This document shows positions 1-64,000 of a DNA stretch of 64,000 nucleotides, in pieces; position 1 is the stretch's first letter; every line of letters begins with the position of its first letter. The stretch lies in the NCBI GenBank assembly GCA_016840085.1, contig JAEOTA010000054.1:1-64000 (forward strand), in the 5' to 3' direction. The stretch is from Promethearchaeota archaeon. Its GTDB lineage: Archaea; Asgardarchaeota; Lokiarchaeia; Sigyniarchaeales; SOKP01. Below the pieces are notes generated by a model. It made no database searches, was not told the DNA's origin, and was given only the letters and a program-made list of their open reading frames with translations. The position numbers and the translations under genes are program-made.

Positions 1-1
1 A

Positions 2-1294
2 AAACGCCCATTCAGGGCTATAATATTTTCCCCAACACCAATCCATGAGAACCTCACATTCATGATTCGTCATATTTTTCAATTTTGCTACTGAATGACC
101 TATATCGTATTTTTCCCATTGATATGACGTTATGGCTCCTTCCTTCGCCATCTCCTTAAACAATAAGCTTCCTGGATGTGGTGTCTGTATGGCTAACATG
201 ATCTTATCTATGCCAACTCTCGTTGCATATACGGGATATTCCTTCACTTGCTCCATTGTCTCGTCTGGATCGCCTATCATTAAATATCCTACAATTTTAA
301 TTTTATTCTCCTTCAATATTTCGATAGCCTTTTCCACGGTAAAAGTAGTAATCCCTTTTTTTAATTTTATTAAGCGCTCTTGATTCGGACTTTCGATACC
401 AATTGCAATCCACTCCATTCCTATTTCTGCTAATCTTTTAATTAAATCGGGGTGTTTAGTTATGTGATCTACGCGTATTTCACAGAAATATTTGAAGTAA
501 ATGTTGTTTTCTTTGATGAGATCAATAATTTTAGCGACTCTCTCGCTATCTTGCATAAAATTTGCGTCCCATATATGGACTGTGGATAAGTCTGGGTGTT
601 TTTTTTGTAGCATTTTCAATTCTGCAACAACATTTTCTGGGGAACGACCTCGCCATCGACCGTGTACAACATCATTTGCACAAAATGTACAAGTACCATT
701 ACAGCCGCGTGATGTAACTACGACTTCGTGTTTATTAAAGATAGGGTTCTCTGGACGCAAATTCCTATCTGGAAATGGTAACGAGTCGAGATCCATTATC
801 CTTTCACGGTCCTGATTATGACGAATAATCCCATTTTCATCCCTAAAGCTCAATCCTTTAACGAAAGTTGAAGGACCATTTAGAACAAGTTCTTTTAAAG
901 TCATTTCTCCTTCTCCACGAACAACAGCATCAATTTCCGGGACATCAAACATTGCTTCAGGAAGAGCAGAAGGGTGATAGCCTCCCACAACAACATAAGT
1001 ACCATGTTTTTTTGCTATTCTAGCAAGTATTATTGCGTTGGGAAATGATGCTGTCATAGTTGAAATTCCTATAAGATCACATTTCCTACCTTCTTTTTCC
1101 ATTTTTACTAAATGATTTTCAAATTTTTCAAATGGTCTAAGATCTATACGCATATCTATAGGCATTGTAACAGAATTCACGTGATCTTTTATAACTGCGC
1201 TAAGATAACAAAGAGGAATGTTTGCTTCAAAAAAGCTAACATCAAAACAATCTCCTTCCGCCTTGACCAATACTATATTCTTGAAATAAGTCAT
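2..1294 (-). CDS. B12-binding domain radical SAM protein (runs off left edge; missing from ORF track)
   Basis: Manual translation from ATG at 1294: MTYFKNIVLVKAEG...LIGISTMT...VVVGGYHPS...VVRGEGE...TSRGCNGTCTFC (cobalamin-binding motifs plus CxxxCxxC); frame open to window start. Confidence 0.9.
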   Translation of the reverse strand, partial: MTYFKNIVLVKAEGDCFDVSFFEANIPLCYLSAVIKDHVNSVTMPIDMRIDLRPFEKFENHLVKMEKEGRKCDLIGISTMTASFPNAIILARIAKKHGTYVVVGGYHPSALPEAMFDVPEIDAVVRGEGEMTLKELVLNGPSTFVKGLSFRDENGIIRHNQDRERIMDLDSLPFPDRNLRPENPIFNKHEVVVTSRGCNGTCTFCANDVVHGRWRGRSPENVVAELKMLQKKHPDLSTVHIWDANFMQDSERVAKIIDLIKENNIYFKYFCEIRVDHITKHPDLIKRLAEIGMEWIAIGIESPNQERLIKLKKGITTFTVEKAIEILKENKIKIVGYLMIGDPDETMEQVKEYPVYATRVGIDKIMLAIQTPHPGSLLFKEMAKEGAITSYQWEKYDIGHSVAKLKNMTNHECEVLMDWCWGKYYSPEWAF

Positions 1295-1475
1295 GTCTGT
1301 CTTCCTCTAAGATTTAACTTAATTGTTAGTTCTACATAGTATTTAAAAGTTATCCAATTTTTCAAAATATTAGAAGTTAATCAATTTATAACGAAATCAA
1401 ATCATATAATTTTTCCCAATAAAATCATTTTTTTAAAGAAACCCTGTTAAAAATAGAAATATTAAGTTCCTTCCT

Positions 1476-1735
1476 ATGAAAGAAAAATTAAAATCACGAA
1501 TTGTAATCATACTGATAATATTTGGATTATTTTTCTCAATTCTCTATCTTATTAATTATATTAAAATAGAAAAGCTAGAAACGCTACTGAGGATATATTT
1601 AAATGTGGAGAGGAATTGGCTAAAGAATATAAATATCAAATTAAAGTAAAAGATAGAGAAGAAATTAATTATATTGTAAAACATAAACCTATTTTATTGA
1701 AAGAATTTTTCAATTATCCAATAAACACTAATTAA
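1476..1735 (+). pseudogene. Degenerate mosaic of ORF remnants (signal-peptide-like start; short hydrophilic fragment in another frame)
   Basis: 1476..1649 reads MKEKLKSRIVIILIIFGLFFSILYL...; an overlapping frame reads ...IKVKDREEINYIVKHKPILLKEFFNYPINTN* with no start. Confidence 0.3.
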
Positions 1736-1897
1736 AAATGCAAGGCAAATAATCAAAGACTTTGTAAAAAATGTGGCCTTAGTATAACTGATCTGATATT
1801 CTCTTAATTACCAATTAAATTTCAAAACCCCAGAAGAAAGTGAGATGGCTGAAATAATTATCCTGTTGATCGAAATTCTAATATAAGAAGATGCTAA

Positions 1898-2722
1898 ATA
1901 ATTTATAGATATAATAAGCAAAGATACCCATTAGCTTTTGATGAAAATGTTGGTTTGAAAAAGGTTCTATATCTTTCTAAATTTTTAATGAATCGTTCAA
2001 ATAATCTTTTAACTATATTTGAATATATTTCATTATATGAAGAAGCAATCTCTATAAATGAATCCTTATTTAAAATAAAGGAGGTCTTTATTTCAGTTGA
2101 CAATAAAAGAACGCGCGTTAATCTCCAAGCAGCTATACCAAAAATGATTTGGAATTTATGGACTGATACCCAAACTAATACTCTTCGATATGGAATTGGT
2201 AGACACGATTCTACGGATGATTATCAATGTTTAATATGTGTATATTATCCCCAAGGAAAAGCTCCAACTCAAACGGAATTGAATGCTGCTTTATTAGGAA
2301 TGAGTGAAGAAGAAATAAATTCCCGTATCCAGTAAAATGATCCAATAAAAGAGGAGGATCTTCAGTATATCTTTGAAACCTATAGCCTTAAACCCGACCA
2401 AGTACAGAGACTAAGAACCCTTATTGGTCAGCCATTTAATAACATTCTTCATGGTGATTGCGGAGTATTTAATCTAAAATTAGGTGAAAGACATGAGCGA
2501 ACAACGGCTACACATATTCCTGTCTTAATCGGAACGTATGCTGTTATTCAATATATATTGCATCAATTAGAAATAGGAGAGGAAGGAATTATTAAATCTA
2601 TCGCAGATTTTAATGCTTTTACTTATCCTTCAGAAGAATGTATAGTTAAGAAAAAAAGAAACCCAAATTGTATTTGTAATGATCCTATATATCAAAAAGT
2701 GTTTAAAAATAAGTGGGAGTAA
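1898..2722 (+). pseudogene. ThiF/E1-like ubiquitin-activating enzyme C-terminal remnant with in-frame TAA at 2333-2335
   Basis: One frame reads NKQRYPLAFDENVGLKKV (ThiF NxxR...G..K), SVDNKRTR, CLIC, stop, then HGDCG and NPNCICND...KWE*; N-terminal GxGxxG missing. Confidence 0.7.
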
Positions 2723-3260
2723 TCAAATCATTTTAATGTATACAGGAAATTATGATCATCCAATAATATAGAGAAAATGTGATACAAAATAATTATTCAA
2801 AAGAAAATTAATACTGAATGAGGAAATTTAAAAACAATAATTTATTAATCTGTAAGATTGAGTAAATAAATAGCTCAAAAATAAAAAAAGAAATATATAA
2901 GTATATAATAAACTAAAAGCTTATATAAAAGCAATAGAATTGATAAGGATCAATAATTTCACGAAATTTTATATAACTATTTTTCCTTTGCTCTTATTAT
3001 ATTATGATAATTGTAAACTAAAGATCCTATTTTATTAAATTAGTTCTTAATTATAATTATATTAAATTGAGAAAAAAACGTTTAAAATATACAGAATTGC
3101 TAAATATATCATTATAAGATTCAATTTAACGCTTAATATTAAATTTGTAAAAGATAACTTTTATAGATTCATTCAGAAACTTTAGGAAAAAATTTTGAGA
3201 TAAATTGATTTCTTTACTTTTTAATTTAGATTAATTAATGAAATAGCTTTATTCTAGCAA

Positions 3261-4205
3261 TAATATTTATCAATTATTTAATAAAAATGGATTAAATACC
3301 ACATAAAGATATAAATTACTTAGATTCTATGATTAAGTTACAATATTATATACAGAAATCTATAAAAAAAATTAGGAGTTGATTTATTTGGCTGAAGAAT
3401 GTAAAATTTTAGAAAAAAAAGCTAAAGAATTAGAAATAGAAAATGTAGATGAAGCAATTAAAGCTTATAAACAAGCTGCTGAATGTTATATTAAAAATGA
3501 TAAGCCAAAAAATAGAAATAGTTGTTTAGAAAAAGTAGCAAAATTAATTAGAGAAAACGCAAAATCAATCGAAGATCCTGTTGAAGCATTAGAAATCTTC
3601 AAATCTGCTTCAGAGGTTTACAATCAAATTAGTAAACAAACTGAGTCAGAAAAAGTAATGAATGAAGCTAATAAAAAGTTAATAGATTCTGCAAAAATTT
3701 TAAGAGCAGAAGCAAAAAAAGTTGAAGATCCTGATTTTGCAGAACTAAAATTTGCAAAAGCTTCTGATTATGCTTCTCAAGGGAAAGACGATGAATTGAG
3801 TAAAGCATGTTGGAATGATTCTGGTGATCAATATAGAAAAAAAGCAGCAGAAATTGAAGATCCAAGAGAAGCTTTAGAAGTATTTAAACATGCCATACAA
3901 AATTACACAAAAGGTGGAAGTGAAGAACTAAAAAATAAGGCCTTAACAGAAGCAGCAGATAAATTTAATAAAAAAGGTAATGATGTCGAAAAATCGAAAA
4001 AAAATTTGATATTAGCAATTGACGGCTATCTTCAAGCAGCTACTATATATAAAGTTGCGAATTTAGACGAAAAAGCAGACAATTTAACATATAGAATAAA
4101 TGATTTATGTGGATTTATTGGTATGCCCTTAGAAGAAATAACAAAATACTTAAATTCGCAGAAAATAACAGCGATCTCTATTTAATTTTTAAAAATTGTG
4201 AAGTT
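3261..4205 (+). repeat. Direct repeat copy 1 (~945 bp: upstream region, SNAP-like gene, ~20 bp downstream)
   Basis: Aligns with 5025..5969 at offset 1764, including the upstream ATTTAATAAAAATGG...ATTAGGAGTTG and downstream TTTTTAAAAATTGTGAAGTT. Confidence 0.9.
3379..4185 (+). CDS. Alpha-helical repeat protein (alpha-SNAP/TPR-like), copy 1
   Basis: 268 aa all-helical; EAIKAYKQAAECY, YLQAATIY; ~47-aa internal repeats EDPVEALEIFKSA / EDPDFAELKFAKA / EDPREALEVFKHA. Confidence 0.7.
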   Translation: MIYLAEECKILEKKAKELEIENVDEAIKAYKQAAECYIKNDKPKNRNSCLEKVAKLIRENAKSIEDPVEALEIFKSASEVYNQISKQTESEKVMNEANKKLIDSAKILRAEAKKVEDPDFAELKFAKASDYASQGKDDELSKACWNDSGDQYRKKAAEIEDPREALEVFKHAIQNYTKGGSEELKNKALTEAADKFNKKGNDVEKSKKNLILAIDGYLQAATIYKVANLDEKADNLTYRINDLCGFIGMPLEEITKYLNSQKITAISI

Positions 4206-4664
4206 GAAATTCTAAGTCTCAGTAAAAAAAGACTCTGTAAGAGATTTTCTTTCGGGTTTTCTTTCATCAAAAAGTGCTGAGAGAACCGATATATTTAAGT
4301 ATAATTTCAATTTATATCTCAATTCATTCCACTTTTAAAAATAATTAAATAATCTTCTAAAAGAGATTATTATTTAATTTATATATTTTTATCTCTTCTT
4401 TTATTATTTTATTAGTATTTGTATATCACTATTATACATATAAAATAAATAGCCCTTGGAAATATTATTATAATTTATCCTTATATGAATAGGAATAGTA
4501 TATTTCTTCGCGAAACGATGATTATTCTTTAAATATCCATATCAATTATATGATTCGGAATTTCGTTAAAGGTCAATTCAGAGTCTGATTTCAATGTAAA
4601 TTCATTTGAAATTTACTCATCTTTTCTCCTCTTCTAAATATATAAATACACGTTTGTAAGGATA

Positions 4665-4841
4665 TTATGTGTCATAATCTGATTCGTGGAATCCGTCTCC
4701 ATTTTCGCCCATTTCCTCATCCTCATCATTTTTCTCATTCCAGTCCCTGTCTTCTTCTTTTGTTTTGGCTTCCTCGCGATTTCTACTTATCTCATTCCAT
4801 TTATCACCTTTAAATTGCTTTTTACCTTTATTTTTTTTCAT
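4665..4841 (-). CDS. Small charged protein (58 aa; basic N-terminus, acidic C-terminus), not in ORF track
   Basis: MKKNKGKKQFKGDKWNEISRNREEAKTKEEDRDWNEKNDEDEEMGENGDGFHESDYDT*; purine-rich coding-like composition inside an AT-rich spacer. Confidence 0.6.
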   Translation of the reverse strand: MKKNKGKKQFKGDKWNEISRNREEAKTKEEDRDWNEKNDEDEEMGENGDGFHESDYDT

Positions 4842-5024
4842 AATTATCTCTCTTAAGTATTTATTCTAATATGCATTCAAATTTTAATTTATAATTTTAA
4901 GTATGAGTGGTTTAAATTATAAGATTTCTAAAAATTTGGTGTCCACTTAAATGGATCTATTTTTTAATCTTCTAGAAATCCAATTTTTTTGTGTATATTT
5001 AATCCCATCTTATTAGAAAGTTTA

Positions 5025-5969
5025 TAATTCTTTATCAAATATTTAATAAAAATGGTTTAAATGCCCCATAAAGATATAAATTACTTAAATTCTATGATAA
5101 TGTTATAACGTTAAATATAGAAATCTATAAAAAAATTAGGAGTTGATCTATTTGGCTGAAGAATGTAAAATTTTAGAAAAAAAAGCTAAAGAATTAGAAA
5201 TAGAAAACGTAGATGAAGCAATTAAAGCTTATAAACAAGCTGCGGAATGTTATATTAAAAATGATAAGTCAAAAAATAGAAACAGTTGTCTAGAAAAAGT
5301 AGCAAAATTAATTAGAGAAAATGCAAAATCAATCGAAGATCCTGTTGAAGCATTAGAAATATTCAAATCTGCTTCAGAGGTTTACAATCAAATTAGTAAG
5401 CAAGCTGAATCAGAAAAAGTAATGAATGAAGCTAATAAAAAGCTAATAGATTCTGCAAAAAATTTAAGAGCAGACGCTAAAAAAGCTGAAGATCCTGATT
5501 TTGCAGAACTAAAATTTGCAAAAGCTTCTGATTATGCTTCTCGGGGGAAAGACGAAGAATTGAGTAAAGCATGTTGGAATGACTCTGGTGATCAATTTAG
5601 AAAAAAAGCAGCAGAAATTGAAGATCCAAGAGAAGCTTTAGAAGTTTTTAAACATGCCATACAAAATTACACAAAAGGTGGAAGTGAACAACTAAAAAAT
5701 AAATCCTTAACAGAAGCAGCAGATAAATTTAATAAGAAAGCTAATGATGTCGAAAAATCGAAAAAAAATTTGATATTAGCAATTGACGGCTATCTTCAAG
5801 CAGCTACTATATATAAAGCTGCGGATTTAGACGAAAAAGCAGACAATTTAACAAATAGAATAAATGATTTATGTGAATTTATTGGTATGCCCTTAGAAGA
5901 AATAACAAAATACTTAAATTCGCAGAATATAACAGCGATCTCTATTTAATTTTTAAAAATTGTGAAGTT
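5025..5969 (+). repeat. Direct repeat copy 2
   Basis: Aligns with 3261..4205. Confidence 0.9.
5143..5949 (+). CDS. Alpha-helical repeat protein (alpha-SNAP/TPR-like), copy 2
   Basis: 268 aa; 16 aa differences from 3379..4185 (~94% identity). Confidence 0.7.
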   Translation: MIYLAEECKILEKKAKELEIENVDEAIKAYKQAAECYIKNDKSKNRNSCLEKVAKLIRENAKSIEDPVEALEIFKSASEVYNQISKQAESEKVMNEANKKLIDSAKNLRADAKKAEDPDFAELKFAKASDYASRGKDEELSKACWNDSGDQFRKKAAEIEDPREALEVFKHAIQNYTKGGSEQLKNKSLTEAADKFNKKANDVEKSKKNLILAIDGYLQAATIYKAADLDEKADNLTNRINDLCEFIGMPLEEITKYLNSQNITAISI

Positions 5970-6004
5970 TAAATATTTACATAATTTTCCCTTATTATCT
6001 TTAA

Positions 6005-6242
6005 GTTTCAAAGATTCTTTCGTTTGATGTTGCTTTTTTTGTAGAGATTCAAAGACATAAAACAATTAAGGTAGAATATCAAGATGATAATGGAAATTTA
6101 GTTTTAGAGAACTTCTCTAATGATATTTCAGAATTAGTTCAACATGAAATTGATCATCTACATGGCATTTTAGCGACTGATCATTTGAAAGATTTAAAAA
6201 AAAATCATAATGAGAAGTGAATGGGAAAGGAGGTTTAAGTAA
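6005..6242 (+). pseudogene. def: Peptide deformylase C-terminal remnant
   Basis: SFDVAFFVEIQRHKTIKVEYQDDNG...SELVQHEIDHLHGILATDHL (QHExDHLxG motif 3); no N-terminal half; apparent extra A in the A-run near 6200. Confidence 0.8.
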
Positions 6243-6243
6243 G

Positions 6244-6927
6244 GTGAAAAGAGTTGGAATTTTAGGGGGTATGTCATATGAATCCACCATAAAATACTAT
6301 GATTTAATTCTCCAAAAATATTATGAAAAATACAAGGATTATCATTATCCCGAAATTGTAATATTTAGCTTGAACTTTCAGAAAGTAATTGACAATGAAT
6401 TAAGTGAGGATAGAACAAAATATATAGAATATTTAATGACGGGTATTAACTCATTAGAAAATGCTGGAGCAAGTTTTATAATAATGGCAGCAAATTCACC
6501 ACATGCAGTTTATGAAGATTTGGTGAAGCTCTCAAAAGTACCAATATTAAGTATTGTACAAGCTACAGTAGAGAAAGCAAAACAAAAGAATATGCAGAAA
6601 TTACTTCTACTAGGGATAAAATTTACAATGCAATCCACATTCTACCAAGAATATGCAAAAGAATTAGGTATAGATATGATAACACCATCAGATGAAGAAC
6701 AGGATAAAATAAATAAGATTATCTTTAAAGAATTAGTAATAGGATTTTTTAAACAAGAGTCCAAGAAGGAACTAATACGAATTATTAATGAATACAAAAC
6801 AGATGGCGTAATCTTAGGTTGCATGGAACTACCTTTAATTTTGAACCAAAAGGATACAAAAATAAAATTGCTTGATACTGTAGAACTTCATGTAGAAGCT
6901 GCCTTAAACTACTATTTTTCTTTATAA
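6244..6927 (+). CDS. Aspartate/glutamate racemase family protein
   Basis: GILGGMSYESTIKYY, AANSPH, VILGCMELP; likely GTG start at 6244. Confidence 0.9.
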   Translation: MKRVGILGGMSYESTIKYYDLILQKYYEKYKDYHYPEIVIFSLNFQKVIDNELSEDRTKYIEYLMTGINSLENAGASFIIMAANSPHAVYEDLVKLSKVPILSIVQATVEKAKQKNMQKLLLLGIKFTMQSTFYQEYAKELGIDMITPSDEEQDKINKIIFKELVIGFFKQESKKELIRIINEYKTDGVILGCMELPLILNQKDTKIKLLDTVELHVEAALNYYFSL

Positions 6928-6990
6928 TGATAAGTTGTAAGTTTTTTTAACTTGCAAGTGCTATTTATAATAATTAAGCTTGGATGGTAA

Positions 6991-9258
6991 TTGCTGATTA
7001 GTCGATTTACTACAGTAAAATTCAAAGATCTTGCTCCAATTGTATTAGTAATGGTATTGCTATTTATTTCGATAGCATGTGCAAATATGCTTATTCCTAG
7101 TTATGCAGCAATAAGGCAAGAATTCAATATCCCAGAAGCACTAATAGCAATTCCTGATGCCTTTTTCGTGTTAATTAGTGCACTATTTGCATTGCTTTGG
7201 GGATATTGGGCGGATAGAGTTGATAGAGGAAAAGTTCTACTAGCAGGAGCGTTTTCATGGACAATTGGAATGCTCCTAACGGCTTTTTCTACGACATACT
7301 TAATGTTAGTAATTTCAAGAGTATCTAGTGGAGCAGGTTTAGGCTGTGTTTTGCCAGTTGGGTATTCAATTATTTCAGATGCAATTCCTGCCGAAGAAAG
7401 ATCTGGGTGGTTTGGAACACTAGCAATTTTAAGTTCTATATCGAATGGGGCGGGACAGGGACTTTCTTCTTTTTTAGGTCCAATTTTCACGTGGAGATTT
7501 CCATTTTTTCTTCTTTCTGGTATAAGTGTAGTTGTGATTTTCATACTTTTTTTCGTTAAAATTCCTAAACGAGGGGCTAGTGAAGATGAACTTTTAGATT
7601 TAATGGAATTAGATTTAGAATATAGTTATCGAATTTCTAAGGAGGATTTATCAGTCATTATAAGAAAAAAAACCAATCTATATTTAACAATACAAGGCTT
7701 TTTCTCGATTATTCCAGGTACCGTCTTAGTATATTTTACAACATCAATGTTGATGCTCCAATATTTTAATCAAATACCTTCAGAAATACGTCTTCAAACT
7801 GCCACAATATTTGCCGGTATGATAGGTGTTGGATACCTTATTGGGAATGCTGTCTTTGCACGTTTAGGAGATGTATTATTTCGGCGTAATAAAAAAAATA
7901 GAGCTAGATTAGCAACAATATGCCTTATATTATCAATTCCTTTTGCAATTGTATTACTTATTTCATTGCACCCTATCAATTTAAATAGACTCAGTATCAT
8001 TTATCCTGAACCAATTCCCACAGAGAAAATTTGGCTTTATATTTTTCGAACAATTGGTGAAATATTCGTAGCATATCCGAATTATATTATTTTCTTTGTT
8101 TTTGCTTTAATGGCCTCTATGCTAGGAGCAGGACCAGTTGCGAATAGGAATGCAGTTATGATTGACGTTAATATGCCTGAACATAAAGGTACAGCTGCTT
8201 CGTTCTTAAAGCTTTCGGAACAAATAAGTAAGGGTGTAACCCTCCTTATTTCTTTTACATTAATTACTTTATTAGGAAGCATTTTCAATATGTTATTTTT
8301 TACCATATTTTTTTGGTTTCCAGCAGCGATCTTGTGGTATCTTGCTAGTAGAAACGTAGAAAAAGATATGGCTTATAAATCTAGAATTTTATCAGAAAGA
8401 AAACAAGTTAGTTTAATTGATTATATATTCGAACTAGAAATCCAAATAGATAGAGCAATTCAAAAGGTTCAAGATTCTAAATATTATATTCAAAGTGATG
8501 AAAATAAATTCAATAAACTACTTAATGATGCATTATTGATTTTTAAGTTCTGTGAACGTGAAGGAGAATATCGAAGCATTACTGATGTGCAAAAAAAAGC
8601 ACATATTTTCTATTTACGCGTTTTATTAATAAAGCAGGAGGTAAATTTGATTTTTGAAGAATTATCAAAAGAAGATTTAGAACCTAAAGAAATAACCCGT
8701 CTAAAAAATGAATTAAGGCAAATCTACAATAAAATAAGTGAATGGGAGAAGAGTACGTATGGAGAAATACAAACTTATTATGAAGATGCGTATTTAAAAA
8801 TTATTGAGGCAAGAATAAATCAGAAAAAAGATTTGATAAAAGGATTGTTCAAGATATCCGAAGCAATAAGAATCTATGAACGGGTGAAATACCTCTTAAG
8901 TGAAAGGCTTGAAGTTGCAAATGAAAAATCTAACTTATCAGAAGAAGAATCAATAGTGCGAGACAAAGAACAAGAATTATTTAATAAATGTTCTAAATCT
9001 TTAAATGCAACCAAAAAATTACACGAAGAGATAAAATTTGCCTTAAATCAATTAAAAGAGGTAGGAATTCAACGAGAAGATTTAAGTAAGATTTCTGATC
9101 TAAGTCAAGAATATAATATTGATCTGTATGATGTGATTCTTGACACATTTCAGGACGATAAGAAAAGGCAAAAAGCGCTTATTGGAACTTTAGATGAAAT
9201 TGATGATATTTTTAACCAATATGATAAATGGAAAGAAACTGAATTTAAAGTTTTTTAA
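6991..9258 (+). CDS. MFS transporter with long C-terminal soluble helical domain
   Basis: ~12 TM in aa 1-450 with motif A GYWADRVDRGK; ~300 aa hydrophilic helical tail. Confidence 0.85.
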   Translation: MLISRFTTVKFKDLAPIVLVMVLLFISIACANMLIPSYAAIRQEFNIPEALIAIPDAFFVLISALFALLWGYWADRVDRGKVLLAGAFSWTIGMLLTAFSTTYLMLVISRVSSGAGLGCVLPVGYSIISDAIPAEERSGWFGTLAILSSISNGAGQGLSSFLGPIFTWRFPFFLLSGISVVVIFILFFVKIPKRGASEDELLDLMELDLEYSYRISKEDLSVIIRKKTNLYLTIQGFFSIIPGTVLVYFTTSMLMLQYFNQIPSEIRLQTATIFAGMIGVGYLIGNAVFARLGDVLFRRNKKNRARLATICLILSIPFAIVLLISLHPINLNRLSIIYPEPIPTEKIWLYIFRTIGEIFVAYPNYIIFFVFALMASMLGAGPVANRNAVMIDVNMPEHKGTAASFLKLSEQISKGVTLLISFTLITLLGSIFNMLFFTIFFWFPAAILWYLASRNVEKDMAYKSRILSERKQVSLIDYIFELEIQIDRAIQKVQDSKYYIQSDENKFNKLLNDALLIFKFCEREGEYRSITDVQKKAHIFYLRVLLIKQEVNLIFEELSKEDLEPKEITRLKNELRQIYNKISEWEKSTYGEIQTYYEDAYLKIIEARINQKKDLIKGLFKISEAIRIYERVKYLLSERLEVANEKSNLSEEESIVRDKEQELFNKCSKSLNATKKLHEEIKFALNQLKEVGIQREDLSKISDLSQEYNIDLYDVILDTFQDDKKRQKALIGTLDEIDDIFNQYDKWKETEFKVF

Positions 9259-9267
9259 GAAATTTTA

Positions 9268-9534
9268 TTAATTATTAAATTCTGCTCGTAATAACTCTTG
9301 CATCTCAGATCTTTCTACTTCTGAAAGCTTGTTTGGTTTTTTACCTTTATTATGAACATAATCGGGATATTTGTGCTCAAAACATAAATTAATTAAAAAA
9401 AGTAAACAATTTCTAACTCTTAAAGCATTAGATATTTCATCTTCTAGATCTTTCATTAATTCAACTAAAATTTTGTATTTACTCACCTCACTATTGGTGG
9501 ATGCCTTTAAGATTTTATCGAAACAATCTTCCAT
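9268..9534 (-). CDS. Hypothetical protein
   Basis: 88-aa ORF with normal composition, convergent with the MFS gene. Confidence 0.6.
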   Translation of the reverse strand: MEDCFDKILKASTNSEVSKYKILVELMKDLEDEISNALRVRNCLLFLINLCFEHKYPDYVHNKGKKPNKLSEVERSEMQELLRAEFNN

Positions 9535-9882
9535 TTTTATGAAATCATTTAAAAAGTTATATCTTGATCTGTTTTATCTCTACATCTTAAGCAGTTACAT
9601 AGAGAATTAAATATTTATAAGTATCTATTGTCTTTTTTTTCCCATGAGAAAACGTACTTTCCCCTTGTTTCTATGAAAAAAACTTAATTTTACTGATATT
9701 GAAAATTTTCTGTAAATTACAATCCTAAAATTCAATTTTCTTTTCAATGTTATTTTTTTGAACCTAAATTTATTTCAAGATTAGAATTTGATTGATAATG
9801 AAATTAAATATCTGCATTTTGATGTGAAGGTAAATTTTTCATTGAAAAACTATTACCACTAATAAGATTTTTAAAATTTCAG

Positions 9883-10380
9883 CTATTTTAAGAAGAATTC
9901 GATAATATTTCCTTTTTCCACAACAGAATTTTTATCAGAACAAGGTTTACCATTAAGTAAAATTAATAGTTCTCTTTTATCATTGGGAATCCTAAACTTT
10001 TTTAATATTGAGTTAATTGTAGATCCATTAGGTAGATTAACAATTGCTTCAGCTAAACCATATTTTCTCAAATCATCAGATAATTTTATTGTTATTTGTA
10101 TAGAATTAGAAAGTGGTATTTCTGCAAACATTATTCCCATTCTTTTTGGAAATAAACCTATTCTATCACCGTCTTTGATTTTTATTCCTAACCCACATAG
10201 ATTTCCATTTACAAAAGTATGGCTAATTTCATTTTCTTCAATATTAAATTTCTTAAGAATATCTAAAATAGTTCTTGAATTATCAATTTCAATCTCTATA
10301 GTTTTAGGTATTCCATTGTATTCCTTTTCTAAAGAGATTTTTTTTTTTAAGTCTCCATATAGCTTTATAATTATCGACAT
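9883..10380 (-). CDS. Tandem MoaD/ThiS-like (ubiquitin-fold) two-domain protein
   Basis: Two repeats: IKLYGDLK...FVNG...IKDGDRIGLFP and IKLSDDLR...LLNG...VEKGNIIEFF; no C-terminal GG. Confidence 0.8.
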   Translation of the reverse strand: MSIIIKLYGDLKKKISLEKEYNGIPKTIEIEIDNSRTILDILKKFNIEENEISHTFVNGNLCGLGIKIKDGDRIGLFPKRMGIMFAEIPLSNSIQITIKLSDDLRKYGLAEAIVNLPNGSTINSILKKFRIPNDKRELLILLNGKPCSDKNSVVEKGNIIEFFLK

Positions 10381-10546
10381 ATTTTTTACTTTTTAATGAG
10401 AGAGATACATATTTATAATATTTAATATGTGAGAAATCTAATTAATTCAGTAAGTAGATTATCTCTTCAAAAGTCTAACAAGCTATAAGAAATTTAAATA
10501 TATCTTTTATATATTAAAAATTAGTGTTAAATCTAATATTTAGAAA

Positions 10547-11095
10547 TTAAATCTCGACACTTTGAACAAAAATATCGATTGATTGCTCTAAATCTATAAT
10601 ATCATCGATATCTTTGATCTCACTTGAAGCTAATTTTGCGAGAAATTCTTTCAAAAGTTTCTCTTTAGATTTATCGGTAGGAAATAGGAGACTGCTCTTG
10701 TAATGCTCATAATCAAGTATATTAGTAAATATCAAAAACAAAATTTCAACGTGCGAATAATCAACAAGAGCCTGTAATTTATCTTTGGTTATCATTATTT
10801 TAGTGTGATCAGTATAAAAATCTGAAAGATCATCATAATAATTAGTAATTCGGGCAATGTTATCAAGCTGTGCGTGTAATGCTGCTTGATTAATAGGACT
10901 TTCTTCATCTTTATATAATATATCGAAATATTTCATTATGAAATCTTTCAATTTCTGTAGTTTAGTCTGGAATACCCTTGTTTTTACAATTCTTTCAAAC
11001 ATAGGTGAAGCCAAATCCTGATAGAAACGAAGTTCGAATTTAACTATATCTAAAATGTCAAAGAACAATTCTCTAATGTTAATCTCTTCAGACAT
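10547..11095 (-). CDS. Hypothetical protein
   Basis: 182-aa ORF, helical/acidic composition. Confidence 0.7.
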   Translation of the reverse strand: MSEEINIRELFFDILDIVKFELRFYQDLASPMFERIVKTRVFQTKLQKLKDFIMKYFDILYKDEESPINQAALHAQLDNIARITNYYDDLSDFYTDHTKIMITKDKLQALVDYSHVEILFLIFTNILDYEHYKSSLLFPTDKSKEKLLKEFLAKLASSEIKDIDDIIDLEQSIDIFVQSVEI

Positions 11096-11225
11096 TTTTT
11101 ATACCTACTCTGCCATCTATTTACTTATATTATTACAATTCTAAATAAATTGAAAAATATTTATATTTTTAGATTTTGATTCTAAATTGATTTATATCTT
11201 TTTTTAGTATTAAACGATTTGTGGA

Positions 11226-12212
11226 TTAAATTCTTAAGGGAAAAGAGCGATCTGGGATTACGGGCTCAATTTTTTTAGAAATCATTCTAAACCTATCTTT
11301 TCTTTTTATCAATTTTTTAAAAGAAATTCCTTGGATATGAATTTTAACAATTCGAATAGGGCAGCGAATCATAAAGCTTAAATTATTTCGGGGAGATTTA
11401 CGCAATCTCAAGAAATTAGAAAAAAACTTACTAGCACTTTTCTGAAATCGTGGTTTCTCAAAAGATATAAACCGTTCAGCGATTTTTTTAAGGTTTTTTG
11501 TATCCCTAAAACAATAATAGTTTGAGGCTTTTAGAGACCACTTTATCGCTTCCAATTGGTACTTAGTAGGTTTAAGCTTTTTTAATTGGAAAATGAGAAT
11601 TGAAAAAAAAGAAATCATTAAGTTCATAACCATACTTTTGAACATTTCGAGAAATGTTATTTGGATTTTCGGTCTGATTTTACTTCTTAAGTCTTCACCA
11701 AAAAGAGTCGTACTATTTATAAGAATATTTCCTAACACAATATTGCGGGGAGCAAAAATACCTGAAAATACTTTATTTACCCTAAATATTTTGTGGAACA
11801 CAGCCTCTTCCCAATATCTCTTCTTAGTGAGAAAATGACTTACAAAGATTCCTGTTGACTGTTGAAGTACTCCCAAGATTTTTGTACTAAGTTTTGTATC
11901 AAATTCTCTAAAGTTATGTTTTATCTCAAGTGCAATAAAGTATTTTTCAATTTCCTTAATATGATGATTTGAAACTCTATCTTTAAAAATTATTAACAAA
12001 TCGCAATCTGAAACGGGTGTAGTCTCACTACTTTTTACTCTTTGGCTGCCAAATAAAAGAACTGATAAAATTTTATTAACACCAACTTCTCTATTGATCA
12101 GATTAATGATATCCTTAATATAATTATGTGATTGCTGATTTAAACCTTCTAAATTCCCAGAAATTTTATCTTTAATTTCCTTAGTAGTGCTTATTATATC
12201 TATGTCTTGCAC
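11226..12212 (-). CDS. Pol-beta-like nucleotidyltransferase domain protein
   Basis: LLFGSQ...SDCDLLII (GS...DxD) followed by a helical C-terminal domain. Confidence 0.75.
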   Translation of the reverse strand: MQDIDIISTTKEIKDKISGNLEGLNQQSHNYIKDIINLINREVGVNKILSVLLFGSQRVKSSETTPVSDCDLLIIFKDRVSNHHIKEIEKYFIALEIKHNFREFDTKLSTKILGVLQQSTGIFVSHFLTKKRYWEEAVFHKIFRVNKVFSGIFAPRNIVLGNILINSTTLFGEDLRSKIRPKIQITFLEMFKSMVMNLMISFFSILIFQLKKLKPTKYQLEAIKWSLKASNYYCFRDTKNLKKIAERFISFEKPRFQKSASKFFSNFLRLRKSPRNNLSFMIRCPIRIVKIHIQGISFKKLIKRKDRFRMISKKIEPVIPDRSFPLRI

Positions 12213-12345
12213 TTTGAATCAATAAGGCAATTTTGATGTTAATTATTGAGTTTTTCTATTTTTTCTTATCGATAAAGAATTATTAATATAATAAAAATAT
12301 TAAATATATTTAGCTATTTTAAAGACTCTTTAGATGGGTTAATAA

Positions 12346-14361
12346 CTATTTATCAAGATTATAAGCTGTCTCAAATCCTTCATGAATTGCTTCCATCATT
12401 GTTCGAGGTTCTTTACAATCTCCTATTTTATACATTTTAAATGGTGGATTTGTAGCTTTGATCTTATCATATAATTCTGAATTAGGCTTAACACCTGTGG
12501 CTAATATAAACGTATCAATGTTTTCTAATGATTTTTTTTCACCTTCAATTTCAAATTCCATAGTTTTTCCTTCGAATCTTGTAATATTCGCTCCTGTAAT
12601 TGTTTTTATTCCCAATTTCATTGTATGACCAATCATAAAACCGCGAGTTGTTCTCCCAAGATTGAGGCCTAATTTCGGGAGTTTGTCAATTATTGTTACA
12701 CTTCTATTACCTCTAAGCCACTTATCCATAACTTCTTCTCGAGGAATTAAATCATAAAAACTTATAAATCGTGCTATCTCTGAATCTAAAGTTCCTAATT
12801 CGGCAGCCCAAATTGCTGTTTCCATACCCGTTGCTGAACCTCCCACAACTACTACATTTTTTCCTACGGGATAATCTCCCGCAAGGGCATCATCAGCAAA
12901 GTAAATGGTACTTCCAAGACTTCCATCAATACCAGGAATATCAGGAATATCAAACTTAACTCCTGTCGCGAATATAACCGCATTTGGATTGTATTCATTG
13001 ATTTTTTCCAAGGTTGCTTCTGTATTAAGTTGTAAATCAATATTACGGTGCATAATTTGAGCTCTGTAATAATCAATAATTTCAGTCATTTCTCTTCGTC
13101 CTGGAGGAACCATTGCTGCATTCATTTGACCGCCTATCTCATCCCTTTTCTCCAAAATCGTAGCATTATGACCTAATAATGTAGCTACACGAGCTGCTTC
13201 TAATCCCGCTGGTCCACTTCCAATAATCACTACTTTCATAGGTTGATCGGTTTTTTTATCAAGATCATACTTACCTTCACGTGAAGCAAGATAATTTTGC
13301 ATACATTCAACAGACTTCCCTGTAAAAATATGATCAAAGCAGCCCTGATTACAAGCGACACATTTTCTAATATCCCACAATTTATTCTCTTTAGCTTTAT
13401 TAGGTAAATAAGGATCTGCGATGAGTCCCCTTCCCATACAGATAGCATCTGCCCATTCATTTCTTAAAATTCGTTCAGCAAGAACTGGATCATTAATTCG
13501 ATTGGCAGAAAATACGGGGGCACTAACATTTCTCTTAACATTTTCCGCTAAATAAGCATATGCTCCTGCAGGTACCATCATAGGGAGTTGAGGAATTCTA
13601 GTTTCATGCCATCCTCCAGTTACATTAATATAATCAACCCCTGCATCATCATAATATTTTGCAAATACAGCAGTCTCTTTATACGTATTAGAGCCCGGGA
13701 CAAAATCATCTCCCGCGACTCGCATTCCTACTAAGATATCCTTTCCTACTCTTTCTTTGACCAGATTTATTAATTCCAAAGGGTATCTAAGACGATTTTC
13801 TAATGAACCCCCATATTCATCAGTTCGTTTATTAGTCATTGGACTAAGAAATTGATTTATAAGGTATCCGGCTGATCCCAATAACTCTACTCCATCAAAA
13901 CCAGCTTCTCTTACTCTTTCTGCTGCTAGTGCATGATTTTCTTGAACTTCTTTTATTTCATCAATTGTTAATTCTTTAGGAACCCTCCTCGTTAAATTTG
14001 ACATAACTGCTGAAGAAGAAACCATACCTGGCATACCTGAATATGCACCTGCGTGGTATAATTGAACAATGGTCTTTGCGCCATGTTTATGCATTTCTTC
14101 TGCAAATCTAGTATAGCCTGGAATATGTTTATCATCATCAATCGACAACATTGTTGGACCTCCACCTCTGGCTTCTACAGCACATCCTCCGAGGATTATA
14201 AGTCCAACTCCCCCTTTAGCTCTTTCTTCATAGAAATTAATAGTCTTATCATTTACTGTTTGATCACGAGAAAAATTAAGTGCCATAGCTGGCAGTACAA
14301 GTCTATTGCGAATTTCTACATCTCTTATTTTTAATGGTTCAAAAAGTTTTATAAACTTCAT
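12346..14361 (-). CDS. NADH:flavin oxidoreductase / 2,4-dienoyl-CoA reductase-like (OYE barrel, 4Fe-4S, FAD domain)
   Basis: RNRLVLPAM, GYLINQFLSP..NKRTDEYGGS, CVACNQGC, IIGSGPAGLEAA. Confidence 0.9.
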   Translation of the reverse strand: MKFIKLFEPLKIRDVEIRNRLVLPAMALNFSRDQTVNDKTINFYEERAKGGVGLIILGGCAVEARGGGPTMLSIDDDKHIPGYTRFAEEMHKHGAKTIVQLYHAGAYSGMPGMVSSSAVMSNLTRRVPKELTIDEIKEVQENHALAAERVREAGFDGVELLGSAGYLINQFLSPMTNKRTDEYGGSLENRLRYPLELINLVKERVGKDILVGMRVAGDDFVPGSNTYKETAVFAKYYDDAGVDYINVTGGWHETRIPQLPMMVPAGAYAYLAENVKRNVSAPVFSANRINDPVLAERILRNEWADAICMGRGLIADPYLPNKAKENKLWDIRKCVACNQGCFDHIFTGKSVECMQNYLASREGKYDLDKKTDQPMKVVIIGSGPAGLEAARVATLLGHNATILEKRDEIGGQMNAAMVPPGRREMTEIIDYYRAQIMHRNIDLQLNTEATLEKINEYNPNAVIFATGVKFDIPDIPGIDGSLGSTIYFADDALAGDYPVGKNVVVVGGSATGMETAIWAAELGTLDSEIARFISFYDLIPREEVMDKWLRGNRSVTIIDKLPKLGLNLGRTTRGFMIGHTMKLGIKTITGANITRFEGKTMEFEIEGEKKSLENIDTFILATGVKPNSELYDKIKATNPPFKMYKIGDCKEPRTMMEAIHEGFETAYNLDK

Positions 14362-14482
14362 AATTTTAATATTCTCAATTTTAAATTTTAGATATTAATA
14401 ATCTTGAATCTTTATATGAATTTTAAATTTTTTATAGAAAAAAAACTTGAAATCAGAGTGTTAAAGAACGGAATAATAGGAT

Positions 14483-15274
14483 CTAACGGAAATAGGAATC
14501 CGCACCTCGATCTTCTGGAATTTGTTTCATGAAATGGTCAGCTTGTTTTTTAAATGATTCAAATATGTGCTCCATTTCCTTAATTTTCTCATTAAGTTTA
14601 CTAAAGTCCATCTCTATTGAAAAGTAATCTTTTAATAAAGAAACTAAGGCTTTTGATGAACGAGGATCTAACGTCATCATTGGTAACGGTAAAGTTTCTG
14701 CTAAAAGGCATATTCCTGGAGCAAAGTTATTTGTACCAGCATAAGCAGGTAAAATTCCATTTGCTCCTGAAATATATCCTCCCTCGTATATTTTTGTATT
14801 ATCAAATTCAAGGAAGGATTGGACTAAATCTTGGTCCGTGCCACAAACATATACTAATGGACTATCATGAACTATGTCGGAGATCATAGCTCCTGTACTT
14901 ACATACATTTTAATTTTTCCCCCAGTTATTTTTTGCATTTCTTCGCAAAACACTTTTGAGAATTCAAAAACCCCTTCTGGAGTTTGAGGTTGATAGGAGC
15001 CTGTCAAAATAAAAAAATCATTTCCGTTTTCATTATCTCTTGGTTTATAATAGATTTTTGCCGTAGGACTTTCAAGATTTCCTTTTTCAACAGTCGCTTT
15101 CGGTGGAAAATCAAAATATTGAATACTCATAAATTCATCGGCATTAATTGAATCTTTAATAGAAGTGATTGCAAGCTTAGCAACCAATGCTATTCCTGGC
15201 CATCCTATTAGAACAACAGGATTGTTAATACTTTCAGTCTCTAATTCAAATTTTTTTTCTATATTGATATACAT
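14483..15274 (-). CDS. PAC2 family proteasome assembly chaperone
   Basis: LIGWPGIALVAKLA, QPQTPEG, ISGANG, CLLAET, DPRSS, C-terminal YFR. Confidence 0.85.
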   Translation of the reverse strand: MYINIEKKFELETESINNPVVLIGWPGIALVAKLAITSIKDSINADEFMSIQYFDFPPKATVEKGNLESPTAKIYYKPRDNENGNDFFILTGSYQPQTPEGVFEFSKVFCEEMQKITGGKIKMYVSTGAMISDIVHDSPLVYVCGTDQDLVQSFLEFDNTKIYEGGYISGANGILPAYAGTNNFAPGICLLAETLPLPMMTLDPRSSKALVSLLKDYFSIEMDFSKLNEKIKEMEHIFESFKKQADHFMKQIPEDRGADSYFR

Positions 15275-15292
15275 TTTTTATTAATCCTTTTA

Positions 15293-16390
15293 TCATCCGT
15301 TATCTATAAATGAAAGAACTTCCCCACAATTAGGACAGAATTTTTTTGGGGTTTTTATTAAATATCCACAGAAGGGACAATAAAATTGATCCTCTATTTG
15401 CAGTCTTGGTGGTGTTATAGGACTCTTCACTTCTTCCAATTCTTGAGTTTTTTGTATAGGTTGTTGATATGGATCGTGGTATACCTCTCTGACTGGATAA
15501 TAACGTGTTTGATACTGATATCCTAAATCTTTTTTAGCTTTTAAAGTAGTGAATAATGATGTTAGGATACAAATAAAGAGTGGAGCTAAAATAATTTCTA
15601 TAAGGTTTATTAGAATTTGATAGAGAATTATCATTCCATAATTTCTTGTTTCAGGATTTAACCACGAATCATGTATAGATGAAAAATTATCAACACTAGT
15701 ATATATGACGAAATCTATAATAAAATTATAAATCAATCCTATTATAAAGATTATAATAAAATTAACTATAAAGACTCCAATTATTTTCCAGAATGAACCT
15801 TTAGCAATTGTTCGAGCTTCTGAAATAGGATTTTGAACATTTTCCATATTGTAAGTAAACACTAGAAAGATAAAAAAGCCAAAGATAATAATAGCTGGAA
15901 TAAACAATAATATACCTCCTAATGGCAAACATATCCCAATAATAAGAATTGGAAAGAATATCTTTTTATTGAAGGCTGATTTGAATGATTCTCCAAACTT
16001 TGTGTCTATCCACATCTGTCTTTTATAAACGTAATTACTAACGGAACACATAGCGATTGTAATAACTACAGCTCCAATTAGATTTTGAAGGAAAAGAAGG
16101 GCAATATTCAGAAAAAGAAACGAGGATAATAGATTCCACTCACTTTCTGTGATAGGAACATCTTCTAAAAATTTATTCAAGATTTCTGTAGTTGTTATTT
16201 CTAAAGAATTAATATACAATCTAAGATCAGTTAATAAAAAGATATTTAGAATTATTAATATGACTTGAAATAACGCAAGAGGTAAAATTAAAGTTTTATA
16301 ATTTTGACGAAATAATTTAAATCCCCCTGCAATTATTTCCGAGAAACGCTTTTTTGCTAATCTGATTAATCTATCTTCACTGTCAGCCAT
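15293..16390 (-). CDS. Multi-pass membrane protein with C-terminal zinc ribbon
   Basis: ~6 TM segments; CPFCG...FCPNCG. Confidence 0.8.
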   Translation of the reverse strand: MADSEDRLIRLAKKRFSEIIAGGFKLFRQNYKTLILPLALFQVILIILNIFLLTDLRLYINSLEITTTEILNKFLEDVPITESEWNLLSSFLFLNIALLFLQNLIGAVVITIAMCSVSNYVYKRQMWIDTKFGESFKSAFNKKIFFPILIIGICLPLGGILLFIPAIIIFGFFIFLVFTYNMENVQNPISEARTIAKGSFWKIIGVFIVNFIIIFIIGLIYNFIIDFVIYTSVDNFSSIHDSWLNPETRNYGMIILYQILINLIEIILAPLFICILTSLFTTLKAKKDLGYQYQTRYYPVREVYHDPYQQPIQKTQELEEVKSPITPPRLQIEDQFYCPFCGYLIKTPKKFCPNCGEVLSFIDNG

Positions 16391-16503
16391 AACAAAAAAA
16401 GTAGTGGTTTACATAAAAATATAATTATACGATTTATTCATTACACTAGAAGTAAATTTTTCAAATAAGTATTACTCTCATAAATTTTATTATATAACTA
16501 TTT

Positions 16504-18414
16504 ATGTATGTGCAGAAACAGCCAACTCGTCAAATTCCCGGTTTTATATCTTACTTGGAGTTGTTTTCATCGAAACGTTTAGCATATTCTCTATTTTTTG
16601 GAATACCTTTTGCCTTTGGTTTATTATCACTTACATTCAATACTATATTTACTGGAACTTTTGATTTACTACATTTTATCCGATATTTTATATTCTTTTT
16701 ATTACTCTCTGTATCTGGCACTTTGTTTTCTATTTTTTTTTATTCTAAAAAATGTCCAATTTTACGACTACCACCAAAAGGATGGGCTCTACAAATAAAT
16801 GTCTTTTTTTGTGCGATTATGGGTTTTACATTTATTTTTGGTAAAATATTAGCAATAATCCTGAATAATCCGACATTTCAAGAAGTTTTTTTTATATTAG
16901 GCGCTATTCTCTCTTATATTGTAGCATTTGTAGTCTATTTTTCGTTTACCACCGTCGGTAGACCTGGCTACTTAATACTGGCTCTTGTTCAACCAGTAGT
17001 AGCTATTATTCTCTATAGTGTGTATAAGTATTGGTGGGATTATTCATTGGCTAATGTAATTGCTTATTCATTCTTTTTTTTAATTAAAGCAATGATTTTT
17101 TTGGTAATTTGTGCGCTTCTATTTGCTATTCCTTATAGAAAAGGGTTATTTCAAGTTAGTAATGTATATAAAGAAGCAACTGGAATGGGGGGATATCCCT
17201 TTATTAGAGCTTTTATCCTTTCAATGATGACAGATGGTAATGATGAATTAATTGAAGATTATTTCGATAAAGTGGGAATTAAATCAAAAATAAGAATTCA
17301 ATATTTATTTGTTCGTAGTTTAGAATCAAATAAGATTAAAGGATTATTTATCGTCCCACATACTCACTTTGGTCCTTTTAAAACTTGTGGTTCATCAGAT
17401 TTGCCTGAGCATATTTATAAATCATTTAACTATATTCCAGGAACTACAGTCTATCACACAACAAATGACCATACTCAGAATTTAACAACTCAAAGTTATG
17501 TTGAACAAATTATTGAGAGAATTAAAAATGATATTAATGAAGTACAAAATATTGATAATACAAATTGGATTAAAGAAATAACAGATTTCAATCGAAAAAT
17601 TTCAAATTCTGCTAAATTAATAGGTATGGAGGTTGCAAATGTCCCAATTGTGTTTATAACGAGACATCCACTCCCTTCTGATGATATTGAAGCAAGTATT
17701 GGAGAAGAAATTAGAGAAATAGCTATTGCTAATGATCATAAGGATATAGTTATCATAGATTCTCATAATGCTATAATTGGAGATGAAATCTTGATAAAAA
17801 AAAATTCAATTGAAGCTCAAGATTTAATTGATGTCTCAAAAAAGTACATTACAAGTAAGAAAGTTCATAATAGTCAAAAAGCTCAGATGCTATATGGGGT
17901 AGCAAAAGATCCAATAGAAGAATACACAGAAAAAGATGGCATCGGCATTGGCGGGATTGTCGTTCATTTATTTAAAAATATTAATACTGACCAAAAAACA
18001 GCGTTAATACATTTTGATAGTAATAATGCGTTTGTAGATATCCGGTCCAATATTCTAAATATGTTACAAAATAGAGGCATAGAACGAGGGGAAATTACCA
18101 CATCTGATTCTCATACTGTTGCCAGACAATTCTCTAATAGAGGTTACTCCCCACTAGGTCAAAGAATTACCGTTGACTTCATTCTAAAAAAAATAGATTC
18201 TTTACTCCAAGAAGCAGAAAGTGATTTAGAACCAGTTGAATTTTATTACAGTGATTCAAAAGTAGATGATATTAAGATCTGGGGAGACCCAAATTATTTT
18301 AATGCCATTATGGACACTCTAAGGGAATGCATTAAAGTCTCTCAAAGCCTTTTAACATTTAGCTTAATACTTCCTACTTTTTTATCATTTGTATTATTAT
18401 TTTTTTTAATATAA
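16504..18414 (+). CDS. DUF2070 family membrane protein
   Basis: N-terminal TMs; PHTHFGPF..GSSDLP, DSHN, DSNN, TSDSH motifs; C-terminal TM. Confidence 0.85.
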   Translation: MYVQKQPTRQIPGFISYLELFSSKRLAYSLFFGIPFAFGLLSLTFNTIFTGTFDLLHFIRYFIFFLLLSVSGTLFSIFFYSKKCPILRLPPKGWALQINVFFCAIMGFTFIFGKILAIILNNPTFQEVFFILGAILSYIVAFVVYFSFTTVGRPGYLILALVQPVVAIILYSVYKYWWDYSLANVIAYSFFFLIKAMIFLVICALLFAIPYRKGLFQVSNVYKEATGMGGYPFIRAFILSMMTDGNDELIEDYFDKVGIKSKIRIQYLFVRSLESNKIKGLFIVPHTHFGPFKTCGSSDLPEHIYKSFNYIPGTTVYHTTNDHTQNLTTQSYVEQIIERIKNDINEVQNIDNTNWIKEITDFNRKISNSAKLIGMEVANVPIVFITRHPLPSDDIEASIGEEIREIAIANDHKDIVIIDSHNAIIGDEILIKKNSIEAQDLIDVSKKYITSKKVHNSQKAQMLYGVAKDPIEEYTEKDGIGIGGIVVHLFKNINTDQKTALIHFDSNNAFVDIRSNILNMLQNRGIERGEITTSDSHTVARQFSNRGYSPLGQRITVDFILKKIDSLLQEAESDLEPVEFYYSDSKVDDIKIWGDPNYFNAIMDTLRECIKVSQSLLTFSLILPTFLSFVLLFFLI

Positions 18415-18430
18415 TAATTTAAACCATTCT

Positions 18431-18643
18431 CTGGAAGATGTTAAATTTTGGGGAGATCCATCGTATTTTAATGCAATATTAGATACATTGAAAGAATGCA
18501 TTAAGGTATCTCAAAGTTTATTATCAATCAGTTTAATAGCTCCAACATTCTTCTCATTAATTCTTTTGATATTTTTGTATACAATCTGGGTGATCTTGGG
18601 CTTTTTTAATATATTTTTAAAAAAAATTTTAAAATTTATATAA
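18431..18643 (+). pseudogene. Diverged second copy of the DUF2070 3' end
   Basis: EDVKFWGDPSYFNAILDTLKECIKVSQSLLSISLIAPTFFSLILL versus gene end DDIKIWGDPNYFNAIMDTLRECIKVSQSLLTFSLILPTFLSFVLL; different frame, no start. Confidence 0.85.
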
Positions 18644-18695
18644 TTCCGTCTCTTAATGTTTACTAATATAAACAAATAAAAAAAGTGTTTAAGAT

Positions 18696-19421
18696 ATGTC
18701 ATTGGAACCCTTAGATATTATTAACGGTGTTTTTTCTATAATTTTTGTGGCAATCTCCATAATGGTAGGTCTCATAATCTTATCAAGATATTTTAGATAC
18801 AGAGAGAGAGCTTATTTCTATGTTGGAAGTACATGGATGTTTTTGTCAAGTAGTTGGTGGCCATCATGCGTGTCTTTTTTAGTTGCGTTAAATAATGGTG
18901 TTGGAATCACTGAAGAGCTCTATTTTTTAATTGGAAATGTTTTTGTTCCTCTTGCAGTTGTTCTTTGGTTATTAGCATTTACTGAATTTCTCTATACTGA
19001 AAAACGCAAACAAATCCTAATGATTGTTGGAATTTATGGATTGTTGTTTGAAATTCTATTCTTCATATTTCTCTTTGTTAACCCAAATATAATAGGAGTT
19101 TTGAATCCTCCCGTTGATGTGAATTATAGATATTTCGTAATGTTTTTCCTGTTATCTTTTCTTGCCATTGTAGTAGTTACTGGTATTCTATTTGCTCGTT
19201 TATCTTTACAATCTGATGATCTTGAAGTTAAATTAAAAGGGAAATTACTGATAGTTGCTTATATTACTTTCACTGTGGGAGCATTATTAGACTCCTCAAT
19301 TCCTTTAAATGCTATTATTATAATTTTTACTAGATTAATATTAATAGCAAGTGCAATTTTTTGGTATGGGGGCTTTATACTTCCAAAATGGATGAGAAAA
19401 CTCTTCTTAAAAAAGAAATAG
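18696..19421 (+). CDS. ~7-TM integral membrane protein
   Basis: Seven hydrophobic segments, basic C-terminus. Confidence 0.8.
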   Translation: MSLEPLDIINGVFSIIFVAISIMVGLIILSRYFRYRERAYFYVGSTWMFLSSSWWPSCVSFLVALNNGVGITEELYFLIGNVFVPLAVVLWLLAFTEFLYTEKRKQILMIVGIYGLLFEILFFIFLFVNPNIIGVLNPPVDVNYRYFVMFFLLSFLAIVVVTGILFARLSLQSDDLEVKLKGKLLIVAYITFTVGALLDSSIPLNAIIIIFTRLILIASAIFWYGGFILPKWMRKLFLKKK

Positions 19422-19616
19422 ATTATTTTTAATTTTTTTTTATTAAATAATTGAATGACTCAGATTTGAAATTCCGTTCTATAAATATATATATTTACAA
19501 ATAGTAAAAGAGTCGATAAGTAGTATTAGCCAGAATAATATTTAGATATTATCCAGATTCATATTCTCTATTTATTCATTTTTTCTTAATAGGTCATTAA
19601 AGAAGTCATAATTAAT

Positions 19617-20138
19617 ATGTTAAGTTCTGAATTAGATAAGCTAGTGAAGGTTTCTTTAGTTGGCTTTCCGGCTACTGGTAAAACAACCATGGCGAAACTT
19701 TTATCAAAAAATGCAATAGATCGATTTTATATACCAACACATGGATTAGATTTAAAAACTATAAAATTTGATGACTATTTTCTAAGAGTTTGGGATTTAG
19801 GAGGTCAAAAATCGTATCTTAAGACTTATTCTAAAGATTACTTATTAGGTTCAGATTTAATTTTTGTAGTTACAGATTCAACACCACGAAATGTGTTAAA
19901 TTCAAGGGAACTCATAAACTATGCCTGTCATTTTGTAGGTGAAGAATGTCCAATTATTGCTATCGCCAATAAGCAAGATTTAAATGATGGACGTATGGAT
20001 GCAAAACGAGTTGAAGATCTTTTACATGTTAACACGTACGGGCTTACTGCAATCGATCCGGCAGAACGTTTGAAATTGCTTAACATAATTAAAAAAGAAT
20101 TAGAACATATAGCAATTAGGAGGGGATTAATAGAATGA
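19617..20138 (+). CDS. Small GTPase, Arf-like (Ras superfamily)
   Basis: G1 GFPATGKT, G2 PTHG, G3 WDLGGQ, G4 NKQD. Confidence 0.9.
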   Translation: MLSSELDKLVKVSLVGFPATGKTTMAKLLSKNAIDRFYIPTHGLDLKTIKFDDYFLRVWDLGGQKSYLKTYSKDYLLGSDLIFVVTDSTPRNVLNSRELINYACHFVGEECPIIAIANKQDLNDGRMDAKRVEDLLHVNTYGLTAIDPAERLKLLNIIKKELEHIAIRRGLIE

Positions 20139-20692
20139 ATTTTAGTGAGAATGAATTATTTGGAGCCGCTTTAATCGGATTTGATATGATAGATGGTCCA
20201 TTTCTCAAATGGAAAAAAGAATATAATAATACTAAAGTCGGTGTAAATTTAGATGATTTCGCTATGAATTTTTATCTGGCATTTCGAGGGGGTAACCAAG
20301 GTTCTAAAAAACCACGAGCAATTTTATATGATAAATTCTATATTGTGGCATTTCCACAAGATTTAGAACTATGTTGTCTTTTTATGAAACCTCATGATAT
20401 CGATGATAATATTAAGCAGTTAAATAAAATTGCGTCAAGAATTATCACAGAAATGGATAATGAGGAATTAGAAGATTCAAAATCTGAGGATTCCGATGTG
20501 GATACTGTGGAAGAAATTATGCGATTGATTCCGAATTTACTAAGTGAAACTAAGATGACTACTCCAGAATTAAGGCGATATTTTAAATTAAGTAATTCTC
20601 AAATTTGGAAAATTATGTCAGAATTGGAAAATTCACAAAAAATCAAGAGAGCAGGAAAAAAAGGTCGATCTGTATCTTGGATTGCCTGTTAA
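20135..20692 (+). CDS. Putative longin/uDENN-like domain plus C-terminal winged helix protein
   Basis: N-terminal LIGFDMIDGP (FD...GP), acidic linker, wHTH-like MTTPELRRYFKLSNSQIWKIMSELENSQKIKR; ATGA overlap with the GTPase gene. Confidence 0.55.
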   Translation: MNFSENELFGAALIGFDMIDGPFLKWKKEYNNTKVGVNLDDFAMNFYLAFRGGNQGSKKPRAILYDKFYIVAFPQDLELCCLFMKPHDIDDNIKQLNKIASRIITEMDNEELEDSKSEDSDVDTVEEIMRLIPNLLSETKMTTPELRRYFKLSNSQIWKIMSELENSQKIKRAGKKGRSVSWIAC

Positions 20693-20713
20693 AATAAATT
20701 TTTATATCTTTTT

Positions 20714-21523
20714 TTATCTTGTTCTATGAACCCAATTTTTTAATTTTGTATAGTATCTTGAAAACATAATATAGCAGATATCAGGTAAATCTTTTTCAAG
20801 ATTATTAACTGTAATATATCGGAGAATATGGTTAATTAAGAAGATCCCAATTAATTCTATATGATAACTACTTATATTCTTACTTAGATTCTCACCTGAG
20901 AATTTAATATCTAAACCTGTATCTTTATTCCAAACAGTTTCTATAAAAATCTTAGGAAATATCTCTTTTTTTATTCTCCATCCTTCAGTAAGTTTCCACA
21001 CTTTAACTCCAAGAAATACCTCAAGCTTTTCTTTATCCCCATCTTTTAACAATTCGAAAGGTTTAGTTCTCTGTAATAAGACTTTTTTCATTAAATCAGA
21101 TTTAGAATCATAACTCTGTTCAAATAGTTCTTGACTTTTCAATTTTCTTTCTATTAAATCCATTACTATATCGATATACGTTGCACTATCTTCTCCTGGA
21201 ACCCAAGTGGCTCTTTCTCCTGAAAAATAAAATTTAAATTCAGCTTCAATATCATCTCCAAATTCATCACCAAAATAAGAATAAGCCATATGTATATTAA
21301 TTTCAGGAAACATTTCAATAGTTATTGTCCAATCTTCACTGAAACCAATGTTTTCAATTTTTCCTCCAAGATTTTCTTCTATAATTTGTTTTAATTGTTT
21401 TATATCGATTCCAGTAAATAAAGGATACTTAGCATTACTAATATCTTCAAGCTCTTTTTCATGCGGCCCTCTTACACCAGTGGCATCAATCTGCCCTACT
21501 GTCCATAATTTTCTTTTTGACAT
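20714..21523 (-). CDS. Hypothetical protein with internal duplication (DUF3786-like)
   Basis: Repeated WTITIEMFPEINIH / WRIKKEIFPKIFIE units; GDEFGD..EAEFKFYF. Confidence 0.55.
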   Translation of the reverse strand: MSKRKLWTVGQIDATGVRGPHEKELEDISNAKYPLFTGIDIKQLKQIIEENLGGKIENIGFSEDWTITIEMFPEINIHMAYSYFGDEFGDDIEAEFKFYFSGERATWVPGEDSATYIDIVMDLIERKLKSQELFEQSYDSKSDLMKKVLLQRTKPFELLKDGDKEKLEVFLGVKVWKLTEGWRIKKEIFPKIFIETVWNKDTGLDIKFSGENLSKNISSYHIELIGIFLINHILRYITVNNLEKDLPDICYIMFSRYYTKLKNWVHRTR

Positions 21524-21534
21524 AATGAGAGTAA

Positions 21535-22839
21535 TTATCCCTTTTTTTTGAATTTTCCTATGAAAAACCCTTGCGTTTGATGTACTGATGGAAATAATCT
21601 TCCTGTTCCAGTTAGAATAGAATTATTAACTTTATAACTTGGAGAAACCCATGTGGGTAAGTCTAAAGGTTCTAAATCATCTAAAAAATCTAGAATTCTA
21701 TATTCTCCTTCTTCAGGATATAAACTGCAAGTAGAATAGACAAAAATACCATTTGGTTTTAACAGCTTTATAGCGCTTTCAATTAATTTTCTCTGTAAAG
21801 TAATGTTTTGGTAAAGAAAATCCTCATTTTGACGCCATTTTATCTCCGGATTAGATAAAAATGACCCACTTCCAGTACAAGGGGCATCTAATAAGATTCG
21901 ATCGAAATAATTCTCAAATCTGAGTGGAAAGTCAATGCTATCTTCATTTAGAATATTTATATTTGGGATTTTCAAGTCTAATAATAGGTTTCTCATTGTT
22001 TTAGTTCTTTCAGTATGAAAATCTCCTGCTATAATACATGATTTATTATTTGTTAGATACGCTATTAAGCTGGTCTTAATTCCAGGTGCTGCACAAAAAT
22101 CACAGATTTTCTCATTCATTTTTGGTTCTAAAGAAGTTACAATTAGTGCAGAACCTTTATCCAATATGATTAAATCTCCAGATTGATATGATTCTGATCT
22201 TAAAATCTCGCTTTTATATTTTATTGTTATGTGAAAAAGATTTGTTATATCTTTATCTTCATGAAAAATCGCTTTCTCTTTAAATGCATTTTCTATATTT
22301 TTTTTTACAAACACTGTGAATGTTGTTTTTTTTGAAAAATCATTCATACTATGTATGTTTTCTTTTAAAAAGTCAAATGATACAATATTAGAGAGACGTT
22401 GGACAACAAAACTCGGTATGGCTTCTTCAATACTTAATTTTTCTTGGGGACTTTTACCCCTTAATGCCTTATCCCATGAAAAAGATCGTAGTTTGTTTAG
22501 AAAGATTGAGAAAATTTCTTTATCTGAATTTATATATGGTTCTATTTCTTTCAATACTGATTTATTTGGTGCGTCTTCCCAAACTGTGCGGTAAGTCGAA
22601 TAAAGATATTTCTCAATCTCAATCATATCGAAAGAATCAGAATTTTCTATAGATCTAAATGTCTTTTTTATTAAAAAATTTAACTTGCTCCAAAATCGAA
22701 TAATTTCATGGTAATAGTGAAATATTATAGGATCTATTCTATCTAATTCTGTGAGTTTAATTACTTCACCCTTCAAGAATCTATTTAGAAGATTCAGAAT
22801 TCTTTGAGTTTTTTTAGCATTAATCAATTCTTTTTCCAT
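21535..22839 (-). CDS. RsmB/NOP2/Sun family RNA m5C methyltransferase
   Basis: DFCAAPGIKT, DRILLDAPCTGSG, YSTCS, GFFI. Confidence 0.93.
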   Translation of the reverse strand: MEKELINAKKTQRILNLLNRFLKGEVIKLTELDRIDPIIFHYYHEIIRFWSKLNFLIKKTFRSIENSDSFDMIEIEKYLYSTYRTVWEDAPNKSVLKEIEPYINSDKEIFSIFLNKLRSFSWDKALRGKSPQEKLSIEEAIPSFVVQRLSNIVSFDFLKENIHSMNDFSKKTTFTVFVKKNIENAFKEKAIFHEDKDITNLFHITIKYKSEILRSESYQSGDLIILDKGSALIVTSLEPKMNEKICDFCAAPGIKTSLIAYLTNNKSCIIAGDFHTERTKTMRNLLLDLKIPNINILNEDSIDFPLRFENYFDRILLDAPCTGSGSFLSNPEIKWRQNEDFLYQNITLQRKLIESAIKLLKPNGIFVYSTCSLYPEEGEYRILDFLDDLEPLDLPTWVSPSYKVNNSILTGTGRLFPSVHQTQGFFIGKFKKKG

Positions 22840-22954
22840 TATATTTTATTATTCCACCAAGTAATAAAAATTGGTCTCTTTAAGTGTTAAATACAGATTT
22901 AGTTCTAATTCAACTAAATCAATTTAAATTTAAATTAAAAAAAAGGTATATAGT

Positions 22955-24289
22955 ATGAATAAACCAGACTTAATGAAACCAGCTTCAGCTCCAGAGGATT
23001 ATAAAGCTATAAAAATATATTCACTTCATAGAATTTTTCTTGCTCTCCATCTTTTCTCATATGGAGCAGTAATGGCTCTTTTAATTTTAATGTGGTCGTT
23101 AACAGCAATTAATACTTTCTTTTGGCCTATATTCCCAATCTTAGGCTGGGGAATAGCTGTTGGCATACATCTAATTGCCTACTTAATGTATTTTGATAAG
23201 GTATCATATTTTACGAAGATAAAACGTCAATCTACATTTGGGATATTATTTATTTTTCATGCGTTTATCTTTGTTATGACAAATCTTATCATAATCTCTG
23301 GAAACTTCCTAATCCCAGATAACATTTACTTCTACTGGCCTTTAAGTATATGGGGCATTGGTATGGCCTATCACACACTTGGATTTTTCACCTGGGAAAA
23401 AGTGATGGAGTTTGAAAAGAACAAGATGAAAAGAAAGCATCCTGACTACGAAGAGAAAAAGATTAAAATATTGACTAAATCAAAAGTCGTTAATTTCTGG
23501 ATTTTTCTAGCACATATTACATATTTCATAGTTCTTACAATCCTGATTTATACTGTTATCCCAGACCTTCTTGACACTACAATTGAAAACTTAAATGCTA
23601 TTGATAATACAATTACTTGGAGTACCTTATTAGGCCACCATATATTTAGCTATTTACTTTATTTCTATAATGAATCCATTAAACCAGTATTAAAAGGACT
23701 AATTATCCATATTACACTATATATAGCATCCAATATTCTGATAATCTACCAATGGTTTAAATCTGATTTAACTTATTTCTGGCCAATATATTCTTTAGTC
23801 TTATGGGGTGCTATTATTGGTATCCATGTATTTTTATCCATGAGATATGATTATATGATAAAAGATGCTTTAACTAAGATTGAGAAATATTATGAAGGTG
23901 CAGATAAATATAAGTTACATTCCGAAGCACGAGTGCTTCTTATCTGTCAGTATTCTTTCATTTCTCATTTACTTGTTTATGCAACAGGAATAATTCTAAT
24001 AGCTATTCAGATGGTTATTATAGGTATGGACTTAGGAGATATTATTCATCCGATAATGGGATGGATGATTGGTGTTGCTATTCATGGAGCCCTGTATTTA
24101 ATCATTCTTTTAAATATAAGGGGATTTTGGAAATGGACTTTTACATTCCATTTTGCAGCATACATTTCAACAAGTATTTACCTCATAATTCTTAATGTTA
24201 TAACTGGAGGAATCTTATGGAGCGCAATAGCGATAACAGGATGGGGAATTGGTATAGGAATTCATGCCATTTTAGCTTTTGTTCGCTAA
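22955..24289 (+). CDS. Membrane protein built from repeated 2TM-like domains
   Basis: Repeats FWPIFPILGWGIAVGIH, FYWPLSIWGIGMAYH, FWPIYSLVLWGAIIGIH, HPIMGWMIGVAIH, AITGWGIGIGIH. Confidence 0.75.
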   Translation: MNKPDLMKPASAPEDYKAIKIYSLHRIFLALHLFSYGAVMALLILMWSLTAINTFFWPIFPILGWGIAVGIHLIAYLMYFDKVSYFTKIKRQSTFGILFIFHAFIFVMTNLIIISGNFLIPDNIYFYWPLSIWGIGMAYHTLGFFTWEKVMEFEKNKMKRKHPDYEEKKIKILTKSKVVNFWIFLAHITYFIVLTILIYTVIPDLLDTTIENLNAIDNTITWSTLLGHHIFSYLLYFYNESIKPVLKGLIIHITLYIASNILIIYQWFKSDLTYFWPIYSLVLWGAIIGIHVFLSMRYDYMIKDALTKIEKYYEGADKYKLHSEARVLLICQYSFISHLLVYATGIILIAIQMVIIGMDLGDIIHPIMGWMIGVAIHGALYLIILLNIRGFWKWTFTFHFAAYISTSIYLIILNVITGGILWSAIAITGWGIGIGIHAILAFVR

Positions 24290-24369
24290 AATTCCCAAAT
24301 TTTTTTTATAATTTTTCAAATTTCAAGGAAAAAATAATAAAAAATAAGAAAAATTTTTTTTTTAAATAT

Positions 24370-27300
24370 TTATTCTAATTTAGCCGGAATTAGAAGCCCT
24401 TTTGATTTTAATTCTAAAATAGTATAAATTATTTCATTGCGTGATTCTTTTCTTCCAGCCATAGCGAAGTTTAAGAGACTTGATACGAAGAAAAATTTCT
24501 TTTCTTTCTGAATTTGCTCTGCCACTCTGATAAGAGCTTTTTCTAAACCCTTTAATTTAATTACTTCATAATGCTTTCCTAATTGAAGTGGATATACTAA
24601 TGTAATATTGAAATACTTTTCAATTAAGTCATCAGCTCCTCTAAAGGGTGTGATATCTCCTGTAAAATCCTTTAAATTTTCTCGATATCGTTTTTCAAAA
24701 TGTTCTGTAAATAACCATTGGTTCTCTTTCAATTTCTCTGAAGGTACACCATCTAATATTAAAGCTACTCGTATAAAATCACCATCAGTAATCACAATTT
24801 TAAAATCATAATAATCCATTTCAAATCCTTCACCTTTAGCAGTTTCCTCTGCACCTTTTTTAATTTCATATCTGAATTGTGAAATAGCCTGTAGGAACCC
24901 AGAGATTAAATCAGCATCAATACCTTCCAGAGAAATTTGCCTATCATATATTGAAACTCCTACTTCTTTATGTATAATCATAATATAGGAGGTTTTAATT
25001 AAATCATCTAAAATCAATGCTTCTTCTGACCAAATCCTTCTTAACCTTGCATTTTTATAATATCTTACCGTGAGAAAAGAGATAATAGCAGCTAATCCAA
25101 TAATTATATATGGCAAAAACTTGAGAAGATTATCCATAAATATAGTATATTCATCGACAATCTTTATATAATCTGAATATATTTCGTTGCTAGCATAACG
25201 TCTCTGTTCAGCAATTCTAACTCGGATGAAAAATCTACTTCCTGTATTTTCTAAATTTAAAGAAGCTCTAGCCTCTCCATCTTCATCGGAACTATCCGTT
25301 GCATCAGAGATTGTAATATTATTTGCATTTAATAATTCAAAAATGATTTTTAAACCTTTTATAGGTTTTCCACCTGGTTCCATAATTTTTACTTCAAATA
25401 TTCTAGTTCCTGTCATATATCGGGAAGCTGGAAAATCAATAAATTCTATAATTGGCTCTATTTTAAATACCTCACAAAAGATTATTACATCAAATCTAAT
25501 AATATTCCAAAGGGAGGATAGGTCGAATTCAAAAAATCCTTCCTCTGATATATCAGCGTTATCAATATTGCCTTCCCAAATGCCTTTACCAATTCCATCA
25601 TCTGAAATTAGCGTACCAAAATTTTTCATGAAAATATCAGAAGGTTTCAACATATTATTATTTATTCCAAATCCAATTTTAGAGGTAATATCTGAGGAAA
25701 ACGCATTCTGAACATGGAAATTTAAGGTAAATTCATCAATTGAGACATTTATCCCTTTAAACGTACCATTTCCTATAAATCGAAGTCTCATTCTAAGAGA
25801 ATTATCCTCACTTTCATTAAGCAAATGCATTATAATCCACGTATAGTAGGAATCAAATTTTAGTATTTTAGTATCTTCACTAATATCTGCAAAAGTCTTG
25901 TTATCAGAAAATTGTATCCAATCTGCTCCATAGAATAAAGGAAAATCACCACTATTATATATTTCTAACATAGCATGAGTAAGATTTGAAGGATCTTGAA
26001 TAGTTACGTTAGAACTAATCCGAAAATCAATCTGATATATTCTAGGATTCGGTAAATTTAAGATCCATTCTAATGGATCATCTACATCCCATAAAGAGCT
26101 ATCTAAATTAGTTAATACATTAAATTTAAAATCAATTATAGTGGTATTTGAATCGGAATCTCCAAGAACTTTAAGAAATTTATTATCATTTTCCTTAAGA
26201 GATTCAATTATTTCATTGTTAGGAGTATTAAAAGTACTATTCAATAGACTTACATTATTAGCGTAATGTAAATCATGTATTATTGGATCATACTTTTGAA
26301 CTGTTTTAATAGTCTTAATTTCTCCTATTTCGATGTTAAATAAATTCATTGAAGTATTATAAGCATTAACAGCATCTTTACCCTTATATAAAACGAAAAA
26401 TATAATAGAATTATTTCCATTAGGTGCGGTGTTCATATGTTGTATTACTTCAAGTTTTTCTTCTGGTTCTATAGCAGTATAATATTGTAAAAATTCAGAT
26501 TTTTGTGTTATGTTTATTTTGGATTTATAATTATAATCAAATTTCAGAGTATCAGGATTCCACCAAAACAATAAAGAATAACCGATGCGATTAACATCGC
26601 TAACATTTGCAACAATAGAAAAATTTATACTAAAAATGATATTGTTTAAAATATTTCTCCACTCATACGGTTTTTCTTTCCTTATATCTTTTAAATCGTC
26701 CCAAGTATAAGCTGAATTCGTTAAATTATCAATTTCAAATCTAACGTAATAGAACACTTGTTGATATAATCCTACAAGTGTGCTTTCTACTGTATATCTA
26801 TCCTCATCAACATTTTTAAATGAGAAATTATCTCCTTCTATAAGAGTACCATTTAAGTATTGATTTTCTATGACATCTTCTTTATTATAAGTTAGGTTTA
26901 TAAACTGAGGAGATTGTGCAAAAGTTTCTCCTTCCCCTATATCATTGGGATCACCACCGTCTGGATTTAAGTATAAGAATTTTGGACCACCCCCAGTTCT
27001 CACATCATTTGGAGGTATTTTAATTTTTATTGCAAACCAGTAACTTTTAACACCAACTTCAATTGTCCAGTTTGTATTCAAAATATTTAAAAAAATTGGT
27101 CCTATGTCTGAATTTTTAAAGTCAAACATTTCCCAGTGAGCTACCATATTATTTGGATGAGGCTTTTTTAACGTTCCTAATATGTCATTTGAGTTCGGTG
27201 TACCAATGGGATCATTTGAGCAATTTACTATAGAAGCCTCCCATGAATTCTCATCTGTGTAATTATCTTCATCAATTACATCTTGAATAAAGATACTCAC

Positions 27301-27729
27301 ATTATTGATATATTGATCTGTTTTAACCGCAAATTTTTGATATACAAATATTGGCTCTATATCAGAATAAGTCATAATAAATTCTGTTGGGTCAGTTTCA
27401 ATATTTCTCGTATAATTAATAGCGGTAATATTTTCAAAGTATAATTTAGCATATGAGATATTATAATTTGGTATGAAAATTGTTGGTTGATTATTTAAAC
27501 TTGGCAGGTCCTTGTTAATATAACAATCTTTATTAAACACTGTTAAATTGCTGAAAATCTTACCTGTACGATTAATAGCTTGAGGGTAAATAACATGAGA
27601 TTCATTACTATAATTAAATCTATTATTATCATTTATCAAAAAGCAGGAAATAGGCAAGCAAGTCATATACAGTAGAAATATAACGTATAAAGATTTCTTT
27701 TTAAAGATTTTCATTGAAAAAATCCTCAT
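24370..27729 (-). CDS. Large single-pass surface protein with cytoplasmic longin-like domain
   Basis: Signal peptide, ~850 aa Asn-rich ectodomain with many NxS/T sites, TM FLPYIIIGLAAIISFLTV, then YIMIIHKEVGVSIY...DADLISGFLQAISQF and a wHTH-like tail. Confidence 0.8.
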   Translation of the reverse strand: MRIFSMKIFKKKSLYVIFLLYMTCLPISCFLINDNNRFNYSNESHVIYPQAINRTGKIFSNLTVFNKDCYINKDLPSLNNQPTIFIPNYNISYAKLYFENITAINYTRNIETDPTEFIMTYSDIEPIFVYQKFAVKTDQYINNVSIFIQDVIDEDNYTDENSWEASIVNCSNDPIGTPNSNDILGTLKKPHPNNMVAHWEMFDFKNSDIGPIFLNILNTNWTIEVGVKSYWFAIKIKIPPNDVRTGGGPKFLYLNPDGGDPNDIGEGETFAQSPQFINLTYNKEDVIENQYLNGTLIEGDNFSFKNVDEDRYTVESTLVGLYQQVFYYVRFEIDNLTNSAYTWDDLKDIRKEKPYEWRNILNNIIFSINFSIVANVSDVNRIGYSLLFWWNPDTLKFDYNYKSKINITQKSEFLQYYTAIEPEEKLEVIQHMNTAPNGNNSIIFFVLYKGKDAVNAYNTSMNLFNIEIGEIKTIKTVQKYDPIIHDLHYANNVSLLNSTFNTPNNEIIESLKENDNKFLKVLGDSDSNTTIIDFKFNVLTNLDSSLWDVDDPLEWILNLPNPRIYQIDFRISSNVTIQDPSNLTHAMLEIYNSGDFPLFYGADWIQFSDNKTFADISEDTKILKFDSYYTWIIMHLLNESEDNSLRMRLRFIGNGTFKGINVSIDEFTLNFHVQNAFSSDITSKIGFGINNNMLKPSDIFMKNFGTLISDDGIGKGIWEGNIDNADISEEGFFEFDLSSLWNIIRFDVIIFCEVFKIEPIIEFIDFPASRYMTGTRIFEVKIMEPGGKPIKGLKIIFELLNANNITISDATDSSDEDGEARASLNLENTGSRFFIRVRIAEQRRYASNEIYSDYIKIVDEYTIFMDNLLKFLPYIIIGLAAIISFLTVRYYKNARLRRIWSEEALILDDLIKTSYIMIIHKEVGVSIYDRQISLEGIDADLISGFLQAISQFRYEIKKGAEETAKGEGFEMDYYDFKIVITDGDFIRVALILDGVPSEKLKENQWLFTEHFEKRYRENLKDFTGDITPFRGADDLIEKYFNITLVYPLQLGKHYEVIKLKGLEKALIRVAEQIQKEKKFFFVSSLLNFAMAGRKESRNEIIYTILELKSKGLLIPAKLE

Positions 27730-27860
27730 TTTTTATAAATTTGAGAAAAATTAAGTTAGGTAACTAGTGATGTATTATATTTTTAAAATTAGTTTTTCTA
27801 ATGTACTAGAAAAACCAATCAGGTAAAGAAATGAAATTTAGGTACAAGTTTTAAGATTTA

Positions 27861-29105
27861 TCAAATTGTACTTTTTATTAAATCCTCTAACTCTTTTTCT
27901 GTAATGAATCTTTTTTCGGTTATTATATCATGTGCTTTTTTGATAAGTATTTCTCTATAATTTTCATAATTTTTAATACCCATTTGTTCACATTTTATTT
28001 TAAGAGCATCTCCGTGTAAGGTAGTCGGACCAAATATTATATGTTCTTCTTGTCCTACGACTTCTGGCTTAAATGGTGTAAAACACATCCAAAACTTTTC
28101 TTTCTCTAAAGCTCCCATTACATGAAGCTCACTTTCATGTAAGAATGTGTTTCTACCAACGATAGGTTTGTTATAAGGCAATGGAACACCAGATACTTTT
28201 TCGATAAATTTACTCAAATTATATAATTTAGAGAGATCTATTCCAGTATCAACGCCATACAACATTTCTAAGGCAACAACAACTTCCTCGAAGGATGTAT
28301 TACCTGCTCGATCTCCAAGTTTATTTACTACTAAATCCATATATGATGCACCCTGTTCTACAGCTGCTATTGTTGAAGCTGTTCCTAAACCAAAATCATC
28401 ATGAACATGAATTCCTATTGGAATCTCTTTTGTAATAGACTTTAATTGCTTTATTAAATAAGAAATAGCAGGAATATTACATGCCCCTACAGTATCATAT
28501 AACATTATCATTTTAACCCCATGTTTTATTCCTTGTGTAATGGCGAGCATTAAAATTGATAAGTCTGATCGAGTAACATCCACGCAATCTAAAATAGCTT
28601 CTGCTCCCATTCTTTTAATCCTTTTTAATACTGAGGGAATCATTGACACCATTACATCTGGATTTATCTTTTCATCACCTGTAAATAATTGAAGTTGCCA
28701 TTTTGTTAGAACAATTCCAAAGCCTATATAATCAATCTTTGCTTCTAAAGATTTATTAATTTCTTCAGTCCATCTTGTAGGATTCGAACTTAAGTGTGAA
28801 TAGGTCTTTAATTTTATACCTAATTCTTTGATTTGATTAGCTAAATTCCATTGATCTTGAACTTGTCCAATATATCCACAATCTATATGTTCAACACCAA
28901 TATCTTCTAATTTTTCAACTATTTTAACCTTTTGTTCTAAAGTGTAATAGACGCCAGGAGTTTCTTCCCCTTCTCGGATGGTTGAATCTCTTACATAAAC
29001 TTTTTTTGGAAGTTCAAAAGAATCTCTCACGTTATTGATATAATTTAAAGGAGACACCCACCATTTATTATTAAACCATTTAGTATTTTCTTCCATTTTC
29101 TTCAA
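27861..29105 (-). CDS. LeuA/homocitrate synthase family (DRE-TIM) protein, no regulatory domain
   Basis: RDSTIREGEETPG, HVHDDFGLG, LGDRAGNT, NKPIVG..FLHES. Confidence 0.88.
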   Translation of the reverse strand: MKKMEENTKWFNNKWWVSPLNYINNVRDSFELPKKVYVRDSTIREGEETPGVYYTLEQKVKIVEKLEDIGVEHIDCGYIGQVQDQWNLANQIKELGIKLKTYSHLSSNPTRWTEEINKSLEAKIDYIGFGIVLTKWQLQLFTGDEKINPDVMVSMIPSVLKRIKRMGAEAILDCVDVTRSDLSILMLAITQGIKHGVKMIMLYDTVGACNIPAISYLIKQLKSITKEIPIGIHVHDDFGLGTASTIAAVEQGASYMDLVVNKLGDRAGNTSFEEVVVALEMLYGVDTGIDLSKLYNLSKFIEKVSGVPLPYNKPIVGRNTFLHESELHVMGALEKEKFWMCFTPFKPEVVGQEEHIIFGPTTLHGDALKIKCEQMGIKNYENYREILIKKAHDIITEKRFITEKELEDLIKSTI

Positions 29106-29145
29106 TCAATTCTTTTTTAAATTATTAAAAATTAAATTAAGCATT

Positions 29146-30333
29146 TTATATAATTACTTTTCTTGCTAAATTTTCAAGTTCTTCTTCTGAGATATATTCT
29201 TGTGTCTTTATTTTATCTTGGATCTTTCGACGGAGAATTTTGATATGTTTATCCGTTGGTTTTAATGCCATTTTAGCTAATTTCGCTCTTATTGCCCTAT
29301 CTTGAAGTGTTGTAGCACCAAATATTAATTTACGGGATTGCCCAACAACATGTGGCTGAAATAATTCCCATGTTACCCAATTACCGATTAGAATCTGCTC
29401 AACATGTAAATCGGATTCATGAACAAAACAATTTTTTCCTACAATTGCTTTATGAGGTTGTAATGGTGTTTTGCTGTATTTTTCGATAAGTTGAGATACC
29501 TCCATTATTTTATCTAATTTAATGTTAGTATTTATTCCATATAATATTTCAAGTGCCATAATAACCTCTTCTGTAGCCGCATTACCTGCTCTATCTCCAA
29601 GCCCATTGAATACAACATCTACTATTTCAGCTCCACCCTCCACTCCTGCTAATGTAGTTGCAACAGCTAATCCTAAATCATTATGAGTATGAACTTCTAC
29701 TGGAATATCTTTAACAATATTTTTAGTAAATTCAACATTATCTTTAAATGAGATTGGTAATGCACACCCATTTCCATCATATACTACAATCCTATCAACT
29801 CCAGCTTCTAAAGCAAGTTCACAAAATTTTTTCCAATATTTAGGGATAACCCTACCTGATCCAAATGCCACATAAGCATTTTGAGATTTAGCATATTCAA
29901 TGCCCTCTGTAATTCGATCAAAAACAGCGTTCTTAGTTTTTAAAACAGGATCAGGAACCAGTAAAAAGTTAATAATATCTGCTCCTGCATCTATGATATC
30001 ATCTACTTCATTTTTCACATCTTCAGTATACATTCTCGCATGCGAAGATAATTTCATCTTAATTCCTTCCTTTTTAAGTGCTTTAAATGTCTCAGCATGC
30101 TCTTTAATTCCCGCAGCATAACCTACTTCAATTTCGGGGATTCCCATTTCTTCTAACAATTTTGCAATTTCCACTTTTTGGTCTACTGTAAAATAAGTTC
30201 ACGGAGTTTCTTCTCCCTCTCTTAAAGTATCATCTTTAATGATGATTTTTTCTGGTAAATTAATTTGATTACGTATAGAATCGGCAAAATCCCATTCAAA
30301 GCTCCACCAACGTTGTTCTTTATCAATTCTCAT
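29146..30333 (-). pseudogene. Second LeuA/homocitrate synthase paralog interrupted by in-frame TGA at 30199-30201
   Basis: MRIDKEQRWWS...KDDTLREGEETP*TYFTVDQKVEIAK continues in frame into ORF 29146..30174 (HTHNDLG, LGDRAGNA); the stop aligns to conserved Gly (GGA). Confidence 0.85.
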
Positions 30334-30484
30334 AGAAGCCCAAGCATTTATCCACAAAATTTTTCACATCAATTATTTTTAAAAAATTAAATCATAAGAG
30401 GTGTTCTATAAAAAAATATTTGATCTTAATTAATTAATAAATATCTTTTTGGAAACGAAATTGAATTGAGTTCAGAATTTTAGT

Positions 30485-31009
30485 TTAATAATATTCCAAA
30501 TTAACTTTATTTTTGATTATATCGAATAGAGTTATACCTAGCGATGCCAAAATAACTTCAGAAATTAGAACATAAATAAAATTCAACCAAATTGGCAGCG
30601 CATAAACTATATACAAGATTATTGCAACATAAAATGAAATTATTATTGCATATAAAATACCTCCTAGATATTTCAAATATTCTTTATCTCTGAGATAAAT
30701 AATACAATACAATGCGGGAATATTAACAAAACAACTAACTAAATCAATTGGACCTAAAGGTGATGTTAAGTTAACAAAAAAAACTCCCAAAACATTACCA
30801 ATTAGACCTTCAATTGGGAAAAGGAGACACATTCCGACTATTAATTCAGCTACACGAAATTGTAACCCAAGGAAACTTATCGGTTGAAAAATATACCCTA
30901 AAGCAGTATACAAGGCAGCTGTAATAGCTATCAAAGCAATTCTTAAACTTATACTAATTTCATTAATACTTTTTGATTCTTTTTCATTCTCAATAGATTC
31001 ATTGCTCAA
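30485..31009 (-). CDS. queT: QueT family ECF transporter S-component (queuosine precursor)
   Basis: AALYTAL...PISFLGLQFRVAE...G.F.VNL.SPLGPID. Confidence 0.8.
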   Translation of the reverse strand: MSNESIENEKESKSINEISISLRIALIAITAALYTALGYIFQPISFLGLQFRVAELIVGMCLLFPIEGLIGNVLGVFFVNLTSPLGPIDLVSCFVNIPALYCIIYLRDKEYLKYLGGILYAIIISFYVAIILYIVYALPIWLNFIYVLISEVILASLGITLFDIIKNKVNLEYY

Positions 31010-31172
31010 TTTTTCAAACCTTTAAAATTTTCTAATATCAGATTATAACTGTTAATTAAATAAATAAATCACATTTTATTTTAACTTTATATACGCGTTA
31101 AATTAAAGAGCAAATTCATATAGGATTTGGAATTCACTTCTGGGAAAAAAAGGATAAAAAAATTAGTTTTTA

Positions 31173-32408
31173 TCATATTTTTACTAATTCATAATCTATT
31201 GTTCCTATTCCATTTTTTACAGCAGCATCAAATTGCCAAGTAGTATCAACTATAGGATTTAATGCTTTGAATTTCTCAACCCCAAGTTCAACTGGATTTG
31301 TCCATTCTCCATTCCTATCTAGAAATGGAAGTCCTGGTGCGTTAATTTCCGCATCAACACAAGCTTTATCAATTGCTACTGGATCAGAGGATCCAAATAT
31401 ACCCAAGTCAGGAACAACTGGTACACTGGCATTAGAGACACAGTCACACATTAAAGGAATCTCAAAAGCAAAATTAATGTATCTAATTTTTTCTGGACCA
31501 AAACTTAAGACAGCACTAGCATTATCTATAAGGCGCTCAACGAATTCATTATTATCTCTCCTAGAGGGAATTTTTATCGCTCTTTTCACAGGACATCTCT
31601 GTGTACAATTAAAACAACCAAAACAAATAGAAGAATTGATTTTGGCGAAGCTATTTCTAATTTCAATTGCTCCCACTGGACATGATTCTATACATTCTTG
31701 ATTACACCTTGAAAGATTACATTTCTGGCTATTAACAACAATGTAATCAGAGAAATGAGCGAGAAATTTATTATGCTTAGTGACACATCCCATTCCAAGT
31801 TGTTTTAATGCTCCCCCAAATCCTGCGAGTGGGTGGCCCTTAAAATGAGAAATAACAACAAGTTTATCAAAATCAAAAAGTCCTTTAGCAACTGAAATTT
31901 CTTTGAAATGAATCCCATTATTTATTTTTACAATTTTTCTATCAATCCCTTCATTACCATCAATAAAGTGAAGGGGTGCTCCAGTAATAGATTCAATATA
32001 TCCATGAAGGTGTGCAATCTTTAGATGATCAGTTGCTTTTTTCCGATGTCCTACACATATAGTATAGTCATCATTTATACAAATATATTCAATATTGTTC
32101 CCTCTTCCTTGAGTCTCTATAAGAGTAGGAATTGCACCTTTAGATTTAATAGTTTCAATAACTTCACGCACATAGTCGGGACGTAAATATCGAGTATTCT
32201 GTGCTTCTCCAACGTGAACTTTAACGCCTACCTTATCACCAGAATTAATATTATCTAATATTTTATCTAGTATAAATCGAGTTTTAACTAAATTATTAGT
32301 TACCATATTTTTTGCGGTATTTGGTAAAGCAGCTATCTCAGTTGGCGGTGCCCAATATACTTTCGGTTTATTTTCCATATTAACAATCTTCTTCATATTT
32401 AAAAACAT
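31173..32408 (-). CDS. DUF362 family protein with inserted 4Fe-4S ferredoxin domain
   Basis: KVHVGE, HFKGH..GFGGALKQLGMG, CxxxxCxxxCxxxCP and CxxCxxCxxxCP, CDC. Confidence 0.85.
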   Translation of the reverse strand: MFLNMKKIVNMENKPKVYWAPPTEIAALPNTAKNMVTNNLVKTRFILDKILDNINSGDKVGVKVHVGEAQNTRYLRPDYVREVIETIKSKGAIPTLIETQGRGNNIEYICINDDYTICVGHRKKATDHLKIAHLHGYIESITGAPLHFIDGNEGIDRKIVKINNGIHFKEISVAKGLFDFDKLVVISHFKGHPLAGFGGALKQLGMGCVTKHNKFLAHFSDYIVVNSQKCNLSRCNQECIESCPVGAIEIRNSFAKINSSICFGCFNCTQRCPVKRAIKIPSRRDNNEFVERLIDNASAVLSFGPEKIRYINFAFEIPLMCDCVSNASVPVVPDLGIFGSSDPVAIDKACVDAEINAPGLPFLDRNGEWTNPVELGVEKFKALNPIVDTTWQFDAAVKNGIGTIDYELVKI

Positions 32409-32477
32409 TATTCAAAATAATGTTGAATTCATTAAAAATAGCATTAATTTACACAAGTAAAAAATAAAGAGTTAAAA

Positions 32478-34377
32478 TTAATAAAGATCCTTTATAACGA
32501 AATCTAAATTGAGATCTATTAAAGTTTCTTTTAGTGGATATCCATTTTCAGGATTCCAACCTATTTTTTCACAGTAGCCTTTATAATCTGCTAAATAATC
32601 GATCCCTACTGCTCTTTCCGGTAATTTATTATTAATAATATCAATACCCTCCCTTAAGGTGAATGCTTGTCTAAGGGTTTGAATTCTTATACCAATTTTA
32701 ATTAATTCATCGATAGTAAGATTCCAGCCAACTACTGCTTTAATTAATTCTACGAGGGGATGCTTTTGATATATACTAACAAATTGACATAAGCCAAGGC
32801 TGTTTAAACTTTGCCAAATTCCCACTATTAACTTTTCTGCTTCATTTCTATCATCACCGGGTTTTTTGAATTCTGTAGGCAATGAAAACCCATTCAATAA
32901 TCCATTGGGCTGTCCTAATCGTCCAGAAGCACTAAAATCTAATGTTGGTGTAGTATGTCTTCCTGGTGTTGGATCAAATGCGTAAGTTGCACCCATACTC
33001 CTATAGAGTTTTGAAGAATGCATACCAAGTTCTTGACCCAATGAATGAATCGCATACACATCACTGCCTTTTCCAATTTTTTCTGAAGCGATTTTTGATC
33101 CATCTGCTAAAATGTTTCCAAAACCTTCTCGTTTAATCACTTTTTTTCACTAATTCAATTATAGCTGATGAATTTCCCCACCTTAACTCAAGCCCATCAG
33201 TATCATCTTTGTTTATAATACCATTTTCATAACACTCTATTGCAAAAGCAACAGTAGCACCGAGAGATATGGTATCTATTCCTGCTCGATTACATAAGTC
33301 ATTAATAATAAATATAGACATTAAGTCATCATTTAGCAACATTGGTCCAAATACAGAACATGTTTCGTATTCTGGGCGATGAGTATTTTTAATTCCTACT
33401 TCCGCCACATTCATAATAGCACCACATTGAACTGGGCATGCAAAACATCCATAAGCTTTCTGTTTATATTTATTTATTTCCATTCCTGAAATTTTATTTG
33501 CCATTACATCAGGAAAATCTACTTTTGAAGTCCCTCCCCAATTCTTTATTGGAGTATCTCCCATTTGGACCATAAGTGTATTACCAGCAGTAGTTCCTAA
33601 GTTTTTAAAAATAGAAATTAGAACACTAGTACTTTCATTTATAATTTTATTATATTCTTTTGTTAACCTATTTAATTCATCTCTATCCTCTACAGAGATT
33701 TTTTCATTCCCTTTAAGTACAATAGCCTTTAATTTTTTAGAACCCATAACAGCACCAAAACCGGATCTAGCAGCAATTCTAGCGTTATCATTTATAATAC
33801 CAGAGATAAGGGAAAGCTTTTCACCTGCTTGACCAATACTTGCTACTTGAACCTTTCCATATCTTTCAGTTAACTTATTTTCTGTTTGGACTACATCTAA
33901 GCCCCATAGGTCAGAAGCATCAATAATTTGCATGTCACCTTCAATAATGGCAATGCATTTAGGAACATTTGCTTTTCCTCTGATTAAAAGCGCATCAAAA
34001 CCTCATTTTTTAATTTCGGGTCCAAAAAATCCTCCACAGTTAGAATCTCCCCAAGTTCCTGTCAGAGGAGATTTTCCTGCTACCATAAATCGTCCAGTTA
34101 AGGGAGCAATAGTACCAGTTAATAACCCTGGAAAAAAACCAAAAATAGCTTCTTCTCCTAAAGGATCAATTCTTATTGGTAAATTATCATATAATAATTT
34201 AGCTGCTAAACCATAGCCACCCAAATACTGGCGATAGTATTCTTCAGGTAAAGTTTCTTCTCTAAAATTTTCTTCTGAAAGATCAATCCATAATATTTTT
34301 TCTAAATATCCATTTACTCCCAAAATATTCACTTTTAGATTGTTTAAATCATTTAAAGGTGAAGTTATATTAAACAT
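32478..34377 (-). pseudogene. aor: Aldehyde:ferredoxin oxidoreductase (W-pterin), disrupted by in-frame TGA (34003-34005) and a frameshift in an A7 run (~33141-33147)
   Basis: YLGGYGL, KSPLTG, GPEIKK*GFDA, GAVMGSKKLKA, CFACPVQC, RPEYET, GIDTIS spread over three track ORFs. Confidence 0.88.
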
Positions 34378-34457
34378 TTTGATATTATTTTATAATTAGA
34401 AAATTTAAAAAGAGAATTTTAGAGTCTTTGTATAAAATTTTTATTCTTTATTATAAT

Positions 34458-35330
34458 TCAGCTAGATATGATGTTGAATTCGTTATTTGTAGAACCCCAC
34501 GATTTTAATATATTCTCTGCTTCCTTCATGATATTTTTAATCATTACCTTTAGAGGAATTATTTTATTTTGGAATCCTACTGATGGTGAAGGAACACGAG
34601 TACCTCCTAATCTTCGATGATAAAGTTGCCTATGATATTCCTCCGTGAAAATATCAGTATTAATTCTTTCTTCCTTCCTTTCTATAGACATCGGACTCTC
34701 TTCGGTAATTAAAATTGCTGTTCCAAGACACACAGCATCAGCACCCATAGCTAAAGCACCAAGAAGACCTCGTACATTCCCTATCCCTCCGGCAGCAATT
34801 AAAGGGACTTTTAATAATTTCCTACCCATTGTTAAGTTAACTAAGGTAGTGTGCTGAAAAGGATTTTTATTTCCTGCTGATTCCATCCCCATGAATGTAA
34901 TTGCATCTGCTCCTGCCTCTTCTGCTGATATTGCATGTCTCATTAAAGGACACTTCGGGAACCAATAGCAACCTGCCTCATGGACTCTTTTCCCTACATA
35001 TTTTGCTTGATAAGCTGATGTAGTGAATATCTTAACTCCCGCATTTATTGCGATCTCTAAATAATTTAAATATACCTCTTTATTGCCATCCTCATTAATA
35101 GTCATATTAACCCCAAAAGGCTTATCTGTAAGTTCTTGCATTTTCCTAAGCTCGTTTTTAAATTGATTCAGGTCATAGTTCATGGCAGTAATAATTCCAA
35201 AACCTCCAGCATTTGAAAATGATGCGGCAAATTCAGTTATGCCATATCTCGCAAATGCAGCCATTACAATTGGATATTTTGTTCTTGTTAACTCAGTTAT
35301 ACGTGTTTTCCAAATCATTATATTCAACAA
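34458..35330 (-). CDS. Nitronate monooxygenase / FabK-like flavoprotein
   Basis: YPIVMA, SNAGGFG, DKPFGVN, PLIAAGGIG, GADAVCLGT. Confidence 0.85.
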   Translation of the reverse strand: MLNIMIWKTRITELTRTKYPIVMAAFARYGITEFAASFSNAGGFGIITAMNYDLNQFKNELRKMQELTDKPFGVNMTINEDGNKEVYLNYLEIAINAGVKIFTTSAYQAKYVGKRVHEAGCYWFPKCPLMRHAISAEEAGADAITFMGMESAGNKNPFQHTTLVNLTMGRKLLKVPLIAAGGIGNVRGLLGALAMGADAVCLGTAILITEESPMSIERKEERINTDIFTEEYHRQLYHRRLGGTRVPSPSVGFQNKIIPLKVMIKNIMKEAENILKSWGSTNNEFNIISS

Positions 35331-35442
35331 GTTATATCAATTTGAGTATGTAAAACTATAAAAAAAGCAAAAAAAAGTTTATGATTTTAAAGCTTTAATA
35401 CTTTCTTAGCAGAAAACAACCAATCATTTAAATTGGAAATAT

Positions 35443-36753
35443 TTATAAATAACTATCTATAGTTTTTTGAGTTTTAATAAAGCTAATTAACTTACTACTC
35501 TTTTTCCAATGTTTAAAATCAACCATCATCCCTTCTGCCATTTTTTTAAGAGAGCCATTAAAATTATCAATGATTAAGGGATTTATATTTTCCATAGCAT
35601 TTTTTACCGTCTCTCTAATAACCCATACTCCCAAAGGAAGGATGTACCCTCCACGAACTTCTCTAAAAATTAGAACTCTAGCTTGTTTCCCAATTTTATA
35701 AAGGTATTCACAAATTTCTTTTCGAGCAGCATAATAAGCGCCTGTAATATTGCTCGCATAATTCTTTCTTCCACTATAAAACTCAAAATCAGTCGCTATT
35801 TGAGGAGTTAAAGTAGGATTCCAAAGAGATTTAGCAGCCCATACTTCATTCATCTCATATGTGAATTTTCCAGGAAACAGGAGGATTCTAAAATGATTGT
35901 CAAGATAACTACTTTCAAAAATGCGATAATCATTAATTTCAGGGAACTTTTTTATTTCCTTAATTAACGCTTTAGATATAATGTCATCCACGGCGGTTAT
36001 GCTCCAACGAGTTGGAACAAGTCTGCGATTTTCTTTTTTTCCGAGTAATCCTGCTGAAAATACTCTCTTAATAGTCGATTGAGGTACATGTCCTTTAAAG
36101 TAAAGATATTCTGATACTGCATCTGTAGCTTTTAAATCAGTATCTGATACACAGTAATCTACTTTAGGATGGACTTTAATATTTTCTGTTACTTTTATTT
36201 TCTCTGTCATTCCAGTTGGTCCAATTGGGGGAGAATGATTATCCATCATCATCCTGAGATTCATTTTCTCCAACTTTGTTTCTGTATCTACTGGTCGAGC
36301 TGCCATAGCCAGTTCTTGAGAAGTGTCTAATAATCTCTGAATTTTTAATGGGAGTGTGTTTTTTCGATTGGTTCGACCTATTCTAACATTTGTTATAAAA
36401 TTATTTCTAATTAAACTACTCCTATATTTTACAATCTCAGCCATCTGTTTTCCGAACCATAATTCTGGTGCATCAAGAATGTAATTATCATTAACACCTA
36501 AATCTAATTTGAAATCTTGATAAGGAACAAGGGGACCAATATAGACTTTTGGATAATTAAAACGACCAACGAAAAAGCCTGGAGGACTAGCACCAAAAAC
36601 TTCTACATCTCTCATTGTTTTATCGAATTCAAAAGGAACTAAAGATTTTAAAACTGATTTTTTCAACAAGATTGGACAAGACTTTTTACCACAGAGAAGT
36701 CTTGCTCCCTTACATCGAAGGCATATATTTTTTTCTGTCGGAGGTCGTACCAC
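35443..36753 (-). CDS. nreA: Archaeal Nre DNA repair protein
   Basis: N-terminal CxxCKG...LCG...CP, SPPGFFVG..NYPKV, LVPTRWSITAVD, PLGVWVIRE, C-terminal PIP box QKTIDSYL. Confidence 0.9.
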   Translation of the reverse strand: MVRPPTEKNICLRCKGARLLCGKKSCPILLKKSVLKSLVPFEFDKTMRDVEVFGASPPGFFVGRFNYPKVYIGPLVPYQDFKLDLGVNDNYILDAPELWFGKQMAEIVKYRSSLIRNNFITNVRIGRTNRKNTLPLKIQRLLDTSQELAMAARPVDTETKLEKMNLRMMMDNHSPPIGPTGMTEKIKVTENIKVHPKVDYCVSDTDLKATDAVSEYLYFKGHVPQSTIKRVFSAGLLGKKENRRLVPTRWSITAVDDIISKALIKEIKKFPEINDYRIFESSYLDNHFRILLFPGKFTYEMNEVWAAKSLWNPTLTPQIATDFEFYSGRKNYASNITGAYYAARKEICEYLYKIGKQARVLIFREVRGGYILPLGVWVIRETVKNAMENINPLIIDNFNGSLKKMAEGMMVDFKHWKKSSKLISFIKTQKTIDSYL

Positions 36754-36881
36754 TGTTCTCTCTCTAATAAAATTGATAGCTCTAATAAAAATTAATATTC
36801 TCTATTATTAAAAAGGAGAAAGAGTTTAAATTTTTAATATTTATATTAAAGAGGTAATATCAAACCTTATTTTAATTTTAA

Positions 36882-37463
36882 TTAAACTATTTTCTCATAG
36901 TTTAAATTATTTAAATCTAAGACCTTTTTCACTAGTTCTTTAAAACTTTTAATAATATTTGTATTTTCTTTAGAAGAAGTTAAAATGTAATCTTTTTCAC
37001 TATGTTTTTTAAGGAATTGCTCAATAATTAACCTGTCAACAGTACTTTGCTTATTCTTTATCTCAGCTAAATCCAGTTTTGTTCCAATCAAAACTTTGGG
37101 GCAATTGTTAAGATTATGTTCTATTAACCTGTTATACCACCAATCTAGTTTCATAAGACTTTCCAATCTTAATAAATCAAAAACAAGAAATATACCACTC
37201 GCTCCATTTACATAATAACCAAATAATGTTTTAAAATGCTCTTGCCCCCCAAAATCCCATATTAAGAGCCGAACAAAGCTTTGCTCACCTTCTACTATGA
37301 TAGGCATGTCATATTTGTAAAAATCTATTCCAACAGTTAATTGAGTATTCAAACTAAAAGTACCGTAACATAATCTTCGAGCGATACAAGTTTTTCCTAT
37401 GCCACCATCCCCCACTAAACAAATTTTAAAAATATAACTAGGAGATTTCTCATCTAAAACCAA
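36882..37463 (-). CDS. Rab-like small GTPase
   Basis: FKICLVGDGGIGKT, TVGIDF, WDFGGQ, GTKLD, TSSK. Confidence 0.9.
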   Translation of the reverse strand: MVLDEKSPSYIFKICLVGDGGIGKTCIARRLCYGTFSLNTQLTVGIDFYKYDMPIIVEGEQSFVRLLIWDFGGQEHFKTLFGYYVNGASGIFLVFDLLRLESLMKLDWWYNRLIEHNLNNCPKVLIGTKLDLAEIKNKQSTVDRLIIEQFLKKHSEKDYILTSSKENTNIIKSFKELVKKVLDLNNLNYEKIV

Positions 37464-37648
37464 ATTGCTCCCCAGTGCTCACTTAGATATTATAATAATA
37501 TTTTTAAATAATCTTTATTATTTTATCTGAATTAATCTTATAGTTATATTTTTTAAATAAAAATATACTTCTTCTAATTTATAGAACCTTTAAATTTTAA
37601 AATTTAACATTTATATCTGTTTAAGATAAAAAAATCTAATGAAAATAG

Positions 37649-38236
37649 TTAAACTATTTTCTCATAATCTAAAGAATGAGCTTCTAACACTTTTTTTACT
37701 AATTCTTTAAAACTTTCAATGATATTTTTATTTTCTTTAGATGAAGTTTTAATGAAATCTTTTTCATTGTGTCGTTTGAGGAATTGTTCAATAATTAGAT
37801 CATCGATTTTATATTGTTTATCTGCAGTCTCAACCAAATCAAGTTTAGTCCCAATCAGTATTTTTGGGTGATCTTGAAGGTTGTAGGTAATCAACTGTTC
37901 ATACCACCAGTCCAATCTCGTTAAAGTCTCCATTTCTAATAAATCAAAAACAAGAAATATACCATTTGCTCCACTAATATAATAACTAAATAGATTCTTA
38001 AATTGTTCTTGCCCCCCAAAATCCCATATTGTAAGGCGAACAAAGGTTTCCTCATCTTTTACTATGATAGGTATATCAAAAGTGTAAAAATCTATTCCAA
38101 TAGTCATTTGAGTTCTAGCATCAAAAGTATCAAAACATAATCTTTGAGCAATACACGTTTTTCCTACTCCCCCACTTCCGATGAGACAGATTTTAAAAAT
38201 ATAACGAGGTTGTTGTTCCATCATGTTAATCAACAA
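37649..38236 (-). CDS. Rab-like small GTPase (tandem paralog)
   Basis: FKICLIGSGGVGKT, TIGIDF, WDFGGQ, GTKLD, TSSK. Confidence 0.9.
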   Translation of the reverse strand: MLINMMEQQPRYIFKICLIGSGGVGKTCIAQRLCFDTFDARTQMTIGIDFYTFDIPIIVKDEETFVRLTIWDFGGQEQFKNLFSYYISGANGIFLVFDLLEMETLTRLDWWYEQLITYNLQDHPKILIGTKLDLVETADKQYKIDDLIIEQFLKRHNEKDFIKTSSKENKNIIESFKELVKKVLEAHSLDYEKIV

Positions 38237-38479
38237 TAACTTGATATTGGCTAACTTCTAATGTATTGAATATGTTTAAGGTTATTAATTTCAATACTTT
38301 ATTTATTATTAATACTTCTTAGGATATTCTTATACTTTTATATAGATATTATTTCATTATCTCTAATCTAGATATTACATTATTATCATTAATAAATTTA
38401 AAGAAAATTCTACATTTTTTTAAAGATTTAAGAATCATATTTACAAATGTCTGAGTATAAAAAATTTAGAATAAGTGAG

Positions 38480-39331
38480 TTATCCTTTACCGTAAGTACC
38501 AATAGCATATAGATATTGTAATTTTCCTGAAATTTCTTGTCCATAGAACATTTTTAAATTCGGTTCACCTCTTTTAGTAAGTTGCAGCAAAGAGAATAGG
38601 TTATTTTGTAAGAGTGGATGAGTAGGAATTATTAAGTGTTCAGCTCCTAATGATATACTTCTCTTAATGAGATGTATTGCAGTATCCATATTCTTAGCAA
38701 TTATAGGTCCTAATCTTACTTGTGATAATATTTTAGAAACCAGGGCATAGCCTTCATTTTCGACGATTAAAATTTTTGCTCCAAGAACAAGTCTTGTCTT
38801 TAAATACTTAGTTCTATTGAAGCCCATAGCTTCTCTGTCAAGATTTACTAACCAATCTGGTAAAAAATTGATTTCCTTTAATTCTTTTTCTTTCATATCT
38901 ATTTTGGGAACTACTTTTGGCAAAAAATACATATCTGCATAGTAACTTCCTTGGAAACCATATTTTTTATATATTGGTTCTCCTAATTTTGATGCAAAAA
39001 GTATAGTGGTTTTGATTCCTAGATTCAAACCTATTTGCATTAAATTATTGAAGATTGCAGTACCTACTCCTTGACTTCGATATTCGGATAATACTCCCAT
39101 ATACCCTATACTAGCAACTTCCTGATATAGAAATAATCCTCCTGCACCAATTATTTTGTCATCTGTTAAAGCAATAAGAAATCTCGCAATATTTTCTTTG
39201 ATTAAGCTCAACCATACTTTTTTCTCTTCTTCCAGCTGATTGTAAGAGGTTCTACCAAAGGCTGACAAAAAAACTTTAATAGTTCTAAGAATTTCATCTT
39301 TTTTTGGTTCTCTAATTATATAAGGTTTCAT
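38480..39331 (-). CDS. GNAT family N-acetyltransferase
   Basis: MGVLSEYRSQGVGT acetyl-CoA motif, GEPIYKKYGF; second domain LGPIIA. Confidence 0.85.
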   Translation of the reverse strand: MKPYIIREPKKDEILRTIKVFLSAFGRTSYNQLEEEKKVWLSLIKENIARFLIALTDDKIIGAGGLFLYQEVASIGYMGVLSEYRSQGVGTAIFNNLMQIGLNLGIKTTILFASKLGEPIYKKYGFQGSYYADMYFLPKVVPKIDMKEKELKEINFLPDWLVNLDREAMGFNRTKYLKTRLVLGAKILIVENEGYALVSKILSQVRLGPIIAKNMDTAIHLIKRSISLGAEHLIIPTHPLLQNNLFSLLQLTKRGEPNLKMFYGQEISGKLQYLYAIGTYGKG

Positions 39332-39352
39332 TCTCTTCTATTATAAGATTTT

Positions 39353-39943
39353 TTATAATTTTCTACACAATAACTCTCCTTTACCAATCGGGACAATTAA
39401 TGCATCTACACGTTCATCTGCTAAAGCTTTATCTATCATCGGTTTTAAAGTTTCATAATGATTAATTGCATTATCAGCTACAAATATTCCTCCTTTAACC
39501 ATATTTGGTATAACCAGATCATAGCAATCCTCATATACTTCTTTTTCAGCATCTAAAAAACAGAAAGAAATATGATTATAATTCTTAATATAATTTCGAG
39601 CATCACCTTCGATTAATTCAATATATTCCTCCATATTCGTTTCTCTGAAGGTTTCTTTTGCTAAATGAATTTTATCTTCTAAAACTTCAAATGTAGTTAG
39701 TTTGTTTCCAATTAACTTACAGGCAAGAGCAATCCATAGAGTAGAATATCCGGCACTTGTACCAATTTCAACATATTTTCCTTCTGGAGCACTTGCCGCT
39801 AAAATTGAAAGAAATTTTCCTGTCTCAGGGGGGATTTGGCGAAGTTTTTTTAATCTTGGTGTCCCATCATTTCTATCTCTTGAATCAATATCTTCTAGAT
39901 ATTGCATTCGATTTCTTACTTCTTCAGATAAATTATGAAACAT
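39353..39943 (-). CDS. Class I SAM-dependent O-methyltransferase
   Basis: [24 protein letters not shown]. Confidence 0.9.
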
Positions 39944-39967
39944 TTTAATATCTCCTAGTATTTTTTT

Positions 39968-40867
39968 CTATCTTAGATTTGGAATAACTTCATTAGCTAG
40001 AGATGTTATATTCTGAATCTGTTTTGAATCAAAGAAAGGAAAATAGATTATAAATTCATTAATCCCTATTTCTTCTTTATATTGTCGAACAAGTTTGCGA
40101 AAATTATCTTTAGAGTTAATAATATTGCGTTCAAATCGGCTATAAAACAATATCGAGCGATTTAAGGTCTCGGGATCTCTTCCTATTTCTTCGCAATACT
40201 TATCTATTAATGTTGCTCGCATTCTAACATTATTAATGATTTTATCAACTGGAGTATCCCATTCACTTGCTCCATGTGTATTCCAAGTATCTGCATATTG
40301 AGCAGCAATTTTAAGCATCGAATTTCCAATAGCACCAATAGTTAATGGTGGTCGGGGTTTTTGAATAGTTGGTGGATTCATAGCTGCTTCATTTAATTTG
40401 TAGAATTTCCCCTTATAATTTGAAACACCTTGACGTAAGAGCCGATCAATCATCTCAATTTGTTCCTTAAAGCGATTAACTCTTTCTTTTGCACTCCAAT
40501 CTTCAATACCTATCATTTTATAAACAGGATCTCTATTACCGGGAACACCTGTACCTATTCCTAACTCTAATCTTCCATTCGAGATATGATCAATTGTTAG
40601 TGCCTGTCTTGCTAATATTGCTGGATTACGTAGTGGTATTGAGGATACTAACGTTCCAATCCTGATTCTTTTTGTCACCACCGCAAGAGAAGCAAGAAGC
40701 GTCCATGACTCGAACCAATGCCCAGTAGGATTTACAGGATCTGTAAAATGATCAGCTAACCATACATTATCAAATCCTAACCTTTCAATAAGTTTCCAAC
40801 GTTCAACTTCTCTTTCCCAAGGAAGATTCTGAATGGTCAATACACCAAATCGCACACTCTTTCTCAT
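39968..40867 (-). CDS. LLM-class flavin/F420-dependent oxidoreductase
   Basis: GFDNVWLADH, RIRIGTLV...RNPA, DHISNGRLELGIG, ADTWN. Confidence 0.9.
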   Translation of the reverse strand: MRKSVRFGVLTIQNLPWEREVERWKLIERLGFDNVWLADHFTDPVNPTGHWFESWTLLASLAVVTKRIRIGTLVSSIPLRNPAILARQALTIDHISNGRLELGIGTGVPGNRDPVYKMIGIEDWSAKERVNRFKEQIEMIDRLLRQGVSNYKGKFYKLNEAAMNPPTIQKPRPPLTIGAIGNSMLKIAAQYADTWNTHGASEWDTPVDKIINNVRMRATLIDKYCEEIGRDPETLNRSILFYSRFERNIINSKDNFRKLVRQYKEEIGINEFIIYFPFFDSKQIQNITSLANEVIPNLR

Positions 40868-41122
40868 AAATCATTCCTCTTAAAAAATTTCTTTAAAACT
40901 ACAATTATTTATGCAGAATAATAATAAAAATAATAATTTGATTGAATTATATGAATTCTATGTCTTATTAAAGAAATTTATAACATATCCTTAATGATTA
41001 GTTTTTACTTTTAGTGACCCCCCTCTTTATTTTTAAGTAAACATAAATATTAATTTTCAAATCAAATTAAAAATAAAATTCCTGAATTATGTGGATAAAA
41101 ATTAAAGAATATAGTAAATCAT

Positions 41123-41392
41123 ATGGGTTATATAAAGGAAACTCATGAAGTAATTAAGGATTCACTCAAGGGTATCTCTAACAAAAAGAAGTTTAAAAAA
41201 CTAATCGATAATATGATTTTTGCTATAGAAACAAATACTGTTAGTGAATATTTCTTTTTCAAATATAAAGTATTGGAAGAATTAGCACCACTTATTAATT
41301 TAAAAAAAGAAAAAGATAAAGAATATTTGGATAAATATAAAAAAGTGAAACATTTTTATAAAAATCAATTCAAAAAAATGACTTATTTTTAG
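41123..41392 (+). CDS. Hypothetical basic protein
   Basis: 89-aa Lys-rich ORF. Confidence 0.5.
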   Translation: MGYIKETHEVIKDSLKGISNKKKFKKLIDNMIFAIETNTVSEYFFFKYKVLEELAPLINLKKEKDKEYLDKYKKVKHFYKNQFKKMTYF

Positions 41393-41408
41393 TTAGCATG
41401 TTTAGCTT

Positions 41409-42521
41409 TTAATGTTGGGATAATAATTCAATTAAAGCTCTTGGAATTTCTCTATAGTCATTTACCGCATAAAATTTTCCTCTCCCTACTTTAGCAATTT
41501 CTCGGCATGTATTAATTCCTTGATTTGCATCATTCTCTGCAGGCATTCCTATAACATGAAGTTTAGGAAACTTTTTTGCAAGCTCAACGGGATTATCTCC
41601 TCTATTAAAATTTCCATCACTAATTAATATTCCAAATTTTTCTTTTACTGGTTGTCTAATTTTATTTAACTCTTTTAAACCCTTTTCTAATCCAAGATAA
41701 ATATTTGTAAAACCAACAGCTTCTGAATCTAATATATCATCTATAATAGTAATAATTTCTTTTTTTTGGTCAATTTTTTTTAGAGTCATGGCGGTTGAGT
41801 TAAATAGAATAATCGCAAAATCTTCTTTTTCCATATGATAGGCTAAAACAGAGGCAGTAAGAGCAGCATTTAATAGTAAACGCCCATACATACTACCGCT
41901 AGTGTCTAAAATCAACACAACTTTCCTTTTTTGACGCTTTCTTACAATTCCAAAAATGTCTTGGTAATTCAAACTTTTTTCATATATTTTTAAAGGATTA
42001 TGTTGGATTGTTTCATCAAGACTGAATTCAGGCATTCCAATCTGATAATTTGGGGTTGTTCTTTTAAATTGACCTCTTATTCCTCTACTGGTTATTTTCA
42101 ATGAGAGTTTTAAAATACTCTGCCTTGCTAATCGTCTAAAAATAGATTTATATTTTTCGGAGATGGGTCGTCTAATAAAAAAGTAAATTTCTGGCATAAA
42201 ATCTCCTGATTCTTTAGCTTTTTCAGAGAAAAACTTCACACCATCTTCAGTATCTAAAGCATCTGTTGCAGCATAGACATTAGCTTTAAGTAAACCCATT
42301 AAAGCTTCTAAATTTTTGTATTGGATTGCGAGATAGGTCATTTCTTTAATTTGTTTATAATCTAGTGTATTAGCAAGAGCCTTGTAATAATCAGGTTTTT
42401 TCTTTTTTTTTCTGATTATTTCAAACTTTAAAATTTCTTTATCTGGTCGACTTTCAGTAAGTCTAACATGCAGTCTTTTCTCAATCTCCTCAGATCCTTC
42501 CTCAGAGAAATCATCGACTAT
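41409..42521 (-). CDS. von Willebrand factor A domain protein (MoxR partner); reading frame open 60 codons upstream of the first Met
   Basis: MIDAS LDTSGSM, GFTN, ISDG; upstream in-frame IVDDFSEEGSEEIEKRLHV...KPDYYKALANTLDYKQIKE with no ATG/GTG/TTG. Confidence 0.85.
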   Translation of the reverse strand: MVDDFSEEGSEEIEKRLHVRLTESRPDKEILKFEIIRKKKKKPDYYKALANTLDYKQIKEMTYLAIQYKNLEALMGLLKANVYAATDALDTEDGVKFFSEKAKESGDFMPEIYFFIRRPISEKYKSIFRRLARQSILKLSLKITSRGIRGQFKRTTPNYQIGMPEFSLDETIQHNPLKIYEKSLNYQDIFGIVRKRQKRKVVLILDTSGSMYGRLLLNAALTASVLAYHMEKEDFAIILFNSTAMTLKKIDQKKEIITIIDDILDSEAVGFTNIYLGLEKGLKELNKIRQPVKEKFGILISDGNFNRGDNPVELAKKFPKLHVIGMPAENDANQGINTCREIAKVGRGKFYAVNDYREIPRALIELLSQH

Positions 42522-42530
42522 TGAAAATCC
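42481..42530 (-). other. Candidate -1 ribosomal frameshift signal (G_GAT_TTT, 6-nt spacer, hairpin)
   Basis: ACG GAT TTT CAA TAG at the end of MoxR; vWA ORF is in the -1 frame; stem UCGAU(GA)UUUCUC / GAGGAGAUUGA found by eye. Confidence 0.45.
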
Positions 42531-43390
42531 GTTTTATTTAGAACAGCTAAAACAATATTGGTGATTATTTCTTTCTTAGATTGAGTTAATCCGTCTTCTA
42601 GCTCTATTTTATTATATAATGCCATTACTGCAACTTCTACCCAGTTTTTCGTACTCCTACTATTTCCATATTGATCTATTAAAGTAGCTAAATCTATACC
42701 ACCTCTAATGGAACTTCCTCTGCGAATTGATGTGCTATCTCTCGTTGCTTGTATAACCAATTGAGAAATTGTAGAAATTCTATCAGAATTTATGTTAGCT
42801 TCTTGTTTGATGATTGAGATTTCTTCTTCTGGAGTTTGGTATTCTAAATTAATCCAAATAAATCTATCTTTTAATGCTTCACCTAAGACGGTAACACCTA
42901 CATGAGCTGCTGGATTTTGAGTTGCGATTACAAAAAAATCATTATGAGCTTTTATCGTCTCTAATTTTGGAATTTCAAGTATTCCTTCATCAAGAGCAGT
43001 TAATAATGAGTTTTGAGTGTTTTCAGGCATTCTATTTATTTCATTTATAAATAAACATCCTCCATTCAACATAGCTAAGGCTAAGGGACCATATTTATAA
43101 GAATCTTCATTATAACCTTTCGCAATTACAAGAGGTGGTTCAAAATAACCAACAAGGTTGTGCGGCAGTAATTCTTCACTACAATCAACTCTAAAAAAAT
43201 TAAAGTTATTAGAACCGTAATATTCAGCAATAGCTTTAGCTAATATAGTTTTCCCAACACCCACATTACCTTCTAATAATATATTTTTACCTACTGAATG
43301 AGCCAATGCAATTTGTTTTAATTCTTCTGTTCTACCAATTATTTTAAATTTCTCTTGTATTTCACTTACTAGACTGGTCATATCAACCAT
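42518..43390 (-). CDS. MoxR family AAA+ ATPase
   Basis: Walker A GNVGVGKT, Walker B LFINEINR, ATQNP, LGEALKDRF, SSIRG. Confidence 0.92.
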   Translation of the reverse strand: MVDMTSLVSEIQEKFKIIGRTEELKQIALAHSVGKNILLEGNVGVGKTILAKAIAEYYGSNNFNFFRVDCSEELLPHNLVGYFEPPLVIAKGYNEDSYKYGPLALAMLNGGCLFINEINRMPENTQNSLLTALDEGILEIPKLETIKAHNDFFVIATQNPAAHVGVTVLGEALKDRFIWINLEYQTPEEEISIIKQEANINSDRISTISQLVIQATRDSTSIRRGSSIRGGIDLATLIDQYGNSRSTKNWVEVAVMALYNKIELEDGLTQSKKEIITNIVLAVLNKTDFQ

Positions 43391-43454
43391 ATGTTTTGGA
43401 ATTAAACATTTCTAAAATAATTATAGATTAAATATTATTAAAATTAGAACCAAA

Positions 43455-43652
43455 TTATTTTGAATTATTGAGATTTTCTAAAATATCTTTTATATACAGA
43501 TCAAATGAGGTGTAACCAAAATGATAAGTGACTGTCTTAAACCCTCTAATCATTGTATTAATATGTTTCTTAAGCGACTCTCCGTGAATTTTCCCTCTTT
43601 CATAAGAAGACCCTTCGGTTTCTAAATAAATCATATTATTAATCTGCTCCAT
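43455..43652 (-). pseudogene. N-terminal fragment resembling C45 peptidase / acyltransferase
   Basis: LETEGSSYERGKIHGESLKKHI resembles the G.pyErG..hG N-terminus of C45 proteins; ends after 65 aa. Confidence 0.5.
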
Positions 43653-44139
43653 ATAAAATTTTGAATTTCATTTCAATCATGAAAATTACATCTTCGATTG
43701 AAATATGAATAATTGGTTCTCAAATTAACATAAACTTATTAATTACTATTCAAGAAATGACAAATATTTAAATGTTTACATTTTTCAAAAGGAAGTGCAT
43801 AGTTCCATCATCCTTTCATAGAAATATTTAAATATAATCTATTCTTATTATATTATAGTTAATAATTTTTTTATTCACCTCGTTAGAATATCTTATACTT
43901 TTCATTGCTTTATCCTAAACACTCTTAAAAGACTTGATCAATAGTTATCATTTCCTTAAAAAATAGAATTTTTAAATCATTAACATGATTAAGATTAGTT
44001 AAAACTTTCATTTTCAAAAGAAAGTTTACAGATCACGTCTCGAACTTTTATTATATCATATTTTTTTCTATGAATACTAGTGAAACCAATAATTTTTCCT
44101 AAACTAGAGATTAAATATTCTCGTTCTTTTTAATAAAGT

Positions 44140-45168
44140 ATGGAGGAAAAAACATATAAAATAATCTATATTATTGGTTTAGCTATCACTACAGGATTGA
44201 TGATTTTAATTCTTTTTATGGGTGATTTATCTCTTAACTTTACATTTCTCATCTTCTTTTGGGTTGTAAAATTCTTAGCGGGTTTTGGGTTGGTCTTGAG
44301 TATATCAAACGGCTTCTTATTAATTATGGATAAATTAAGTAATAAATTGGGTAAACGAGGCACTATTATTTTAATCTTAATAGAGATTATCATTCCAGCA
44401 CTTTTAATTGGTTATGCAATTTATAAAATTATTTCAAGTTATACTGAAGCAGCAGCTGTTACTCAAACAGGCTTATGGTTATGGTTTGATAATATAATAT
44501 ATATTTATGGTATAGTTTCCTTATTACTAAATCTTTATATCATACCTTTAGCGAGTGAACAGTTTCATAAAGCCGCTGAAATGAGTAAACTTTCTTTTTG
44601 GAAAAAAGGTGCAAAAAAAGTAGCTAGAAAAATTAAAAAAGAATATTTTTCTTTGAGAAAAGAATACGCAAAAGCTCAAGTTCAAGATCAAATGGCTGTG
44701 AAAGATATTTTAGATTTATGGCGCAACAAATTTGCAGTTAATTTGCTATTAATTTTCGCAATTGGGTCATTTTTATTTATGCCTATTGCTTTTATTTGCG
44801 TGATGTATTGGCTTCATTTATATATTTTTTATAGATTGCAAATTAGATTATGGGAAAAAGCAGCCCTACTAATTGGAATGATATGGATTGGATTTATTGC
44901 TGTAGTTTTACCATTTTTAAGTTTTCCAAAGGTCGTGGAGATTTGGAGAACTATTGATCCTTACTTTTGGACTGTGAACGTATTATATTTGGTTGGAATT
45001 TCTTTAGCAACATTCATCTTTATTAAAAAAATACTTAATTTACAAGGGATTACTATTAGTGGACTAAAGATACAACTAAAAGACAAAAAAATTGAAAGGC
45101 TTAAACAAGAAAAAGAAGAATTAGAAAGGAAATTAGAAGAAAAACAAGCAAAAGAAGAACCAATTTGA
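44140..45168 (+). CDS. Multi-pass membrane protein with C-terminal coiled coil
   Basis: ~7-8 TM segments; KIERLKQEKEELERKLEEK. Confidence 0.8.
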   Translation: MEEKTYKIIYIIGLAITTGLMILILFMGDLSLNFTFLIFFWVVKFLAGFGLVLSISNGFLLIMDKLSNKLGKRGTIILILIEIIIPALLIGYAIYKIISSYTEAAAVTQTGLWLWFDNIIYIYGIVSLLLNLYIIPLASEQFHKAAEMSKLSFWKKGAKKVARKIKKEYFSLRKEYAKAQVQDQMAVKDILDLWRNKFAVNLLLIFAIGSFLFMPIAFICVMYWLHLYIFYRLQIRLWEKAALLIGMIWIGFIAVVLPFLSFPKVVEIWRTIDPYFWTVNVLYLVGISLATFIFIKKILNLQGITISGLKIQLKDKKIERLKQEKEELERKLEEKQAKEEPI

Positions 45169-45237
45169 AATAAATAATGCTTAAAAATATTGGAAAATAA
45201 AAAATTATTTAGAAGTATTATACTTTTCTAATATTTT

Positions 45238-46488
45238 TTACTCGGGGTGAAGTTTTACTAGAACAAAATCTCCTTTTTTCAAACCTTCTTGATGTGGAAG
45301 AATCTCAATTATGCCATCTGAAGAAGTAAGAGAACTAATTACACCAGATCCTTTTAATTTTACCGGGACAGCTAAAAATATATTTTCCTTTTTTTCAACT
45401 TTCACTCGTAAATAATGGAGAAATCCAAGACCAGAAACAGGAACATCACTTTTAATTGTTGCGAGTATCTCTACTCTTGGATCTAATACAGAACATCCAA
45501 GTATTTTCCTGATTGCCGGTCCAGTAATTTTTAAGAAAGAGACATATGCTGCAACTGGAGTTCCTGGTAAACAAAATATTAAGACATTCTCTACAAATCC
45601 AATTAAAACTGGAGCTCCAGGTCTCATAGCAATCCCATGGGTTAAAACCATACCTGATTCATTAATAATCTCGGGAAGATAATCTTTAGTACCAACTGAA
45701 GTGCCACCAGTAAAAATTATAACTTGAGAATTTCCAGCGGCTTCAAGCAATCTATTTTTGATAGCATCTTTATCATCTTTTACCGTTTCACCTCTAATAA
45801 CTGTTCCACCATACAAATTTACTAATGCGGATATCATAGGAGTGTTTGAATTATAAATTCTTCCCGGTTGAAGTGCCTCACCGGGTTCAAGTAATTCATC
45901 TCCAGAAGAAAAAATACTTATTTTTGGCTTAGTTCGCACTTCTATTTTATTAAACCCTAATGATGCCAAAAGTGCAATATGTTCAGCTTTTAAATCTGTG
46001 CCCTTGCTTAAAACGGGGGTGCCTTTCTTAATATCTTCTCCTTTCTTTGAAATATTTTTTCCAGGCGGTAGAGAAACATAAATATTTATGGATTTTTCTT
46101 TAATTTCAGAGTCTTCAATCTTTATAACGGCATCTGCACCTTCTGGTATCGGTGCTCCAGTAGAAATCTTAATTCCCTCACCTTTATTAAGCTTGAGGTT
46201 AGAAGATTCACCGATTTCAATTGTTCCCACAAGTTTAATCTTTTTTGGGGTTTTAGGAGATGCATTAAACGAATCTTCAGCTTTAATAGCAAAACCATCC
46301 ATAGCTGACCGATCAAAAGGAGGAAGATCTATATCACAAACTATATCACAAGCTAAAACACGATTTATAGATTTTCTTACATCAATTTCTTCAATTGGAT
46401 TTAGCGGGATTTGTGAAAATAACTTTTCTAAAGCATCTTCTAAAGATGTTAACTTTGAAAATCCTATCTTTCTTAATTTATTAACCAT
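45238..46488 (-). CDS. moeA: Molybdopterin molybdo/tungstotransferase MoeA
   Basis: PPFDRSAMDGFA, STGAPIP, SSGDEL, GGTSVG, PGTP. Confidence 0.95.
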   Translation of the reverse strand: MVNKLRKIGFSKLTSLEDALEKLFSQIPLNPIEEIDVRKSINRVLACDIVCDIDLPPFDRSAMDGFAIKAEDSFNASPKTPKKIKLVGTIEIGESSNLKLNKGEGIKISTGAPIPEGADAVIKIEDSEIKEKSINIYVSLPPGKNISKKGEDIKKGTPVLSKGTDLKAEHIALLASLGFNKIEVRTKPKISIFSSGDELLEPGEALQPGRIYNSNTPMISALVNLYGGTVIRGETVKDDKDAIKNRLLEAAGNSQVIIFTGGTSVGTKDYLPEIINESGMVLTHGIAMRPGAPVLIGFVENVLIFCLPGTPVAAYVSFLKITGPAIRKILGCSVLDPRVEILATIKSDVPVSGLGFLHYLRVKVEKKENIFLAVPVKLKGSGVISSLTSSDGIIEILPHQEGLKKGDFVLVKLHPE

Positions 46489-46490
46489 AA

Positions 46491-47027
46491 TTATTCCTTT
46501 TTGTTTATCATGTATACAACATGTCTTAACTCTGGAATTAGCAACTCTTTAAAGGCGAGCTCTACTGCCTTAGGGGAACCAGGAAGCAAAAATATGGCTT
46601 TATCTTTAATTCTACCTCCAGTTGCTCTTGATAACATCGCAGCAGAACCAATTTCTTTATATGATAAATATCTAAAAAGTTCTCCAAATCCAGTAATTTC
46701 CTTATCTAATAGTGGTTTAATAGTTTCATAAGTAATATCTTTAGGTGTTAAGCCAGTACCACCACTAAATATTATGGAATGAATAGATTTATCTACTAAA
46801 AACGTATTTAAAATGTCTGTAATCTTTTCTTTATTATCAGGTACGATTTTAGTAGCATTTAATGAAATTTTCTCATGTTCTATTAGAATTTCTCTTATTA
46901 AGGGAATTGTTTTATCTGAGCTTTCTTTCTTTTCTTGTAATTCATTAAATCGAGTGGTACTGACAATAATTAAGGCTATATTAACAACTTCTGGACCTTT
47001 TTTCTTATGTTCTTCATGAACTTTCAT
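46491..47027 (-). CDS. moaB: MoaB/MogA molybdopterin adenylyltransferase
   Basis: GGTGLTPKDITYE, GFGELFR, LSRA, LPGSPKAV. Confidence 0.93.
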   Translation of the reverse strand: MKVHEEHKKKGPEVVNIALIIVSTTRFNELQEKKESSDKTIPLIREILIEHEKISLNATKIVPDNKEKITDILNTFLVDKSIHSIIFSGGTGLTPKDITYETIKPLLDKEITGFGELFRYLSYKEIGSAAMLSRATGGRIKDKAIFLLPGSPKAVELAFKELLIPELRHVVYMINKKE

Positions 47028-48253
47028 TAAAAGAAATACACCTTTCTTTTATCTCCTTTGTCTATTATTGATTCCAACTCTTCAATTTCAATGTATCCAT
47101 CTGCATAGAACATCGTACTAATTGCTTCTGAACCTGTTTTAATTGGAAATATTTTCTTAATTCCCTTTTCTTCCTTGATTTTAACAGCTTTGAATTCATG
47201 TCTACCGACAGTGCTATATATTCTTTCACCAATTTCAAATTCCTTTGAAAATTTATCTCTTAAAGGATAGCCAGACATTTTTCTCAGAAAATTATCAATA
47301 AATACATAGAAACAACTCAATGCAGACGTTGGATATCCTGGTAAAATAAAAATTATTTTTTTCTTCACTTTAGCAAAAATTATTGGTTTTCCTGGTTTAA
47401 TTTTTACGCCATGGATTAGAATTTCAATATCATTATAACCTTCTAAAACTTTAGGTCCTAAATCTCCTTCTCCTTTAGATGTCCCTCCAGATAAAATTAC
47501 AATATCGCTGTTTTCTAAAGCTTTTTCTATACCATTTTTCAATTCGTCATAATTATCCTTTATAACACCTAAGAATTTAACTAGAACACCTGTATTTTCA
47601 ATAGCTTTTCTTAACACAACCGAATTTACATCATAAATCTTTCCAATTTCTAAGTTCTTCACTTCTTGGCTTACAAGTTCATTTCCGGTACTCATTAGAG
47701 AAACAGTTGGTTGTGTGTATACCCAGACTCCCTTGATTCCACATGATGCGAAGATCCCCATAGTTGCTAAATCAATTAAAGTGTCTTTTTTAAGTATTGT
47801 ACTACCTTTTTTTACATCATGTCCAATCTCGATAACATAAGTTCCAGGAGTAATAGCTTTAGAAATTGATACCTTATTTTCCTGCCTTTCAGAGAATTCA
47901 ACCATTACCACACCATCTGCGTTTCCTGGCACGGCAGCTCCAGTTGCTACATAAGAACATTGTCCTTTCTTTAACCTTTTTTGAGGAATATCTCCAGCTT
48001 GAATTGCCTCTATTATTTCAAGTTCTATTAAGTTATCTTCTTCTGCACCAAAAGTATCTTCTGCTAGTACAGCATATCCATCCATTCTTGATTTTCTAAA
48101 GTGAGGAACATCTATTTTGCTTTCAATATCACGTGAAAGAATTCTATTAAAACTTTCTCCGATACTAACTATTTCTTCTTCAACTTTTAATCTTGGAATT
48201 GAATCAAGAATAATCTTAAATTCATCTACGCTAATTGTTTTTAAAAATTTCAT
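47027..48253 (-). CDS. moeA: MoeA paralog
   Basis: SRMDGYA, ATGA, STGNEL, SGGTSKG, IKPGKP, LPGYPTS. Confidence 0.93.
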   Translation of the reverse strand: MKFLKTISVDEFKIILDSIPRLKVEEEIVSIGESFNRILSRDIESKIDVPHFRKSRMDGYAVLAEDTFGAEEDNLIELEIIEAIQAGDIPQKRLKKGQCSYVATGAAVPGNADGVVMVEFSERQENKVSISKAITPGTYVIEIGHDVKKGSTILKKDTLIDLATMGIFASCGIKGVWVYTQPTVSLMSTGNELVSQEVKNLEIGKIYDVNSVVLRKAIENTGVLVKFLGVIKDNYDELKNGIEKALENSDIVILSGGTSKGEGDLGPKVLEGYNDIEILIHGVKIKPGKPIIFAKVKKKIIFILPGYPTSALSCFYVFIDNFLRKMSGYPLRDKFSKEFEIGERIYSTVGRHEFKAVKIKEEKGIKKIFPIKTGSEAISTMFYADGYIEIEELESIIDKGDKRKVYFF

Positions 48254-48316
48254 GAGTAAATTAAAATTCTCTTAAATTTTATTTAAAACGTTATGATTAT
48301 TAATTTTAAATCGATT

Positions 48317-48766
48317 TTAATGGATCCATTCAGTTGATCCATCATTAAAATCTTCTCTCTTCCATACGGCTATTTCATTTTTATACATTTCAACTGCTTT
48401 ACTAATTACATCAAATCCTTCTTTTCTATGAGCTGAAATCACTACTACATATACTAAATCTTCAGAAAGTTCAAAACTACCTCTTAAATGAACGATCTTA
48501 ACATCAATAATTCCTTGTTCTTGTTTTAGTTCTTCGCATATTTTATTAATACTTTTATTTGCCAATTCATCATAAGCATCGATTTTCATACTAATTACAG
48601 GTTTCCCATTTTTCGAGGTTCCTCTGACTATACCTGTAAATGTATGAATAGATCCAGCTTCTTGGATATGAGGATTATTTTTTATTGATTTGATTATTGT
48701 CTCTAAATTAATTTCCCCTTTATTATAAATTCCTGAATCCATTTTTAAGTCTTTATCATCATCCAT
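48317..48766 (-). CDS. moaE: Molybdopterin synthase catalytic subunit
   Basis: GSIHTFTGIVR, SAHRKEGF, VWKRE, WIH. Confidence 0.92.
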   Translation of the reverse strand: MDDDKDLKMDSGIYNKGEINLETIIKSIKNNPHIQEAGSIHTFTGIVRGTSKNGKPVISMKIDAYDELANKSINKICEELKQEQGIIDVKIVHLRGSFELSEDLVYVVVISAHRKEGFDVISKAVEMYKNEIAVWKREDFNDGSTEWIH

Positions 48767-48772
48767 GTCATC

Positions 48773-49054
48773 TCAACCCCCTGAAACTGGTAATAAAAAC
48801 GCGATTATATCCCCCTCATTTAATTGTTTCGATAAAATATTATCTCCATGGAAAGGTTGGTTATTTATTATTACAGAAATAAAATTACTCAACTTTTGGA
48901 GCTTATCATCCCATAGTAACTTGCGAAGACTATGATATTTTTTTAATAATAAATCTATTAAATCATTTAAACTCTGATTTGATAATTCTAATTCTTCCTT
49001 TTCTTTACCTGTGATATCTTTAAATTCTGCAAAATATAGAACTTCTACAATCAT
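48773..49054 (-). CDS. moaD: Molybdopterin synthase sulfur carrier (MoaD/SAMP)
   Basis: YFAEFKDITGK...GDIIAFLLPVSGG with C-terminal GG. Confidence 0.92.
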   Translation of the reverse strand: MIVEVLYFAEFKDITGKEKEELELSNQSLNDLIDLLLKKYHSLRKLLWDDKLQKLSNFISVIINNQPFHGDNILSKQLNEGDIIAFLLPVSGG

Positions 49055-49070
49055 TTAATAAAACCAATTT

Positions 49071-49991
49071 TTAAAAATAGGGTTCTCTTGAATCTACGAC
49101 TTGTTTAACAATTTGCTCATATTTCTCTAAAGAATAATGATTTTTTAGAGCCTGTTTTAAATTTTTTCCCAAATCTGAACGGTAAAGGCATCCAAAAAGG
49201 TTTCCATCACACCCAACCCGAAGTTTAGTACACCCCATACAAAATTCATGACTAGGTGTAATTGTTTCTATAATCGCGGAATTTGGTAATATGAATACTT
49301 TTCGATTTTGCATGGAACCTCTAACTAATATTTTTTCTGCTTTTGATTCAAGTTCTTCGATAATAGGCTTAACATCTAAATGGTAATTATCATAAAAATC
49401 CCCATTTCCTCCTATTACCTCAGAAACTTGGTGTAATTCGATTAATTGTAAAACAAAACCATTTTTTGCACAAAAATCAATCATATCTTCCAATTCATTA
49501 TCGTTAATTCCTTTCATTAAGACAAAATTTAACTTTATAGGATTAAATCCGAGTTGGTTTGCTTTCTGTAAGCCTTCTAAAACTTTATCCAAGGAATCTG
49601 ATCCATAGATCTTTTTATATATCTCTGGTTTAAGTGAGCCTAATGAAACATTTATTCGATTTAAACCAGCGTTATACAATTCCTCGGCTTTATCATACAA
49701 GAGAGCCCCATTAGTAGTCATAGAAATATCCTTATAGAGATGTAAATCAGAAACATTTTTTATAATCTTTACAATTTCATTTCGACATAAAGGCTCTCCA
49801 CCTGTAAATTTAATTCTAGTAACGTTTAGGATTTCAGCTAATATTTTGCATAATTTTGTGATTTCTTCTAGAGCCAGCTCAGAAGTTTTTGGTATAAAAC
49901 CCTCTTTATCACAATAAACACAATTATAATTACATTTTGATGTAATTGAAAATCTGATATGTTTGATTTCTCGATTACAATTATCTTTCAT
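49071..49991 (-). CDS. moaA: GTP 3',8-cyclase MoaA
   Basis: CNYNCVYC, TGGEP, FCMGCTKLR...CL. Confidence 0.93.
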   Translation of the reverse strand: MKDNCNREIKHIRFSITSKCNYNCVYCDKEGFIPKTSELALEEITKLCKILAEILNVTRIKFTGGEPLCRNEIVKIIKNVSDLHLYKDISMTTNGALLYDKAEELYNAGLNRINVSLGSLKPEIYKKIYGSDSLDKVLEGLQKANQLGFNPIKLNFVLMKGINDNELEDMIDFCAKNGFVLQLIELHQVSEVIGGNGDFYDNYHLDVKPIIEELESKAEKILVRGSMQNRKVFILPNSAIIETITPSHEFCMGCTKLRVGCDGNLFGCLYRSDLGKNLKQALKNHYSLEKYEQIVKQVVDSREPYF

Positions 49992-50001
49992 TTTATAAAA
50001 T

Positions 50002-50433
50002 CTAAGGTTTTTTAATTTTCTCCTCTACTTTAATATCATAAATTAATGTGTCAGGATATTGTCCCTCATTATTTTTCTCATACATTTTGACAACATCCCA
50101 TATATTTAAGAGTGCTATATTTACTCCTGTTAAAGCCTCCATTTCAACACCTGTTTTTGCGATACTTTTTACTGTGCATGTGACTTTTATAATTGTACCA
50201 TTTTCAAATTCAAAATTTACATCAACATTGGTAATAGGAATCGGGTGGCAAAATGGAATTATATCTGGAACTTTTTTTACTGCATTTATAGCAGCTATTT
50301 TAGCTATGGTAAGTACATCTCCTTTCTTAACTTGATTATTCTTAATTCTCGTGATGGTCTTATCTTTAAGTTTAATTCTTCCAGATGCCGTTGCAATCCT
50401 TAGAATTGTATTTTTTTCAGAAATATCAATCAT
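50002..50433 (-). CDS. moaC: Cyclic pyranopterin monophosphate synthase MoaC
   Basis: MIDISEK, KKGDVL, IPFCHP, TGVEMEAL, IWDVVK. Confidence 0.95.
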   Translation of the reverse strand: MIDISEKNTILRIATASGRIKLKDKTITRIKNNQVKKGDVLTIAKIAAINAVKKVPDIIPFCHPIPITNVDVNFEFENGTIIKVTCTVKSIAKTGVEMEALTGVNIALLNIWDVVKMYEKNNEGQYPDTLIYDIKVEEKIKKP

Positions 50434-50444
50434 TTTGGTGAGAT

Positions 50445-50471
50445 GCGATATGTCTCTCCTTACACATCGAA
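50445..50471. promoter_or_regulatory. Dyad operator upstream of the moa operon (ModE-box-like)
   Basis: GCGATATGT-ctctcctt-ACACATCGAA; arms identical to the site at 54372..54398. Confidence 0.75.
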
Positions 50472-50682
50472 AATTCTTAAATATTTATAAGTTTAACTAC
50501 TTCTTTTCAAAATATCTTGTTTCAAAAAATGAAAAAAAAAGATTTAAAATGAGATGAAATTTTTTCAAGTTTTAGTATAATTCATGCATCGATATTTAAC
50601 ATTTATGTGAAAAATTGAATTCTTTAGATACCTAATTCATAATATTTTAACGCTAGTTAAAATTAACCTAGAAAAGGTAGAT

Positions 50683-51396
50683 GTGAAGAATTTGCTTGAA
50701 TTAAAAAGAATTTATCATTATTATGGGAGTGCAAAAGTACTTGAAGAACTCAATTTAAAAGTTGAAAAGAAATCTCTAAATGCTGTTATTGGTCCAAATG
50801 GAGTTGGAAAATCAACACTCCTTAGATTAATATCTGGTTTAGAAAAACCTGACAAAGGAAAAATAGAATTCTTAGGTGAAAGAATAGATGGCTTGAAAGC
50901 TCATAAAATCGCTAAAAAAGGAATTTCTCAATGCCCAGACCGTCGTAGATTATTTTACGACTTGAGTGTTGCGGACAACATCAGAATGGGGGCTTATTTA
51001 TTAAAAGATAAGCAAAAATATAAGAGTTTAAGAGATTTTGTTTATGAAATATTCCCTCGATTAAAAGAGAGACGAAAACAGCGAGCAGGAACGTTAAGTG
51101 GTGGCGAACAACAAATGCTTGCGATAGCCCGTGCATTAATGTCAAATCCAAGACTACTCTTGTTGGACGAACCTTCAGTAGGTTTAGCTCCAAAGGTAAA
51201 GAAACAGATTTTTGGTGCAATTAAAAAAATAAAGCAAGAAGGAACAACCACTTTATTGGTTGAACAGGATATAGCTTTAGCAATGGATGTTGCAGAGATT
51301 ATTCATGTACTTGAAGACGGAAAAATTGAAATAAGAGGGACAAAAGAAGAATTAGAAAGAGAACCTAGAATAAGAAAAGTTTATTTGGGAATTTAG
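50683..51396 (+). CDS. livF: LivF-type ABC ATP-binding protein (orphan)
   Basis: GPNGVGKST, QRAGTLSGGEQQMLAIARALM, LLDEPSVGLAP, LLVEQ, VYLG. Confidence 0.88.
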   Translation: MKNLLELKRIYHYYGSAKVLEELNLKVEKKSLNAVIGPNGVGKSTLLRLISGLEKPDKGKIEFLGERIDGLKAHKIAKKGISQCPDRRRLFYDLSVADNIRMGAYLLKDKQKYKSLRDFVYEIFPRLKERRKQRAGTLSGGEQQMLAIARALMSNPRLLLLDEPSVGLAPKVKKQIFGAIKKIKQEGTTTLLVEQDIALAMDVAEIIHVLEDGKIEIRGTKEELEREPRIRKVYLGI

Positions 51397-51458
51397 GTGA
51401 TTTAAAATGATAAATTTGGTGTTTTAATAGATTTAGGATTATAAATCATTTGAAATTT

Positions 51459-52544
51459 TTATAGTAGCTTGACATCTGTTGCCTTAAAATTAATATAAAC
51501 TTCAGATTCTTTTTTTAATCCTAATTTTCCTCTTGAAAATTCAGTTATTGTAATCAGAAACCTTTCTGATTTGCTTTTAACAACTAAATGACAAATATTA
51601 CCGAGTTCACGAATATTTTCGATAACTCCTTTAAATGTATTTCGATAACTCACATTCCTAGGAGGTTCCTTAACGATTCCAATACTTTCTGGTCGTATAC
51701 AAATTTTTACTTCACCCTCTAATTGAGTAGAAGCCGTTATAGTCAGATCATTAACTTGTATTAGCGTTAAACCAGAATTCTCATCTACTTTTGCAATCCC
51801 TGAAAGTATATTTTCATAACCTACAAAAAGAGCTGTGAACTCATCTTTTGGAGCTGTAAATATTTCATTTGGTGTTCCTATTTGAGTAATCTTTCCATTG
51901 CTGAGCACTGCTATACGATCAGCATACTTTATTGCTTCAAGGGGGTCATGTGTACTCATAATTATAGTTTTTTCTTTGTCTTGCTTTATTTTCATTATGA
52001 ATTTATCAAGTAGTTTGACATTCATAGGATCTAAATTAGCTGACACTTCATCTAATAAATAAATCTCAGGATTTATAATAAAATTCATAGCAATCGCAAC
52101 ACGTTGCATTTCTCCGCCCGATAATGTTCTAGCATTTTTGCTTTCTAATCCTCTCAAACCGATAAATTCAATAATTTCATTTACAGATTTACTATATTCT
52201 TCATAGTTCATTCCACGCACTTTTAAGCCGTAGGCAATATTATTAAATACAGTTGTATTTCGTACAACAGGTTTTTGCCTGACAAATGAGAATTTTCTCC
52301 GGGTTTGTATTTTTTCTTTTCTTGAAATAGCGTTTAAATCTTTTTCATAATATAATATCTTTCCTTGAGTTGGCGGTTCAAGTAAACCTATTATTCTTAA
52401 TAAAGTAGTCTTTCCACTTCCATTTGGGCCTATAATTACAAAACATTCTCCTTTTCTAACCGAAAAGTTGATATTAGAGAGGACTTTAATAATTGATTTA
52501 TCATCCTTATAAAATTCTTTGTAAAGATTCATGATTTCAAGCAT
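51459..52544 (-). CDS. tupC: Tungstate ABC transporter ATPase with TOBE domains
   Basis: GPNGSGKT, LSGGEMQRV, LLDE, C-terminal IRPESI...SYRN...FKATDV; in operon with tupAB. Confidence 0.85.
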   Translation of the reverse strand: MLEIMNLYKEFYKDDKSIIKVLSNINFSVRKGECFVIIGPNGSGKTTLLRIIGLLEPPTQGKILYYEKDLNAISRKEKIQTRRKFSFVRQKPVVRNTTVFNNIAYGLKVRGMNYEEYSKSVNEIIEFIGLRGLESKNARTLSGGEMQRVAIAMNFIINPEIYLLDEVSANLDPMNVKLLDKFIMKIKQDKEKTIIMSTHDPLEAIKYADRIAVLSNGKITQIGTPNEIFTAPKDEFTALFVGYENILSGIAKVDENSGLTLIQVNDLTITASTQLEGEVKICIRPESIGIVKEPPRNVSYRNTFKGVIENIRELGNICHLVVKSKSERFLITITEFSRGKLGLKKESEVYINFKATDVKLL

Positions 52545-52551
52545 GGTTATT

Positions 52552-53247
52552 TCACCCAGTTCTAGTTTGTAAACGAGTCATTCCATAATTCACTATAAAA
52601 GCTATTGAAATGAGAATTATACCCAGAGCAATTGCCATACCAAATTCACCCATCCGTGTTTGAAGCACAATTGAAGTTGTAAATGTTCTGGTATACCAAC
52701 GAATATTTCCTCCAACAATCATAACAGCACCAACCTCTGAAATAGCTTGACCAAAAGCGACTAGAAAACCTGCTATTATGGATTTTTTGGAATCCTTTAT
52801 CAACTCCCACCATAGCTGCCGTTCATTTGCACCTAAAGATAAAATCGTTTCCTTTAATATAGGATCTATGCTTTCAATAGCAGCTTTAGCAGTACCAGTG
52901 ATGATTGGTACAGCAAGAAGAATTTGAGCAACGATCATAGCTGATGTTGAATAGAGTAAACCTAATTCGCCAAATGGTCCACTCCTTGACAATAACAAAA
53001 ACACAATCAATCCCATTACTACAGGGGGAAATCCCATAAATGTATTGATTAAGTTTGAAATACTTTTCTTACCGCGAAATTCACGTAATCCTATAAAAGA
53101 TCCAATTGGTAATGCAACTAATGCAGCAAGAAAAGTAGATGTTAAAGAAACACGAAAAGAAACCCAAATTACTCCCCATAATTCATTATCAAAAGTAATC
53201 ATTAATCGAAGAGCTTCTAAAATACCATCAATAATTTCATTTGACAT
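52552..53247 (-). CDS. tupB: Tungstate ABC transporter permease
   Basis: MGFPPVVMGL, LSRSGPFG, SEVGAVMIVGGNI..TRT. Confidence 0.92.
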   Translation of the reverse strand: MSNEIIDGILEALRLMITFDNELWGVIWVSFRVSLTSTFLAALVALPIGSFIGLREFRGKKSISNLINTFMGFPPVVMGLIVFLLLSRSGPFGELGLLYSTSAMIVAQILLAVPIITGTAKAAIESIDPILKETILSLGANERQLWWELIKDSKKSIIAGFLVAFGQAISEVGAVMIVGGNIRWYTRTFTTSIVLQTRMGEFGMAIALGIILISIAFIVNYGMTRLQTRTG

Positions 53248-53324
53248 ATCAATCCACCATAATCACATGAGCCATATTTAAAGAAATAAAAAAAATTTAT
53301 TTTATTATCAGTTATTCTTAAAAA

Positions 53325-54353
53325 CTATATCGAAAGGTCTGCAAACTCACTCTGATATTCCGTCCAAAAATTGATTTCTTCAGCAGTTGTAGGACAATCG
53401 TGTGTTTCATTACAAATCCCAAAGCTAGGATGGAATAAAATTGCATTATTTTTTCTATATGTTCCTATTAAAATTTGACCATATTCAGAGGTTAAGAATC
53501 CACCAAATCTTAACACTGCTTTATACTTAACATGAGAATGCAAATCCGGATTAACAGGGATAAAACCATAGGGATTTAATAAATAATCCTCTCCTGCAAC
53601 AGATTCGGCTAAAATATTTAAAGTTGTATATGTATCATTAAAAGAAAGCCATGTTCCTCTGTCTACTAATGTGTATCCTTTATGAGCATCATTAACGTCC
53701 TGATAAGTCATTAGAAGTGTAGATCCCATTCCTTGACCTGTTTCTGTATATTTATCAGAGTCTTCAGACCAATAAGTATCTGGAGTTACACCAATAAGAG
53801 CCCAAAGAGATATCTCTTTAGAATGTGTTCCAGAGCCATCTCCTCTTGAATAAAAGGTAGTCTTTCCAGCATCCATAGCATCTTTTAATTTTGTTATCAC
53901 ATCAGTAATATTATCTCCTGGTTTTAAATTAGCAGGATTTGAACTGTGTCCAACAAAAATGAAATCATTATACATTATGCATGCTCTATGAACCCCATAA
54001 GGTATTTGGCTTCCAGTATCATTAACAAAAGCATCTTCTCTTGGTCTTGAGTGAACAAGAATAACATCAGCATCGCCACTTTGTCCATATGCTATTGCTT
54101 GTCCAGTTCCAACCGATAATATTTTAATCTCTATTCCTGTTTGTTCTGTAAATTTTGGAAGCAGATAATCTAATAATCCCGAATCATAGGTAGAAGTTGT
54201 TGTCGCTAAAGTTATTCGTTTTGGGCTTTGAGCAGTAAAATAATCAATTGCAAAATATGTCCCTACTGATCCCCCCGCAATAATTATAAGTGCTAAAACA
54301 ATAGCTGTTCTATGTTCATTTAGTACATTTTTTAATGGTGACATTTTTTCCAA
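53325..54353 (-). CDS. tupA: Tungstate-binding protein
   Basis: LATTTSTYDSGLL (TTTS motif), VGTGQA, SRGDGSGTH, DRGTW; N-terminal membrane anchor. Confidence 0.93.
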   Translation of the reverse strand: MEKMSPLKNVLNEHRTAIVLALIIIAGGSVGTYFAIDYFTAQSPKRITLATTTSTYDSGLLDYLLPKFTEQTGIEIKILSVGTGQAIAYGQSGDADVILVHSRPREDAFVNDTGSQIPYGVHRACIMYNDFIFVGHSSNPANLKPGDNITDVITKLKDAMDAGKTTFYSRGDGSGTHSKEISLWALIGVTPDTYWSEDSDKYTETGQGMGSTLLMTYQDVNDAHKGYTLVDRGTWLSFNDTYTTLNILAESVAGEDYLLNPYGFIPVNPDLHSHVKYKAVLRFGGFLTSEYGQILIGTYRKNNAILFHPSFGICNETHDCPTTAEEINFWTEYQSEFADLSI

Positions 54354-54371
54354 GTTTGTGATTCAATTTTA

Positions 54372-54398
54372 GCGATATGTTCATAGGAACACATCGAA
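54372..54398. promoter_or_regulatory. Dyad operator upstream of tupA (ModE-box-like)
   Basis: GCGATATGT-tcatagga-ACACATCGAA, downstream of a minus-strand BRE/TATA-like AAAACTTTTTAAG. Confidence 0.75.
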
Positions 54399-54502
54399 CG
54401 ATAGGAATTAAAATAAATATCTCTTAAAAAAGTTTTCCTATCAAAATTGAATATGTAAAAATAAATTCTTTCTAGACTTCTTTCAATATATTTAATATGC
54501 CC

Positions 54503-55048
54503 TTATTTTTCCATCAAGAATTCTTTTGGAATTTCTTGGCCTAATCCTGCTTCTTTAAATTTCTGACCATTGTCAACGTAAATGTTGTACCCCCATTCTC
54601 CCATTCTGATAGTAGGATACGCTTTTTTTTTAATAGCAGGAACACCAGCATAAAGACAATTGTCTTCAGTTTTTCCCTTAAGAACAGAACCGCCAGCCAC
54701 AATAACTCCCTTCCCTACTTTTGAATTATGTAGAACAGTTGCCCCCATTCCTATCAATGTTGAATCTCCAATAGTTGCAGGACCATGTACTATACATAAA
54801 TGCCCTAGCGTGACATTTTTCCCTATCTTACATAGCGCGTTCACTGTAGAATGGATTACACAATTTTCTTGGATACTAGTGTTTTCTCCTACAATAATCT
54901 TACCCCAATCGCCTCGAATTTTTGCCCCAAACCATATATTGACGTAAGCACCAATTTCTACATCTCCTATAATTACAGCATCCTTGGCAATAAAAGCAGT
55001 GGGATGAATTCTGGGAGTTGTTCCGTTAAATGGGGATGCAACAATCAT
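54503..55048 (-). CDS. Gamma-carbonic anhydrase family (hexapeptide repeat) protein
   Basis: IIGDVEIG, IWFGAKIRGD, IQENCVIH, GHLCIVHG. Confidence 0.9.
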   Translation of the reverse strand: MIVASPFNGTTPRIHPTAFIAKDAVIIGDVEIGAYVNIWFGAKIRGDWGKIIVGENTSIQENCVIHSTVNALCKIGKNVTLGHLCIVHGPATIGDSTLIGMGATVLHNSKVGKGVIVAGGSVLKGKTEDNCLYAGVPAIKKKAYPTIRMGEWGYNIYVDNGQKFKEAGLGQEIPKEFLMEK

Positions 55049-55169
55049 TTGTCTAATTCAAACTTTAGATGAAAATAGGTTGATTTGTAAAGATTCAAAA
55101 ATTATTTAAGATTTTTGGATAAAACTAATAATTCTCGATTTGAAAAAGAAGTTCTTTTCAACCTTTTAT

Positions 55170-55362
55170 ATAGAACTAAGATATGTTAATCACTAAGAAG
55201 AGCTACAGAAATAATCATAGAACCAAACATTAAAATCAATAATAAGAAACTAAATGAAAAACATAAGAGCTCTTGAGTGTCATGACAAATAGAAGACACA
55301 AGTATAAACAATATAGTGGAAATAATAAACACAAGATATGATATAGTAGTTTTATACTTCAT
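55170..55362 (-). pseudogene. Decayed small membrane protein remnant
   Basis: MKYKTTISYLVFIISTILFILVSS..., then a hydrophobic stretch continues in another frame. Confidence 0.25.
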
Positions 55363-55447
55363 TAGATTAGAATATCCCTTTACTCTATTAAGGTTTTCTT
55401 TATAAGAATATAAAGTATTAATATTAATAGTTAATTTATGACTAAAT

Positions 55448-55924
55448 TTAGAAATTCTTCTTTTTTACCATATGAGCCATTTCAAAAGACATTATAAATT
55501 CCTTTGATAAATCTGGATTTATTTTATTGACTTTGAATAATAAGATCAATATACCTCGGTCAGAATAAGTTTCTGACTCCTCTTTTTTAAGGATTTTAAT
55601 TTCTGCTTCTATGGTGTCGTTAACTCTAAGTGATGATTTAAATTTCAGATCTTGAACCCCTAGTAATGCAATAACAGTCTTCTCATAAAGTCCTAGTTTT
55701 AAAAAAAGACCTATTGCTAAAGGAATAATAAAGGGTCCTGGAAAAACTGGTGTTTTATAGGGCATTTCTTTAGTAGTATAAATTTCATCAAAAAACATTG
55801 ATAAATTAAACCAACATAAATTACAAAAGTCTAGTAAGTCTGCTTCTCTTAAAGTCCTTCTCGAAGAAATAAATGTTTGACTCTCAGCAAATTCCTCAAA
55901 AAATTTACCTCTTTGTTCAGAAAT
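55448..55924 (-). CDS. MaoC/hot-dog fold dehydratase (probable ATT start)
   Basis: Frame open 42 codons upstream of the track ORF: ISEQRGKFFEEF...SSRRTLREADLLDFCNL; GAGGT lies 7 nt before ATT. Confidence 0.8.
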   Translation of the reverse strand: MSEQRGKFFEEFAESQTFISSRRTLREADLLDFCNLCWFNLSMFFDEIYTTKEMPYKTPVFPGPFIIPLAIGLFLKLGLYEKTVIALLGVQDLKFKSSLRVNDTIEAEIKILKKEESETYSDRGILILLFKVNKINPDLSKEFIMSFEMAHMVKKKNF

Positions 55925-56069
55925 GTTAAAAACCTCAGACTATATTATTTTCTAATTAAAAGAATTAGATTTCAATTAATAAAAAACTTCACTGAAAAAA
56001 TTTTAGTGTAATTAGAAATTTTGTTTTTTATAGATAATTTTAAAAATGATGGCTTAGTGCTTAAAATAC

Positions 56070-56540
56070 ATGCGGGAACAATTTAATGAGAATAATAGTT
56101 TTAAAAATAACTATTGTGAAGTCAATGAGTATATTTCGATTCAAAGATATGAAAATGAATCGAAAATAACTATCTATGTAAGCAATGAGCCCTTAATCAC
56201 GATACCTAGTCCGAAGTTTCCATCATTTGAATATGCTCTCCAAGAAGTAAATGATAACTCAGCTCACCATATACTTATCCAAGATAATAACATTACAGAA
56301 ATCATTTTCCAGAAACTTATTCGGAATTTAGATATCTGGTCTAAAAACGATTATGACACTCAATTACTACACTATAAAATAGCGTTTCCACTATTAAAAA
56401 AATTGAGAGATGTAGGAAAGACAAAATTTCAAATTATCTTCCAACAAGAAATATTGAAGAGATATTCTACTAGTCCATTAGAAGTTAAAGATTTCTTGGA
56501 ACAGGAAGGATATTTGAAACTTATTGGAGATTTTTTTTGA
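56070..56540 (+). CDS. Hypothetical protein (Lokiarchaeal family with YDTxLLH...AFPLLKKL motif)
   Basis: NLDIWSKNDYDTQLLHYKIAFPLLKKL...FQQEILKRY; I recall this motif from an expanded Loki family often N-terminal to LRRs (not verified). Confidence 0.6.
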   Translation: MREQFNENNSFKNNYCEVNEYISIQRYENESKITIYVSNEPLITIPSPKFPSFEYALQEVNDNSAHHILIQDNNITEIIFQKLIRNLDIWSKNDYDTQLLHYKIAFPLLKKLRDVGKTKFQIIFQQEILKRYSTSPLEVKDFLEQEGYLKLIGDFF

Positions 56541-56668
56541 GAGAATCATAATATTCATCATTATCAATTATTGGATTTTTACTCACTCAGCAATAAGTTT
56601 TAATTAATAATTAAAAACCTTGTTTTTTAAAAAATAGAAAAAGAAATTAAAAATAATAGAAATCCAGT

Positions 56669-57397
56669 TTAGGGAAGAGTTACAGTGTTAGTATTTTCAT
56701 CAAGATTAAGAATTCCCTTAACGGCAAGTTGTTTTATGGTTCTAACAGCCATTATTGGAGGAACATCTAAGAGCTTTTTCAAGTCATCTAATTTTACTGA
56801 GCTTTTTTCCATGATAGTGGAGATTATATCAACCTCATGGATTTCTTCATCGGAATTCTCAATCAAGAATGATGTAAAGAAGTTCTCATGTCTCAATTGA
56901 TTAATTCGTTTTTCTAACTCATCCATTTTTTTCTGGTAAGCATTTCTTAATTCCACTTCTCTGTTTTCATTTTCAACTTTCTTTTGATCCAGTGAGGTTT
57001 TTTCTGTTTCTTTCGTGGCAATCTTCTCATTTATTCCTTCTAATTTGCTTTTCAGACTATCTAATTCAAACTGAGGAGTTTTAAGATCATTAATAGTAGT
57101 CTCCAAGGTATTAGTAAGTTCAGAAATTTTTGAAGTTAATTCATCTTTTTTTGCTTTTAGACCATTAATAGCAGTATCCAATTCTTCTGATTTTGTTCTT
57201 AATTCTGTTAATTCTGAATTTTGTGCCGATAAATTCTCCTTTATGCTATCTTCTTCTTTTTGTTCAGCTTGCATACAACGCCATGCTTCTTTTAATTGAG
57301 AAAGAACCTCTTCATTATGCTTTTGCAAAATTTGCCAGTAGGTATCATATGCAGTTTCAAATTGTTCAATTAATGATAGAATTTCTTGTGAACTCAT
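56669..57397 (-). CDS. Coiled-coil protein with C-terminal winged helix
   Basis: Heptads over aa ~10-170; VKLDDLKKLLDVPPIMAVRTIKQLAVKGILNLDENTNTV. Confidence 0.75.
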   Translation of the reverse strand: MSSQEILSLIEQFETAYDTYWQILQKHNEEVLSQLKEAWRCMQAEQKEEDSIKENLSAQNSELTELRTKSEELDTAINGLKAKKDELTSKISELTNTLETTINDLKTPQFELDSLKSKLEGINEKIATKETEKTSLDQKKVENENREVELRNAYQKKMDELEKRINQLRHENFFTSFLIENSDEEIHEVDIISTIMEKSSVKLDDLKKLLDVPPIMAVRTIKQLAVKGILNLDENTNTVTLP

Positions 57398-58143
57398 TAG
57401 AAATCCACCTCCTCAATTAACTTGACTGTTCCTGCTGCTTCGTCATATTCAATTGGTCCATTCTTTTGAACCATTTTCGCTAGTATATTTCTAAATACAT
57501 CTTCCCTCAAACCAGTTGCAGAAACTAAACCCTTTATTTCTAAGGTTGTTTGAGGCACTAATGAATTGATTACTTTTAATTGAGGTGATTGAATATATCC
57601 TGCTTTAATTAATGATTTCATAGCAGCTGCACGCATTGCGAATAAGTTACTGAATTTCTCTTTTTTGTCATATTCTTCTTGAAGTTGAGCTTCAAGTTCT
57701 GCCATCTGGTTATTGAATTTTTCTTGAACATCTGTTAATTCTGCAATTCTTTTTTCTAGTTCCTCTAAACGAGATGTACGAGTTGCCAATTCTTCTTTTT
57801 TCATAGTTATTTGTGCTTGGGTTTCATCTAATTCATTTTGTGTAGCTTGAATTTTATCAATAAGAGTTTTACGTTCATTGGTTAGTTCAGTATTGCTTTC
57901 CTCTAAGATTGTAATATCACGTTGATTCTGAGAAATCTTATTTTTTAATGAATTAATTTCATCATCATTAGATTCAATAGTTTTTAAATCATTAGCTTTA
58001 ATTTCTTCAAATCTCTGTATCTGTTCAAGTATAATAGTTGGTTGAGTTTTTAATTTAGGAACTGAATCTGAATTTAATCCATTTAACTCATCAATAATAG
58101 ATATTATTTTTTTAAGTGAGCTTTTTGTATCAGTAATACTCAA
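57397..58143 (-). CDS. Coiled-coil protein with C-terminal winged helix
   Basis: Heptads over aa ~40-175; LEIKGLVSATGLREDVFRNILAKMVQKNGPIEYDEAAGTV; TAATG overlap with the next gene. Confidence 0.75.
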   Translation of the reverse strand: MSITDTKSSLKKIISIIDELNGLNSDSVPKLKTQPTIILEQIQRFEEIKANDLKTIESNDDEINSLKNKISQNQRDITILEESNTELTNERKTLIDKIQATQNELDETQAQITMKKEELATRTSRLEELEKRIAELTDVQEKFNNQMAELEAQLQEEYDKKEKFSNLFAMRAAAMKSLIKAGYIQSPQLKVINSLVPQTTLEIKGLVSATGLREDVFRNILAKMVQKNGPIEYDEAAGTVKLIEEVDF

Positions 58144-58228
58144 TTTAATTCCACTTTTAAATAAGTTTTATAAAATAATAAAAGAATTTATACTTAAATT
58201 TTGATTTTTTAGAAACTTCAAAATAAGA

Positions 58229-59068
58229 TTAAATTTCTTTAGAAATATCCTCAATAAATTTAGCTTTACTAATCACTCCATAAGGAAGATTTCTTCTTTC
58301 TATCACTACGTTTAGATCTTCTATTATTTTTTCTGCTAAATAATTAAAATCAAATTGAAAAGATGAGCTTGTTTGATAATATTTTCTTAAAAAAATATTT
58401 ATTAAGTCAGTTTTATGTGTTGGTTCGTCCATTTCAAATATACCTGGCTCGGTATCAAGAAGGGAACAACAGATCCATGCCAAATCATCAATATGGCTTC
58501 CCTCATAAGCATCTTCAAAATCAACTCCATAAAGGGTGTCGCCTGAAAAATCCATAATAAAATCTCTTAGTCGAGTATCCCCTTTGTTTAATACAAAAAT
58601 CTCTGAAAACTCTTTTTTTCTTACAATATTTTTTTCATGTAACTGAGCAAGCCACTTAGCAAGGCTTTCAACACATTGTATCATCTTATTTCTTAAATTT
58701 GAATCGAGATCGTTTAATTTTTCAACTTTTATTAAATTTTCATTGATGAAATCACATAAATTAACGCCATTAACTTTTTCAAGTACCAAGTATGGAATTT
58801 TTAAAAGTAATATTTGTGGGACGTGAAAATTTTGATTTTTTAATCTAATAAGTATATTATATTCAATCGCAATGTTAGGCCTATTAAAAATTTTAACTAT
58901 TGACTCTTTAGGAAAGTTAAGTGGTTTTTTATCGAAATGTAGATTAAAAACGATATTTTTCTTACTTGGTAATTCAGTAATATTATAACTATAATTACGG
59001 TCTCCAAGTTCAGGGATACTTTCCTTTAAGTCTGCTATTGCTTTATTTACTAATTTTTGCGATTTCAT
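58229..59068 (-). CDS. Protein-kinase-like fold phosphotransferase (APH/RIO/Bud32-like)
   Basis: SKKN, IVKIF, EY..L, LVLEKV.G, WLAQLH, KGDTRLRDF, GVDFE, DLA. Confidence 0.75.
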   Translation of the reverse strand: MKSQKLVNKAIADLKESIPELGDRNYSYNITELPSKKNIVFNLHFDKKPLNFPKESIVKIFNRPNIAIEYNILIRLKNQNFHVPQILLLKIPYLVLEKVNGVNLCDFINENLIKVEKLNDLDSNLRNKMIQCVESLAKWLAQLHEKNIVRKKEFSEIFVLNKGDTRLRDFIMDFSGDTLYGVDFEDAYEGSHIDDLAWICCSLLDTEPGIFEMDEPTHKTDLINIFLRKYYQTSSSFQFDFNYLAEKIIEDLNVVIERRNLPYGVISKAKFIEDISKEI

Positions 59069-59118
59069 TTAGGTTTAATTATGTAATTCCTCTAAATTTG
59101 ATATCGTAATTCAAATAC

Positions 59119-59679
59119 TTAATTTTGCTGGTTTTTCTCTATTAAGTTTAAAATAATGTCTTTTATTTTAGAAAATTCTGGGATAACTACAATACCCTCC
59201 ATTTGTTTTAATCTTCTTATATTTTCAATTTCAATATCCCTAATCTTGAGAACTAAGGGGGACCCATCCGGTCTTGATGTTACTATTGGTTGTAAGTCTT
59301 GATCTGATGGAAAAACATGTACCTTCATACCGCCCTTAATTGCTTGAGCTACACAATTTGTAATTAGAGAATCTGCTATTCCGTATACTGTTTTTGCAAC
59401 AGAATTGGCTGAGACAGGGCAGACTAAAAACATATCATATTGCCCTAGTTGTAGAGGACCAGCATAAAATGGAATGTTGGGAGTTTTTTCTACTTTAACT
59501 TCTTTTACTACCTCGGTTAATGCTAACCATTTTTTATACCATTTAACAACAGCTGTTCCTTCTTTTGATAAAATCACAGTTAAATCTACATTATAATCTT
59601 CCTGCAATTCTTTCATTAAGTCTATTGATTCTTGAAGCACATATCCTGTACCTGTCATACCCCATATTAATTTAAACAA
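59119..59679 (-). CDS. Archaeoflavoprotein AfpA-like (HFCD flavoprotein family)
   Basis: WGMTGTG, LSKEG, PVSANSVAK..GIADSLITN. Confidence 0.82.
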   Translation of the reverse strand: MFKLIWGMTGTGYVLQESIDLMKELQEDYNVDLTVILSKEGTAVVKWYKKWLALTEVVKEVKVEKTPNIPFYAGPLQLGQYDMFLVCPVSANSVAKTVYGIADSLITNCVAQAIKGGMKVHVFPSDQDLQPIVTSRPDGSPLVLKIRDIEIENIRRLKQMEGIVVIPEFSKIKDIILNLIEKNQQN

Positions 59680-59808
59680 ACAAATCCCTTTTACTATTTA
59701 TTTTCTTATGATATTTATTATCTTTTTTCCCTAATAAGAAGAATTAATAATTTAAGCATAATAAATATTTAATGAGAATAATCTATAATTATAACTTTTA
59801 GATGGAAT

Positions 59809-61041
59809 ATGAATACTTCAAAATATATTTACCTTGATAATGCTGCAACTACACCAATGGATCCTCGAGTTATTGAAGAATTAAACAAACATTTTAAAGA
59901 TACTTATGGAAATTCCTCAAGTTTACACTCATTGGGCCAAAAAGCAGGTCAAATATTGTTGAAATCACGTGAAATAGTTGCATCATTAATCAATGCGAAT
60001 AGAGACGATGTTTTTTTTACATCTTCGGGAACAGAAGCTGATAACATCGCCATATTTGGTGTTACATCAAAAAATAAAGAAAGAGGTAATCATCTTATTA
60101 CTTCTTCTATTGAACATCATGCAGTGGAAAATCCATTTAAACAATTGGAAAAAAAAGGGTTTGATGTAACTTTTTTACCCGTTGATAAATACGGTCTAAT
60201 TGATGTTGTAGAGTTAGAGAATGTTATAACAGATAAAACTATACTAATTAGCATTATGTTTGCAAATAATGAAATTGGTACAATTGAGCCAGTAAAGGAA
60301 ATTGGAGTAATAGCAAAAAAACATGATGTTATATTTCATACAGATGCTGTTCAAGCTTTCGGGAAAGTTCCAATTGATGTAAATGATATGAACATTGATT
60401 TGCTCTCTGCCTCTGCCCATAAGCTTCATGGTCCTAAAGGAGTAGGGATGTTATATATTCGTAATAAAGGAGTAAGAAAGGGCTGGGGAAAATTTATTGA
60501 ACCAATTATGTTTGGCGGAGGTCATGAAAAAAACATAAGACCAAGCACTGTAAATGTTCCTGGAATTGCAGGTTTTGCAAAAGCAGTAGAGATTGCTAAG
60601 GAAGAAATGCCAAAAGAAATAGAAAGACAGACTAGATTGCGTGATACAATTATAAAATGGGTAATTGAAAATATTGAGGATTCTTTTCTTAATGGTCACC
60701 CAACTCTAAGACTTCCAAATAATATAAATTTAGGATTTAAATATATTGAGGGCGAATCAATCGTATTAGACTTAGATACTGAACGAATAGCTACTTCCAC
60801 GGGTTCTGCATGCTCCTCTGAATCATTAGAACCTTCGCATGTATTATTAGCAATAGGTCTAAGACCTAAGGACGCTCACGGTTCATTGAGGATATCATTA
60901 GGTAGATTTACAACTGAGGAAGATATAGATTATTTCTTAGAAAAATTACCCCATGTAATTGAAAGACTTAGAAAAATCTCTCCTCTTAAAAAGGGAGTTA
61001 AATATATGTTCGAAGAAAATCCTAAAAATTACCAACATTAA
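59809..61041 (+). CDS. iscS: Cysteine desulfurase (IscS/NifS)
   Basis: YLDNAATT, FTSSGTE, HTDAVQ, SAHKLHGPKG, STGSACSS, SLRISLGR. Confidence 0.95.
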   Translation: MNTSKYIYLDNAATTPMDPRVIEELNKHFKDTYGNSSSLHSLGQKAGQILLKSREIVASLINANRDDVFFTSSGTEADNIAIFGVTSKNKERGNHLITSSIEHHAVENPFKQLEKKGFDVTFLPVDKYGLIDVVELENVITDKTILISIMFANNEIGTIEPVKEIGVIAKKHDVIFHTDAVQAFGKVPIDVNDMNIDLLSASAHKLHGPKGVGMLYIRNKGVRKGWGKFIEPIMFGGGHEKNIRPSTVNVPGIAGFAKAVEIAKEEMPKEIERQTRLRDTIIKWVIENIEDSFLNGHPTLRLPNNINLGFKYIEGESIVLDLDTERIATSTGSACSSESLEPSHVLLAIGLRPKDAHGSLRISLGRFTTEEDIDYFLEKLPHVIERLRKISPLKKGVKYMFEENPKNYQH

Positions 61042-61097
61042 GTACTAAGATTATTTATTATATTTAACAAATATTAACTCTTAACTACTTCAATGTT

Positions 61098-61526
61098 TTA
61101 ACCATAAATTAGTGTTAAGAGAAATAAGAATCCAATTGATAAAATTACATGAATAATTGCAAATATAGCACCTACTTTTAATAGCCTTTTATAGTTTAGG
61201 TTTTCAACACTATTGTTCTGAGCTATTTTAAGTGTTAGCATATCGCATGCTGCTCCTTGGGGAATTAAATTTCCTCCAATATTTATTCCAATTATAAATG
61301 CAAAGAATAAAGGAATTGAGGGGAAATTAAATCCTTCTATTAGTAATCCGACTATTGGGATAAAAATTAAGGCTGTTGGAGTGTTTGCTACAAAGCCAGA
61401 TATTAAACTAACAATAATTAAAATAATTAAACTTACTAGAAATGGATTTAGCACTTGAAATGGTATTCCCTTAAAAAGGTCTTCAAAACCAGCTTCTAAA
61501 AGACAACCTATAACAACATATAATGA
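61098..61526 (-). pseudogene. C-terminal fragment of an SLC13/ArsB/NhaD-type transporter
   Basis: SLYVVIGCLLEAG...SGFVANTP...NIGGNLIPQGAACD; only the last ~4-5 TMs present. Confidence 0.7.
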
Positions 61527-61565
61527 ATTTCTTAAAAAAATAAAACCTATTTTGCTGTTCTATTA

Positions 61566-62153
61566 ATGGGTGAAAATCCTTCTTTAAATCTACATCAAAA
61601 TCAAGTAAATAATACATTAGAACATTCCTTCTCTTTTTTGAAAAATGATTTGGTAATTTTTGATTTTGATAGATGTTTGATTATTGATCCAAATTGTGAT
61701 TATGAAGATATATTACTAATTACTGAAATTGCAAATTATCAATTACTTGAATTACGTGCGTTAGATTATTTATTAGATAAAAGATTAACTCTAGCTGAAG
61801 GTGATATACATAAAATTTACTTTAAAAGTCGTGGTATATTGAAAAGATTAAAGAAAAGGGTTAGAAATTTGCTCAGATTACGTCATGATTTTATATTTTT
61901 ATTAAAAAATATCGAAAATGTTTCAAAACTAATTGGTGATTATTATTTATCTCAAAATTATACATGTTTAGCAAATTTATTTCAATTGAAACAATGGAGT
62001 GATAGTATTCGTCATCGTATTGAGACTTTAGGTGATATCTATAATATTGCTCAAACAAATATACATAAAAAATTTCTGCTTTACTACCAGATTTTATTAA
62101 GTTTTGTATTTATAATGGAATTTGTGTTTTTAATTCTAGATTTTTTCAAATAA
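61566..62153 (+). CDS. Probably 5'-truncated DUF155/CorA-like helical protein with C-terminal TM
   Basis: EIANYQLLELRALDYLLD, IENVSKLIGDYYL, C-terminal hydrophobic helix. Confidence 0.5.
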   Translation: MGENPSLNLHQNQVNNTLEHSFSFLKNDLVIFDFDRCLIIDPNCDYEDILLITEIANYQLLELRALDYLLDKRLTLAEGDIHKIYFKSRGILKRLKKRVRNLLRLRHDFIFLLKNIENVSKLIGDYYLSQNYTCLANLFQLKQWSDSIRHRIETLGDIYNIAQTNIHKKFLLYYQILLSFVFIMEFVFLILDFFK

Positions 62154-62228
62154 ATTAAAGAGATTAAAACTAAAATAGAATTTTAGAAAATTCAAATTTA
62201 TTAATTGAATAATCTAAGTTTCTGTTTT

Positions 62229-63998
62229 TTATTTATATATTTTTAATCGCTGTTCGACAGTATTAAGTATTTTTATTAACATTTCTTTATATGAATAACT
62301 TGCAAACCTAGACATTTTAGCTAAATGTCCATCCCAACACCAACCAGGATTTGGATTAACTTCCAATAATTTTGGATTTCCATTAATATCAAGCCTCCAG
62401 TCAAATCTTACATAATCTTTGCATTCTAGTCTTTCAAATAATTTTAAAGAACAAGATTCAATTAACTGAGTTGTTTCTTCTGGAAGTTCAGCAGGTATTG
62501 ATTTAATATTCCAATAAGGAGAATCTGGAAGCCATTTAGCCTCATATCCACAAATTTTCGGTAACTCTGGGGGTAAACTTGAATAATCTTCTTCTATTAT
62601 CGGTAGAATTATATAGTCATCAGGAGGATTTCCAATAAAACCTAATGTTAAGTCTTTTCCAGTGAGGAATTGTTCAATTAAAATTGGTTTATCATATCCA
62701 AATTTTTCTCTAATTTCTGTTATTGCATTTAATAATTCTTCTCCATTATTAACCACACTTCTTTGAGTAATACCAAAACTCGAATCTCCGAAATTGGGTT
62801 TTACAATGGCAGGAAAATATAATGGTAAATCAATAATTTTATCTTCAGGTTTAATATATATAGCTTCTGGTACAGGAATTTCTAACTCTTTAGCAATACC
62901 CCTTACTAATGATTTATCATAACAGAAAGCAAGACATTGTGGACCAGATCCAGAATAAGGAATTTTAAACATTTCCATCAGGGCAGGGATATGTAATTCT
63001 TTTCGAGGATCATTATAATACCCCTCATCGCATAAATTAAAAATATAATCAATTTTTCCCTTTGCTTTTAGTAAATCTTGAATTAAAGTATCGTGGTCAT
63101 TTAAATATGTAAAATTATATCCTTTTATATCTTTTAAAGCTGCTTTTAGTTGATCTATTGTATATAAATCATCATCATCAAAGATTGTTGAAGGTTTAAG
63201 CATATCAGGCTTATTTGGATCTCCAAATAATATTACTACATTTTTATCTGAAAATTTGACTTTTTTCTTAAGATATGTCCATTCTTTTTTTGCTATAGCA
63301 CTTACTAGAAGTCTTCTTTCCATCATTCCCAAATCTTGATCACGTTGAGATTCAGGTTTAATAATGCCATGAAATATTATTTCACTAAAGCCCGCCTTCT
63401 CTAATAACTCTAAAATTTGATTCTTGGAATATAATCTTTCAGCATAAAATTGATCTACGAGTACCCCTTTATTAACATGTGTAATGACTTCACGTGAAAT
63501 TAATCTTTGTTTATCTAATGATAAAGATCTTTCACGACATACGAAGTATTCTTTATCAATCCATTCCCATGAACGTTCCTGAAAATTATCTCTTAAATAT
63601 TCACCATCGGTAATATCAATCAGTATTTTTCCCCATGGTTTAAGAGTACGAAATGTTTCTTTTAATATTTTAAAATCATCATTAATTACCTCAAAATAAC
63701 CGAAACTATTTCCTAAGATCATAATAAAATCAAAAGTATCAGGAGCATATGGTAATTTTCGGGCATCTCCTTCACGAAATTTGCATATAATGCCATTCCT
63801 TTTCGCATTAGTTCTGGCTTTCTGTATTAAGTATCTTGATCGATCCAAACCTTCAATATTTTCAAACCCTCTTCTTGCTAATTCAATTGAATGTCGTCCC
63901 TGACCACAACAAAGGTCTAAAATACGATTTTCTGGTATAAACCCCAAAATTTTTGAAAAGACATCAACCTCAAATGAAGTAATCTTTTTATCCTCAAC
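62229..63998 (-). CDS. Class I methyltransferase fused to D-Ala-D-Ala-ligase-like ATP-grasp domain (starts beyond right edge)
   Basis: ILDLCCGQGRH, GNSFGYF; FNLCDEG, YSGS, DKSL, IVKP...SSFGI, RFDWR, LEVNPNPG; frame open to window end. Confidence 0.9.
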   Translation of the reverse strand, partial: VEDKKITSFEVDVFSKILGFIPENRILDLCCGQGRHSIELARRGFENIEGLDRSRYLIQKARTNAKRNGIICKFREGDARKLPYAPDTFDFIMILGNSFGYFEVINDDFKILKETFRTLKPWGKILIDITDGEYLRDNFQERSWEWIDKEYFVCRERSLSLDKQRLISREVITHVNKGVLVDQFYAERLYSKNQILELLEKAGFSEIIFHGIIKPESQRDQDLGMMERRLLVSAIAKKEWTYLKKKVKFSDKNVVILFGDPNKPDMLKPSTIFDDDDLYTIDQLKAALKDIKGYNFTYLNDHDTLIQDLLKAKGKIDYIFNLCDEGYYNDPRKELHIPALMEMFKIPYSGSGPQCLAFCYDKSLVRGIAKELEIPVPEAIYIKPEDKIIDLPLYFPAIVKPNFGDSSFGITQRSVVNNGEELLNAITEIREKFGYDKPILIEQFLTGKDLTLGFIGNPPDDYIILPIIEEDYSSLPPELPKICGYEAKWLPDSPYWNIKSIPAELPEETTQLIESCSLKLFERLECKDYVRFDWRLDINGNPKLLEVNPNPGWCWDGHLAKMSRFASYSYKEMLIKILNTVEQRLKIYK

Positions 63999-64000
63999 AA

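Follow-up and report, generated by a model that had tools for sequence, protein, structure and literature searches.

Two adjacent open reading frames (ORFs) on the minus strand of an Asgard archaeal contig, one for a MoxR-family AAA+ ATPase and one ending in a vWA domain, are most likely a single recoded gene, in which tandem −1 slippage on the Asp and Phe codons before the ATPase stop, aided by a hairpin on the 3′ side, would join the two frames. This reading rests on comparing orthologous loci, and the same comparison indicates that one gene very probably gives rise to a short ATPase and a longer AAA-vWA protein in Asgard archaea and Korarchaeota. The window, by which we mean the entire 64,000-nt stretch of DNA analyzed, is grouped by its relatives with the Lokiarchaeia/Promethearchaeota.

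The ATPase ORF (42518..43390, minus strand; Pfam AAA_5, E 4e-20; AAA_3, E 2e-19) encodes a 290-aa product in the zero frame and closes with ACG GAT TTT CAA TAG (minus strand, 42532–42518). Its Walker A motif occupies residues 41–48 and its Walker B variant, FINE, residues 114–117; the NE in place of DE (43040–43051, minus strand) is invariant family-wide. The vWA frame lies at −1 relative to this ORF, is open from 42533, after a TAA, and contains no ATG, GTG, or TTG before 42341, which is 61 codons past the slip point. The putative slippery heptamer G_GAU_UUU (42524..42530, minus strand) would place Asp GAU in the P site and Phe UUU in the A site, and is followed by a 6-nt spacer, CAA UAG, read from the sequence as the last sense codon and the ATPase stop (42518..42523, minus strand). 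From the slip point onward, the −1 frame (41409..42524, minus strand) encodes an acidic linker, a helical domain, and a vWA domain (VWA, E 2e-9), together 371 aa that would form the C-terminal part of a 660-aa fusion (289+371, with the slip on G_GAU_UUU). The MIDAS motif DTSGS lies at 41892..41906 (minus strand), and its D, S, S, T, and D do not vary in alignment A3; inspection of the sequence finds Walker A, the Walker B variant, and MIDAS all intact in the window. The predicted junction is ...NKTDF/SIVDDF..., with the tryptic peptide TDFSIVDDFSEEGSEEIEK; the corresponding predictions are ...AVLENF/SVEAEDPEQSPSK for Ca. Lokiarchaeum ossiferum (UYP46123.1, locus L112) and ...EIFENF/SITAENTESLEPDEAK for P. 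syntrophicum (QEE14636.1, L116). A preliminary description of this DNA had reported the same ATPase end, the −1 phase opening after the TAA, about 60 start-less codons, the in-phase heptamer at 42530–42524 with a 6-nt spacer before 42517, and inferred products of 290 and about 660 aa. Rereading the sequence and recounting agree with it on each point, and the two-product reading is supported by comparison, without experiment.

To place the junction in context, we gathered orthologous loci from genus to phylum level. As had been anticipated for a recoded gene, the −1 phase is conserved: among the 158 distinct loci, the vWA frame sits at −1 in 145 and at +1 in nine, and the remaining four are in-frame fusions. 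The Asgard −1 loci span 45–100% identity, and Korarchaeota also have the −1 phase; because the loci are kin, the counts overstate their independence, and the pattern recurs in about 20 families. Over the 50 codons past the ATPase stop, the −1 frame of the 145 −1 loci is free of stops, whereas the other two frames contain 432 and 956; changes within the stretch that has no start are concentrated at third codon positions (593 versus 234 and 171). The downstream frame is coding from the slip site on, and the expected absence of a conserved start holds throughout the −1 loci, where the median position of the first ordinary start is +89 nt and only 12/145 have one within 15 nt; the window's own vWA ATG is Met in 8/43 close relatives. 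The query found no match in the 76 genomes of one Asgard family (f12), and none in families f8, f18, and f22. An assembly error or a pseudogene in the window genome might be suspected in a metagenome assembly with 7.6% contamination, but conservation of the junction across loci refutes it: the indel that would have to be invoked is shared by 145 distinct loci, including the closed genomes of the cultured species P. syntrophicum and Ca. L. ossiferum, and the catalytic motifs are intact. We regard the chance of such an error as negligible.

A separate vWA protein could instead arise if terminating ribosomes re-initiated at a non-AUG codon overlapping the ATPase stop (here ATA, in an ATGA-like geometry), with the hairpin controlling the coupling. 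Initiation at this ATA was the alternative named in the preliminary description. The −4 overlap is the usual geometry for such coupling, MoxR and vWA proteins usually occur unfused, as they do in a paralogous pair discussed below, and among the 145 −1 loci the overlapping codon is ATA in 87 and TTG, GTG, or ATG in 9. Because ATA is found in only those 87, however, the proposal fails: the codon is TTA in 21 loci, GTA in 14, and CTA in 13, 48 loci in which it varies as an internal hydrophobic residue would. Re-initiation also leaves unexplained the frozen U_UUU and the covariation of the 5′ base upstream of the stop, both described next, and we consider it very unlikely.

In the −1 loci, NNU_UUY stands 0–2 codons upstream of the ATPase stop, and the stop falls 0–1 codon past the A-site Phe in 137/145. 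The terminal Phe is UUU in 141/143 −1 loci (background about 65%), and the codon before it ends in U in all 143 (background about 75%); at other conserved columns, Phe is 57–88% UUU, and Asp, Asn, and His codons end in U in 67–89%. The counts for the two junction codons come from an unbiased tally; a separate motif table is circular for U_UUU. Both UUC exceptions (L131 and L157, A_AAU_UUC) still fit the heptamer, and L125 lacks U_UUU but has A_AAC_CCU, likewise a perfect heptamer. In 115/141 loci the P codon is preceded by the same base with which it begins, with G alongside GAU and GGU, A alongside AAU, and C alongside CGU, CAU, and CCU. This covariation matches what tandem slippage predicts. 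In family f1, GAT and TTT are each present in 100% of sequences, the third base preceding the P codon is only G or A, and the Ser codon before the P codon is TCG in 40 cases and TCA in 11, never TCT or TCC, against a background of 9.8% for G. The preliminary description had singled out GGATTTT/C for a test of conservation; the U_UUU core passes it, being invariant and under synonymous selection, whereas GGAUUUU itself is not invariant and the P site is flexible (GGA, AGA, AAA, CCG, GGG, CCA). P-site re-pairing is imperfect for GGA and AGA, a point against slippage; G_GA is nevertheless an accepted X_XX variant. The site is, overall, a phased slippery heptamer under synonymous selection.

Two variants of the site deserve description. 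In L067, L094, L103, L106, L107, L109, L121, and L128, the sense codon that follows the heptamer elsewhere is replaced by a stop (TTT TAA TAA or TAG) with the −1 frame still open, from which we infer that the last ATPase residue is dispensable. A-run sites occur only in three distant metagenome loci, L257, L269, and L276, where the same gene pair in −1 phase carries A_AAA_AAA/G sites that are chlD- and dnaX-like.

Transcriptional slippage, in which a fraction of the mRNA gains one U at the T-run and the fusion is made by ordinary translation, would draw on the runs of T5–T7 or A7–A9 found in some lineages, and the chelatase sites become more efficient as their A-runs lengthen (PMC3711429). Only T4, though, is present in the window and most loci, far shorter than the published runs of T>8 or A>7, and a P-site covariation phased to codons, with a 3′ hairpin at ribosome spacing, fits translation. 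We give this mechanism scarcely any weight.

The candidate 3′ stimulator in the window is a hairpin with a kink-turn (k-turn) at its base (42479..42517, minus strand), whose motif columns show no variation across 64 sequences, with synonymous positions frozen. The plain hairpin proposed earlier, at 42517–42481, is at −8.4 kcal/mol (z 0.09) no better than shuffles when folded alone, and one pair of its lower stem is broken in 5/64 relatives. An alternative k-turn pairing, 42517–42479, accommodates those five rows and fits better. It would comprise, in order, two C-stem pairs (42517-16/42480-79), a GAU bulge (42515-13), tandem G.A/A.G pairs (42512-11 with 42482-81), a U.U pair, and an NC stem (42508-04/42489-85) topped by an inner hairpin that varies, all on the minus strand. 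RNAalifold on alignment A1 returned invariant pairs only. The stem covariation that had been looked for does exist, in the inner stem within f1 and in the k-turn stems in other families, but the k-turn of f1 itself is supported by invariance alone. A loose version of the k-turn pattern appears in 47/79 synonymous shuffles of f1, produced by the acidic codons; the first pattern test was too loose for this family and was replaced by bulge-size and sequence-anchored tests. A k-turn in the window is accordingly not demonstrated but plausible, and we lean modestly toward it on the strength of invariance rather than covariation. Scans for Rfam families, promoters, and terminators returned nothing above chance.

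Outside f1 the k-turn geometry is shown by comparing sequences. Across loci, the mean folding z is −0.77 at +9, compared with about 0 in most other folding windows, placing a stimulator 5–9 nt downstream of the slippery site across loci, albeit weakly in the window alone. Folding locus by locus yields a recurring hairpin in which GA precedes the stem and loop, and the complementary strand is followed by a 3-nt bulge and a second GA; this GA/3-nt bulge/GA pattern is the k-turn consensus (PMC6298567). Among 62 non-f1 loci, a 3-nt bulge fits 22 and other sizes 1–6, where synonymous shuffles give 3.6 for the 3-nt bulge, with a maximum of 8. With anchors defined by sequence only, the standard bulge and tandem G.A/A.G pairs are found in 55/83 distinct non-f1 loci, and they are invariant in f1. 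The first four C-stem pairs are formed in 201/220 cells by G-C, A-U, U-A, and C-G types. The C helix covaries strongly outside f1 and consists of two invariant pairs in f1; outside f1 the NC helix covaries in part, and its pairing is incomplete, more so than that of the C-stem. The first GA lies 11 nt (or 14 or 17) past the start of the A site. In Korarchaeota the stop is 5–9 codons further down, reaching to or into the hairpin, and the offset from the slippery site is still 11; that the hairpin tracks the slippery site and not the stop also speaks against re-initiation. The putative f1 k-turn is of opposite polarity to that in other families, a polarity shared by half of the k-turns in l7ae leaders (PMC6298567).

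What the hairpin does is less certain than the −1 shift. The shift may be real and the 3′ element no more than a plain hairpin, or conservation of the acidic linker, with no L7Ae involved and a fixed product ratio. GA-rich Asp and Glu codons mimic the k-turn motif, in many loci the C-stem would by itself suffice as a hairpin, and several lineages keep the slippery site without a k-turn: Heimdallarchaeum (f10), which has little structure, and f27 (L140, L146, L150, L154, L163, L166, L185, and L189), where C_CGU_UUU is followed by a plain, GC-rich hairpin of 7–9 bp. Since f10 and f27 do so, a k-turn is not required everywhere. Against the plain element are the specific 3-nt size of the bulge, its identity as GAU in 48/55 loci, the C:G at −1b:−1n in 47/55, as in most natural k-turns (PMC6298567), and the frozen synonymous positions within the motif. 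We place this variant, which concerns the stimulator only, just short of an even chance. The fuller proposal is that Asgard archaea and Korarchaeota share an ancient recoding system, with the −1 rate set by L7Ae bound to a k-turn just 3′ of the slippery site; we consider it somewhat less likely than not. Two L7Ae-family genes are present in the genome. Because the stimulator looks like a k-turn, the fixed ratio of products assumed in the preliminary description is not assured.

In-frame fusions of the two halves, which the preliminary description had suggested looking for, are found in nature. Of 52 proteins returned by a search for longer homologs, 51 are close AAA-vWA fusions, about 590–720 aa long, named from Njordarchaeales, Bathyarchaeia, Nitrososphaerales, and others. 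One natural fusion, P0042, aligns through the junction and is colinear with the window's −1 frame from residue 1, right after the ATPase, at 39% identity. The U-run or the Phe is missing at the junction of most fusions, and those outside Njordarchaeales are without the U-run, which implies that the protein has no need of the slippery motif. Seven Njordarchaeales fusions (f25: L138, L152, L159, L176, and L216–L218) still carry TTT TTT CGN where the junction used to be, and either of the other two frames would reach a stop in about 10 codons or fewer. By analogy with dnaX, they may yield a short ATPase through an out-of-frame shift.

The vWA frame is at +1 in f32 loci named Heimdallarchaeota (L148, L156, L169, L180, L182, L186, L187, and L190) and in L134, L244, L251, and L282. 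In the +1 loci the frame is open through an invariant TTT TTT CGN, conserved residues lie upstream of a nearby ATG, and that ATG is missing in L190. UUU_CGN +1 sites are known from viruses, and these loci resemble them, possibly reflecting a switch from −1 to +1 shifting. Lineages with the +1 or in-frame layout may have kept the U-run to go on making both products. Fused and +1 states are nested among −1 loci, which suggests, without proving, that −1 is ancestral within the Asgard part of the tree; the tree is a quick version, and its root is not established.

The same genome contains a second AAA/vWA pair (L201, G000:C85:42082-45526), with an 841-codon downstream frame that opens AAA lid-like. 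In this paralogous pair the phase is +1, −1, and 0 in 6, 5, and 3 loci, and starts lie near the stop. With a variable phase and near starts, it is an ordinary operon, and recoding was rejected for it.

The encoded protein combines a MoxR-type AAA+ module, with Walker A intact and the NE Walker B variant, and an adjacent vWA partner bearing a MIDAS. A structural model of P0042 (pLDDT 85.6) consists of an AAA module, a disordered linker (residues 288–311), a helical domain, and a vWA domain; its closest folds are NorQ/NorD and CbbQ (NorQ, TMt 0.84; NorD vWA, E 2e-9). Judged from this model, the protein is NorQ/CbbQ-like and not ChlD. Membership in the ChlD/cobaltochelatase families was considered and rejected, with 23–25 bits against cut-offs of 500–780 (TIGR02031, 22.9 of 499.6; TIGR02442, 24.8 of 779.5), and a PF01078 match covers only the P-loop stretch, residues 16–55. 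Midasin orthology was rejected as well: midasin is the top PDB sequence match only by a score summed over repeats, and single-domain scores are 60 bits for MoxR 2r44, 46 for NorQ, and 37, its best, for midasin.

On the minus strand of the window, a molybdopterin cluster is recognizable by translation at 45238–50433 (two moeA-like genes, moaB, moaE, moaD, moaA, and moaC), and in 36/80 f1 loci moeA is found no more than 3 kb from the ATPase. A link to molybdopterin genes was dropped, as it has no support outside f1, where neighboring genes are not conserved and fused relatives have other neighbors. A 124-aa ORF at 34003–34377 (minus strand) resembles the N-terminus alone of an aldehyde:ferredoxin oxidoreductase and may be split. 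No client protein is evident.

In the mechanism we propose, most ribosomes would halt at UAG 42520 and release the 290-aa MoxR-type (NorQ/CbbQ-like) ATPase. Some, reading G_GAU_UUU with their P and A sites occupied by tRNA-Asp and tRNA-Phe, respectively, would slip by −1 during a pause imposed by the 3′ hairpin, perhaps together with the adjacent stop, and make the 660-aa AAA-linker-helical-vWA protein. The slip itself, its efficiency, and the trans-frame protein are inferred. So are the kinked fold of the hairpin, which has k-turn geometry, and its possible clamping by L7Ae, for which there are no binding data. Both products would probably co-assemble into a ring with about one tethered MIDAS adaptor; this hetero-oligomer is inferred from the NorQ6-NorD1 stoichiometry, in which a NorQ hexamer carries one NorD (bioRxiv 10.1101/2022.11.16.516607), a ratio that a minority fusion product could supply. 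Frameshifting at about 15–20% would be consistent with a single adaptor in each hexamer. The assembled ring would then remodel a client that is likewise inferred and unidentified.

The nearest precedent for this arrangement is fs-chlD in cobalt-magnesium chelatase genes (Antonov et al. 2013, PMC3711429; Kuznetsov et al. 2022, PMC9227772), where one gene yields a short AAA+ protein and an AAA+-linker-vWA protein by a −1 shift, with an AT-rich site, a 3′ structure, two-gene annotation, and fused orthologs. The chlD parallel drawn in the preliminary description is apt for this split of AAA+, linker, and vWA but does not extend to the protein, which is no ChlI/ChlD/CobS-CobT and belongs to another ATPase family, or to the A_AAA_AAR site of fs-chlD; the present site is U-rich and next to the stop, with a k-turn-type stimulator and no chelatase context seen. 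NorQ/NorD and CbbQ/CbbO, of the MoxR CGN subfamily with a vWA adaptor, are alike in the folds of both domains, with MIDAS intact. Their NorD/CbbO adaptor is a separate gene product, whereas here it would be tethered to the ATPase subunit by recoding, and identity is about 20%. Midasin/Rea1, with its AAA ring, acidic linker, and one MIDAS domain, offers an architectural analogy without evidence of orthology.

For the RNA signals, a viral −1 site known to work, that of the umbravirus PEMV2 and of dianthoviruses, combines the identical heptamer, G_GAU_UUU, with a stop one codon downstream and a 3′ structure (PMC5009743). The present site differs in belonging to a cellular archaeal gene and in a P-site triplet that varies among lineages; long-range pairing was not sought. 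L7Ae-bound k-turns in archaeal mRNAs (Daume 2017, PMC5539422; Huang 2019, PMC6298567) share the GAU-bulge hairpin and tandem G.A pairs, in either polarity. Those known repress initiation, however, and none was found as a frameshift stimulator; nor did our literature search, whose coverage is incomplete, find a paper on a k-turn in that role. In a 2021 review, only fucA1 of Saccharolobus counts as a demonstrated archaeal −1 frameshift, alongside suggested chelatase and viral cases (PMC8211752). fucA1 is likewise archaeal and cellular, with a heptamer and a stem-loop, but it is strain-restricted and encodes an unrelated protein, while the present site is kept across the phylum and beyond. We found no paper on the present locus in a search that covered subscription journals thinly, and overlap with the 2020 list of genomes with chlD frameshifts is not excluded.

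Taken together, the locus is a phylum-wide candidate for −1 frameshifting in the closest prokaryotic relatives of eukaryotes, with the site carried by two cultured species. The vWA halves of the gene carry arbitrary, mis-annotated starts in all these genomes. The finding would carry over to a second AAA+ family the chlD strategy of obtaining an ATPase and an ATPase-adaptor from a single gene, and it suggests recoding as a means of setting the stoichiometry of a ring. To our knowledge, protein-stimulated frameshifting has so far been known only from viruses. If the k-turn stimulator is real, it would be a new class of frameshift signal, tied to a ribosomal protein; if L7Ae acts through it, this would be a cellular case of protein-stimulated frameshifting, in which free L7Ae controls the number of vWA adaptors per MoxR ring.
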